In this document: one piece after another, positions 1 through 64,000 of the stretch | Numbering within the stretch: the first letter of the stretch is position 1 | Layout of the letters: each line of letters opens with the position of its first letter | Source of the DNA: Utricularia gibba | Lineage: Eukaryota; Plantae; Magnoliophyta | NCBI GenBank assembly: GCA_002189035.1 | Contig: CM007991.1 | Location: forward strand, 3,782,001 to 3,846,000 | DNA: 64,000 nt | Direction: 5' to 3' | Program-made: the position numbers and the translations under genes | Notes under the pieces: model-generated | Told to the model about the DNA's origin: nothing | Database searches by the model: none | Seen by the model: the letters and a program-made list of their open reading frames with translations, nothing else

Positions 1-246
1 ACTGTGGATTGGGTCCATCACAAAAAAGAGGGCTCTTTTTCCGTTTTCCAGTCTCCACCAACGGCTGTTACTGATTGGCAACTTGGGCGTGGGCGGCTGT
101 CTTCTTCTTCCTCCACGTGCCCACGTCCCGGATATTTTGATTGCGGTGGAACCCAAACGGACCCGTTTCTCCTTCCCTCCATAACATCTTCCATAATTGC
201 CTCCCCGGAAAACATTCAACGGCGGGCGGGCCCTATGAGACGACCG

Positions 247-826
247 TGAATTTCTTTCTTTTTCTTGAGAGGGGCCGACTTTAAATTTCCTAATTTTTGG
301 GGGACCATCATGAATTTCAACACATTGTTCTATTTTAATTTTTTAAAGATAAATTTTTTAAAAATATTTAATGGAGTAATAATTCATTCAAATCAATCAT
401 CAAATACACTTAATTATTTACATTATATTTATTTGTTATATCATAAATTAATTTAAACTATAAATATTTAATTTCAATAGAATATTAGTCACTCTTTTGA
501 TTTCAAATAACTTAAAGTATGACATATGATATGATCTTATTATTTTAATTTTTAATTACGTCTCTTATATAAAAACTTTATGATCAATTTCAAATCTGTT
601 TTTTGGATCCATTCAGGGTGTAAGTTGCACCATCCTTCAATACACAATCAATTATGAATTTCTTTCTTTTTATGGAAGGGGCCAATTTTCAATTTCCTTA
701 ATTTATTGGGGCAATCATGAATTTAAACATACATACTTTATTTTTCAATTATCAGTTTCTTTCTTTTTCTAAGAGAGACGGACTCTGAATTTCCTTATTT
801 TAGAGGGGGGAGTCATGAATTCAATA
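247..826. repeat. Three degenerate direct copies of a ~72 bp unit (about 247-321, 655-728, 756-826)
   Basis: Each copy reads TTTCTTTCTTTTT...GAGGGGCC/GAGACGG...AATTTCCT...GGGG..TCATGAATT. Aligned by eye. Confidence 0.7.
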
Positions 827-1710
827 CTATACATTATTTTAATAACAATCACCATCAAGTCGATTATTTATTGAAGCCATGTTTGGAAAAATCAATTCAA
901 AATTGATTTAATAAATTAAAAATTCTAATAAAATAATATTTGATATATATTTGGAATTTCGTTTTTTAAAAATAATTATTATACAATTCATTATATTTGG
1001 AATATAAAAAATAAGAAATGATTTTTATAAATAAATGACATATTTGTCCATACTTATTAATAATTATATTTTGTATAAACAAATTCTTATTTTAATACTG
1101 AAAATCAATGGTTCTTATATTGCCAATTAAAAATTTATAGAATCCTACCTCAAATAAGTTGAATAAAATTTTGATTAAAAATATAAATTAATATTTTTTC
1201 AAATGATATTAATTGTAATTTTTTATTAATAAATGGATGTAATATTAAATTCATTTATCAAAATCAATTCTTAAAAAATAATTCTACATCAGAAACTATT
1301 CATCCATAATTCTCATATAATTGAATTATTTCTAAAAAAATCAATTTCTCTAAGAGAATCAGAAATCTTTTAACGATACAATCAATTCTATAAGAACATG
1401 AATTATTTTAATAGAATAAAATTGAGCCCAAAATTATATTTTTTAAAGTTTGGGTTTTTGTACAGTATTTATTTCCAATAATATTATATATTTATTAAAA
1501 TAAAATATTCTTTGCATTTCCCGTCTCCTTCCTCGAGACGATCTGGAAGAAGAACAAGTCCCCTTCCCTCAAGTACACGTGTTTGAATCCGGCGACGCGG
1601 ATTGTGGTAGATTTTTCTTCTGAGAAGTCTGTGATCCACAAATGTATATATATGTGTCTAATCTCTGCATCTTCACTCCATGATTATAGTTGCTGCAAAG
1701 TCTCATATCC

Positions 1711-2457
1711 ATGGCCGTCATCAGCTCACAGTTCTGCGTCGGAACCCCGGTGACTCTTACCATCGTCCCGAGGTTGTTCACTTCCGATGAAGTCGTCGAC
1801 GTTGACGGAAGGATTGTGTTCAAGATCAACGCCGTGCCCTTCAACTTACACTCTCAGCACACGCTGCTTGATGCCGGCGGGAACCCCATCGTCACCTTTA
1901 ACCGGAAGGTAGAGCCAGATCAGCTTCTTCTACTGTAAATCGGGAGACGAGACCCCTTTTATGTAAATAAAGTGATCTTGTTTGTTCCCAGCTGTCGTCT
2001 AGTCATGGGCGATGGAGGGTTTACAGAGGCCAGAGCACTGACGACAGGGATCTGATCTTCACCGTGACGGATCCAACTTTCTTCCAGACAAATACGAAGC
2101 GTGAGGTTTACTTGGCTGGGAACGCTGCCGAAGTGTGCAGCGACTTCAGTATCAAAAGGCACTGGTTCCACGGCACCTCCGTCGTGTACGCCGGCGACTC
2201 CTACGACACGATAATCGCCCAAGTGAGCTTCCGGACCACTGAAACCCTTTTCATCATTTCTCTAACAGGATACGTCGGCCTACAATCCCCTGTGCCCACC
2301 ACCCAATGGACTTACTTTCGCATATCTTAACGTGCGGATCCTGATGCAGACGCGCAAGGGTTTTCTCAGCAGCAGATATGAAGTCACCGTGAACCCCGAC
2401 GTGGATTACGCCTTCGTTGTAACCCTCGTCTTCATAATCGCAGAAGTCGACGCGTGA
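1711..2457 (+). CDS. LURP-one-like (LOR/Tub_2 domain) protein, copy 1, 178 aa, 3 exons (1711-1908, 1992-2222, 2350-2457)
   Basis: The spliced GT-AG model is open: MAVISSQFC...TLLDAGGNPIVTFNRK/LSSSHGRWRVYRG...SVVYAGDSYDTIIAQ/TRK...VTVNPDVDYAFVVTL. It matches the LURP1-family pattern (W.V.RG.ST, VYAGDS.TIIA, VTV..NVDYAF). Confidence 0.9.
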
Positions 2458-3414
2458 GACAGCTGTTCTCTCATTCATCTTCTTCATTAGTCAAGTATTC
2501 TCAATATGTTGTTTTTGTGGTTATGATGCAGACAAACGAGCTGAGGAAGACGCCGCCGGGAGCCCTGACCTCCGCCCGTACGCCATTTATCCCGCCGCCT
2601 GACATTCTTCCGCTCCAGACTCCTCGGCTTGTAATATGTGTTGTGTTTTTAACTATACCTTGAAATTCATTTTAATAAAATATAAAAGTCTATTTCACAT
2701 TTGCAATTTAATTAATTTTATCATATAAAACCAGCACCTTAACCTTTAAAATAAATATAAATTAAAAAAAAATCATATTTTAAAAATTAATTAGAAAAAT
2801 ACTTATCTTCTCTTTTTCTTTCAAAAAAATTACATATTGTATACCATATTTATTAAATTAATGAATAAAAATATAAACTTTAGTATATAGTGAATAAGGT
2901 AGAGTATTGTAGAAAAATGACAATCTCTATATTTTCTTTCATACACTAAGAATAAATTTTTATATATAAAATAGTTATTTTTCTCACACTCTTAAAATAT
3001 AATGATCTTTTTTATAATACATTCCCGACTATACATCTTTCTTTTTGAAGGGAAAAAGATATCATAAAGTCAATACCCCAATGCATAGAAAATCTCAAAA
3101 TAGTTTGAAGTTACCTCTTCATCAAGAGCATCATTCACATCTACAATGTTCCCTTCCGTCAAGTAGTATTATATATTTATTAAAATAAAACGTAATCACG
3201 TAGCTGAATCCGGCGCCGCGGATTCTGGTAGACTTCTTCTTTACCAGATCATATTCTCAAATCTCTATGTATATTGTTATAATACATAATACAAGTGAAA
3301 TAGTCTAATATATAAAAAACTATATATTACAAGTAATAGATTAATACTAATTTTTTCTATTATGATCCGTGTTTATTATGTAATTGCACCGACCCATATG
3401 ATCCCGAATTTCAA

Positions 3415-3431
3415 CATATATATATATATAT
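3415..3431. repeat. (AT)n microsatellite in the putative leader intron of LURP copy 2
   Basis: ATATATATATATATAT run. Confidence 0.85.
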
Positions 3432-3488
3432 GCGTCTAACCTCTCCAACTTCAGTTCATTGTTGTAGGTGCTGCTAAGTATCATATTT

Positions 3489-4247
3489 ATGGCCGTTATC
3501 AGTTCACAGTTCTGCGCCGGAACGCCGTTGACTCTCACCGTTATCCCGAGGATCTGGACTTCCGATGAAGTCGTTGACGTCAACGGAAGAATCGTGTTCA
3601 AGATCAAAGAGCAGCCCTTCAGCTTCCGCTCCCAGCACACGCTGCTTGATGCCGGCGGAAACCCCATCGTCACCTTTAACCGGAAGGTAGAGCCAGATAA
3701 GCTCCTTCCACTGTAAATCGGGAGACGAGACCCCTCTCTATGTAAATGAAGTGATCTTGTTTGCTCCAGCTGTCGTCTAGTCGGGGGCGATGGAGGGTTT
3801 ACAGAGGCGAGAGCACTGACGATAGGGATCTGATCTTCACCGTGCTGGATCCAACTTTCTTCCAGACAAATACGAAGCGCAACGTGTACATGGCTGGGAA
3901 CACTGCTGAAAATTGCAGCGACTTCAAAATCAAAACGCACTGGTTCCACGGCACCTCCGTCGTGTACGCCGGAGATTCTTATGACAGGATAATAGCCCAC
4001 GTAAGCTTTGAGACCTACAAACCCCTGATTCCTCCTCTACTATTAATTTCATTTTTCTAACACGATACCTACATCCCTGCTGCCTGCACCACCCAACTCA
4101 TTGACTTTTGCAGATTCTAACATACCGATCCTGATGCAGACGCGTAAGTTCTTTCTTAGGAGCAGATATGAAGTCACCGTGTACCCCAACGTGGATTGCG
4201 CCTTCGTTGTAACCCTCGTCTCCATCGTCGAAGAAGTCAACGCGTGA
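3489..4247 (+). CDS. LURP-one-like protein, copy 2 (exons 3489-3686, 3770-4000, 4140-4247)
   Basis: Same exon lengths as copy 1 (198/231/108 nt), canonical splice sites, open frame. Confidence 0.9.
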
Positions 4248-4779
4248 GATAGCTGTTTTCTCATTCATCTTCTTTATTAGTGAGGTATTCTAAATCCGGT
4301 GGTTTTGTGGTTTTGGTGCAGACGGAGGAGACGGAGGAGCTGAGAGGGCGGCGCTAGGATCCCCGACCGGCGCCATTCATTCCGTCGTCTCATATTCTTG
4401 TCCTCTGGACTGCTAATAATATATTCATTATTTGTAATTGTAATCGCCAGTGTAAAATATAATTTTTTATAATTTTGAAATTAAAAGAGTCAAATAGGTG
4501 CCGATTCTACTATGTGTATGTCTCATTTAATTTTTTTACGAAAATTGAAAATTATTTGTTTTTTTCCACCTAACACAACCGGTTCAACCGTTGATTTAAT
4601 TATTCATTATTTAACTCTGATATCAAATTGCATAATCTACACTAGTTTTTACAATATTGTTCACTTCAAACACTTAACCCCCTCTTATAGTTTTATGTTC
4701 TCTTATTACTAGAAAAATATTTCCTACAAGATTAAAAGAGTATCTATGTATATTTTTTAATTTTAAAATATTTTTATTT

Positions 4780-6291
4780 TAATTATCCAATACACCATTT
4801 TGCAAATATTTTATATAAATTTGATTATTAAGGTTTTTGTAAACCATTTGATAATCATTAAATAATATTTAACACTAAACGATATATTCATATTTTTTAA
4901 ATTATTATTTACTATAGTCATATTGAAGATCGATCAAATTAAAATATATTATCAAGTTAGTAAGGAAACAATCATTATGAATTCCTGAAAACTAAATGGC
5001 GAAAATGTGATAGAAACAACATCAATAATACGATAACATTCCCCAACAGCAATCATGATAAAAGTTTAATCCACCACCATGCCATACACCAACTTATGAA
5101 TGCCGCTAGAACATAGATTATTGTATGTAATACCCCTGAATCACAAATTTCTCGTATGTGTCCATACCCTTACACATGGTACACGGTTGACTCCTGCCCT
5201 ACCGAGCGCTCATGATTGCCGGTCCTGGCCGCCTTCTTAGTACCAAGGCTAGGGGCATTTACACATTAAGTCTATTTTTTTCAACATAAGATGATTACTT
5301 TCATCACATAGTTAAATTATAGTGAATATTTTCCAAATTAACTCGACTCCTCGCAAGATCTACTCAAGGATCGCTACGTGTGCAGGAGAGGTGTTATGGT
5401 GAGTATCATGCAGACATACACATGTTTTTAGTCCATCTCAAATACCTACGACATTGGAATTGTGTCACTAATGATGTAACATCCAGGATGCAGGTTGCTG
5501 ATCGTGGGAAATGGAGGGTTTACATAATTCTGTTATGTAAATTATGATATATAGTAATATAAATTGTTTATACAAATATTTTTTATTTATATTTTTATGA
5601 ATATTAAAACACAAATCTATCCATCACATTGGGTTAATTAATCTGATAATGGTAAAATATAATATTTCTTTTTTATTTTTAAAACAGTTTATTTTGATTA
5701 TCTAATACAGCATTTTAGAAATATTTTATATGAGTTTGATATATTAATTTTTTTATAAAAAATATTTAATAAATTATTATTTTTTAAAATAATATTCATA
5801 TATTTTAATCATTTATTTATTATAGTTATATTCAATATCGATCAAATTAAAATATTTTATCAAATAAGCCAATAGCAAAAATGTTATTGAAACAATTCTA
5901 GGACATTCTCAACATCAATCATGATAAAAGTTGAAGCCCGCACAAGTGCCATGCACGAACTTATGAATTAAATTGTATCAGAAGTAAAAGTAATATACTT
6001 CTTATTTTTCTAAAATAATTTTCGTAGTATAATTTTAAAAATATTTTTTTTGATAAAAATTACTTTTACGATTGATAGTACTTTAGAATATTATTTTTTA
6101 TTTTTTAGGGTTTAAAAATTTTCCAAGACATTGTTATAGACTATTATATGTAATATTGATGAGACATGCATTTTCGGTATGTGTCCATGCCCTTACACAT
6201 GGTACATGGTTGGCTCGTATCCTATCGAGCACTCACATATATGTTCCTAATAATGACCTAACGTATGGGGTACACGTTGCGGGTCTTTACA
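4780..6291. repeat. Diverged direct duplication inside the LURP copy 2-3 spacer (about 4780-5263 vs 5695-6291)
   Basis: Co-linear shared blocks: ATCGATCAAATTAAAATA, CAATCATGATAAAAGTT, AACTTATGAAT, GTATGTGTCCAT.CCCTTACACATGGTACA.GGTTG.CTC. Confidence 0.75.
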
Positions 6292-6661
6292 ATTGTAGGA
6301 GTCTTGGCTCCCGGATGAAATAAAAAAAATTAATAACGAATATTGAAAAATAACGTAATATACTACACTTTGATCTACCCTATGTCACGATATTGACCAT
6401 CAGCAAAAATTTTAATAACGTATGGATGCACACTATCGCGCATACCTTTATTCTCAGATGCAGCATTTTCCGTCTCCTTCCTAGCGAGTCCGCTTTCCGT
6501 CAAGTACACGTAATCACGTAGTTGAATCCGGCGACGCGGATTCTGGTAGAGTTGTCTTCTTCTTTAAAAGAGGATATTCCACAAATATGTGTGTTTATCT
6601 ATATTCGTCTAAGCTCTGCATCTTCAGTTCATCGTTTTAGGTGCTGCGAAGTCTCATATTT

Positions 6662-7418
6662 ATGGCCGTTATCAGTTCACAGTTCTGCGTCGGAACGCCG
6701 TTGACCCTTACCGTTATACCGAGGGTCTGGGCTTCCGATGAAGTCGTTGACGTCGACGGAAGAATCGTGTTCAAGATTAAAGAGCAGCCCTTCAGCTTAC
6801 GCTCCCAGCACACGCTACTTGATGCCGGCGGGAACCCCATCGTCACCTTTAACCGGAAGGTAGAGCTAGATCCGCTTCTTGTATTGTAAATCGGGAGACC
6901 ACCCCTGTTCATGTAGATAAAGTGATCTTGTTTGTTCCCAGCTGTCGTCTAGTCGGGGGCGATGGAGGGTTTACAGAGGCGAGAGCACTGACGACAGGGA
7001 TCTGATCTTCACCGTGCTGGATCCAACTTTCTGCCAGACAAATAAGAAGCGTAACGTGTACTTGGCTGGGAACGCCGCCGAAAATTTCAGCGACTTCAAA
7101 ATCAAAACGCACTGGTTCCATGGCACCTACGCCGTGTACGCCGGCGACTCTTACGACACGAAAATCGCCCAAGTAAGCTGAGACCTCCCAAACCCTGATT
7201 CCTCCTCCACTATTAATTTCGTTTTTCTAACACGATACCTACATCCCTTCTGCCTGCACCACCCAACTCACTGACTTTTTGCAAATTCTAACGCACGGAT
7301 TCCGATGCAGACGCGCAAGTTGTTGCTTAGCAGAAGATACGAAGTCACCGTGAACCCCGACGTGGATTACGCCTTCGTCGTAACCCTCGTCTTCATAATC
7401 GCAGAAGTCGACAAGTAA
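6662..7418 (+). CDS. LURP-one-like protein, copy 3 (exons 6662-6859, 6942-7172, 7311-7418)
   Basis: Exon lengths 198/231/108 nt, open frame, ends ...AEVDK*. Confidence 0.9.
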
Positions 7419-8651
7419 GACAACTGTTCTCTCATTCATCTTCTTTATTGGTAAAGTATTATTCTAAATACGGTGGTTTTGGTGCAGACGATTGGAGGAG
7501 GAGAGAAGGCGCGGCTAGGTTCCCCGACCGGTCGCCATTCATTCCGTCCGTCGTCTCAGGTTCTTGTCCTCTGGACTACTCGGTGTGTAGTAATATATTC
7601 ATTATTTGTAATTATAATCTCCACAGTTTAAAATAATAGTTCTTACATGCAATACAGAATTTGTTTACAATAGTCAAAGAGGGTCGGATTCTACTTTGTG
7701 TATGTCTCAATTTATTTTTTAAACCTCTTTTATTTTTCGGGAAAAATAACTCATGATTTATACAACAATTTAACCACCATAAAAATATTAAGAAAGGAAA
7801 TCAACAGCTGTGTTTTAAATCGACAAAAAACTGTGAACTACTTCTTCAAAAGTTAGTAATTTGACCGGTGGAATCGTAATTGAAATCATGATTTAGTCAT
7901 CCATTTTTTTAGCTTTGGTATCAAATGTAATAATTGATGTTCGTTTTGTATCAATCTTCACAGTTTTACGTTCTCTTATTCAAAAAAAATATTTCGTATA
8001 AGATGATTAACTAGTACATATATGTCAGTCTCATATGATTATATTACTCATATATTTATTTTTTGATTATATGAGTTGGTTTACACAAATAAAATGTAGT
8101 GCGAGGAACTAATCATATGTATATTATTCACATACTCATATTACTATTTTTGAATATCAAATATTATATATAATTGAGTATATACATATCAAACTATATT
8201 ATACTTAATTGATATAGTTTTGAAATCATAAAAGGTTGTTTCAAAACTTTTGAAATTATACAAGAAATCATGAAACAAAAGTTTTGAAATATGTATCTAG
8301 ACAAGTTAAAAGGTTGTTTTACAAATCACAAAAAAATATGTGTAATAGGTGATGTAACACTTTTTAGGCTTTAGGGTTTTAGTGCGATGACTATTATTTT
8401 AGGGTTTAAGGTTTTTGAGCATTATTATATATCTTATTAAAATAAAATACTTGCAGCCATTTCTTCTCCTTCGTTGCAAGTCCCTTCCGTCAAGTACACG
8501 TCATCACGTAGTTGAATCCGGCGACGCGGATTCTGGTAGAGTTGTCTTCTTCTTTAAAAGAGGATATTCCACAAATATGTGTGTTTATCTATACGCGTCT
8601 AAGCTCTGCATCTTCAGTTCATCGTTTTAGGTGCTGCGAAGTCTCATATTT

Positions 8652-9394
8652 ATGGCCGTCATCGGTTCACAGTTCTGCGTCGGAACGCCGTTGACTCTTA
8701 CCGTTATCCCGAGGGTCTGGACTCCCGATGAAGTCGTTGACGTTAACGGAAAAATCGTGTTCAAGATCAAAGCCAAGCCCTTGAGCTTACGCGCCCAGCA
8801 CACGCTGCTTGACGCCGACGGAGCCTGATCGTCACATTTAACACGAAGGTAGACCCAGATCAGCTTCATCTACTGTAAATCGGGAGACGAGACTCCTGTT
8901 TATGTAAATAAAGTGATCTTGTTTGTTCCCAGCTGTCGTCTTGTGGTGGGCTGTGGAGGGTTTACAGAGGCGAGAGCACTGACGATAAGGATCTGATCTT
9001 CACCGTGGGGGATCCAACTTGCTGCCAGACAAATACGAAGCATAACGTGTACTTGGCCGGGAACGCTTCTGAAACTTGCAGCGACTTCAAAATCAAAAGG
9101 CACTGGTTCTACGGCACCTCCGTCGTGTACGCCGGCGATTCTTACGACACGATAATAGCCCAAGTAAGGTTTGAGACCACCCAAACCCTGGTTCCGCCTC
9201 CACCATTGATATCATTTTTCTAACACGACATCTACATCCCTAATGCCTAGACCTCCCCACTCATTGACTTTTGCATATATTTGCAGACGCGCAAGTGGTT
9301 TTTTCGCTGCAGATATGAAGTCACCGTGAACCCCGACGTGGATTACGCCTTCGTGGTAACCCTCGTCTCCATCGTCGAAGAAGTCAACGCGTGA
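8652..9394 (+). pseudogene. LURP-one-like copy 4 with a 1-bp deletion in exon 1 (pseudogene or assembly error)
   Basis: Exon 1 (8652-8848) is 197 nt versus 198 in the paralogs, giving TGA at 8826-8828. Adding one G at 8820-8821 restores DGSLIVTFNTK. Exons 2 (8933-9163) and 3 (9287-9394) are intact. Confidence 0.8.
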
Positions 9395-11683
9395 GATAGC
9401 TGTTCTCTCATTCATCTTCTTTTATTGATGAAGTATTTTAAATACGGTGATTTTGTGGTTCCGGTGCAGACTGAGGAGATGGAGTATGTTAGCCAATACC
9501 AGTCAATACCAGTAATTAATGCTAATGACCTTTGGCCTTCTGCGATGAGTTAGGCGCCCCGACAGGCGCCATTCATTCCGTCGTCTCAGATTCTTATGGT
9601 CGGGGACTGCTCGGCTAGTACATTATTTGTAATTATAGAATTTGTAAAAATAAATCTTCAATTGATTTTAATTAATTTTTAAATGTTGATAAAATGAAAA
9701 TTGAGATATGTTTGTAATTTTTTTATAATGAGTATTCGAAAATGTATCATATTTGGAGTGTAAAAAATAGGAATTGATTTTTCGTAATTAAATGATATAT
9801 TTAATCATATTTATTAATAATTATATTTTATATATAATTTGTATTATAAATAAATTTTATGATTTTTAATTATAATTAAAAAAATAAAAGTAATTAAATT
9901 ATTTAAAATAATATTAATTATAACTATTTATAAAAAATAGGTATAATTGTAATTTCAATCTAAAAATACTTAAGAAAAATTAATTTTCATAGAGAAACTA
10001 ATATTTCAGATTTTTTATAGAATAGAAATGATTTTCGTACAATAGAATCTCCACATTGTAAAATAAAAAATTTTAATACGAAAAACAAAATTTCTTTTAA
10101 AAAGTCTAAGAGGGGCCGCTATGCTACCCCACTGACCATCAATAGCAAATTTAATAACGCATGAATGCACACTATCGCACTTACTGTTTTTCACTTCACG
10201 TACAAAATTTACCTCGCTTGGAGACCAGTAAAAATCGCGGTTGCAGGAATTGCAGGGAATTGAGAGTAATAAGTTGCGGTAAAAAAAACAAAACCCGGTA
10301 AGAAGAGGATAAAAAAAAAGTGATGAGTGGTGGCCCGGTAAGTCAGGGCATGGCGGTGGGGGTGACCGGTGCAGCGCAGCACGCTTCCACGTACACCCCA
10401 ACAGTAACTCCCTGCTGTAACACAGGCGGGCTCGACCCGACCCGACCCGACCCGACGGGTAAATATTATAGGCAGAATGGTTGAAACTTATGTCATTATA
10501 TTTTTTAATAGGTTGATTTATGGATTCGAACTATTTAAACTCGATGTATATGCATCAATTTATCGACTCGACTCATACTTGTTTTCTACAAATACGAATC
10601 ATAAAATAGATCAGAATCCACCAAATGTATCATTATACGCGGTCACCTCTACACTCTAACATATTAGATAGTAGTTATTAGTATAATGCATTAAATTATA
10701 AATTAATGCGATTTATTAAGTTTTAATATGTAAATTATATGTTATGTTATTTTTAAAATTTTTAATAAAATGGAAACTGAGAGAGTTATTTTATTTTTTT
10801 CCAATTTTTTATTTAATATATATTGAATATTTTACCTATGAAACAAACAAAACATATAAAGAAATTAAATACTTCCATAAACCAAGACAAATGATTGAGG
10901 CTTTTAATGTGTTTGAAGTGAAAAAAGGAAAAGTATTTCCATGCTGATGTCACTGAAGTCAACTTTGATGACGTCATGATTTGACTCAGTCTACGCGGTA
11001 ATTTAGATGTTTTACCAAGGGAAACTAGAAATTACGGCGGCCGGCCATAATGGGGATGAGAGATACGGTGACGCTGTTCAAAATTCGTATTCCATTCCGA
11101 AACGAGTTTGGTCTCCAGTTTTCGTATGAACAGAAGAGAGTGACGTGCACGTGAACCCCAGAAGTGAGGATCAGATGAGATCTGAAATCCCTTACTCTGT
11201 GTTTCACTCCTCCTGCAACCCTACAGCCACACGATTCCGATGTCTGGACCACACCGCGCACGTCCGACGTCTTGCTAGAGCGGTTTACGAGATGGGTCAT
11301 CTGAAAAACCAGTCGGAAATGGAGAATGTTATGCTGTAAGCAGCTGGATTGAAAGAATGGAGGGTTTTGTGAATCTGGTGCGCTGTGCGAGTTTTCTGTG
11401 TTGCTGGAGACAAGAAGGGCGGGTGGGGGAGAGGAGAAGAGGACAAAAATGGAGGGAGGGAGGAGGAATGGGTGGTGGGAGAAGTAGGCGTGGCGTGGGA
11501 GACAATAGACAAGACTTATCGACCTTTATTTCTTTCTTCCTCATCAGTCGCTTTATGGACTCTGTGCTGCTGAGGTTTCTTTCCAACATTCAAAATCTAA
11601 AGCCCGCCCGCCCGCCACCTTCTCTCTCTTTTGTCTCCTGTGTTCTTCCTCTCCAATAATTAATTCCAGTCTCATTTTTCGAT

Positions 11684-12520
11684 ATGAATGTCGCTTCTCC
11701 TGCATCTGATAGGAAATGGGTACCCAGGATTCTGAGGTGTTTTGGTGTTGTTCCTCCGGGGGGGTTTAGAATTGGGGGCGACACGAGTAGGCAAATCCCA
11801 CGTGGGTTCAACACGGCAAATGAGACGGATTCCGTCGTGTCGTCGGAGCCGGGGATTGTTGCTCGGTTGATGGGGTTGGAGACTCTTCCCTCGACGGAGA
11901 AGATTCAGATTCGATCTGGGTCTATGAAGTTGAGTGTCCTCTGCGATTACCAGGAGCTTCAGGATGACGACTTCTTCATTCTCAGCTTCGAGCATATGGA
12001 CAAGCTGAAGAGGAGGAGGGGAGTGAAGAAGGAAGTCTCTGATCCGGGTTCCGAGTTCAGGAGCAAGAAAACTAGGAAACACGAGGAAGAGGCGGAGAAT
12101 TCGAGCCCCAGCTCAGTCCTCGAATTCTCCGATCAACAACCAGGTTTGCAGAATGTAACCACTGTCGTTCATCATTCGGCCATCGTTCTCACAGCTACTT
12201 CAAAATCAGGTGAATTCTCGAGGCTGATGAATTCCAAAATGCGGAGGACGCTTTCCGATGAACTCGACAGCTGCGGAAGTTCGGTTGAGAGGACCCCATC
12301 GCCGGCGGGAGCCGGAGGGAAGAAAGTGGGGTTAACCGGGCGAAACAGGGGCCTGTTCTCTGCCGTTGAATGGGACGAAGTGGGAGCATTGGCAGCCGCA
12401 GAGACGGTGTCGGCGTCGCATCGGGATCATGCGCAGGGCATCGGCGCCGAGATCTCGTCGGCAATCCTGGATCTACTCGTGAATGAAGTGTTGATAGCCT
12501 TGGCTCCCCCTCAGAATTAG
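11684..12520 (+). CDS. VARLMGL-motif (DUF3741-associated, TRM/LONGIFOLIA-related) protein
   Basis: 278-aa ORF with GIVARLMGLETLP, SPSSVLE and a C-terminal IGAEISSAILDLLVNEV helix. Possible 66-nt in-frame intron at 12144-12209. Confidence 0.75.
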   Translation: MNVASPASDRKWVPRILRCFGVVPPGGFRIGGDTSRQIPRGFNTANETDSVVSSEPGIVARLMGLETLPSTEKIQIRSGSMKLSVLCDYQELQDDDFFILSFEHMDKLKRRRGVKKEVSDPGSEFRSKKTRKHEEEAENSSPSSVLEFSDQQPGLQNVTTVVHHSAIVLTATSKSGEFSRLMNSKMRRTLSDELDSCGSSVERTPSPAGAGGKKVGLTGRNRGLFSAVEWDEVGALAAAETVSASHRDHAQGIGAEISSAILDLLVNEVLIALAPPQN

Positions 12521-14123
12521 TCAACTGTAGAACACAAGCTTGTGCTGAATAAAAGATGTTTGGCCATGGCGTTCCCTTCTCACCAACTCCACTTCCGATC
12601 GCGACTTTTCCCCTCTGCGTTCTCCATCTCCAGCTCCGCTTGCCGCAGGTCAAAATTCTTTTTCCAATAAATCCCTTTTTTGACCAAAAAAAGGAAGACC
12701 CAAAATACCAACTAATATTGTAGGGTTAAAATAAATATAATTAGCATTTTTTTAATTTCTATAACACTTTATTTTGAGAAATTAAACGATTGTGATGGAT
12801 TTTTGAGTATGTGTCTTTTGATAAAGTTATGATTTTTTTTAAAAAATCCTATTTATTAAAAAATCTACTTTATTGTAAACAAAATTGGATTTGCATAAAA
12901 AGTAAATAATGCAATCTTTTTATTTAAAAATAGAGGAAAGTCCAAGAATAGTCAGCACTCCAATCCAAAAATGTACATAGATTTTCAAAACTCCCCCAAT
13001 TCTATCTTTAATTTACTTCAAAAATATACCGTTATATTCTACCCAAACAATATATTTTTTAGCAAACATTCACCTACAAGAACTCTCTAAGTTGCAATTC
13101 TTGAAAATCAAATAATTGTTTTCTATCTTTTTGCATGAGTAAGAGATAAAATGGTTAATTAGTTTCCTTTGTATGATATAATTATTTCAGTTATGATGTT
13201 ACTATAATGTTTATTACAAATAAAATCAGGAATAATCACATATATTACCTTTTAAGTTGTTGAAAATAGTAATAATACAAAGTATTCCATTAAAATAATC
13301 CCTTTTTATTCAGCATATGTTGAAATTGTGAAAATTAAAATTAGAAGTACTTTCCTCTAATGATATTTGAATTAATATATTAAAATATTACGAAATTGAG
13401 AATAATTATAATAGTTTTTTTATTTAACAGGAGATATGGCTGTGTGTTCCATAAATATTTAAATGAAAAAAGTGATGAAATCCGTTTAATAAAATGAAAT
13501 TATATTTGTGGAGTTTTGAAATTTATAATATATTTTTAGAACAAGCCAATACTCTTAGTTAATTATATTCTATTGTAATCATATAAATTTCACTTATTTT
13601 AGATACCAAATACCATATTCTTCTACAAGATGGTTTGAAGTGTATGTTCATTGAATTCTGTTATAGAAAAATAACAAAAATTTTGTACTAAATTTTTTCC
13701 CTACAAAAAAAATAATATTGTGAAGAATTGAGAAACGAAATATCATATAAAGAAAATGATGATAATAACGTTCGATAAAAAAGCCAATTATAATTCTAAA
13801 TTTAAGATAAAATGTGGCTTTTTTTGTGGTCGGATCCACCTGAGCAATTCAAAATCGAATTTGCTTTCATGGGTGTGGGTGGATTAAAATTAGATATAAT
13901 TCTAAATTTGAGAAAAAAATAATTAATAATAAATATTAATAATAAAAGTGATGTTGATGTGGTTATGAAAAGGTGTGTTTGGTTTGAATAAATGAAAATA
14001 ATTTTCGAGAATTATTTATAATAAAATACAGGATAATATCTCTTTAGTTTACTAAAAATAAAAAAAAAGTTTAGACAAAATTATTCGTAAAATAATTTTT
14101 TTTTAAAGCGCAGATTTTTTCTA

Positions 14124-14234
14124 AAACCCTAATCAAATGTGAATGGATAGGATCAAGGGGAGTCATGAAATAAACACGAACCAAATCTTGACACGCAGAT
14201 AAAGCAATTGGGCCAATGGAGGGAAACATGGGCC
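14124..14234 (+). promoter_or_regulatory. Telo-box plus two site II motifs upstream of PDX1
   Basis: AAACCCTAA at 14124-14132; TGGGCC at 14209-14214 and 14229-14234, about 140-250 bp before the ATG. Confidence 0.55.
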
Positions 14235-14372
14235 AAGAAAAAAGGCCGGGATTTATATTTTCGAGTATTACTAATTTCCACCGCCACTTGCTGTGGATCT
14301 GCTTTCCCTAGATAAACTCCTGCGGTTCCCTTCCATTTTCCCAATCCTCGGCGCTTCGATCGATACACCGAA

Positions 14373-15307
14373 ATGGCGGAAAGCGGCGTCGTCACGGTCT
14401 ACGGCAACGGAGCAATCACTGAAACTGCGGCGAAGCAGTCCCCTTTCTCGGTCAAGGTGGGTCTCGCCCAAATGCTGCGCGGCGGTGTTATTATGGACGT
14501 CGTCACGGCGGAGCAAGCGCGCATCGCGGAGGAGGCCGGGGCCTGTGCGGTCATGGCGCTGGAGAGGGTCCCGGCGGACATTCGGGCCCAGGGAGGGGTC
14601 GCCAGGATGTCCGATCCCCAGCTTATTAAGGAAATTAAGCAAGCGGTTACGATTCCGGTGATGGCGAAGGCGAGAATAGGTCATTTCGTGGAGGCTCAGA
14701 TCTTGGAGGCGATTGGGATCGATTACGTTGATGAATCGGAGGTGCTTACGCCGGCCGACGATGTGAACCACATCAACAAGCACAACTTCCGCATCCCCTT
14801 CGTCTGCGGCTGCCGGAACTTGGGGAGGCGCTCCGCCGCATTCGCGAGGGAGCGGCGATGATCCGTACTAAAGGAGAAGCCGGCACCGGAAACATCATCG
14901 AGGCGGTGCGGCATGTTAGATCTGTGATGGGCGATATCCGCGTCCTCCGTAACATGGACGACGATGAGGTCTTCACTTTCGCCAAGAAGATTCAGGCCCC
15001 GTACGACCTCGTGATGCAGACAAAGCAGCTGGGCCGTCTCCCTGTTGTCCACTTCGCCGCTGGCGGTGTGGCCACTCCAGCCGACGCCGCTCTGATGATG
15101 CAGCTGGGTTGCGACGGCGTTTTCGTGGGCTCCGGCGTGTTCAAGAGCGGCGACCCAGCTCGCCGTGCCCGTGCTATAGTGCAGGCGGTCACTCATTACA
15201 GTGACCCCGAGGTGTTGGCGGAGGTCAGCTGCGGCCTCGGGGAGGCGATGGTGGGGATCAATCTCAACGATGACAAGGTAGAAAGGTACGCAAACAGATC
15301 CGAATAA
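14373..15307 (+). CDS. PDX1: Pyridoxal 5'-phosphate synthase subunit PDX1 (catalytic type), intronless, with an apparent 1-bp frameshift at 14822-14825
   Basis: [34 protein letters not shown] and [10 protein letters not shown] are present. The two ORFs join into [21 protein letters not shown] if G4 is read as G5. Confidence 0.95.
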
Positions 15308-15756
15308 ACCAGAGAAGTTCCCAAATTAGTTGCTTGATTTCTGGCTTCAGTAATGTTCATGGCTTGTTGTTGGCGTCTCTGAAAAGTTGTCTGTGGGAAT
15401 AAACCAAGGAACTGTGAAGTCATTTGGTTTGTGGGATTTTGAGTTCTGGCGTTGCTTCCTTTGACGTATCAGTCCTGGTTTCCCCTGTGGTCTCTCTTCT
15501 CCTGTCATCTCCATAAACATCGATCTCTGAATTGGGGCGAATAGTGAATTTTTTTTTCAGACAAGTGGCATTTCGAAGCACAGTGATTCCAAAGAGATAC
15601 AAATGGGAGATGATGCGGTGCAGAGAAAGCCATCAATAATCACAGATGCATATGTAAGATGCATACATTGAGGTCACAAAAATCCAAGTTAGCTGTGTAG
15701 AAGAAGAACACACAAAGCTAGAGTGTTGAGAACTAGAATAACGATGAATGGATGGC

Positions 15757-16425
15757 TCAAAGTGGCGAAGAGAAGCACGAGAAGCACCTGATGAGACCAT
15801 TTTCGTTGCACGAGGTACAGCTCCCGAAACCAGATTTCTCACCGTAGCATTTGTGACTCCCGTTGCACTCTCGGCAAAGAACAAATCCGTCCCCACCGCA
15901 CGCCTCGCATGTGCCTGGATTTACCGCCGGGAGCCCGTCGACGTACTTCTTCAGCTCGCCGGATTCGTGGAGACGGCGGAGTTCATCCGCATCGACGACA
16001 TACTTCCCACGGATAATAATGCTCGGGAGAGCCACCGCAGATTTCTCCGGCAAACCGAGAATCCTCCGCAATTCGCTCATGAACCGGGAGTCTATTGACA
16101 CATCCCGCTCGTCGATCGGGACGCGGAGGCTGCGGAGAATCGATCTCACCGCGGTGCAATCCTCGAAGGTGCGGCGGACGACTCGGAGGCTTGTGAAGTA
16201 CACGACGATTCGCCTCTCGGCTCCCTCGATCTGGACATCGCTGTCGCTTTGGAGTTCAATTCGAGGAAATGGAGGTTGGGATAGGGTTCTCAGAAGATGA
16301 TGATTCGCAGCGAGCTTACGGCGGCAGATGAGCGGCGAGTCGAAATCGACGGGCGAGAGGAGGCTGCGGACATCCTTGAAGGAACAACAAGCAACTTCAG
16401 GCGAACCGTTACGGCGGAGCCACAT
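15757..16425 (-). CDS. Glutaredoxin-domain protein with C-terminal Cys-rich zinc finger (GRX-like), intronless, ~222 aa
   Basis: Starts MWLRR..SFKDV. Contains IVVYFTSLRVVRRTFEDCTAVRSILR, DERDVS and CEACGGDGFVLCRECNGSHK...CTSCNENGLIRCFSC. Confidence 0.88.
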   Translation of the reverse strand: MWLRRNGSPEVACCSFKDVRSLLSPVDFDSPLICRRKLAANHHLLRTLSQPPFPRIELQSDSDVQIEGAERRIVVYFTSLRVVRRTFEDCTAVRSILRSLRVPIDERDVSIDSRFMSELRRILGLPEKSAVALPSIIIRGKYVVDADELRRLHESGELKKYVDGLPAVNPGTCEACGGDGFVLCRECNGSHKCYGEKSGFGSCTSCNENGLIRCFSCFSSPL

Positions 16426-17237
16426 GGGATCCGACGGAAACGCAGCAAGAGCTCCTTGTGCAATGGCGTTGGATTCCGATTCTCCGGGCGCAGGGGTATG
16501 GAATGGAGAAACGTGGAAAAGGCTGCGAGTGCGTGAACTGGCGGGCCCCACACAGCTTTTCCCCCGATTTCATTTTTAAAACGCAAACCCCCTGCTTCAC
16601 CACCAAGTGACATTAAATATCAATTAACCAAAAAAAGAAATTAATTTGCAGATTTATTCAAATTTATCAGAAAATAGAAATTAAATAAGCCATTTACCGC
16701 GCATTTGGAACAAAATTCACCTTTTTCACTCGGTAAAAAAAAAAGAAAACATTCGCTTTTCCCAACTTTTTGAAAAGTAAGGAAAGAAACATTTACCTTG
16801 TCTACAAACTACTGTATTTGAGAACGAGGAAATGCTGAAAGGAAACTGTGGGCTTGTTCCTTTTCAATTTTTAAGAAGCAAAGACACGATCGGTGAAGGA
16901 GACAAGTGGGAATGCTGAGAGGAAACTGTGGGGTAGATCAGAAACGCAATGTCAACTGCAAGCATAACAAGGGGCAGAAGGTATTCTGGGAAGGCGACTC
17001 TCACCTGATGAGTTCAACCTACCTTTTAGCAGCAATTTGGAGAAGAATATCCACTGCCTTCTCTAACAACATTCACACAGCTCAAATCAACTGCAAACCA
17101 TGGGAACAACTCCGAATACCAACACTAAAGACTCATGACTGAGGAAAGGGATGTGAGCTCGTAGTAGTCAGCTCATGGAACATGTAGAAAAACTCCTCCC
17201 GCGATAAGAAATGATACATAGCAAGCCCCAGTGGGAG

Positions 17238-19159
17238 TTAGTATGGGCGTGAACGGTTTCCTCCATGGAAGTGTCTGTCTGGGCCTGAAGAGCCACCGTC
17301 CCTGTAGTTGTCTCTCCGTCCGCCCCCAAAGCCGCCTCTACCGCTGTCAAAGAATCCAAAGAAAGATTGGGATCAGCATGATCTATGTACATGAGGGTGG
17401 ATTTATAGAAAAGGGAACTAACCCTGAACCATATGAAGGTGCCTTGGGAGCAGATTTCTCGGCCATAGAAACAGTGATCTTGTATCCTCTCAGATCATGA
17501 TCTGTCATGTAAAAAAGCACAATTGGCACCAGTAGTGAATAATAAGTTATAATCCTGGTTACAGCCAATAACGTACTATTGAAAAAACCCCCAGCTGAAT
17601 GGGCTGCTGATGGATCTTCATAAGACAAGACTGCATCCCCCTTGCTGTTTCCCTGTTCATCTGTGTATAACTTGATGCTCCAGGGCCATTGATCCTTGTA
17701 GCCTCGTTTTTGCTTGATTCTTGCGACCTACACATAAAAGTCAGTCAGGAAGGAACAATGCTGAGAAACAAAAAGATGGATACATAAAAAGGATTGCTGT
17801 AATACAAAATACAAAAACCATATTCGAACATGATGCAACATTGTAAAACCACTCAAACGATAACATAGAACTACAGAGAAATAAGACAGTAATTATAACA
17901 AAAGCGAGGATTTCTCAATTACTTGGCCGATACTTCCAAATAGTTCTCTAAGCTCATCAACAGTGACATCAGGAGGCAAATTTGTAATATAAATTCTTGC
18001 ATTATCACATGAGTCTCCACACGTCTCATCACATTGCTTGACTTTCTCAGAAAATTCTTCTGTAGCACCATCATAACCTCCTGAATCTCGTCCTCCACTA
18101 CCATAACCGGATGAACCCCCTCGTCCCCTACCACCATAACCAGATGAACCACCTCGTCCTCCACTACCATTACCATCATAAGCATTACGGTCATAACCAC
18201 CAGGAGTACCGTAAGATGGAGGATAAGAAGTAGGACCCCCTGCATAGCCAGGAGGAGCAGTGCCAGTAGGATTATTTGTATTCCCACCATATGTTTTAGG
18301 AGGGTTTCCATAGTTTCCAGTAGAACCACCATACGACGGGGGAGCAGCTGGAGCGTCCCCACCATACGAACTACCCCTACCACCACGTCCACTTCCACTA
18401 TCATTATAGTTACCCCTTCCACCGCGATTACTCTCATAACCCCCACCACTTCTCCCACCTCTGCTATAACCACCAGGGTTATCACCGCTAGCTGGTGATG
18501 GTACACCACATTTGTTACACTCAGTTCTTCGGGCAAAATTCAAATTCCCGCAGCTACATCAGAGATGCCACAGTGAATCAACATGAACAGATGCAAACTT
18601 GAAGTACATGAGCTTTTAACCACTCGAGAAAAAGTTAAGCAATTCCCATAATGATAAAACACAACACTTATATAGCGAAATAGATATTGAAATATTAAGT
18701 GGAACTGCCCCAACCAACTAACATGACAATTAGAGTAGTGGCTGTCTCAAGTAACGAGTACCTTGGATTAGGGCAGCGCCAATCACCGTCCCTCCCACTT
18801 CCGCTACTTCCACCCCCTCTGCCTCCACCGCCGCGTCCACCTCGATCTCCTTGGTACCTAACTGCACCGGATCCTTATCAATGCAGCGAAACAAGGCAGC
18901 ACAGTTAAAACAAAAGAACAACAGAAGAGATAAGTCACTGAGCGAATCATAAAACCCAAGTATCTCTAATACCTCCATAACCCCCACCGCCACCGCCTCC
19001 TCTACCTCCATATCCTCCTCCACCACCACCGCCTCTCCCACCATATCCTCCTCCTCCACCGCCGCCCCTTCCACCATATCCACCACCACCTCCACCTTCA
19101 TAGCTGCCATATCCACCGTCGCCGGATCCATCACCTTCTTGACCGTGGACACCCGACAT
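17238..19159 (-). CDS. TAF15b: TAF15b-like FET-family RNA-binding protein (Gly/Arg-rich, RanBP2 zinc finger, RRM), 6 exons
   Basis: RDGDWRCPNP/SCGNLNFARRTECNKC zinc finger, RRM ARIYITNLPPDVT...ARIKQKRGYKDQWPW, C-terminus GGNRSRPY* (stop at 17238-17240). All joins are GT-AG and in frame. Confidence 0.9.
18974..19100 (-). repeat. Coding tandem repeat, three 33-nt units encoding YGGRGGGGGGG in TAF15b exon 1
   Basis: Visible in the translation of ORF 18947..19159. Confidence 0.8.
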
Positions 19160-20081
19160 CCTTAGGGCTTTTCACCAAGGCTCGTATCTCCTTCAAAATT
19201 CACGGATGGCCGTGACCTTCTACGAGAATGGGATCTAGGGTTAACTCAATTCTTTATATTGTCGCTCAATAGACGGCCAGGATCACTTTATTTTTTCGTT
19301 TTTAGGTTTCTAATTATTTTCGTTTTTTTCCCCTAACGAAATATTCCTACAAAATATTTTTGCCGAGACAATTTTTAAATTTACATTTGAGAGCGGTTAT
19401 GGCGGCCCGCGTCCGAGTGCATCACCACCAATCCGCCAGTTGCTTCACCGTCATATCCAGAGCGAGGATCTGCATCGCCGGGAATCCAGTTTTGACGTCT
19501 GGATTAAGAGGAGAATGTGAGAGTTTCCGTACGTTTTTAGGTTAGATTCTGATCTTTCTATCTCCCGAAATGAGTTGATCGTCTGTCTCCTCTCTGTTGA
19601 TCGCACAATTTTAAGGACGTCGCTCATCGGGTTGTGGATTCAATTTTGGTAACTAAAGATGTGAATCTGCTGAGTGGAATCGAATCCGCACCTAAGGAGT
19701 TCATGAGAGTTGAACCAATTCCTTTGTTTCTGGAAATTATGGGAGAATCTGTTGAAATAAAGCTTTTATGCGCCGATTTCCTGGTTATAGTTCAATCGAG
19801 CGTGCGTTCGAGCTATAAACCATCTGTTGTATCATTGAATTCTTTCTCCATTACATGCAATCTACATGGTTTGTAATTGCATATCAGATTACATGGTTGA
19901 GTTCTCGACTGCCTGACGCAGGGTGATTTTATGTGATGATTCAGTTCAGACCCTGCAGCTGCATACCCGGAAGGAAAAAAAATTGTGAAGCAGCGTTCTG
20001 CCCCATGGCTCTATTTTCTTCTCCTTATCAAATTTCATCATCACGAAGGCTATTTGTTACTTCTGTGATGGATGTTGATGA

Positions 20082-21569
20082 TCAGGTTGGAGGCAACAAT
20101 GACTTCAATTTCATCATTCTGTGCTTAAGAGTTTCCAGTCTTCCCATCTCCCCAACGTCAACTAACGCCCTCTGCAACAACTGAAATGTTCCATTACTCG
20201 CAAGCCTCCCTCTTAGCAAAGATTGCTTTGAACAATCAAACGCTTCATCAACTCTCCCGCGGGCACAGAGCCCCGTTACAAGCAGATCAAGTGCGTGGTT
20301 GTGAGGACACTGACCCTTATTTATCAAGTAATTCCACAAGTCCAGCCCCAAGTCCAGTCTCCCACTCTGGCAGAAGAACTTCATCAGCATAACTACTGTC
20401 CGGGACTTCGGGATGAAATCCTTGACAACCATTTGGGAATAGAGGGCAGAAACACCATGGATGCCACTTGATCTCATCAGCCCTAAGAACATGTTATGGT
20501 AAGTCATGTTGTCATGCTGAATGTTGCTCTTTTCCATTTCATCCACAAGAGCAGTAGCTGACGCGATGTCCCTTGATCTGATGAGGGAACAGAGTAGTGC
20601 ATTATAAGCCCCTGTATCTGGTTGCAGGTCTCTTCTTGTAATGTCATCAAATAGCTGCTTTGCCATGGTGATATTTCCAACTATTCCAGCTCCATGAACC
20701 AATGTGGTTAATGTTTCCATTGTTGCTGAAAAACCTGCGCGTTCCATCTCTTGCAGGATCATCAGAGCATCACCAAATCGACGCCTCTTGCAATATACAT
20801 CAATTCTCAAATGGTACGTAACCGCATTTGGTTTAAAACCTCTTCTAACCATATCATGATAGAACAGCTCAACTGCAGTAACATCACCTGACTCTTTAAA
20901 CCCCAACAGGAGAATGTTCATGGTTTTGGTGTTGGGGGGGAACCGAGAATGCATCTTGTTGAAGATAGACTTGGCCTCGTTCATACGTCGCTGCGTGCAA
21001 AATGCTCGAAGAAGCACATTAAATTCATCTGTTGTGAAGCCTTTCCCAGGGAATATATCCACCTGCATCCTCTCAAATGCCTCCAGGGTTTCTTCATACG
21101 ACCTGAACTTGGCTATTCTTGACAACAAGATGCTCATTGACTTCAGAGTGAGCAACGAGGGGTGAACCTGTTTCATCCTCTCCAGCAGCTCCCATGCCTT
21201 TCCAAAGTACCGCATACGAGCAAGAATATGGAGTGTCTTCTCAAAAGCATCTGAAGTGGGAGTATACACATCACTGCTGTCAAGACAGTATCTGAAAAAT
21301 TCATATGCTTTGAGGCCATTCCCATGTGCACCAAATAAACTACCGAGAACTTTTTCAACTAGAGAAGATGAAGACAAAGCAGCCTTTGGGATTGCATGGC
21401 GAAGAGTGGGACGCAATGGCCGAGCCGGGTAAGGATGCTCATTCACTACTCTCACAATTTCCCTTAATCTGCTTTCAGCTTCCACGGAAGAATGAAGCCG
21501 CACAACCCTAAGGCTGAGTTTTTTAAAGCCAATGAGGTGAAGCAAATTGGCACAAGCACCAACCCTCAT
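20082..21569 (-). CDS. P-class pentatricopeptide repeat protein, probably mitochondrial, intronless (resembles Arabidopsis At3g61360/SLO3)
   Basis: Long ORF with tandem ~35-aa PPR motifs (FNVLLRAFC, MNILLLGF, YHLRIDVYC, YNALLCSL). N-terminal HPYP...VLGSLFGAHGNGLKAYEFF block. First ATG at 21569. Confidence 0.88.
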   Translation of the reverse strand: MRVGACANLLHLIGFKKLSLRVVRLHSSVEAESRLREIVRVVNEHPYPARPLRPTLRHAIPKAALSSSSLVEKVLGSLFGAHGNGLKAYEFFRYCLDSSDVYTPTSDAFEKTLHILARMRYFGKAWELLERMKQVHPSLLTLKSMSILLSRIAKFRSYEETLEAFERMQVDIFPGKGFTTDEFNVLLRAFCTQRRMNEAKSIFNKMHSRFPPNTKTMNILLLGFKESGDVTAVELFYHDMVRRGFKPNAVTYHLRIDVYCKRRRFGDALMILQEMERAGFSATMETLTTLVHGAGIVGNITMAKQLFDDITRRDLQPDTGAYNALLCSLIRSRDIASATALVDEMEKSNIQHDNMTYHNMFLGLMRSSGIHGVSALYSQMVVKDFIPKSRTVVMLMKFFCQSGRLDLGLDLWNYLINKGQCPHNHALDLLVTGLCARGRVDEAFDCSKQSLLRGRLASNGTFQLLQRALVDVGEMGRLETLKHRMMKLKSLLPPT

Positions 21570-22551
21570 GTTTCCAGGTGCGTACCCAAAATTTTCATCC
21601 ACAACACCATTCTACAAGCCCGGTATTCTTCCTTCATGTAACGTACAGACGATACACTAACCTGCTACCAAGGTGAATCCGCGGATTCCTGAGGCTGAGA
21701 CTTTCGTCGAACACATAACGTGCAGGAGAATGACGAACAGGAAACCGGTAACGAGAAACGTACAACTCATCAAACCATATCCCTAGCTGTTCATGGATAG
21801 AAGGAACAGTGACGATTTTCAAGCTACGATCCACGGACTACAGTGCCTAATATCTTCCGGCAATCAATACCTGGAAGAAGACGAACTCATACTCCAAGAG
21901 TCCCAAGACCCGATGAATTATCAACTTGATGGGCATGTCAACAAGAAAACCCAAATATCCTGGGTCGATAACATAGGCTCAATATACGTTACAAACCCTA
22001 ATATGGGCCGTCAACCGTAACCTTACGGACTTCGAACAGAAGGTCCAAAGAACTACTGGAGTCGAGGCCGATTAGTACAGCCCTAAAAATAGTATTTACA
22101 TATTTCTCCAGATATGAAAAATTCCATATTTTGCAAAAATCCCTCCCATTTTTATTAAAATAAAATTGTCACAACAGTTGTTTTCATTAATTCGATAATA
22201 TTCTTCTTATTATTTTAATTATCCTTGTTGTTATTTATATTCATCCTGAAATTTGAATTTATCTACCATCATAGATTCATATAATATTCTTTTTTCTTCC
22301 ATTACTTTATTTTCAAAAAAATATGAAAACTTATAAATTTTTAATATATGTTAGTTCCTAAATACTTTTACGAGTTCTTAACTCGATTCATTTTTTATAT
22401 ATTTCGCCTTTTTTACGGAAAAGTAGTTCTAAAGTAAAATGTAATGAGGATTAGAAGAGGTTAAGATTTGGGGTTAATACAAGATTTAATCCCTATTTAG
22501 CGCGCCAAATGAAAGAAGGTTATAGTGGTAATTAGCATGCAGAGAACTCCA

Positions 22552-22972
22552 CTAGGGCAGATACACCTTGTTCCCACACTTGCACTTCCATGCCTCAGGG
22601 TAGTATTCCATGGTGACGCGTGCACCGGGCGGCACCGTCATCCGCACCGCCTTGCACGGCCTGCACTCCCCGCACTTCCGAATGCACCGCGGCGGCGAAG
22701 ACCCCGGGCCACCCATCAGCATCCTCCTCCCGCCCCTCAAACGGCTGTCACACTTGAGCGCCAAAAACATCTTCCTCTCTGTATTACACAAAAACGAAGA
22801 ATCCCCGCCTTTGAGTCATTTCATCGAACGCCTGATCGAAAGCGCGAAAACATCAACCTGAAAGAGATGATGACGAAGCCGAAGCAGAAGCAGAAGCACA
22901 AACCCAGAGCAGGAACAACATGGCAATAAGAGGGACAGCAGATGGACACCCCTTACTCCCATATCCCTCCAT
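22552..22972 (-). CDS. EPFL: EPIDERMAL PATTERNING FACTOR-like secreted peptide (EPFL4/5/6 clade), 2 exons (22858-22972, 22552-22778)
   Basis: Signal-peptide exon (...IAMLFLLWVCASASAS) spliced in phase 1 to GGPGSSPPRCIRKCGECRPC...EYYPEAWKCKCGNKVYLP*. Confidence 0.9.
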
Positions 22973-24014
22973 GAAGGACGAAGCAGCAACTAGCAGGTTC
23001 TTCTTCTGAAATGGCGGAGAAGAAGCAGAGTGTGGTGGATTACCATGTCGGGGGATTTAGAACTCAGGGTTGGCGAGCAAGAGCAGTTCCTGGCGTGTGT
23101 CTGTAAGCAAAGTTGAAGCGCGGAGACCATTGCAAACAGCTGGTAGTTTTCCAAGTATTCCTGCAACCCCCATGGTTTCCATAAGAAGCAACATTTTCCA
23201 AATATCTGGAATTCGTGGGGCGCCAAGGGGCGACGAATGAAGAAAACCGGCCTGAGACCCACAAAGAATGGAAAGACTTGTGTTCAAACACTAAGTACAG
23301 TGAGGGCACCCATTCAGTTTTGGAAAAAAAATATTTTAAAAATAATTTTCTTATTAAATGTGAATTCAATAAAATTAGGAATTCTCTAATTATATATTAT
23401 ATTTAAATATTCAATAGTGTAACAAACAATATTACATTAAAATTTGAAAATAAAATAATCAAATATATAAAAAATTATAAATTATTAATAATTATTTAAT
23501 ATAATTCATATTTATTAGGTATTTATGTTTTACCTATGTTTACTTGACTCATTATATTCTTAATTTCAACATTCAAAATCGAGTTGTAACGAGGTGGGTA
23601 GCATATTGAACATATTCTAATGTGGTAAAATAATTATATTGAATATTTAAATATAGCTATTTTAATAATATTAAATATAAATATAATGATTTTTATAAAA
23701 ACGACACTCATATTTTAACAATTAAGAGATATTGGATAAATGGAGCTAGACTTTGATAGAAAAATTAAAATATTATCGATGAAAATAAACATTGGATATT
23801 TAAAAATTAATGAACATTAAATATTTCTATTGAAAAAAGATATTTTTTAAATCAATTATTTTGATATAAATTAATCTTATTTACATTTACTAATACTTAA
23901 ATTAAAATATTCTATAAAATGAACTGATAATTTGATAACACACGAGCATATTAATATATTATTATATATGACCCGAAGTAACCCGACCCGCCCCGTTACA
24001 ACTTGGTTTTGAAG

Positions 24015-26176
24015 TCAAATTCTTCTACTTCCGTGATGCAGTTTCCTGGCATGCCTTTCGTTCCTACTCTTCTCAGCTTTATATGGACATTGGAATCCGA
24101 TGGTCTCCAGAGTGTCCACCGTTTTGAACTCCCGCCGCCGAGTGAGCTCTTCGACGAGGGAGCGGTGGAGGAGCTGGCTACGTATGTTTACCAGAGAACG
24201 GTTCTTAACGAATTTGGGCGTTTCTGCTGTCGTCTTGTTACGCATCGCATGATGATGGGCCACCGCGTTGGCCGGAGTTTGCTGGGTCCGGGGCGGCGGT
24301 CCTTGGCTCATCATCACTGGATCGTTTTCGTCTGCAAAGAAGGAAGCCCAGTTGGAGTACTTGTCGGAATTTGACGAGCTCTGTGAGCTGGTGTCCTCGT
24401 ACAACTCACCTATGAAGCGATCTAAGAACAGGGAAGCTGTAAACAAGAGGGTGGCTGACTACAAATCGGGTGAGAAAGGGGATGGATTTGCAGAGTACCT
24501 TGAGGTTTCAGATACGGAGCTGAAAAGGGAGACGGGTGATCGTGGTTATATTCGGGGTTCCAGCTGGGAACCAGGCCGGAGATCTCTCCGTCAATCATGT
24601 TTGCGATCTCTGATGGTCTCCAGTCTGAGATCTCCAGTTCCTTCACCATTTCATTCGCCACCTCGAGCGGGGTATCGTTGTCGATGTCGAACGGGAAGAA
24701 AATGTTACTCACTTCACCTGAAAGCGCAGAAATCATAAGCAAAGAAATGAACTTGCAACGAACCAGAAACGATTGAGTTCAGCTCAGGTAACCTTTTTTA
24801 TCACAAATCTGAACTTGGAGACATATTCCATCGGCGCCCAACTTCCCTGTTATCGTCATGTTCGTCCTCGGTGCATCCTGGTAGTAGAGCTTCTCAAGTT
24901 CCGAACGATCATTCAGGAAAGGCTTCTGGGTTTCAAGATCCAACGTTGGATGGCCATTAGATCGATCAACATCAAGGAAAGGATCAAGCAGCATCTCTTT
25001 TGCCGACAGTCTCTTCTGTGCAGTCTCCAAGCATTTCCCGATGAACCTCTGTGCTTCCAAGTCTTTTACTTTGTAAAATGCTCGAGGCTTCTTCCCCTTA
25101 AAATTACAAATCATGACACACATAAAGCCAGTTTTTTTCACTCATTTTTCAGTCAGATCGTGATCATGATCTTACTGATGTAACTTTCTTGTATATCTGA
25201 GCCGGGCTGCAGCATTCGCTGTATGGATATTCAAATGTGATCATCTCAAGAACACACATCCCAAATGAGTAAATATCAGCCAGTTCGTTGTAATTCTCTT
25301 CATACACTTCAGGAGCCATGAACTCAGGAGTACCTGAAGAAATCCCAGAAAGTACTGTATAAAAACCAGTAAAGAAACACACATATCTCAAAACTTGATC
25401 ATACCAATGATGCTGTGTGCTCTTCGTGAACGATGCAGAATGGCTGCCAAGCCAAGGTCCCCGATCTTTACCTCCCCGAGGTGACCATTGACAAAGATGT
25501 TGTCACATTTGAGGTCTCTGTGCATCACAGGAGGGTCAAGGCCATGCAAATACACTAGACCTTCAAGTACTTGTCTTGCCCAAGTCTTGATCGCCCGCAT
25601 ACTTATCCTCTTGTACTTAGCTATATACCTGCATCATTCAAAACTTAAAGCTGGTTTCCCAGAACAACTTCTGCATAAATGTTGCTAGAGGAAGAGAATT
25701 ACTCTCTTAGAGTGCCGGAAGTGAGCATCTCTGTGATGAAATTGAAGGTTCTGTTTTCGATATCGATCCAAGAGGTGAAGAATCGGATGATGGAGGGATG
25801 ATTCAGGGTGCTGAGAAGATGAACCTCGCAGTAGAGCTGCTTCAGATCATCCGGAGAATGAATAAAGTCAACAAGGCGTACTTGATTCCATGCTACTTCC
25901 AATCCAAGCACCTCATCTATTGCTTTATACACGGTTTTCATTGCACCCTTCCCCAAAATCTCATCAAACTGTACACAATCATACATGGCTTTGTTTAGAA
26001 CTAGAACAAAAACAGCAAGGTTTCTAAAAACTCTGGATTTCCAGGCGCAAAAGGGAATGAAAAACAAGAAAGGAAGGAAGGAACATAAACTTCACCCGGC
26101 CATAACGCCCTGTTGGATCAATCTCCACATACTCTTGTTCCTGAGCCCCCGGTTCCTCCATCGGAGGCTTGCTCAT
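24015..26176 (-). CDS. WNK: WNK (with-no-lysine) protein kinase, WNK4/5-like, multi-exon
   Basis: [59 protein letters not shown], autoinhibitory [11 protein letters not shown] and C-terminal [12 protein letters not shown]. All exons join in frame via GT-AG. Confidence 0.93.
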
Positions 26177-28497
26177 GTTTGTGCAAGAACTCTGCACGAA
26201 GACAAGGAACAGGAACCACAAATCAATCAAACCCAGAAAAAACTGTTACCAGATGGATTAAAAAAACGTGCGCAATGACATAATACTGAAATGATTCAGA
26301 CGATTCCTCGCCCACCACAAAAAACAAATAAACCCCACTCCCCGTAAAACGAGATAACCATGATTAAAAAACACTTTGGCACCGTCACATCTCTATCGAA
26401 AGATTAGAATAAAGGGTCATCATCATCACCATTTCAACCAGCTGACACTCCCTCCAACCGAATGCTTGCCGTGGGAATTGTGTCTGCTGTATGTTGATTA
26501 ATCTACGTATACCCAACTTTTAAACAATCAAACACAAGTAAAAATAAAAATAAAAGTAGCTCCTGGGGGGTATCAGATTGTCTTTTTCACTTGATACTGG
26601 AGATTCTTTCCTGCCGACAAAGTTTTCCAGCGAACCCCCAGCTCCAAATCTGCACAAAACGATCAAGAAAGTGTGTATAACGGATATCTGTAATCAAAGG
26701 TAGCGACTTTAACCCAAAGATTCATCCCCCATATCCTCCTGGCTTCCACGAGCTTGTTTTCTAAGAAATTTGAATGCTACGAGTAAAATGTGTGAACTCC
26801 CTGAGGTCTCTAGACCGCGTTCTAGCTATCCTTGACTTCCCTGACATCCAATCTTTAAGCAGTGTTTTTGAAGTCGACACTGAATCCATCAAGCTGCTGT
26901 GCTTCAGTTTGAGCTATTGAGCTATGCCTACTTTTTTTAATTCAAAAAAACAATTTAAAATAAGGTACTAAAAAGAAGCTAATAGCTACCTATTTTTGCA
27001 TGATAATAATATATTTTAAACAAATGATGACATCCATGCTCTATTTTAAAATTAAATGATTAATCAAGTTAATTCATATTTGAAATTCGATGAATTCAAT
27101 GAAATGAGTTTTACTATATATTTTTTTAAATAGAACATGAAAAACAATGAGTTAATCTCAAATTTTATCTATTCAAATCGGATTCATCGATTCGATTTTC
27201 GAACCCGATTTAAAAAAAAAAACATGAATGTAAATTGTTTCATTTTCAACATAATGATTCTCATAATTGATTTCATAACACAAATTGAAAACTGATGATG
27301 TTATGTTTTGAATAAAATAATATAAATGGGTAGAAAATTGTGTGAGTGCAAATAAAATAATATATTAAATAAAAACAAAATAATTAAAAGTCATTAACCT
27401 AAAGATTTTGTTCTAGGCTTTATTTAATAGCATTTACAAGACCTAGAAGACTTTTTGAGCACCCCAATTGGAATCAAAAGATGTCCACCTCAGCATGTTT
27501 TGACTCATGGTGGCATGTCATGTTCAAAGTTGTGCACCCCCAACATTGAAAAAGTCTACTCCATAATTTATTATGACCCAGAAAATTAAAATATTTTTTT
27601 ATAGACAAAAACTCTAATGTAGTAAAATCATGAAATATTACCTTAAAATCACTAAATTTCAATACAAAGAATTGTTTTTTAATTAATATTATCTATTAAA
27701 CACAATCAAATTTTATGAAATTGTTTATTTTTATGTATATTCAACATTTTAAATAATTATATACGTAAATTTCATTTTTATTTGATATTTAAAATTGAGT
27801 ATTTAAAAATTAATATATTTAGGGATAAAATTTTTTACTACATTTATGATGTATGAAAAGAGTTTATTGAAGTATATTTTTAACTTTAATTATTTTTTAA
27901 AAAATCATTTTTAAAATTATATTGACCATAAATTAAAATAAAAAATTAGTTATCTCTTATTTTTTTAATCCTATTTTCTAAAATAATCTCAATTTTATTC
28001 CACTTCTATCAATTATTTCCATTGTAATGTAATTTTTTTAAAACCTAAAAATATATTTAAAAAAATTTCCAACACACACCATTAATCCAAATAAATGGAA
28101 ATATTTTACAACATAGTTTATATATTATTTTTTGAAAAAACATCAGTTAATGGATTTTATCATAGACAACATAAATGAGGGCCTAATCCAGTGAGGGAAG
28201 GACTACACTCGTGAGTTTTGAGGATGCGTCCAATTTCTCATACCAGCTTTCTATATACACACAGAAGAAGCCACAAGAGTGCAGCGTCAACAAATACTCC
28301 AATCTCTCCCTGTAAGCTTGACTCATTGCATAAGAAAGAAACTGCTACACCTAAGGCACGATCAACTACTACAATCACCTGTTACTCTACAATTGCCGGC
28401 TCGAATCGGATCGACGAAAACCGTTCGAAACTGTATGCTGTGTCTAAAACTTGAAGCTGCTGTTAAGTCTAGATCCGGATGGGAGGGAAGTATACAC

Positions 28498-31400
28498 TCA
28501 TCTTATACAAGGAGAGCATGGCTTGCTGATGCAGTTTATTCGCAGTGGAGGGAATTCCTCTTCACTGAGGTGAATCGTCGACTGTATTTGGAGGCTGGAA
28601 AAACAGGAAACCAGTTAGAAGGGGTTGTCAAGCAACAATGGTTTGATGAGGATCAGAAGAGATGATAAACTAGCTTCAGTTTCATGCCTTTCTTTCACTG
28701 AACGAGGGGTTGGACCTTCTGGTCTGCAGAAGCTGTCAATGGATGAACCTGAGATCATCTCTTCTGTGAGGTTTCCGAGCGACCCAAATTCGATTCTGCA
28801 TGATCCCACAAAGCATCCCTTGGTTTCGCTCACTTCTCTTACAGGGCTCGGAAACTTGCATTGGACATCAGGTTTTTGCTTCCGCCCTTGGAATCTACTT
28901 CTTGCAGGCTGGACTTTGGGTTGAACGGTTTCTGTAAAAGTGTTGAACTCAGGTGGAAAAGCTCGACGAGAGCCATTGCTGTGATTGTGAGCAGACAGAG
29001 GATTTCCATGGACGTCCACCTTATTTCTGCCTCTTCCATGCGACCGCCTTTCCAAGTAAACGTCATTCTGGACACCGAGAACCAATTGTCAGTAGCTAAA
29101 AGTGCTGCAACAGACAGCAAACCAAACAATGAGAGAAAAAGAACTGGAGCTGGGACAGTACCGGCTTCGGGAAATAAGTTCCAATTCCTGGTGCTCTTTT
29201 GCTCCTCTTGAACTGCAGATCAATGCCAGAAATGGTAGAATCACTGTCAGAAACTCTAGCGCTCATACTGCGGTCCAAGGATATTCCCCTGACACCAGGA
29301 AACGTAGAATCACAGTGGGAAACTTTAGTGCTCAAAGAGCGGTCCAAGAATATTTCTCTAGAACTCCTATGGCCTGGTGGCATTGATCCACGAACTACAT
29401 GCCCTGGCTTCATGAGTCGACTTTTGAAGGGTGAGGACACTGATGGGCTGCTGGGTATAGGCAGAGAAGATCCATGGCACAACTGCCCTCGAAGCAGACT
29501 CCGGATATGGCTATCTAAGTCTCCGGTGAGATCAGCCAGAGCATCCAGAACTTCAGATTCGGTGTTTGTGCTGACTGAATCTATTTCCCTGAAATCTAAA
29601 TTGTCTAACAACTTTGTAACAGAACCGGGGCTGGTTGTGCAGGTAGCCTCTGAATGTTCCTCATGGAAACCATATGAACTACTGATCTCAATCAATCCAT
29701 GTTTGTTTTCCAACCATGTAGTGAAGTGAGACTTCCCTGAAGAATACGCTGAATCAGCTTGGTCGAATTCCATGCCTGCGTTTCCCACTGAGCATGGTGT
29801 TTCACACATCTGGTTTTCTGAAGGGCATAAACTATAATTACCACTTGATACATCATCAGCTGCACCACACCCCACACTTGAGTTAGATGTCCAGGTGCTG
29901 GATTTGTTTCCTGCCATGCAGTACCTAGAGAGGGAAACCTCCTCTGCACCTGAGCAAGACTCACCTGCTATTTCCACAGGAGTTTGCATCATCTTATGGG
30001 TTTCACCTTCATCGACAACACCTAAAATAGGTTCTGTTTCCCAAGAAACACTGTCATCGTCTAGATCACAACCATAAGACTTGACAAGCATCTCATCATC
30101 AGAAGACAACACTGCTGGGATGATATGCATGCGGTCAAAGATTCTTCATCACCAATATCAACAGCCAGATTTCGCATGACACTCCTATTTCGGTGTTCAT
30201 GCCTCACACAGGTATTAGCAAAAAAGCACCTAATCTCATCGACAATTTCTTCTCTAGATTGTGAAAAAATCATATTGAGTTTGGACGATCCATACTTCAA
30301 TGCACTTCGTATACGGTAAAAGTTTCCTGTTACAGGGCAGTGTATGGAAAGGCTTAGATTATGCTGCAATAATATAGAAAAAGTTCTGCAGAGCCCACAG
30401 AAAAATCAATATTTGAACAACAATGCTGCTCTTAGAAGTTCGTAAAATTTCTCATCATAAAACAACATGACTGGCTTCAGGATTCTGTAATTATCTAAGC
30501 AATAAGCCGCAACATATTCTTACCAGTCACAATATAAAGAAATCAGTGTTCACAATGCACAGAATATCAAATAGTCGGCAAAAATCATGATTATGGCTGT
30601 AAAATGTCCCTTACCTATATTCACACTGCGGCCCAAATTATTATTTTCCTTCAGCGGATCCATAATATTAAGGTGTTTTACCAGGAACGGTTTTGAGTTC
30701 TCCTCAAGCTCTCTACAAGTGGAGAACATTTCGGTGCAGCTTTTCAAAAATTCTTCACTGAGCAGTTGACTTGTTGACATACTTTTGGGGGTGTCAACTG
30801 TTCCAAAAGAAACAGGAAGATAAAAAAAAAAGTTAGCATGGGAATGATAATGACCAACTAAACTAGATGGGCTATGTAATTCGAGAAATGCAACAAGAAT
30901 GAGCACTGCTCACCCACTATAGCAGGCAAAGATGATTTACGAACTGGTCCTTTCAAGCTTATGCAATAGTGCTCCCAATCAAACTGACTGTAGTAATCCA
31001 AGAACCTATGAAGCACCTACAAAAATGAAATATTAGGAGCAGAGAAAATGCATGAACGCATTCCACAATATGGACTGACACCAAGAATTTACCGATAACG
31101 GGCCGCTGAGGGAAGAGTTGAAGAAATGGAATATATACAGGACAAGTGTTTCCAAAGCATATGTAGAAATTAAACCATGGTGGGCACCGAGTATACGACT
31201 TTCATAATAACACCAAGTTTTGACAAGGATGATGCTGCGCTTAAAAAGATGGTTTCTCCCAACAAAACGATCAACCTGAAACCATGAGAATGCAACTTGT
31301 AAACAACACGTTTGAGGTACAATGTTATTTACTGCTCATGTTTCAAACAGCAAGGCTGGAAATGTTAATACAGGACTCAGAAAAACCAGTAATTCTTTTC

Positions 31401-32918
31401 AGTTTTTTTGTTCAGGCCAGGCCATGTGCAGAAAGCACCATAGCTCCATCAGCAGCATGCTCAACAGAAAAAAAGATTGCCTTCAAAACCATCGTGAACA
31501 TGAAGAAGAAATCGGATATCAAAGATGATAAAGCCGCTATTTCTCAGTGAAACTACAAGAACCGATGCTCATCAGCTCAGATTCTCAACAGACAGCATGC
31601 CTCCACCCAAAATTATCCAAATAAAAAGAAACGGTCAACTAGCATGTGCACAACAGGAACAATATCCTACCTGCTCAAGAAAACAGAGGGTAGAGAGTCC
31701 ACCTAATTGATTGCAGGATATGTCAATGATAATGTTCCCCACAAGACATTTCACTAGTTTAACCTGTTTGTCAAGACAAAAAGGTCAGCTTAATACTATT
31801 ACACCTTAAAAGTTCATCAAAAGAAGGTGGAAATATAATCAAGAGCATAGTTTAACCGTTCAGAATAATCAAGGTGACTACCTCGGCATCAATAAATTGC
31901 GTCTCTCTTACTTCATATTCAGCATTTTCATTCCTTTCCTCTTCCTGTATGACTGCAAGAATATCATGAATAGAAGGCTCTTCCACATTAGGACCCTTAA
32001 GAACAGTCAAATCAATATCTCCTTCAGGTAAATATGTCTTGAGTGGCACTGACCCATATGAAACAACCTGATACGTATCACTGAGTTGTCAAGGCTAAAA
32101 CTGAAGTGAAAATAAGATGAGGCCAAAACTACATTTAACAGGAGTAACTAAAGCTATGTTCCAGATGATATTTCTGCTTAGCAGCATCCTGTTAGAAAAA
32201 CACCACCAAATTCTCTTCTTCACGTGTAACAAGTTCAAATTTTACTTGATCAGCTATTCGAGAATCTGCCCTGGTAATGGAGATCTAAAACACAAATTCC
32301 TACAACTATAAAGTCAATCAACCCAGACATGAATTCAGACTCAGGAATCTCTGTTTGTCTTATCACTTTCAAACCATCGTCGCTTCCCCTATCTACCTAC
32401 CCAAAAGGCTATACGTCAGAGACTGAATATAGGGCAAATATCATCAGTGATTAGCTTATTCACATAAATCTGAGCCCGAGAACAATCAAAAGTCACGGGG
32501 CCTAACAACGACAGCGAAACATGAGCCCACTGACCCTTCTTTTTTTTTTGGAGAAAAAAAAAATGAGATAAGATCATCGACAAGCCAACATCACATTCTT
32601 TCATCTGCATTCATACAAAACAAAAAGGTAAAAAAAAAAAAACAAAAAAAAAAAAAAAAAAACCTCGCAGAGAAGACGATTTTTGACTAGTTGCTGAATA
32701 TAATCAATAACATCTCCTCTCTTCTCCTCGGAGTCAAGAGTGGGGTGAACAAAGCTAAGAACTTTCTCCGCTGATTCCTCCGCCGCCGCCAAACACTCCT
32801 CGGCAAAATCAGCGGGATCAAGCGGCGGATAAGATACCAGCTTTGAACCGACTCCATCATCCTCGTACTCCATGGAAGCCGTAAAACCTTTCGAATTCTC
32901 CACTTGACACTCAACCAT
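28498..32918 (-). CDS. Nucleotidyltransferase of the PAP/OAS1 substrate-binding (non-canonical poly(A) polymerase-like) family, with an apparent 1-bp frameshift at 30117-30119
   Basis: YGSVPLKTYLPEGDIDL, LGGLSTLCFLE, WCYYESRILGAHHGLISTYALE, DPLKENNNLGRSV, GNFYRIRSA, IEFGSLG and C-terminal EEEFPPL. Confidence 0.88.
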
Positions 32919-35099
32919 CAGTCTTCTATTGAATAATTAAGATCGCCTGCAAAAACCCACCTCCCCCATCATCTTCTACACCCGATTACTCTCCCCCCGC
33001 AATTAAGAGACATCAATCATAGAAAAAACAGGTTAATGAATTGGGGTTGGCGCCAATTCACTAGCGGAATATCTCCAACCAATGTCCCTCAAAAGGAGTT
33101 CCTCCCCAGAAAAAGCAAAACAGAAAGGGAAGCTAGTAGAAAGCGTCTGCACCCATCCAACCCCTCACACCTCCCAAGTTTCAGTTATTTGCAGGAAGTT
33201 GACATCCAAACACACGCCTCTCCATCTTTTTCCCTTCCCGGTTTCTCCATGTACAACTTACACACGTATCCACACTTCTACGCGACCTTGAACACCCCCT
33301 TGATTCTCCCACTCCCCAAAACAAGAGACAAGAACATTTAGCAGCAACCGCAGTGCCAGAGACCAAGTCGTATAAATAATGGCATCTCCACCGGCCAACA
33401 CGATGTCGTTTTACTCACGAACTGGTTTCCCACCTTTCATACCCCCTCAATCTCTGCTTTTTGAAACGGTTCGGGTTAGGGCAACCCGACCCCACGCCAG
33501 ACCCGTTTACACACCCTACGCGTTTTTATTAGAAATTTATATAAAAAAATATTTTTAAATTTACACAATATAATTTACATATTAAACAAAAAAATTACCT
33601 TTGTTATTTTTGAATTTCATAAAAAATAAAAATAGTAGTAGCAAATAAAGGAGACATCCTTACTTTTACTATGTGATAAATTTGACTATCCTTAGTTAAC
33701 AAATTTTACCTTAGTGTTATAGAAAATGAGAGGATATCACATTTGTAAATGAGCGGTAAATAAATAAGATATTTGAAAATATAGGGACATCAATTATGAG
33801 ATGTATCCATTAAATGCAACTGTTAATGGTTTGGAGACCACGTGAAATGTTGTTGCCCTGCAAATTAAAAAAATAGGATAATGAATATATTTATATTAAT
33901 TAATTTGATTTGCATATTTCATCATAGAAATGTGTCATTAATCTTCATTAATGTGGAAATCTTTGAGGACCATGAATGGGTAACATTGACCACCCAGGGT
34001 GATTTTCCATCATAGGTGCCCTAGCCCTACCATATCATTGTAGAAATTCTGTTTTATTCTATTTTTTGAAATATAATTTTAAAAAATATGAAGATTTTGA
34101 TTGATTTTATATCTTGAAAATTATTGTTGAGAAAATTTTCTAACAAAATTGAAATTGGATCTTCCATCTTTTTCTACTATTTTTAGAATGTAATTCATTC
34201 GTGTTTGACAATAAAATTATTTTTAAATATCTTGTAACAAATAATTTATGCTGTTGAAAAAATATTCTAAAATTAATTTTATTATTAAATATGAATGAAT
34301 TCTATTTTAAATAATATGTAAATTTAGATTATAAGACCTAACTCTTGTTTTATTAGAATTACTTCTAAATAAGAAATGATTCTAAATTTATATTTTTAAT
34401 TCTTGAAAAATAAGAAGAATTATAACTTAAAATTTGTTTGATTACAATACTTCTAATTTGATGTTATTTTTGAAACAGAAATCATTCATATTTGGTAATA
34501 AAATTATTTTTAAAGTGTTTTTTCGGAATAAAATTATTGCAAATAGAATCTAAGATTTTATTAAGCAGGGGTTAATTGAGTTCCATGTGACTAATTATAA
34601 TCAGCGGACAATAATTATATCTTGTGCCAAATTCAGAGTAATGCTAATCAATAGGCACGATTCACGTGCATTAATTCCTCGTATTCGTTACTAGAATCCG
34701 CGACACCCTTTTCTTAAACACACAAATAAATAATAATATAGGCTTACGTCATGTGTAATACATTTGTTTTTCATAATGTATAATGTTAATTTAATTTCAA
34801 AATTACATGATTTATTACATTATTGATAAGTACAATCATTTTTCTATAATCGAATTGAATATTAACGTCAACATATCTCTATCATGTGGATGGAGAAATA
34901 GTTGAAAGTAATTTAATTATGTTATTGTAAATATTTTTTGAAGGGCACTCGATTACATTCATTCCCATTATTTTAAAATTGACACTCTGAGTTTCCAATG
35001 TTGAATTTAAATGATATAATTAATCTCCATTGATATATTTAATTCTCATATTTTGAAGTATCAGATATATTTAATTTTTACATTTTGACAAATTGGATA

Positions 35100-35528
35100 T
35101 ATTTAATTCTCAATTTTTTTTTATTTCAATCATTTGTTCCCATGTTTTAAAGACCAATTATAATTGATTCACAATATTTAAATATAATTTTTTTTCATAA
35201 TTTGATAAAATTAATCCTCAATTTTTTTGACCAACTGTCGGCCACCCACCTACCGTCCACCCGTCTATCGCCCATCGCCGTGTGCTATCGGCGGTGGTGT
35301 ACGGTAATCGACAACAGTCAGTTGATAATTGTAAAATTGAATTGCTAAAAATATTAGAGTTTGTAATTAGGGATCAATTGTGCCATTTGTGTAAAGAATT
35401 GAGTCTGTTTTTGGTCGATTTTAAAACAATGGGTATCAATTATGAATAATTTTGAAACAATTAAATGCTATTTATGAAGATAATGATGCCATTTAGGTAA
35501 ATAATAGGGATTATTTGCACAATTTTCC
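35100..35528. mobile_element. Degenerate foldback/Mutator-like non-autonomous remnant
   Basis: Imperfect inverted arms (35134-35157 vs 35411-35439) around a GC-rich core (35238-35315), ending AGGGATTATTTGCACAATTTTCC. No TSD found. Confidence 0.4.
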
Positions 35529-36274
35529 TATTTTTTTGAGATGCAAATACATTTTTTAATTATTAGTTTGTACATTACCCAAATTAATAATTTTAACGAA
35601 AACTTAAAATCATTATTAATTTAATATGAAATACGAGTATAAAATTATGAAAAGTCAGTGATATATAAATGAATAAATATCTAAACACACACTAGGCTCC
35701 TTGTTCATACAACCATTAAAATAATAATAAATAAATAAATGGTTTACTATCCGACACGTATTTCACCGTGTCGACAAGTGGAAGCGTCCAGGAGGAAAAG
35801 TCAAGTGTCCGGAAGACAGCTCCATCCAAATTGCGGATCATGGCAATTAAATACTGCGCTGATTTTGAGAATTTTATGACCGGTTAGGGTTTATGTTGGT
35901 TGGATGGACACGTACGGCCCGCCCTGACACGCGCACCTAAAATATTTTGGAGTTTAATCTGATTTAATGTATTATTAAAAACAAGGGTTTTCACTTATGA
36001 ATCGGGTCGGGTCGGGTCACGTTGGAAATGAGTGGAATGGGGCCGGGCCACCCAGCCACCTCATCCAGTGAATTCCAGTCCAACATGCACCCACAGGGGC
36101 GGCATACCATGTGACGATGAACATGGGGGTATCGTGCACCCAACCTTATCCCCATCCCAAAAAATCAAAGCTCCACTGTCATCATCCTCTTGTGGAATAA
36201 AAGTCAACGCCCCCCACCTGGTTTAATCATCCATCAATCAAGCTCAAGCGGGGGACGCGACCCCTCCTCAACTG

Positions 36275-36304
36275 TGATGATGATGATGATGATGATGATG
36301 ATGA
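36275..36304. repeat. (TGA)10 microsatellite downstream of the VAL stop codon
   Basis: Perfect trinucleotide run. Confidence 0.9.
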
Positions 36305-36528
36305 CTGCGTTGACTATGGGTGGAAGGGAAGAACTGAAAGAACTGAAACCTTTCAAAGGAAAACATACAATACAAGCAAGTTCCTCCCTCACAGGGAAAC
36401 ACAAACACTCTGAAATGGGCAAACTTTTTTTGTTTTCTTGTAGAAACTATGAAGTCGCTGAGGTCCCTCTCTCTCTCAAACCAGTAACATCTACAACATG
36501 GTGCTCATCACCTCTGCTGACTGTAAAA

Positions 36529-39500
36529 TCAGCTCTCACCTTGAGTGTTCCCATCTTCCATTGATGCTGATGATATGTTGGGCTTCCCCATGTTTGCTGC
36601 TGCTGCTGCAGACAGCAGGCACGGTGGTCCGGTTTCGGAGGGTGGAACTGGGAGTCCCCTGAGATACATATCTGAAGGCGGCAGATTAGCAGCGTTGATC
36701 AGCGTTGACAAGCTCACCCCGGCAGCGATCCCGTCGTCCTCATGTCGAGGGTCGGAATTCAAGTCCAGCCGGCCCTTGCCAGCCTCCCCTGAATCCATGC
36801 TGCTGATCCCTGCCGTGGCTTCTTCATGGTTCATGTTGAGGAGAGAACGGCCCCGATGCCGTCCTTCTCGGTATTGCGCTTATCTGTGTCATGAGCTGTC
36901 TCTGCTGCTTCCCGGTCGCTCTGCCGCTTTTTCTTGCGCATCATCAAGGTTTTGAAGCGACGCCTTACCGTCAGACAGACGTTGCACTTGCAGCTCGGCT
37001 CGTGCTTCCCCTTTCCGCTTGGGGCTGAATGCAGACAATGCAGGTGCATCCAGGGCGATGCCGAGGATGCCGAGTTGTCGGCCCGACGGACGATTCACCG
37101 ATGTCGATGATATTGTCTCCGAGAACCGCCGCAGTGGCCAAGGCATCTAATCCAGTAGGCTCTGCATCTGACGCCGGTTTCTTCTCCGAGGTTCTCTGTT
37201 TCTTACCATCTGGCAAAACCAAGTTGCAATGCAACAGTAAAGCCAATTCAAAGAACAAATCCATACAGAAAACAGTCCTAGAATCCTTGCGCTATCGACG
37301 ACGTACCGTTGCCGGCGCTGCCGTAGTCGAGATCCTTTGGATTGATCGACTCGAGTGCAGAACATGAACACCTGAAAAGCTACAAGTCAACAACGCCCAC
37401 AAACACAAACCAATCCCAGTTCCAGCAGGAGGCAGCCATTTCATCCTTAAATCATGCGAATTGACTCATTTTACGCCTCCCATCTAAATGCTGCGATGCA
37501 CCTTAGCTACAAACAAGAAGATCAGATGCTTACGAACCTGCTCAAGTCCCAGATATTGTTTGAACAAGTCCAGTTAGCAGAAAGAAGAGCATGTGCAGGT
37601 AACCGTCGCCATTTGTGGCAACTATCACATTGAGCAAGCTGTTCGTGTTCCCTGCTTAAGATTAATAACATATTAAGTGAGGAAAATGAATTCAAACTAG
37701 CAGAGAGGGGCTGCCTCACTTACCCTGATGGCTTTGAGATGAAATATGTACGTTTTCCGAAAACAGGAGGTTCCTAGGAAGAATGAAAACAAGCATAATG
37801 CTTATGGAGTTTCTGTGATCAGGAACATAAAAATGCTTTAGGGAATAGCTCTGAACCTGAAACTCTTCGAATTCAAAGCCGTCCACGATGACGATGGTCG
37901 GTTGAGCTGAAGAAGCTGGACGAAACAATTCCTGTGCTTCTTCCCATGTTATCCTCAACTCAGTAGCATCATCGCTGTGTATGAGAAGCCTCTTGTTTTT
38001 CATGTTCTTCGACTTCTTCCTCTCCATATGCCGTTCTGTGTCTTCAGCTGCTCTGGCTCCATTCTTCCAATCATGCACATCATCAGCATTAACAGCACAT
38101 TGGAGACAGAAGAAACACAAAAAAATACAAAGAAAAACTGCATAGTGTAGCATACAGAGGGTACATCGTCAATAGACGAAGAAACCAGCTGTTCAGATGA
38201 AGCATCACCAGTTGGAATTGCAGGAGACTGGGAATCCTGTGCCACAAAGAGGTATAAAATCGGTAAGTAACAAGACAACACAAGAAAACACAAAAGAAAC
38301 TTCAGACCTGAGCCTCCATATTGTTGGTGGCTTTCCGGCAACCTATGACAAGTTGACCCCCTGGATCTCTCTGACTAAATATCACTACAGCAGGAAGACT
38401 TGGGTCATTTAGCCAGTTTATCATAACATGCTCACAATGGACATACCTGTATCACCAGCTTGCAACTGCATGTTTTGGATGCACGGCGTTACGCCCTCCA
38501 AAACGTACATTCGGCTGTTGTTGTTCGGCCAAAATCGGAACTGAAATGTCCACTCTTTACCCTTCACATCCTGAATCTTTATTGGTATGCCTTCAGATTG
38601 GTTTATAGTAGGAAAGTAGGCCTACATGATAAAACTCATAAGCCAAAACTGGGGAAGAGGAAACAAGAACTCCGCTGAAAAACATAACACATAATCATAC
38701 TAGACACTTACTTCAGCACATGCTTTAGGAAGGACAAGGCGGCCAATTCGGCCAGCATCACTTGCACTCAATATCTTCTCAAACAATGGAACTATAGTAG
38801 TTTTCAAACTAGAGACATGGTTAAGGAAAATACAATACAGAATCCAAAGCATGGTTGAAACCTGAAACAAATTGTAGAAGCCAGAGTATGTGAAAAAAAA
38901 AAAAAAAGTACTTATCAAGGATACTCCCCAGACAATTGCTGCAATTCTTGGTCTGTTATTCTTGGCCAGTAACGAGGGAGTAACTGGTTACGTCCTCGTC
39001 CTTCAGCCGGAGGCCTCGGAACACGTGCTTGTGAAGATGCTCCTTTACTTGCCTCTGAGCCAGATAAGAGGGTAGGCTTCGGTGGCTTTGGAAAACTATG
39101 ACGAGCTTTGAAGGAACCTTTATTCTGTTCACTTCCTTCAGAACCCTTTTCACGAAAAGGCAGCACAGGGCTCGGAGGAGTTGATAGAGAGAAGCTTAGA
39201 GGTGAGTGAGATAGAGATTCGTATATACTCTTGGGTCCTTGTATCTGTTGACTGCTGTCTGTTCTAACAAAAACCGATGGCGTACATGGCTCAGAAACAT
39301 TTGGCAAGCGCTTGCTGTTCTCTGCATTTGTAAGCAGAGGTTCTTTTAGCCTGTGATGCTCAAGTGCCATCTTTAGAAGCCTCTCGGTGTTATATTTATC
39401 AGGATCAATCCTACTCTCGACAATGAGGGGACGAGAATCAACTTCAGATCTTGGGATGCAATTGCCATTGGGACATCACAAGGAATCTGTGATCAACAAT

Positions 39501-40489
39501 TCCAACTTTAAATTCGAAAGAAGTAAACTTGCTCCAATATGCCAATAGTCCAACCCCAACAATGTAAAAAGCATGGAAATAGGTTCAAAATCTATCCCTT
39601 GGACCACAAAAAACAGTGGTAAAATCATAACCTGTAATGTTTGTGCGGACTGGATCTCCAGAAGCTTTGTACAACTGCTGCATCCTATTCCTCCCAAGTC
39701 CATGTATTCATAGAGGTATCTTGAAGCGATACAACCACAATGAACGAGCTACAGCAGAAAAATCAAGTCCAATAAGAACCCACGACAAGGGATTTAGAAA
39801 TGACACTCCGGACAATCACCTTTCCACACACTCTGCACTCCCTCCAACCAGAATCCTCCATGTGAAATGTTTCGCAGAAGACCAAATTCTCATATGCAGA
39901 TCTAAGCCAACAAACCATGTTAAAGAAGATGAGAATAGAACCACATTTTGCAAAGCATCATAATCAGCATCAAGGATCCTCATTGTCGTCATATACACAA
40001 ATAAAAGACAGAAACCAGCACGGTGTAACAGAATGAAAACACACTAAGCTCCTAAGCGGACAATTGAACGTAGTATTTGACATCTCGATCTGAAATGGAA
40101 TTGTCCCTTTTCAAAACAGCCACGGACAAGAATCCTTCAACTAAGAAAATTCAGAAGTGTACTAATATCAGTCATCTTGGGTGCACAAATCCAATATGTT
40201 AATATGAAGGTTGTTCCGAGTAAAAGTGTGACATTTTTCATGCAAAACCAGTGCCCATTTCTAGAGATATCCTCAGAAATAGGATAAAATTGCATGCCGA
40301 ATTTAGAGATTGAGAATCTAACCTAAAAATAGTAAACCATGAAATTCCAAGAACTGAAGTTCAGGAAAAATACCCGCAACTGGTGCAAAGAGTTGCAACT
40401 CCACCTGAATTCAAGCTCCAACCTTTCTTCCATTCAGTTGAAGTCGCAGCACGGCAAACTTCATTCATACAATTCTTTGTACTACCCAT
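36529..40489 (-). CDS. VAL: VAL/HSI2-type B3-domain transcriptional repressor (PHD-like, B3, CW zinc finger, EAR motif), with three apparent 1-bp frameshifts
   Basis: [12 protein letters not shown]...[26 protein letters not shown]3 [29 protein letters not shown]...[41 protein letters not shown] and [11 protein letters not shown]. Confidence 0.93.
38809..38924 (-). other. U12-type (minor spliceosome) GT-AG intron in VAL
   Basis: 5' site GTATCCTTG; branch TTCCTTAAC (38828-38820) about 12 nt before AG; the join gives in-frame [15 protein letters not shown]. Confidence 0.85.
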
Positions 40490-41941
40490 TTCTCCCCAAA
40501 ACTCGAACCTTCAAGTCAAAACTCCCTGTTTATCCGTAAAACGAAAGCCATCACTATCAAAACCCTAGAATCTGATCAATTGAATCTCGTCGACCCAGAT
40601 CGCCGATTCGACTAAAACCAGAAATCCCCGCGTCAAGCAATCAGAAACAATGACTCCCATCACCTCACACAAACTAGAGATTTAAGAGGAAAAATATAAA
40701 AAACTTGCCCACCTTCCTTCAAATCTAACAAATTCAACGTCGGCATGCGCAAATCCTCAGAATAACGCAACACCCACCCGCCCGATTACTCGATACTGTA
40801 CAGTAGTAGCTTCTGATCGAACCCCACACCCCCAAAATGCAAGAAAACAAATGATCGATGAACCCAACCAAAAAACCCAATCTCTCAAACGCCAGATTAA
40901 TCAGCTCCGAGGAAGAGAAATGGACGTGTTCATCAATACAAATAGAGAACGGAAGATCGGATCATGCATGGAGCAGGATAAAGCCGACGGCAGAAATTCA
41001 AATGCATGCACAGAAACCGCATTTCATCCCATCACTGCCCCTACACCCAACTCTGATCCCCCTGCTTTAACATTAAATCGATGTTTTCCTTGTCAAGATT
41101 TACGGCGGCCCATGTGTTCAGACAGTGATACATACCAAGCAAAACTACTAACGTTTCGTAGATTCCTATAATGGAGAGTGTAAAAAAGTAAAAAGAAAAA
41201 AAAACCCACGGCTGGTAAAGTACACCTTGCTGCTTACTCCACTTATCAGCAAAGAAAACCATCTCACCCACCTTGGTTCCATTGTTATGGTATGCTGCAA
41301 TTATTCCCCTACAAAATTATTGAATTCATGATACACAAGTTCTTCGATCCAAGTCCTCGCTGTAAACTACAAACTACTGATGCAGATACGAGCAAGTTTA
41401 TTTTTTTTTTCGCTCTCCCTTTCTCTCTCTCTGTTTTATTATTTAAAATAATAATCGTCAGAGCTGGAAGATGTGGATTCCATGCTTTTCCTTACAGAAG
41501 TCAACTGTAATACATTTGAAACTTGAAAGTTTTTGTCTTTTTTGTGAAATGATGAGAAAAAATAGATATGGAGCCAAGTTGTAATAAAATCACTCTTTTA
41601 TACGTACGTAATTTATAATAACTTTGCATGTTTATTTTCCAAAATGAAGTCTTTTTTCTAGAAAAGATGTTAAAAATTTGATTTTGTTGAACCATGGTTT
41701 GTCGGCATCCATCCTTTTGATGTGTTGGCATCATCGTTGCTCTTGTATGAAAATGACCTTCATTACCACACAGAAGAGGACACGGCAATTCCATAGAAAA
41801 GGGTGATTCTTGAAATTCGCATAGAATCCACTCAAGGGAAGCACGCATTGAAAAAGAGAAATCAAGCTCAGCCACACAAAGCATTGGGTATGTCAAGCAA
41901 ACATGGAAGCTGAAAATATGCTCACCATTTCATGCCATGGT

Positions 41942-43789
41942 TCATCTTGCTAGTGCAGTTGGTTGCTTATGAGCAATGATCGATTTCCGGAGCTGATGAT
42001 ATCCACTCCGGTAATGCTCAATTGAGACGCAAAGCTGCCGTATCGCCTCTCGTTTCTCCTCAGCTCGTTCAACCAGCGTTTCATGCTTTAGCTCGACCTC
42101 TTTCTCGAGTTCTTTCAGCTTTGCTTGCAGCTCATCAGCCAGTTTCCGTGCCTCCTCAACTTTGCAAATCAGTTCTACATGCTGGAGGTGCAGTTGATGC
42201 AGGTGCTTGTTCATTTCATCAATCTCAACATCCTTGGAACTAATCGTGGATGATAACTTGTCATTCTGCAACTTCATCTCAGCAAGGCTCTCATCTTTCT
42301 CAGCTATATCATCCTGGAGTTGCTCGATCTGGGCTTCGAGCATAGCTTTCATCTCAGCACTACAGGCATTCGTTCTCCGTAAATCTTCATCCAAGGTTTG
42401 GAGGCGGAACTCCAGTTCTTTGAGCCGATCTTCTAAAAATGTTTTCTCCTTGGTCACTCTGTCCATTTCAACTCTGAGCCGTTCATTCTCTTCATATAAG
42501 CTCTTGTTGGCATTAGACATTGCTTCCTTCAACCCTCTGATTTCTTGATCACGTTCTGAGAGACTAGATTTGTACCTCATAATCCTGTCGTGGAGCTTTG
42601 TAGCCTCACGCTCGTCTCTTGCCATTCTGTTCTTCAAGGTGGAGTACTCATTCTGTGCTGATATGAACTTGTTTTTCCAGTCTTCGATGTCTGTTGCCTT
42701 GCTTGTGAGTTCCATTCTCAAGCTTTCAACTTCATGTTCAGAATCATGAAGCTTCCCCTGCAGGTCTCTTAGCTCTTCTTCGAAACCTTGTTGCTTGCGC
42801 TCCTCAGAAGGAGAAGGCTCTAAAGATCTGCTTGATTCCAGGATACCGGAACCGTTCTGCTGCTTCTCAATGCTTTCTAAATCTATGCAGGCCTTGTGTT
42901 GCTGAAGCTCATCGGTTAGACGAACTATTTCATCATCGGATAGTCGAATCTTTTTTCTTGCAGCTTCCAATTCTTTCTCAAGTTCAGAGCTTTCATAAGA
43001 GAATTGCTTCACATCAGCAGTTTTCTGCAACTCAAGTTTCTCCTTCATCTCCAGAAGCTCATTCTCAAGCTCAAGCACTCTTTTCCGAAGCCCATTTTCC
43101 TCCTCGTTGCTCTGCGAACCGGAGTAGTCATTAACAGAAGAATCATCTGACTGCGATTCGGAGTCAGGAACAGACATATCATCTCTGTCTTTACGGTTCA
43201 GGTCAAGGAAAATGTCAAAACCAGCAGCACGAGGACCAGACTTTGTGCGAGCAGGAGATGCAGTAGCAGCAATAGATGGCTCGGATCCTACATCCGACAT
43301 ACCGGAGCCTTGAGAATGAAGATCAGACGGGATGCTTCTTCGGAGCTCACCAGTCACATTGTCGTACCTTTCGGCTAGAGACCTGTACATGCGATAGAAC
43401 TCCTCAACAAGAGTCACCAACTCAGGCCTCCTCTTGAAATACAATTCTGCCTTCTTAGCAAATGAATCGGCATCCTCTTCTATGAGTTTTAACATCTTTC
43501 TTACAAGCTCATCCATTTCTAAAGAAGCAACAAACATATTCATTACAAGGATGTAACAGAATTTCTTACAAGGATCAAGATTCAATTCAACCATCCATAC
43601 CTTCAAGGTTTTCTTGAAGCCATTTAGAGTTCTTAGGACTGACATGGCTATCCCACCACCATGAGTGAGATTTCTTTGTTTCACTCCTTTTCATTTTCTG
43701 CAGCTTAAAATCAGATAATGATTCAGAAAACAGCTCTGGACAAAGATAATATTTTATTGAGTTCTTACAGTGCCTGATGCCATGATCAT
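41942..43789 (-). CDS. NET4: NETWORKED 4-like actin-binding coiled-coil protein (NAB/KIP1 domain), 3 exons
   Basis: Spliced N-terminus [66 protein letters not shown], then a long coiled coil ending [12 protein letters not shown]. Confidence 0.9.
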
Positions 43790-45073
43790 GAACTCAAAAT
43801 CTCCGGTAAAATGCTTCAATCAGAACAGACGAAGCACCTGAGAACGAAAAAAAAAAAAAACAGAACACCAGTCAAGAATCGCACATCCTGCTTCAACTAA
43901 GACTCCAGTATCTCATCACTGAAACTTCAGTCCGATGAACAAACAAGTTTCCATCACAAAGGCTATCTTACCGCAGAGAGAACTTGTAGTATCGACAAGC
44001 TTCAAAGGTTTTACAATTTAGTCAAAAATTTCCATGTTCTTCAGAATCGAAAGCACCCCCAAAAAGAGCAAAAGGTTGTATTCTATTTAAATTCCTTGAC
44101 AAAGAGAAGATGTTGGATTATTAACCGCCAGAAAAATCAAGAAACCCTCAAGAAACCCAACAGATCAGATCAAGAAGCAATGATCATGAAACCAACATAT
44201 CAACCACCACCATCTCAGTAAAGTCTTTGATTGTACGTTTTCTCAGAAAAGCCCATGATACAGGAAGTCTGTGATCGTCGATAAAGTTCCCAAAAAAGGG
44301 GAATTGAACGGAAAAAGTTCCATTACAAGCTTCAACTTTCTATATTCACACGCAGGTGAAAAGAAGTGCTCAAGTACAACCCTCGAACCAGAAGCAAACA
44401 AGCACAACACGTCAAGCGATGAGAAACACTCAGGTTGGCAAGCCTTCGCCATTTCAGAACCCAAAAAGGAAACCGAAGAAAACAAAAAATGCAAGATACC
44501 CAGATAGAAAGTCAAACCTTTTCGACTATTGCTTGAAGCCGCACCCCTTTTCGCCTACACCAAAAACGCAAGCGCACAAGCTTACATTCCGAGAGTGAAT
44601 GCGAACGTCACGAGGAGGTGACAGAGCCTGAGACAAGAGTAATCCATATCTCCCCTCCCGGCTCCACGCGTTGGCAGAAGCAGACGAGAAAACCGCTAAA
44701 AAATCTGTGAATAGTACAATCATTTCGGCTGGACGAAAACAATAATGCATATAAAAAAAATCATTTCTTTTTCCACGCTCCATCTCCAAGTCAAGAGGAG
44801 TTATTGCAGGAAATCGACAGCTGGAGGATGCATACACATCATCGTTGATGACGACGGCGAGGTGAAGCTACAGCTCGTGGAAACGGCGGAGGGCTCCCCA
44901 CGAGGTTCTGTGTAGGTAGGAGATGGGGACGGCGAGATTTGGCTACAGCTATTCCCGTACGGTTGAGCTATTATTAAATAATAATGTGTTTATTGAATGA
45001 TAATCATGATTAATTATTGTAATTGTAGACATGATAAAATACAAATACACTTTGAATTTGGCAAAAGAATCAA

Positions 45074-47083
45074 TCAAGGGTTTTGATTCTCGTCGGACGA
45101 CGGCCGGTTCTCGGAATCGGATGGCTGAAGTTCCCCGATCATCCTCACTACCTCCTCCATGCTCGGCCGCATGTCCGCCACCCTTGCCACGCAGGCCATC
45201 GCGATCTGCAGCATCTGCACCATCTCTTCTTCGATGTTCTGAAACTTCATCAGCTCCACATCGAACACCTCCGAGGTCCACTCCTCCCGGACCACCGATT
45301 GCACCCATCTCGGTAGGTCTACGGAATCTTCACGTGCAGGTGATTGGATCGGTTGTTTCCCTGTGAGAAGCTCCAGAAGGATGACTCCGAAGCTGTAAAC
45401 GTCTGATTTCCGGTTGTGTTTTCTCGTATCGATTACTTCGGGGGCACGGTATCCTGCATGGCGCGCCGAGCTCGGGGGATAGTTCATCAGGGTGGCTAAT
45501 CCGAAATCGGAGACGCACGCGTCGAAGTTTTGATTTAGGATGATGTTGGAGGATTTGATGTTTCCATGGCAGAATTTCGAACCCCCTGTTGAGTGAAGAT
45601 GCGCTATCCCCTTTGCTGCTCCTAGCGAAATCCTCAGGCGCGTATCCCAATCTAGAGAAGCTCTCTCGGGCTCTGCAGTCTTGTTTCCTGTTACAGTTAC
45701 AACTTAGTTAATTTCATCTGGAAAACTAAACTCTGAAAGTTCGTTTTCATGAGCAGGGGAAGATTTACCCACCGTGCAGCTGATTGGCGAGGTTGCCATT
45801 GGGATAATAATCATACACGAGGAGCTTTTCATCTTTGGAGTAATAATAAGCTCGCAGAGGTAGCAGGTTTGGGTGTTGGCCAACTCTGTTGATCATTTCC
45901 ATGTGTTGCTCAAACTCTTTCTTCCCAACAACAACCTCTCTCAATCTTTTCACTACGACTGTTGTTGATTCCTCCAAAACAGCCTTGTACGCTGTTCCGA
46001 AGCTACCCTTTCCTAGAACTTCAGCTGATGCTCTCAGCAGATCTTCCAGATCGAAGTTGTAAGTGCAACTTTCGAAGAAAACGAGCTTGTTTTTCTCGGA
46101 TGCTTGCACCCCACTTCCAAATTCCTCACTAGGTTTCTCTGTTCTTCCAGCCATGGAGGAAGACTTCTGCTTTGATGCAGCGCCTTCCCTCTCCTTCTTC
46201 GCGAAGCAACAGCATAGGAATAGAAGAATAGCTAGAAGTAAAAGTAGCAACCCGCCTCCTACTGCAATAGCAATTATAGCCCAGAGTGGGAGTGTGTTTG
46301 CAGAGGTACGACTATGAGGTGATGAGGAAGCTTGAGGTGGAGAAGCATGGAAACAGGGATTCAAAGGAAACCCACATAACAGATTCCCAATGAAAGAAGA
46401 ACTTGTGAAGTTGTGCAGAGAAGTTGGGATGGCTCCATTGAGATGATTGAAGCTCACATTGAAACGCTTCAGATGGGGCACGTTGATATCGGGGACAGGC
46501 CCAGAAAGGGAGTTGTTTTGCAGGCTCAATGCATTAAGATGAGTCAGATTACTAAAAGATGATGGAATCTCACCAGTCAATGAGTTGAAGGAGAGATCAA
46601 TTACCGCAAGATTAGGAGAAAAAGAAGGTGGGATATTGCCGGTGAAGTTGTTTCTCTGTAGGAACAAGTAACGAAGAGATGGAGGGATAGGATGTCGGCA
46701 GGCAGATCCCCAGTTAGGCGATTCGATCTGAGACTGAGAACCATCAAAGAATGCAAGTTTCCAAGAGTGTTGCTTGGGATAGAACCCGTGAGTCCAATCC
46801 CAGGAAGACGCAGGCTATTTACACTCGTTCCATCGCTGCTGCAGTTTACTCCTATCCACAAGCAGACTTCAGAATCAGGATCCCAATTGAGCTTCCTCTT
46901 ATGGGGAACAGCAGCAGAAAATTGCAGAAGAGCTTGCTTGTCTGAAACCAGGTCGCCACCAACCCAAGGAAGAAGAAGGGAAAAAACAACTACAGGTAGC
47001 AGAATCAGCCGGAGAATCACGTGAATCCGCAGACGATATGACCGGAATCCGAACTCTCCTGTAGAAGTGGAAGTGATGAACAT
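45074..47083 (-). CDS. LRR-III receptor-like pseudokinase (At5g58300-like), 2 exons, with an apparent 1-bp frameshift at 46681-46682
   Basis: [12 protein letters not shown], LRRs, TM helix, [25 protein letters not shown]; HGNIKSSN lacks the HRD catalytic Asp. The start codon position is approximate. Confidence 0.9.
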
Positions 47084-48241
47084 TAACCAAAGCAAAGCAC
47101 TAGAGGTGATGACCACTGCAACTTTCAAGAGCTGGCAAAGCAGTACAACTTTAAACAAAAAGGCAGAGTGGAACAAATAGAAGACGAAAAGGCACATTGT
47201 CTTTTACAATGAACTTCACCTAGCATTATTGCTGTACAGGAGAAGTATATTCTGAAAAGCAAGAAGACACACAGAAGATAACTACTGATATCAAGCCAAC
47301 CAAAACAAGACTTCATCATCCACTGAAACCAACTCTTTGGACAAAGAATGAACCCCACATTTCCTAGCAAGAATTAGGTAAGAAAATCACCACTCCACAG
47401 TAAAAAAAGATTGACAAAGAATCTCAACTAGAGCCACAGAATCCCATGAAACTTTAGATTGAAAAGCCTGGAGATAAAAAGTCAAATCTTTGAAGTTCAA
47501 AATGGAGCCGCTAACAACCAAACTGCATTGTAGAAAATTCGACTTTCTGAACACGTGATCCTAAACTATTCAAAAGTTTCTCAGATCTGATGCGGACACA
47601 GAGAAGAAAAGCCTTACCGAGAAACATTTCGAACTCCTAATACCCAGATGAAGTTTCAAAAATGCTCAGAGAAGCTTCTGGTGAATGTGGAAGAGTAGAA
47701 AGTCAGAGGTGGAGCCACATTTTTCTCCGGTTCCGAAGGTGGGAGTTAATGAGCATTCCAGCGGACAACCCACCGAAACCAACCGCGGCAATGGCAACGG
47801 CATCCCAGCCAAGAATTCACACGAGAAGTTCAAAAAACTGAACGACACCCCAACACCCATATCGGATTCGTGCAGAGGTGAGCAGCTGAAAGGGAGGTTC
47901 ACGCGAGATGGTCCGCTGAGAGAGACACAAAAGAGCGTCGTCGTCAGTCATGAGAGGAAACGCGAAGCGTGTGAAAGATAACGGAGTGCAGAATGAATGA
48001 TAAATACGGAGGCTGATGAGGGGTTTTCCGTCATTTCATCTAATAGCACACCCTGGGGGCTGGGAACACTGACTGCCTATTTAATTAACATCTCACATAT
48101 TCTAAGGAATCACTACTTCAACTACCTTAGGTGATATATCTTGAAACATACCTCCATAAGACCAAAACAAATCTTCAGTTATTCCATTTCGCCATTGGAA
48201 ATCAAATACTAGATGGTGTTTGATAAGTCTATCGTACTTGG

Positions 48242-48534
48242 AGCATCTCCAACGGTTTTCAAAGAAGTTTACATAACACTTTCATTTTGTTTATTAGATT
48301 TCTGGAAATCATTGTGTGTATAATGTTGTTTCCAAATTTTCAATAAATGGAATTTTTATTTCCATTATGGAAATCTATTAAAATAAATACAAAAAAGATT
48401 ACATCTCATATTTCTGAAAATGATTTGTGTTACGAAAATAATTATAGATAAAATAAAAATTTAGTAACTAGATTTCCGGAAATATAGTAAAAATGATATG
48501 GTACTCCAGATTTCCGAAAACTATTGGAGATGCT
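48242..48534. mobile_element. Tourist/PIF-Harbinger-like MITE (~293 bp)
   Basis: TIRs AGCATCTCCAACGGTTTTC (48242-48260) and GAAAACTATTGGAGATGCT (48516-48534) match at 17/19. AT-rich interior. Flanks TTG/TTA suggest a decayed 3-bp TSD. Confidence 0.75.
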
Positions 48535-49985
48535 TTTATATTCAAGTTAGATAAACGATTTACACAGATGTGAACCTATATTGAAGTTTCCTCCATCTTT
48601 ATTCAATTCAAGATGAAGGTAATGCGGGGATTCGATACGAACGATATCATAAGAAATCTACTAAATTATATCATTTAAATGAACGTAAGATGATAACAAA
48701 CCCATTGAAGGATTTTTAACATTGGTTCAATGAATTTTAATAACGGTTAAGTTAAATTAAAACTTTTTTTAAGTATAAAAAATAAATTATGACTCAATCA
48801 TGATTTAATTATGTTTGAACGTAAGATTTAATATGTTTTTAAACAATACAAACAATTCAATCACAATTTAAATTATGATCGAACCAATACAGAGAATTTA
48901 TGATTTTTTTAACAATTTAAAAGACTATTCCATCTATGTATATAAATAATGTTGTAAAATTACCATAATGCACGTTATCATCCATTCAACTAACATATGA
49001 ATAGTTGGTCATAATTATATATCTATATTATATTATGATTAAAAAAATACCCAACATAGGGTCCCACATTTTCTACTAATGAGGGGTGGTGGTTCACCAA
49101 TAAATGGGTGTGGGCATTTATGGGGAATAATTGAATTTAAAATATATACATCTATAGTTTTATTAATTTTATTGGATATTATTACACAAAAATGTGTCCA
49201 ATCTTAAAGGTAGTAGATGGGGGTGACACCTAATGATTTCAATGCAATAACCTTGTAGCCTGTCCCACTCCTTATCACTCATGTAGTTACAAAATAAATG
49301 AACCATCACCATGCATGCAACTTTATTTAGGTCATCAAATATATTATGAACATATTTTTTTAAAATAATTTAATTACTGATATATTTAAAATATTTTACT
49401 TCTATAAACATATATTATCTGATTATAATTGAAATTATATTAGACAAATATATGTTAAAAATATTTACGTGAAATAAGATTTTATATAAATATTATTAAA
49501 ATCGAATTATTTTACAAAATTTTGTATATATTGAAAAATACATCTAATTAATAAATTGTTTATATACACTGTTAGCTTCTGTTACAATATATTACAAACC
49601 GTGATGATTTATATTGTTCATTTCATATCATTTCGAAGTTCGTTCTGAGTCGATCACATTTAACTATAAAAGACCAATCATCTAATGAAGATATGACATT
49701 CAAAAGATAGATTTATATTAAACTTAAGGCGAGTCCATATTTCAATATACAGAGTGTATTTAGAAAATATATGATTAAAGTGTTAATATATTTAACATAT
49801 GAATTTAAAATAGATGGAATACAATTTAAACACAAACTAATACTTTCATCATTCATTTTAATTCTTATTATTATATATAATAATTTTAAAATAATAAAAT
49901 TCTTACCAGAATAAGAATAAGAAATAATCCTTCTCAAAAACACGCCATTGATTTTCCAGGTATTACAATGCGTGAATAAGAAAAA

Positions 49986-51714
49986 TCATACGAGCTCGAT
50001 GAAGGCCATGGGAGCATTGTCTCCCCTGCGCGGCAGAGTTCTGATGATCCTCGTGTAGCCTCCTTCTCTGTCTCCGTACCTGTCCTGGACCTCAGCGAAG
50101 AGGGCGTGCACGATCTGCTTCTCGTAGATGAAGCCCAGGGCCTGTCTCCTCTTGTGCAGAGACCCGTCCTTGGCCAGCGTGATCATCTTGTCAACGTACT
50201 TCCTCATTGCACTGGCCCGTGCTCTTGTCGTCTTTATCCGCCCGTACTTGAGGAGCTGAGTGGTCAAGGACCGTAAGAGCGCTCGTCGTTGATCCGGGGG
50301 GCGGTTGAGCTTCGGCACCTTCCTTCCGTGCCTCATGGCTGAGACCCGGCCACCGTTGTCGATGCAGGGGAGGGTGAGGGAGCCGGAACCTGGAAAATCT
50401 GCAACCAGATCTAGGTGAGAACGAGCTGATGAGAGCTTCCACTCCCACGAAAAGAGATTACCGGGATATGTAAGAATAGACAGAGATGCTATTTCACCTT
50501 ACTGTGTAAGAACGCAGAAACCATGGCAAAGAGTGAAATCTAGATGAGAACAAACTGATACGCGGTTCCACAACTAGGATTAGAGTTTCCCATATCATGT
50601 AAGAACACACTGTATACTATTTCACCTTACTGTGTAAGAACACAGCAGTAACCATGGAAAAAAGTGAAAATCTTGTGGAACCAAATCTAGATGAGAACAA
50701 AGTGATAAGAGGTTCTACATCCACGAAAAGAGATTACCAGACGATGTAAGAATAGATAGAGGTACTATTTCACCTTACTGTGTAAGAACACAGCAACCAT
50801 GGCAAAGAGTGAAATCTAGATGAGAACAAACTGATACGAGGTTCCACACCTATGATTAGAGTTTACCATATCATGTAACAACACACTGTATACTATTTCA
50901 CCTTAGTGTGCAAGAACACAGCAACCATGGTGAGGTAAAATCTCGTGGAACTAAATCTAGGTGCGACTAAACTGATAAGTGCTTCCACGCCCACGAGAAG
51001 AGTTTACCAGACCATGTAAGAATAGACAGATACTATTTCACCTTACTGTGTAAGAACACAGCAACCATGGCGAAGTGAAATCTTGTGGAACCGAATCTAG
51101 GTGAGAACAAATTGATAAGAGGTTCCACACCTATGACTAGAGTTTCCTATACCATGCAAGAAGACAAAGAATACTATTTCACCCTACTATGAAGTATGTA
51201 AAAGAGCGAACACGGGTAAGTGTAATCATGTGTTTTTCTAAGCATATAGATCATGCTGCCTCCCCTTGTTTTATCTATGCAAAGACCCATGAATTGGGAC
51301 AACACAGTACCACGCAATACACAGGATAAACCCTGTCATGCCTACACTAGCAAATGGAACCACAAAGTCACTCACATTCAGCATTAATAGGCAGCAATCC
51401 TAACAAAATTAACCATCATAATCACAAATTAAGGGACTAGCTCCAAAAAAAAACATCACAACCAATTCAACATTGAGTAGAGAAGCTGGTCATTTCGAAA
51501 AAGAAGTAGAAATGCACAGCCACACCCTACCTCGATTTAAGCTCACGGTGTGCAAAGGGGCGAGACCCACGTAAGAATTAAGGGGCCTCGGGCCGCTCCT
51601 GAGCCCAGAAAACTTCAATCCAGAGGACGCCGGCCCCTGCCTGCAACAAACGGAGGTCCCGGTGTTTACCGAAGGGAGTGCCACTCGAAGAGCAGAAAGA
51701 TTCCAGGACGCCAT
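49986..51714 (-). CDS. RPL17: Plastid 50S ribosomal protein L17 with transit peptide, 2 exons (51531-51714, 49986-50398)
   Basis: [15 protein letters not shown]...SYVGLAP transit peptide joins in phase 1 to [31 protein letters not shown]...[12 protein letters not shown]. Confidence 0.95.
50408..51195. repeat. Intronic minisatellite: five full units (128, 148, 128, 140, 141 bp) plus partial units at both ends
   Basis: CTATTTCACC starts at 50489, 50617, 50765, 50893, 51033 and 51174. The five full units continue ..TTA.TGTG.AAGAAC.CAG..ACCATGG, ATCTAG.TG.GA and GTT..AC. Confidence 0.92.
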
Positions 51715-51901
51715 TGTTGCGGTTCTGGGTTAAGAGAAGGAACAGAAGAGGATAAGTTGCTCTAGATCCTTTTCATATTTTCCTGAATGCCCCGAAATTA
51801 TGATTTATTTAAAAAGCGCCCTCTCATTTCACGTTTTTTATCATTTGAGCACGCTTTAGTTCAGAAAGGAGTGAACATGGGCGGGGGGGAATGGAGGAAT
51901 G

Positions 51902-53513
51902 ATGTTAAAGATTCTGCCTTTTATTTCTTCTCCACGTTTTCTCTGTCCGGGCTATTCCGTGCGCCGCCGATTTGTCCGTGTCTTGCCCCCTTCTGGTGTT
52001 GTTCCGATCTGCGGGTCTTACTGTACGCGGGCAAGTGTTCGTTCTTGAGCTTCACACTGAAAACTCATTCACTATGCCGAATGACCGTTGTTCTTACATA
52101 AAAAAAATGCAGGTCCAAATGGAGTCTGAGAGTTATATGTTTGGTACTTACAAAATCGACCCTAAGGAAGTGTTTTATACCACTAGGCTTTCGTACGCTC
52201 TGGTCAATTTACGCCCGGTTGTTCCTGGTGCACATTTTTTCCATTTGATTCTGTTTCTTTCTTAAGTTCAGTGCTTGATTTTGTGGGGCTTGCGTTCGTG
52301 GAATTTCACATGCGTTTGATTGGAAAGTTAGTAGAGTCGGGTGACAAACCTTGATGTCCTAGATTAGTTTGGAGCCTGAATCTGGAATCTTGATTAATCA
52401 ATTTTCAAAACTTTTTGAAAGATGAAAAGGCCGGCATGTTGATTTTGCTTTAGAACCCCCATGACAATTTACAATGTGAAAACTTCTAGATCCGTATTTG
52501 TAGCATCAAAATTCCTTCTGACACAGCATATGTGCGATCTTCAGTGCAAGTGATACATGAATCAATTATCTTGAAGCATTTGTGGTTATTTTACCACATT
52601 CAAAGTGATATATGCTTTCCTAGTTTTTCCACACGCAAAGTGATTTTTTCCATGTTGTCCCGCATTATTCTAATGTCCTTGTTATCCTATTGCAGGTCAT
52701 ATCCTTTGCTCTTTTGACAACAGCATGCCCTGTTAGTGGCATGCTTTCTTATGTTATTTGGGTTGACGCTGGTAGCATTTATACTCTAAATTTTGTTTCC
52801 TGTGACGTGTAGCATGTAGCTCACTGAAGTAATCTTTGGCGAGTTTTTTGAGTTTGCATGTAATACTACAGCCGCAGCACTTGAAAAATTAGAGCTATAA
52901 AAGAGCATTTTCGATTTAGTGTGCACTGAACATGTCTGCTGTCTTTTTTGGTTGCCCTTGACGAAAATCTACATGTGCTTGTGTGCCCAAGACGTATTGT
53001 GAAGCGCGTTGCTGATCTCTCTGCTGATGAAGTAAGTGATTTATGGCTCACTGCGCAGCAGATCGGACGCCATCTTGAGTCGTACCATAAAGCATCTTCA
53101 CTTACATTTACCATCCAAGTAAGATTGAGCAAGCTTTTGATAATAGAAATCACAGATAATTCTCATGAAGCTTATTATGAATGCTGTTTCATTAGTTTAG
53201 TTTCGAATCCCTCTAACTTTAGTGTACCTCCAGGATGGGCCTCAGGCAGGTCAGACAGTACCCATGTTCACATCCACATCCTGCCACGCAAAACCGGTGA
53301 CTTTGAGAAGAATGATGAGATTTATGATGCTGTAAGATGATGCCTATGCAATCTTTTCTTCGGTTTAAACTCCTACCATGATAACCCTTTGGACAGATTG
53401 ATTTGAAGGAGGAAGAATTGAAGCAGAAGCTTGATCTGGACATTGAGAGGAAGGACAGGACCATGGAGGAGATGTGTGAAGAGGCAAGTGAATACAGGAA
53501 GCTCTTTTTGTAG
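51902..53513 (+). CDS. FHIT: FHIT-like bis(5'-adenosyl)-triphosphatase (HIT family); exons 51902-52030, 52113-52227, 52696-52698, 52973-53118, 53234-53331, 53397-53513; apparent 1-bp deletion at 53261-53263
   Basis: [52 protein letters not shown] and DLDIERKDRTMEEM. The exon between two phase-0 introns is 98 nt instead of 99. Confidence 0.92.
52696..52972 (+). other. 3-nt microexon (GTC, 52696-52698) followed by a U12 AT-AC intron (52699-52972)
   Basis: TTGCAG|GTC|ATATCCTTT ... CCCTTGAC(52955-52962)GAAAATCTAC|ATGTG restores P-G-H-V-L-V-C. Confidence 0.85.
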
Positions 53514-53985
53514 AGAAAATTGTATGAATCGTCAATGAGACTCTGTAAAATGCACTGATCAGTGACCATAGGTACAAGCAGCTTCTGCATAGTATTGTGT
53601 CACTGTTCATCTTATTTCATTTTCATACCAGTGCAATGGGATATGTAAACTACAACTAAAGCCAGTAGGTATTCATCATCTTATAGTCTCCACCCCGGCT
53701 AAAAGCATTCAGGCATCTCAACTCATCCCAGCGTTCGCGTGCAGCTGCACGAGCAACATCCCTGATACGGTAATCTGTGGGTGCATAAAGGTACCCGATA
53801 AAGTTGTCCAAAGAAGAACTACACAGTTCCATGGAGAAGTAGCTGTTCTGTCACCTCTCATAAGCTGCATTGCCTTCAGAACGTTGGTTTCTGGATTAAC
53901 ACAGCGTTGGTTTAGGATTTAGGAAAGTGAGAGGAAAGGTGGAGGTCCGCGTGACAGGTAGCAAGAGAAGATAATGAAGAGCAGC

Positions 53986-54092
53986 ATGACATTGAAGAGC
54001 AATCTGGAATTTGAAGCCGATGACGAAGCGTCGACCCCAAGATCTGCGCTCTTTGTCAGGAGGAACTCTGCGACCGCCGGCATCACAAGTGA
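53986..54092 (+). pseudogene. Truncated paralog of the adjacent RING-H2 gene
   Basis: ATGACATTGAAG...GAAGCCGATGA.GAAG aligns to 54746-54790; then, after a frameshift, DPKICALCQEELCDRRHHK* with no second half of the RING. Confidence 0.65.
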
Positions 54093-54487
54093 TGATTTCT
54101 CTGAACTTGTCTTGATGTCCTTTTTTGAAGTCCGTATGTCCAAATGAATGTCAATAGCTTTGTAGCATGGATCACTTTTGCATATAGATTTTTTTTCTAT
54201 TTTTTTATAAATAAATTCAGAATAGCATAAAAAAAAATCTGATCAAAGTCTCTCTTTTAAATATTATATTATATGATATTTTTAGGATATTATATTACAT
54301 GATTTTATTTCCTATGAGTAATGCTTCCTTATTTGCCTGCTAATCCGAATCTTTCCATATTTGACATCAACTGAGGCACCTGATCACTTCAAATACCTTG
54401 TTTCCTACGGCATCGGCCTTCACACCATCTCTTGTCTCAGAAGCTAGCATTTTTCTCTCCACTTATCCACCGGAGCCTCATTTTCCG

Positions 54488-54952
54488 ATGGATCGCCTCG
54501 CCCCTCCTTACGCGCCAGACTACAGGGGGTTCTTCTTCAACGGATTCGTGGAGGCGAACGGCCAAAGCTACCACACCGGGACCTGGGTTCCAGCATTGTT
54601 CCATCTGGATCACCTTTTTTCCTCCGAGGAACTCATTCTGGACGGCACAGTCGGCAACGTAGGCCGGGATAACTCGACTGGAGAGACACTGCTGAATGAG
54701 ACGGATGAACATCTGTACGAAGAAATGATCATTCCGGGCGTGACGATGACATTGAAGGGCGGTCATGAAGTCGAAGCCGATGATGAAGATGGGGAGCCGA
54801 ACGTCTGCGCCGTTTGCCTGGACGCCCTCCACGACGGCGGCTCCATGATCGGAGTTCTTGGGTGCCACCATCAGTATCATGCGATGTGCATCAAGAGATG
54901 GCTCGCGACGAAGAACTCTTGCCCTCTGTGCCGTTCTCCAGTAGAGATTTAA
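54488..54952 (+). CDS. RING-H2 E3 ubiquitin ligase-like protein, intronless, 154 aa
   Basis: C-x2-C-x15-C-x-H-x2-H-x2-C-x10-C-x2-C with CIKRWL..KNSCPLC. First in-frame ATG at 54488 (the ORF track starts at an upstream TTG). Confidence 0.8.
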   Translation: MDRLAPPYAPDYRGFFFNGFVEANGQSYHTGTWVPALFHLDHLFSSEELILDGTVGNVGRDNSTGETLLNETDEHLYEEMIIPGVTMTLKGGHEVEADDEDGEPNVCAVCLDALHDGGSMIGVLGCHHQYHAMCIKRWLATKNSCPLCRSPVEI

Positions 54953-55527
54953 GACCAAGAATACTTAGCTGGTTTGCAATGTCCCAAAATTCTCAAATTT
55001 AGAACGGTCAATGGAAAAATCATTTGAAATGTGTATGTTCTAAATTATTTTAAATTTCATTTCTATCAAAAATATATATTTTTTAATAAAATTTCAACAT
55101 ATCATTGATTTTATATAAGATTTGAACATACCGTTAATTTTAAATAAATGAACATAAATAATTTTTTCGTTAAATAAAATTAAATAAATAATCATAAACA
55201 TGTATGTTGATATTAATTCAATATCTAATAACCCTAAATACCTGTTTGGGAACCGGCGGATGGGTGAATCCAATAAATCAATAACAAAAGGATACACAGT
55301 ATGTGTAAACCAAGGAAAACAAACAGCCAAATATGCAGTCTCAGGGCCTCAGCCTCTAACTGATAATGTTTCCGAAGCAGCAGGTTACTTACTAGTACAC
55401 CAATGACATGCTACTGCTACTTATATCCAATGACAGAAGCACCTTGGTCCTCATGCTTTGTGACAAATACCTCGAATGAAAAAAAAAAACATGGAATGAA
55501 GACTGTGGTCTCTGGTTTGGGCTCTGT

Positions 55528-58034
55528 TTACTCTCCGACGGTTAGTCCGAATCCAAACTTGTAGTCCTTCTTCCCGTGATCAATCTGCATCACATAAACA
55601 GGCGTTTCAACAGGTACCGAATGAGATAAGGGAGAACACACGTCTGTGAATGAGAGTCCTGACCTCAGCAGAAAGAAGCAAGTTGAGACCCATGTTTAAT
55701 CGCTCTTCAAGGAAAGCACCAACAACTCCATGGGAATCAATTTTGCCTCTCAGACGACACTGCCATAGTTGTTTCGATGGACATGTGTGAGACGCCATCA
55801 ATCACAGATTGTAGTGACATAACCAACTAGCAACATGGCAAAGCATCAAGCTGGCAGGAATTACCTGTCTGAGGATGTAATCATATCCTACACTGGCTGT
55901 AACGTCCCTTGACATATAGTTGTACGTGAAATCAGTTGCTAGAGAAACCTAGGAATTATAGAACATTGGATTAAGGGACAGAGAGGAATGGAGTAGTTGT
56001 TTTTCAAAGCAACTCGACGTTTATTTACCTTCTCTGAAACTTTCTGAACATAGCTTAGGGCAACCATTCCAGTGCTCGCAACTTGCCCTGTTGCAACCTG
56101 CATCTCAGTGAATTTTCTACATTAGATTATTAAAACTGAGGGCATCATGCATATCTAAAATGCCAAAGGTAAACCATGAATAAGGAAGAAAATTAGATGT
56201 GGGTAAGAAAGAGCACACCATTTTGCTTGTGTTGTATCTTGCTGCATAACCAATGCCAGACTTCAGATGTTCTGCAGCCCAGAATACTTCACCACCCAAT
56301 GATAAGTGAGGACTCACACTCTAACATGAGGGAAATGGAGGATGACATAAGAAGTTCGCATTGAAGAAGCAATGTGTTCCACCATACAGAAGAGTGGAGG
56401 AATGTAAATTTCCTTCTTTATGCTTAGTAGCAACAACAACGTTTGTGATAGTGAAAACAATAAGAATACAAAAATAAGTTAATATAAAAGTTCTACTTGA
56501 AAGCACACAGGTGCAGAGAAGGATAGAACGTCATGTTCTGACAGTGAGGAAACAAAGAGGGTAGGCAAGGAAAATGCGCCTATGGAAGCCCAAGAAAATT
56601 GCATCAATTAAAAGATGGATTCATGAAAGCTTAACCACTAGTTTATTGAAAACAACATACTTCAAAGCAAACATTGCATGCATTACCTGAATATAACTGG
56701 CACCAATTAAACCACCATTTCCCAGTTGAAGTTGTGTTCTGTAATCTTTACCCTGCATATGTTCAAGATCCAAGTACGAGTACATTTGGGGAGTAAGTAC
56801 CGTTTACTCGAATACAGACATTCACAGTAGATTACAAAATACCTTGTATGCAGTGAACTGTAATTACCTTGTAATCGAAATTCCACAATCCATGTGACAT
56901 ATTTGGCTCAGATGTAAGCTACAACAAAAAATATGGTCATTTAAGTTGAGTTTACCAGCTGAGAATTGCTTCTGGCAGCATCCACATGCATGGTGATTCC
57001 AAAATTTCTGAGCTTACTTGAGCATTTGCCTTGAGAGTGAGATTTTCAGTCAAATCAACCTTCAGCCTTGCGTTTAATCTTCCATCTGTTAAAACTCGAC
57101 CTAAGAGCATCACCTGAAAAAAGAAAAGAAAAGCTTCCGAAATCAAAATAATGGATCTTTTCACAGCGACATTGGAATTTGAAATATCAGACACCTTCGG
57201 ATCTAGAAAGTTAGCACCAAACTCATACTGAGCAGTTGGGATTTTGATTATCTCAGATGATTGCGAAGGTATTTCAGATGGCCCCATCACAACACTAAAA
57301 AATATTTTCAACAAAAAGCCATCAGTGAAGCAGAATTCGAAAGAATATGACAATGGACATTATGGGAGCCACCTGTGGCTGAGAGAAAATCTTTGATTCA
57401 GCCCCTTGGTAAAATCAAAGCGCAGCCCCTCGAAGAGTTCTGGCTTTAAAGACACTGCCACCAACGAAAATAAGAGTCTAGCAAACATCCACAACCTTTT
57501 TTGCAGAAAGAATAAAGAGAATTGCTCCCTTAAACTAAGCTAAGTTCCAAAATTATCTCAATACGAGAAAGAAAAATGCCTATGAAGCCTGAGAACAACT
57601 GCTAAAGTTGTTTTTCTTAATTAATCAGCAAGGCGAGAATATAACTGCAAAAGAAACTAAAAATGTTTAACGATGGCAATACAGGATTGCCAAATTATTC
57701 TTCAGCGACTCCCCTGATATTACACGAACACTGTAGGAGTCAAAAAGCAATAGATGCACGAAAAACAACAGCTGGGTTTCGTAATTCTAAAAAATGCAAT
57801 CAATCAAATAAGCAGTGATCTACAGCACCCCCCGAATCGCATTGCTGGAGACCAACCTCCGGCACAACAAGACTCCACAATAAGTAAAAGAAAAATGTAG
57901 AATCACTAACTGAACGCTTCCCGATGAATCTCTTCATACGGTATGGGGCAAGGGAGATTCAAATAATCCACTTTCTGCTTCTCATCCGCCGGTGCAGCGG
58001 CGGTGTTAGGCGTTGGAGGAGCAAAAGCCGCCAT
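55528..58034 (-). CDS. TOM40: Mitochondrial import receptor subunit TOM40, 10 exons
   Basis: [46 protein letters not shown], ...[12 protein letters not shown]. All joins are GT-AG and in frame. Confidence 0.95.
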
Positions 58035-58340
58035 CTCTGCTATCCTACGGGGAAAAAAATCTAACAAAAAAGCACAAGATGAGGAAGAAGATCTTCCTCC
58101 TCAAGAGACTGGTAGCGGCTGAGAAACCTCCTCGCCTGATTCTGCTTAAACCCTGGCCCGCGTGACTCATTCGGATACCACCCCCCACCCGACCCGACCC
58201 GAACCCTACTTATTCTTTTTTAATTTTTTCACCGGTAAATATAAATATAAGAAAAAGAAGGTGAAAAATCCAATGCTTCCTCAATAGCACAAGAAGAGAA
58301 TAACAACAGGCTCCTTGTGTAACAGCAACTGCATCTAGCT

Positions 58341-61300
58341 TCAAGAACTAGTCGAAGTCCCCTGTTTCAGGATTCCAGCCATCTGAATTCCGGTGGAACC
58401 ATTCGTCGCCGCCACTCCGGGATTACTCGATACCTCGCCGCCGCCACCGGCCGCAGCCCCTTTGTTCCTCTTGGCCTTGTTGGCCCAGCCAAGAAGACCA
58501 ACTTGCACATGCTCATCAAATATTGATTTCTTGAAATGGGTTCCCATCTTCAAGTTGCAGTAGCAACGCATCAGATGAACAGAATACACAACAAGTTCTT
58601 CAAAAAAGTCGAATCGAAACACCAGTAGAACGAAGAGTGTTACCTGCGTCACCAGAGCATAGAGAGGCAATGTGCTGTAGCTGCATAGCACCTGGATGAA
58701 GACGCTGGAAGAGGTGGGAGAAGCCATCAAGACTGAAACTTTTTCATTGTAAATGAGCTTTTGCTTTAAAGGGAGAAGGGGCTTGCCTGATTATGAGCCT
58801 TGGAACGATGTATTTGACTCTCCCCATTATGCAGGAGTCGAAGCCATATTGAACCTAGGAGCAGCACAAGAAGGATTTAAGACAGAAGAAAGAACTGCAG
58901 CAAGATGAGGCCATGGACTCACCCAAATCCAGAAGAAGAATGCAATCTCAAAGGCGTTTTGGAAGAGGATGAAATGGATAAATATGAGGACAATGCGTGG
59001 CCGATGGAACCAGAAGTGGTCATCAGAGGGCTGTACCACCAGCTCGCCTTCTACAGCTATATGTTTCTCAGCAACCTCCTGAGCCAACTGGGTGATCACA
59101 TGCTCAAGCTTGGTGCCAACAGCGAGCATAAGCTGTGGAGGGGCGCTGAATCAGTGGAAAGCTTGGGTGAAATGTAATGTATGTGCATAGAAAGGTACCC
59201 ACAAGAAAAGGAATGAATGCGATCCAGAAATATGTATGCCAACCTGCGAGTACAGAAAGTAAACATTTTATCAGGATCCATCATCAACAAGCAGAAAATT
59301 CTGTAGATTCAAATCGAATGCATCTGATTTTGGGTCACTATGATAAATGAGCTTTACCGTTGACGTTTAACAGCAAGAAGATGACAACAAAGATCCATAA
59401 ATACCAGCTGCAGTACATGAAGCAATAGTGAGAAAAAAAAAACAAAGTTCAGGGAGCCAGAGCCCAGAAATAAATATGCTCCAATGAACATGGAAAGCAA
59501 GCTGGTTGTCACCACTGTGATAAACTGTTACCTTATGCCAACAACTTTCTTGAAGTCATCTTCAAGAGCTCGGATCATATACTTGTGGAAGTTAAATTTT
59601 GGGTTTCCACGGCAATGTGTCTGAAGAAATGGATTTTTGAGAAGAGCATGTTTCAGAATAGAAAAGGCTGGACAGTAAGGGTCTTTGACATACCATTATG
59701 AAGCCTAATCGGAGTGCTGTGTAATCTGTTTTGGTAACAGATGCATGGAATTGCTTGAAAAAAGAATGCTGAAAAGCACCAATCCAGAATTTTATATGCA
59801 GCAATAACCTTGAAGGTTACATTATAGATCGTTATGCTCAAAGGGCACTTCACACTTACCACCCATCCCAAAAATGCTGAATGTTTTCCAAATCCTGAAA
59901 ACCGCTTCTTGATGAATTCATGCTGATGAACATGAATGACCTTGTGTTTCAAAGCTGTAATGTTGGGATTCATGATTGAGCAGGCATGAGAAAGTTGCAT
60001 TCTTGGTTAATTTTTACTCTGCAGAGTAGAAAATAACATACCTTGCTGAGTATCAAAATTATCAGCTGCAATAGATTCCTCCCACTTCTTCCATTGCCGT
60101 ATCTAATATAAAAGGCAAAACATTAGAATCTAAAGTTGTTTTTGGTAAAAATGCTCAGATGTCGTACACCAATGTATACTGAAAAAAATAAAGGCAGAGA
60201 ACTGCACACCTTTGCACTCCCAAACACAATCGTTGTAACAGAGAACACCACATGGACAATCGCAAGAACAAATATGAAGATGTGTAGATGATGCAATCCT
60301 TCCAGTGATAACATTGGGACCTTATTCTGCAAAGAAGGAACAATTGGTAAGCCTTCGTATTGAAAATAAAAATGCTCATATCTGGTATGCTATGGCCGCA
60401 GCAGCATGATGCATATGGGATATATTGTACAGCATTCAGACATCAGAGGACACAAAAAATGTATAGATATCAGAGAGCTAGTTCATTTTTCTGACTAGAA
60501 GCCAAGACACTGAAAATTCATTGCAAATCCGTTCAAGTCAGACTACTTTGGATGCATCATTCTCAGCCCTTTGAGCAATGAATCTTGAGGTTTTCCCGAC
60601 AATGGAGGTGTCTAAATTGCTAAAGCAGCATGTTCAGTAATGAAGGCCAAGGTCCCTAGGTAACTCTAGCGTGATAAACATATTCAGCTCAAATAAGACC
60701 AAGTAAAGCTCACCCTCGCAGCACAGTATCCAACTCCGACAGCTCCTTCAGCGAGCAAGCGCCGGTGAGCACCCGCAGGAGCAGGATGAGATCCTTCAGC
60801 AGATGACTCGGGCGGCAATGAACATGGTAAAAGATGCTTCATAGCATCAGGAGGAACACAAATCTTGACTATACGGCCTTGAAATACAGTCAGCATGAGA
60901 GAAATGAAACCCAGCAGCATCAACTCTGTGAAGTTACAAATTTACGGTGAGACAAGCAGAAAACTTTACGGTTAGACCAAAGCATAAAATAGTCAAACTC
61001 CACTCAGTATACGCGGGTCTCTTGCTCAAGACTCAAACAGAGGAAAAAGCTAGTTAAAAGTGCCAAATAGTCGCAAATACCTTCTTTCACTTTCAGCAGG
61101 GCTTCATAGAGTGGCTTTTGGTGCTTCTTCTTCAGATACTACACACAACCAACAAATGAAAATACACAAGAAGGGACTTTTGCAAACGTAAAGCCGAGAT
61201 CTAAAGAAATCAATTGCCGTTTGTTCTAAATAAGAGACCTTTCCAGCAAAATGAAGTAACCGTTCCGCCCCAAGAGAAATCGCAACGATAACAGTGCAAA

Positions 61301-61364
61301 CAGCGGCGACGACCCAGGTGGGAGTGTACTCCAACGTCGTCCCTTCTTCCCCTCCGCCGGCCAT
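58341..61364 (-). CDS. MLO: MLO-like seven-transmembrane protein (MLO1-like), 13 exons
   Basis: TLEYTPTWVVAAVC, EELMLLGFISLMLTV, LHHLHIFIFVLA, FDFHKY-like FNFHKYMIRALEDDFKKVVGISW, QPSDDHFWF, SYSTLPLYALVTQMG. Confidence 0.95.
58705..58786 (-). other. GC-AG intron in MLO
   Basis: ATCAG|GCAAGC...TTCCAG|CGTC gives the in-frame join PRLIIS-VFIQVLCSYSTLPL. No GT donor in a suitable position. Confidence 0.75.
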
Positions 61365-62592
61365 TTCTCCCTCTCACCCAGAAGACGCAGACCCACTCGC
61401 AAAAACCGCTCTTTGCCTTTCAACCACCTAAAATACGAGGAAAATTTCAAGTTTCTGTCTTATCGAAGACAACGCAGTGCCCAAAAAAATATTTATGAAA
61501 CAGATGAAGACAAAGCAGTGCCCGTCAGGGATTTATGATCCGTGATCAGGCAACTGCCAGATGTGTGTATGTACACAACTCTATTTGCGGCGTGAGCCAG
61601 TCGTTCAACTGTGAGTTCATAGACTCCTGGCTATGAACCTCTCCCTATCATCCGCAGAACGGGCATTAACAGCTAACTTCTACATTGAAAAAAAAACCTC
61701 AGCTTTGAAGAATTTCTACAAATTTGTACAACGAAGCATTAAGATTTCCACTGACGTTTTACAATTTTAATTTCCATTTTAGTGATTCTGCTTACACTCC
61801 CAAAAACTGAACAAGAGCCCTCTCCCCCAGAAGCCCAGGTAAGAAGAGTCTCTCGTATACATGTTCACTGCCCTGGCATTTAGTGCTCCGAAAATGACGA
61901 ATCAGCTTTTGTTGTTGGAATTTATATATTTTTATCACCGAAAAAACACCATACAGGAGAGCGCCAATCAGTCGCTGTTGTTTTCAACCGAATCCTGCAA
62001 CTCTCATTGAACGTTTCAATCTTATGTCAAAAACTTAGTCGCCCGCTGTTGTATTCTCATGGGATCATCGCTTTACACCCACGGAATGTCACAAGCGGAT
62101 TCCCCAACAGGTAATTGTGTGCTTTTGATTCCACATGCTTTATCGTGATCCCTGTTTGTGGTGGGCTTGTATCATCGGAAGTGATTCTCATCCCTCCGCG
62201 TGATCAGGTCGATTTGATTCGATTTTGGATTAAAATATTTTGCTTCTTTTGTTGGGTGACCCAATTTTTTCTCTATCACTGCTCGCCCACTGGTTTTATG
62301 CCCGAAATCTTTGTTTTTTGCTTCGGTTTGATCGGTATTGGGTTGCATTACTTCGACGCTGTTCTTGTATTCTCTGGTTTAAAGACGCCTTCTTTTATCG
62401 GGCATTGCTCGGTGTGATCCCTTCTTCAATCACGATGCCTCCTACTGACCAACTGTCTATCATTCCTCCATTTCAGAAGGCTAGTTGGGTGTTTTTCGAT
62501 CCATTTGCAGAAACCAGAGAGGAACCAAACCAAACAAACCCTCTGGGCGTCATATACAAGTGAATCCGCTTCCTCATCTTTCTATCTTCCAT

Positions 62593-62900
62593 CTTTACCG
62601 CTGTGGTACGTGACACCCCATATCATCTTCCATTGATTCCAAGTACAGAAGCTCGCTTAACAAGGGGTGCATCTCATTTAGGACCAGTGTTCCCAGCAGG
62701 TTTTTTACACAGGAAGACGAACTGAAACGTTGGCCTATGACCTGGGCAGGTTATGCTCAAGATCCATACCTCTTTTGCCGCAAGTGTGGAGTTCTAATTG
62801 GCTATGGATACGACTTCAAGGCGCAGCAATGTCGTCTTCATCGTTTAAGAAGGTAAAGCTCCGAGCTTTACGACCTTCCGAAGGTAGCAGCAGCCCATGA
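62593..62900 (+). pseudogene. Decayed homolog of the At4g08330-like small zinc-binding protein family
   Basis: Translation LYRCGT*HPISSSIDSKYRSSLNKGCISF...SRFFTQEDE...W...LFCRKCGVLIGYGY, then after a frameshift FKKVKLRALRPSEG. This matches the family pattern YSCGSCG...SKY.KS.K.G.ISF...LLCRKC..IG...IRALQPS. Confidence 0.65.
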
Positions 62901-63395
62901 TGATGAAAATACGCTCCAACACACTGCCATTCTTTATCTATTAGTTCTGTTGACTCCGGACGAATATTTGTGTGTATAAATTTGTATTAATTAATGAAAA
63001 TATTATTAACTTAATATTAGATTATATTATATTATATTATAAATAAATTTTCCAATTTTTATTCCATGGCACTTATTATAATAATATGATATTCATTATA
63101 AATTATAATTAAAATTATTTAAAGAGATTTAAAATAAGTAAAAATATCATTATATAAAATGCAAATATAATATACACATGTAAATACGACTATTCCATCT
63201 ATTATCTTCATTTAAATTTAATTTTTACTGTATAGTAAGTGAAGTTTTATATGTTGATAAAAATATATATAATTATTTTAAATAAAATTTATTAGAGTTT
63301 ATTAAACTTAAAAATGTAATTAAAATCACTTAAAAACCAATGAATGGGATGGGGAAAAGGGCTTGAATTGAGCTTATTTAGATGTGTGAAATACA

Positions 63396-63435
63396 TGGGC
63401 CTTGGGCCCATTGTGATAGTCGTGTCTGGCCCAAA
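63396..63435 (+). promoter_or_regulatory. Cluster of site II (TGGGCY/GGCCCA) motifs upstream of REV1
   Basis: TGGGCCTTGGGCCCA and TGGCCCAAA about 90-130 bp before the ATG. Confidence 0.55.
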
Positions 63436-63527
63436 TGGTTTTTTGACCGTTGTATGTTACACGGCACACGAGGCAGAGTACATCCTCGCGCAGACAAAGT
63501 TCCTCAGAATCACAATCAAGCGCCAAA

Positions 63528-64000
63528 ATGGGTTCTAAATCAAGCGCCAAATCAAAAAGGAGCTTGAAGTCGGTTTCCTCTGAACCCTCTTCGTCTCAAA
63601 GTGATGGAAAAGAATCGAACAAGAAGAACAAGACCTCTCAGAGGACACTGGGGATGGCTTGGGGCGCGAATTCTCAGTCCGCATCTCGGGCCGCGTTTCG
63701 AAACTCGCCGTTTCCGGATTTTGGGAGGTTGGATATTCATTTGGTCATCTCTATCGCGTTGAATTCTGATGGTTTCTGGAGCGATTTGTTGTCCATGGTT
63801 GCATATTTCAGTAGTGACTTTATGTTATTCAGTTTTTAGTTGATTTTTTGTGCTTGATTTAGTTACATGGCTTTGAAGAATCAAAAGCTACGGGAACAAT
63901 TTGATGCGGCTGCGTCGAGCTCTTCTTGCAGTGGATCGGTCTGTGTGATGCCTATATTCGATGGGGTTTCGATCTTTGTTGATGGATATACAGTTCCTTC
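63528..64000 (+). CDS. REV1: DNA repair protein REV1, 5' partial (exon 1 63528-63727; exon 2 from 63863 runs off the window)
   Basis: QRTLGMAWGA...FRNSPFPDFGS/YMALKNQKLREQFD...IFDGVSIFVDGYTVPS (start of the BRCT domain). Confidence 0.9.

Follow-up and report, generated by a model that had tools for sequence, protein, structure and literature searches.

What lies at this locus? The window analysed here, a stretch of 64,000 nt from Utricularia gibba, contains on its plus strand a FHIT-type gene of six exons, one of which consists of the three nucleotides GTC (Table 1). The transcript evidence stems from four runs labelled 'RNA?' (of ten matching), which represent four studies and two organisms and were aligned to positions 51500-53800; these data are assembled contigs and not raw reads, so that rare isoforms drop out of them. 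The first coordinate of exon 1 is the start of an RNA contig and no mapped transcription start. At the first joint, two letters are ambiguous, and a shift by +1 yields the GC..AG ends given in the table. Exon 2 carries the ATG at 52119 and encodes 36 residues plus the first base of a glycine codon; the GTC exon contributes the second and third bases of this codon together with the first base of the following histidine codon (G/GT C/AT). Upstream of the gene, in 51531-51761, contigs with high expression (depth up to 540 in run X5) end at 51531 and have unrelated sequence before this point, which points to a neighbouring gene with an exon spliced at about 51531.

Table 1. Features of the FHIT-type gene in the window
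Feature	Position	Strand	Evidence
Exon 1 (5' UTR)	51897..52030	+	RNA contigs X1 record 2 and X6 record 15: 51897/51904-52029 joined to 52112 onward
5' UTR GC-AG intron, 82 nt, GCAAGT...GCAG	52031..52112	+	RNA joint 52029->52112, three runs
Exon 2	52113..52227	+	translation, RNA contigs
Intron A, major-type GT-AG, 468 nt	52228..52695	+	331-nt contig of X1; same position in four other land plants
3-nt exon GTC	52696..52698	+	mature mRNA holds CCTGGTCATGTG; identical in four other land plants
Intron B, minor-type AT-AC, 274 nt	52699..52972	+	sequence; absent in mature contigs, kept in intermediate contig; four other land plants
Exon 4, (H)VLVCPRRIVKRVADLSADEVSDLWLTAQQIGRHLESYHKASSLTFTIQ	52973..53118	+	Pfam HIT match; joint 53118->53234, GT..AG
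Exon 5, His-triad exon	53234..53331	+	translation, RNA contigs
Last exon, IDLKEEELKQKLDLDIERKDRTMEEMCEEASEYRKLFL, stop codon ends 53513; 3' UTR to at least 53651	53397..53651	+	translation; joint 53331->53397, GT..AG; contig extent

The gene is a FHIT gene

Over its N-terminal 86 residues, the protein shares about 80% identity with FHIT-named proteins of several asterid species, and exon 4 alone matches the Pfam HIT family above its gathering score (25 bits at a cutoff of 21.5, E = 3e-5). The orthologue from Curcuma matches solved FHIT structures with E = 7.5e-43, with PVVPGHVL conserved. In the assembly, the His-triad exon is split over two frames, with CCC at 53261-53263. All four RNA runs, however, have an additional C after 53260, and have it at full depth (CCCC), and in the X1 contigs this extra C is the sole difference from the window. 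Thus, the assembly misses one C and the expressed gene is intact; the missing letter probably reflects an assembly error in a homopolymer and does not mark a dead gene. With the RNA-supported C in frame, exon 5 encodes an intact H-x-H-x-H triad (HVHIHI), and the expressed protein comprises 157 residues, a length shared by many annotated plant FHIT isoforms.

Could the locus nonetheless be a pseudogene, its junctions stemming from a paralogue or from contaminating DNA? The 1-nt frameshift in the assembled His-triad exon would point in this direction, as would a 799-nt contig of X5 that is unspliced and differs at 19 positions. But the X1 contigs, while otherwise equal to the window, hold the extra C just as all four runs do, and five spliced joints with canonical ends identify the contigs as RNA. 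We therefore regard this explanation as most improbable, and reject a pseudogene reading of the exon 5 frameshift on account of the C found in every RNA run.

Splice sites around the GTC exon

Exon 2 ends with CCTG at 52227, and intron A starts with GTGCAC, contains a pyrimidine-rich tract and ends with TTGCAG. Direct reading of the sequence recovers all elements that the preliminary description had assigned to a 3-nt exon and its flanks: TTGCAG at 52690-52695, GTC at 52696-52698, ATATCCTTT as donor at 52699-52707, and CCCTTGAC as branch site at 52955-52962. The branch A (52961) precedes the final base of the intron by 11 nt, and the intron closes with CTAC and not with an AG; its terminal AC occupies 52971-52972, and ATGTGCTTGTGTGCC follows from 52973 onward. 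The signature of U12-type introns consists of ATATCCTT at the 5' end, a CCTTRAC motif near the 3' end and the lack of a pyrimidine tract. In intron B, the letters at 52699-52707 match the U12-type 5' splice site /ATATCCTT perfectly, the stretch between the branch site and the AC is purine-rich and without a pyrimidine tract, and the CCTTGAC branch motif is succeeded by GAAAATCT, as in the 3' end of a U12-type intron, where a TCCTTRAY branch site is located about 8-20 nt from the splice site. Judged by its 5' splice site, its branch site and their spacing, intron B presumably depends on the U12 spliceosome.

The reading frame bears out the proposed role of the three nucleotides. Translation with GTC yields P-G-H-V-L-V-C-P, restoring the motif with its Gly-His as originally proposed, whereas translation without it yields PVVPDVLVCP and thus a loss at the conserved site. 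How much of this could be coincidence? On its own, ATATCCTT has two matches in the window against 3.4 expected, and we have dismissed it as evidence by itself for this chance-level occurrence. The string AGGTCATATCC, however, is expected 1.3e-4 times in the 745-nt interval between exons 2 and 4, and CCTTRAC at 8-20 nt from the end of the interval 1.2e-3 times, which places the combined configuration far beyond chance. The evidential weight is thus carried by the joint, frame-restoring configuration together with RNA and conservation, not by any single motif.

RNA evidence for two separate introns

Mature contigs span the interval in two of the runs, X1 (depth 32) and X5 (depth 143.8), which stem from different studies of the same organism. 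In both, the joint 52229->52972 produces CCTGGT/CATGTG, which equals CCTG, GTC and ATGTG joined in this order. As reported by the aligner, with no ambiguous letters, this junction has the ends GC..TA, and one could conceive of a single non-canonical intron from 52230 to 52971 that is removed in one step, with no microexon and with an internal AG/GTC/ATATCCTT of no relevance. Since the mature mRNA sequence is the same for one intron and for two, it cannot by itself separate these models.

What does separate them is a 331-nt contig of X1. It joins 24 nt of exon 2 at 52226/52695, where a cut moved by +1 gives GT..AG ends, i.e. 52227->52696, and after the joint it is colinear with the genome over 52696-53001, so that 24 and 307 nt account for the entire contig. 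Here, intron A is gone and intron B is present, showing that the TTGCAG/GTC acceptor is used on its own and that intron A can leave while intron B remains; in a one-step removal, a product running from exon 2 to 52696 with intron B kept is impossible. While this contig could be a dead-end isoform with a retained intron instead of an on-pathway intermediate, the use of the acceptor is proven either way. In X1, intron B is covered to a depth of 12.9 and intron A to one of 4.8, an excess over intron B that is in line with U12 introns usually being removed more slowly.

Taken with the mature contigs, the acceptor at 52695/52696 is in use, GTC is present in the mature mRNA of both X1 and X5, and the AC at 52971-52972 serves as the other end of an AT-AC junction, the mature contigs joining ...GTC to ATGTG. 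The two kinds of contig thus agree with the proposed GTC exon between a GT-AG and an AT-AC intron, and the junction, for which RNA mapping had been suggested as a check, reads CCTG-GTC-ATGTG. A joint of 52227 with 52973, the cDNA lacking GTC that would have contradicted the proposal, is not listed among the contigs of the four runs, which would drop a rare form; skipping of the exon may occur at a low level. The persistence of GTC in the mature mRNA also led us to reject recursive splicing through an exon of zero length. The unspliced 799-nt contig of X5 extends from exon 2 to exon 4 (52201-53001) and represents another allele, cultivar or homeologue, with two 1-nt deletions relative to the window besides its 19 differences. 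None of these falls within 52690-52707 or 52955-52972; about one would be expected there by chance, such that their absence is not significant.

Conservation in land plants

We compared the window with the genomic loci of four annotated orthologues, and the same position in these genes, from moss to eudicot, shows an identical layout. Introns A and B measure 1189 and 205 nt in the monocot Curcuma longa, 55 and 81 nt in the lycophyte Selaginella moellendorffii, 168 and 418 nt in the eudicot Theobroma cacao and 189 and 381 nt in the moss Sphagnum magellanicum. In all five FHIT genes, the sequence follows the pattern CCNG/GT, CAG/GTC/ATATCCTT and AC/ATGT; Sphagnum, Selaginella, Curcuma and Theobroma share with the window both an unchanged GTC and the form of the 5' splice site of intron B. 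The T of GTC is synonymous, and that all five genes share it is only suggestive of a constraint from the splice signals. A branch motif CCTTGAC or TCTTAAC is found 10-12 nt from the AC in four of the five genes (window, Curcuma, Theobroma and Sphagnum), while the one branch-like candidate in Selaginella, CCTTGAT, is placed 36 nt before the AC, a long distance for a U12 intron. The 3-nt exon of the window is real and expressed, and its presence in all five lineages examined makes it ancient in land plants.

This comparison also bears on the single non-canonical intron reported by the aligner. Defined in this way, its ends would vary from gene to gene: GC..TA in the window, AC..TA in Curcuma, AA..TA in Selaginella, AA..CA in Theobroma and AA..AA in Sphagnum. 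The model of two introns, in contrast, yields GT-AG plus AT-AC in all five, and AGGTCATATCC, despite its expectation of 1.3e-4 occurrences in the interval, is present in each of them. With the intermediate contig and the inconsistent ends across species both arguing against it, we reject the GC..TA intron, the probability of which appears very low to us. We consider it highly probable that FHIT contains two independent introns 3 nt apart, of which A is removed by the major and B by the minor spliceosome, with GTC staying behind as a constitutive exon.

A further possibility accepts the microexon and assigns only the removal of intron B differently, namely to the major spliceosome, and thereby counts it among the U2-dependent AT-AC introns, which are rare but are reported to exist (PMC1557818). 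In intron B, however, the 5' end with ATATCCTT, the CCTTRAC motif 10-12 nt from the 3' end and the lack of a pyrimidine tract constitute a U12 signature, whose elements have been kept in four or five of the examined genes for about 450 million years. We hence deem removal of intron B by the major spliceosome very unlikely.

Gene models of the junction in databases

How is this junction represented in annotated proteins? Several hundred homologous proteins came from a profile-free search that used exon 4 as query and from two further searches for homologues, and a census was taken on the first 264. In this set, 116 proteins have P-G-H before VLVCP, 11 have P-G-N, 5 have P-V-H and 3 have P-A-H, and further models leave the motif out by jumping over it. 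The 3' end of intron B is read through in many open reading frames, always as xxA-C/AT and thus as 'H'. P-D occurs in the UniRef entry J3NAW8 of Oryza brachyantha, while the NCBI model of this gene is one residue longer and has P-G-H. At the Theobroma locus, exon 2 is followed by GTAAT, and a model can take GTA together with an AT..AC intron, though CAG/GTC/ATATCCTT is present; as such mis-modelling explains P-G-N at this locus, we rejected it as a true variant of the microexon. P-V-H and P-A-H would fit an acceptor placed 3 nt early, where the base at -3 is T or C. In isoform X1 of the Selaginella RefSeq annotation (P0270), the sequence G-H-I-L-S... corresponds to GTC followed by the 81-nt intron B in frame, the intron (L005:2824-2904) being translated as a 27-residue insertion. 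As the insertion begins after GTC, this model uses the same AG/GTC acceptor.

In public gene models, the junction is often wrong (P-D, P-G-N, P-V-H, P-A-H or read-through), but most have a correct P-G-H. GTC equals the GT of the donor of intron A plus the C of the acceptor of intron B, so that one non-canonical intron is enough for any aligner to arrive at the right mRNA. This identity is probably the reason that databases so often contain the correct protein, even though the exon itself may lack annotation. Mis-modelling of the junction affects many plant genomes; through it, the conserved Gly-His of the nucleotide-binding motif is lost or replaced, or the intron is read.

Discussion

How might two spliceosomes deal with a 3-nt exon? 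Following the background on recognition by the two machineries reviewed in PMC8329584, three nucleotides would not hold U2AF at the acceptor and U11 at the donor together, which would make definition across the exon unlikely. As they are too few for complexes on both exon ends, each intron is probably recognized across itself. Intron A would be defined by U1 with U2AF/U2, and intron B by the preformed U11/U12 di-snRNP, which would bind the 5' splice site and the branch site as one particle. The introns would then be removed one after another, usually with the faster U2 intron first, and once intron A has left, the U12 donor would lie behind a normal exon of 118 nt. Skipping of GTC, on the other hand, would combine a U1-type GT donor with a U12-type branch site and AC acceptor, which would be an unproductive pair; such pairing may explain both the reliable inclusion and the long persistence of so tiny an exon. 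Put together, this would mean that a GTC exon with its two ends on different spliceosomes has stayed unchanged since the ancestor of mosses and flowering plants, its inclusion being enforced by the incompatibility of donor and acceptor, a tentative scenario to which we assign somewhat less than an even chance.

Recursive splicing at AG/GT ratchet points leaves nothing in the mRNA and employs the major spliceosome in both steps. FHIT resembles it in that a long interval would be taken out in two ordered steps via an internal acceptor, and differs in that three nucleotides remain and that the second step uses an AT-AC donor of the U12 type. Three-nucleotide exons described in animals lie between major-type introns, and most of them are alternative. 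The GTC exon of FHIT, in contrast, looks constitutive, spans two codons of a motif and lies between introns of two spliceosome types. What it has in common with the animal exons of MAP4K5 (PMC8632122), Drosophila homothorax (PMC7392893) and cytohesin-1 (PMC6314551) is the length of exactly three nucleotides, by which one codon-equivalent is added or completed; all 3-nt exons reported in the literature searched are from animals.

Plant microexons of 1-15 nt have been catalogued, the 1-nt exons of APC11 and VPS55 among them (Yu et al., 2022, PMC8831610; MEPDB, PMC12409088). Like these, the GTC exon is a few nucleotides long, coding, part of a conserved motif, deeply conserved among land plants and often mis-annotated, and it is probably constitutive, but while their flanking introns are GT-AG or GC-AG, its downstream intron is AT-AC and of the U12 type. 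For discovery and modelling alike, the survey accepted only GT-AG and GC-AG introns (PMC8831610); the FHIT exon could thus not have been reported there, and the supplements of that survey contain no FHIT or HIT entry. Conserved U12-type introns of plants are likewise known, among them intron 4 of CBP20 (PMC5932401) and those AT-AC introns that work on DROL1 and TITAN LIKE has dealt with (10.1101/2020.10.19.345900; 10.1101/2025.02.25.639993). Intron B shares with them the AT-AC ends, ATATCCTT, a TCCTTRAY-type branch site near the 3' end and a position fixed in land plants; what sets it apart is that its upstream exon measures 3 nt, so that its U12 5' splice site abuts a U2-type 3' splice site.

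The closest precedent for contact between the machineries is the USSE of SNRNP48 and RNPC3, where U11 and an upstream U2-type 3' splice site engage in exon-definition crosstalk (PMC8329584). As there, FHIT has a U2-type acceptor with a putative U11-binding site downstream of it, and the outcome probably needs both spliceosomes. In the USSE, however, the spacing is selected for cross-exon contacts and the isoforms are regulated and unproductive (PMC8329584), whereas in FHIT a spacing of 3 nt is probably too short for simultaneous occupancy and the mRNA is productive. Neither FHIT nor the exon is mentioned in MEPDB, in the angiosperm exon-intron, DROL1, TITAN LIKE and U12-evolution papers or in the intronIC supplement, and we found no description of the 3-nt exon of FHIT in the open literature, subscription journals and database records being outside this search. 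It combines two known kinds, the microexon and the U12 intron, in a way that is undescribed in the literature searched.

If our reading is true, FHIT provides an undescribed natural case of the major and minor spliceosomes acting at a distance of only 3 nt, which leaves exon definition no space, and represents a class of microexons that existing plant catalogues exclude by design. Current models of crosstalk build on cross-exon contacts, with U11 at the U12 donor and U2AF at the upstream acceptor, for which 3 nt leave no room. The exon would thus lend itself, as a naturally occurring substrate, to the questions of how both machineries handle one pre-mRNA, in which order they act and whether incompatible splice-site types can serve as a guarantee of inclusion where an exon is too small for definition. 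In practical terms, microexon pipelines restricted to GT-AG and GC-AG introns miss every exon of this kind, and catalogues of U12 introns built from such annotations miss the AT-AC intron of FHIT.

Where could two adjacent introns of different types have come from? The FHIT-like gene of Chara braunii (380 aa; L004:2501-3643) is intronless, unlike all land-plant copies examined, and in one compact non-plant genome there is no intron at the site of the microexon; neither is of help in dating the origin. The FHIT gene of a metagenomic eukaryote (L012:380-640) contains one GT-AG intron, located precisely where plant intron A lies (CCTG/GTAATT...ATCAG/GCCATGTG), and none at the intron B position. 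In the non-plant open reading frames P0137, P0130, P0134, P0138, P0122 and P0150, the first of which is from the fish Cirrhinus molitorella, the protein text, from which this reading is taken, corresponds to xxA-GAT(-GTG) before VLVCP, and such an xxA-GAT indicates an AG-ending intron at the C/AT position of the plant intron B. The FHIT gene of this fish appears to have only this AG-ending intron at the intron B position. The land-plant exon may thus be a remnant caught between two old intron positions that are found singly elsewhere.
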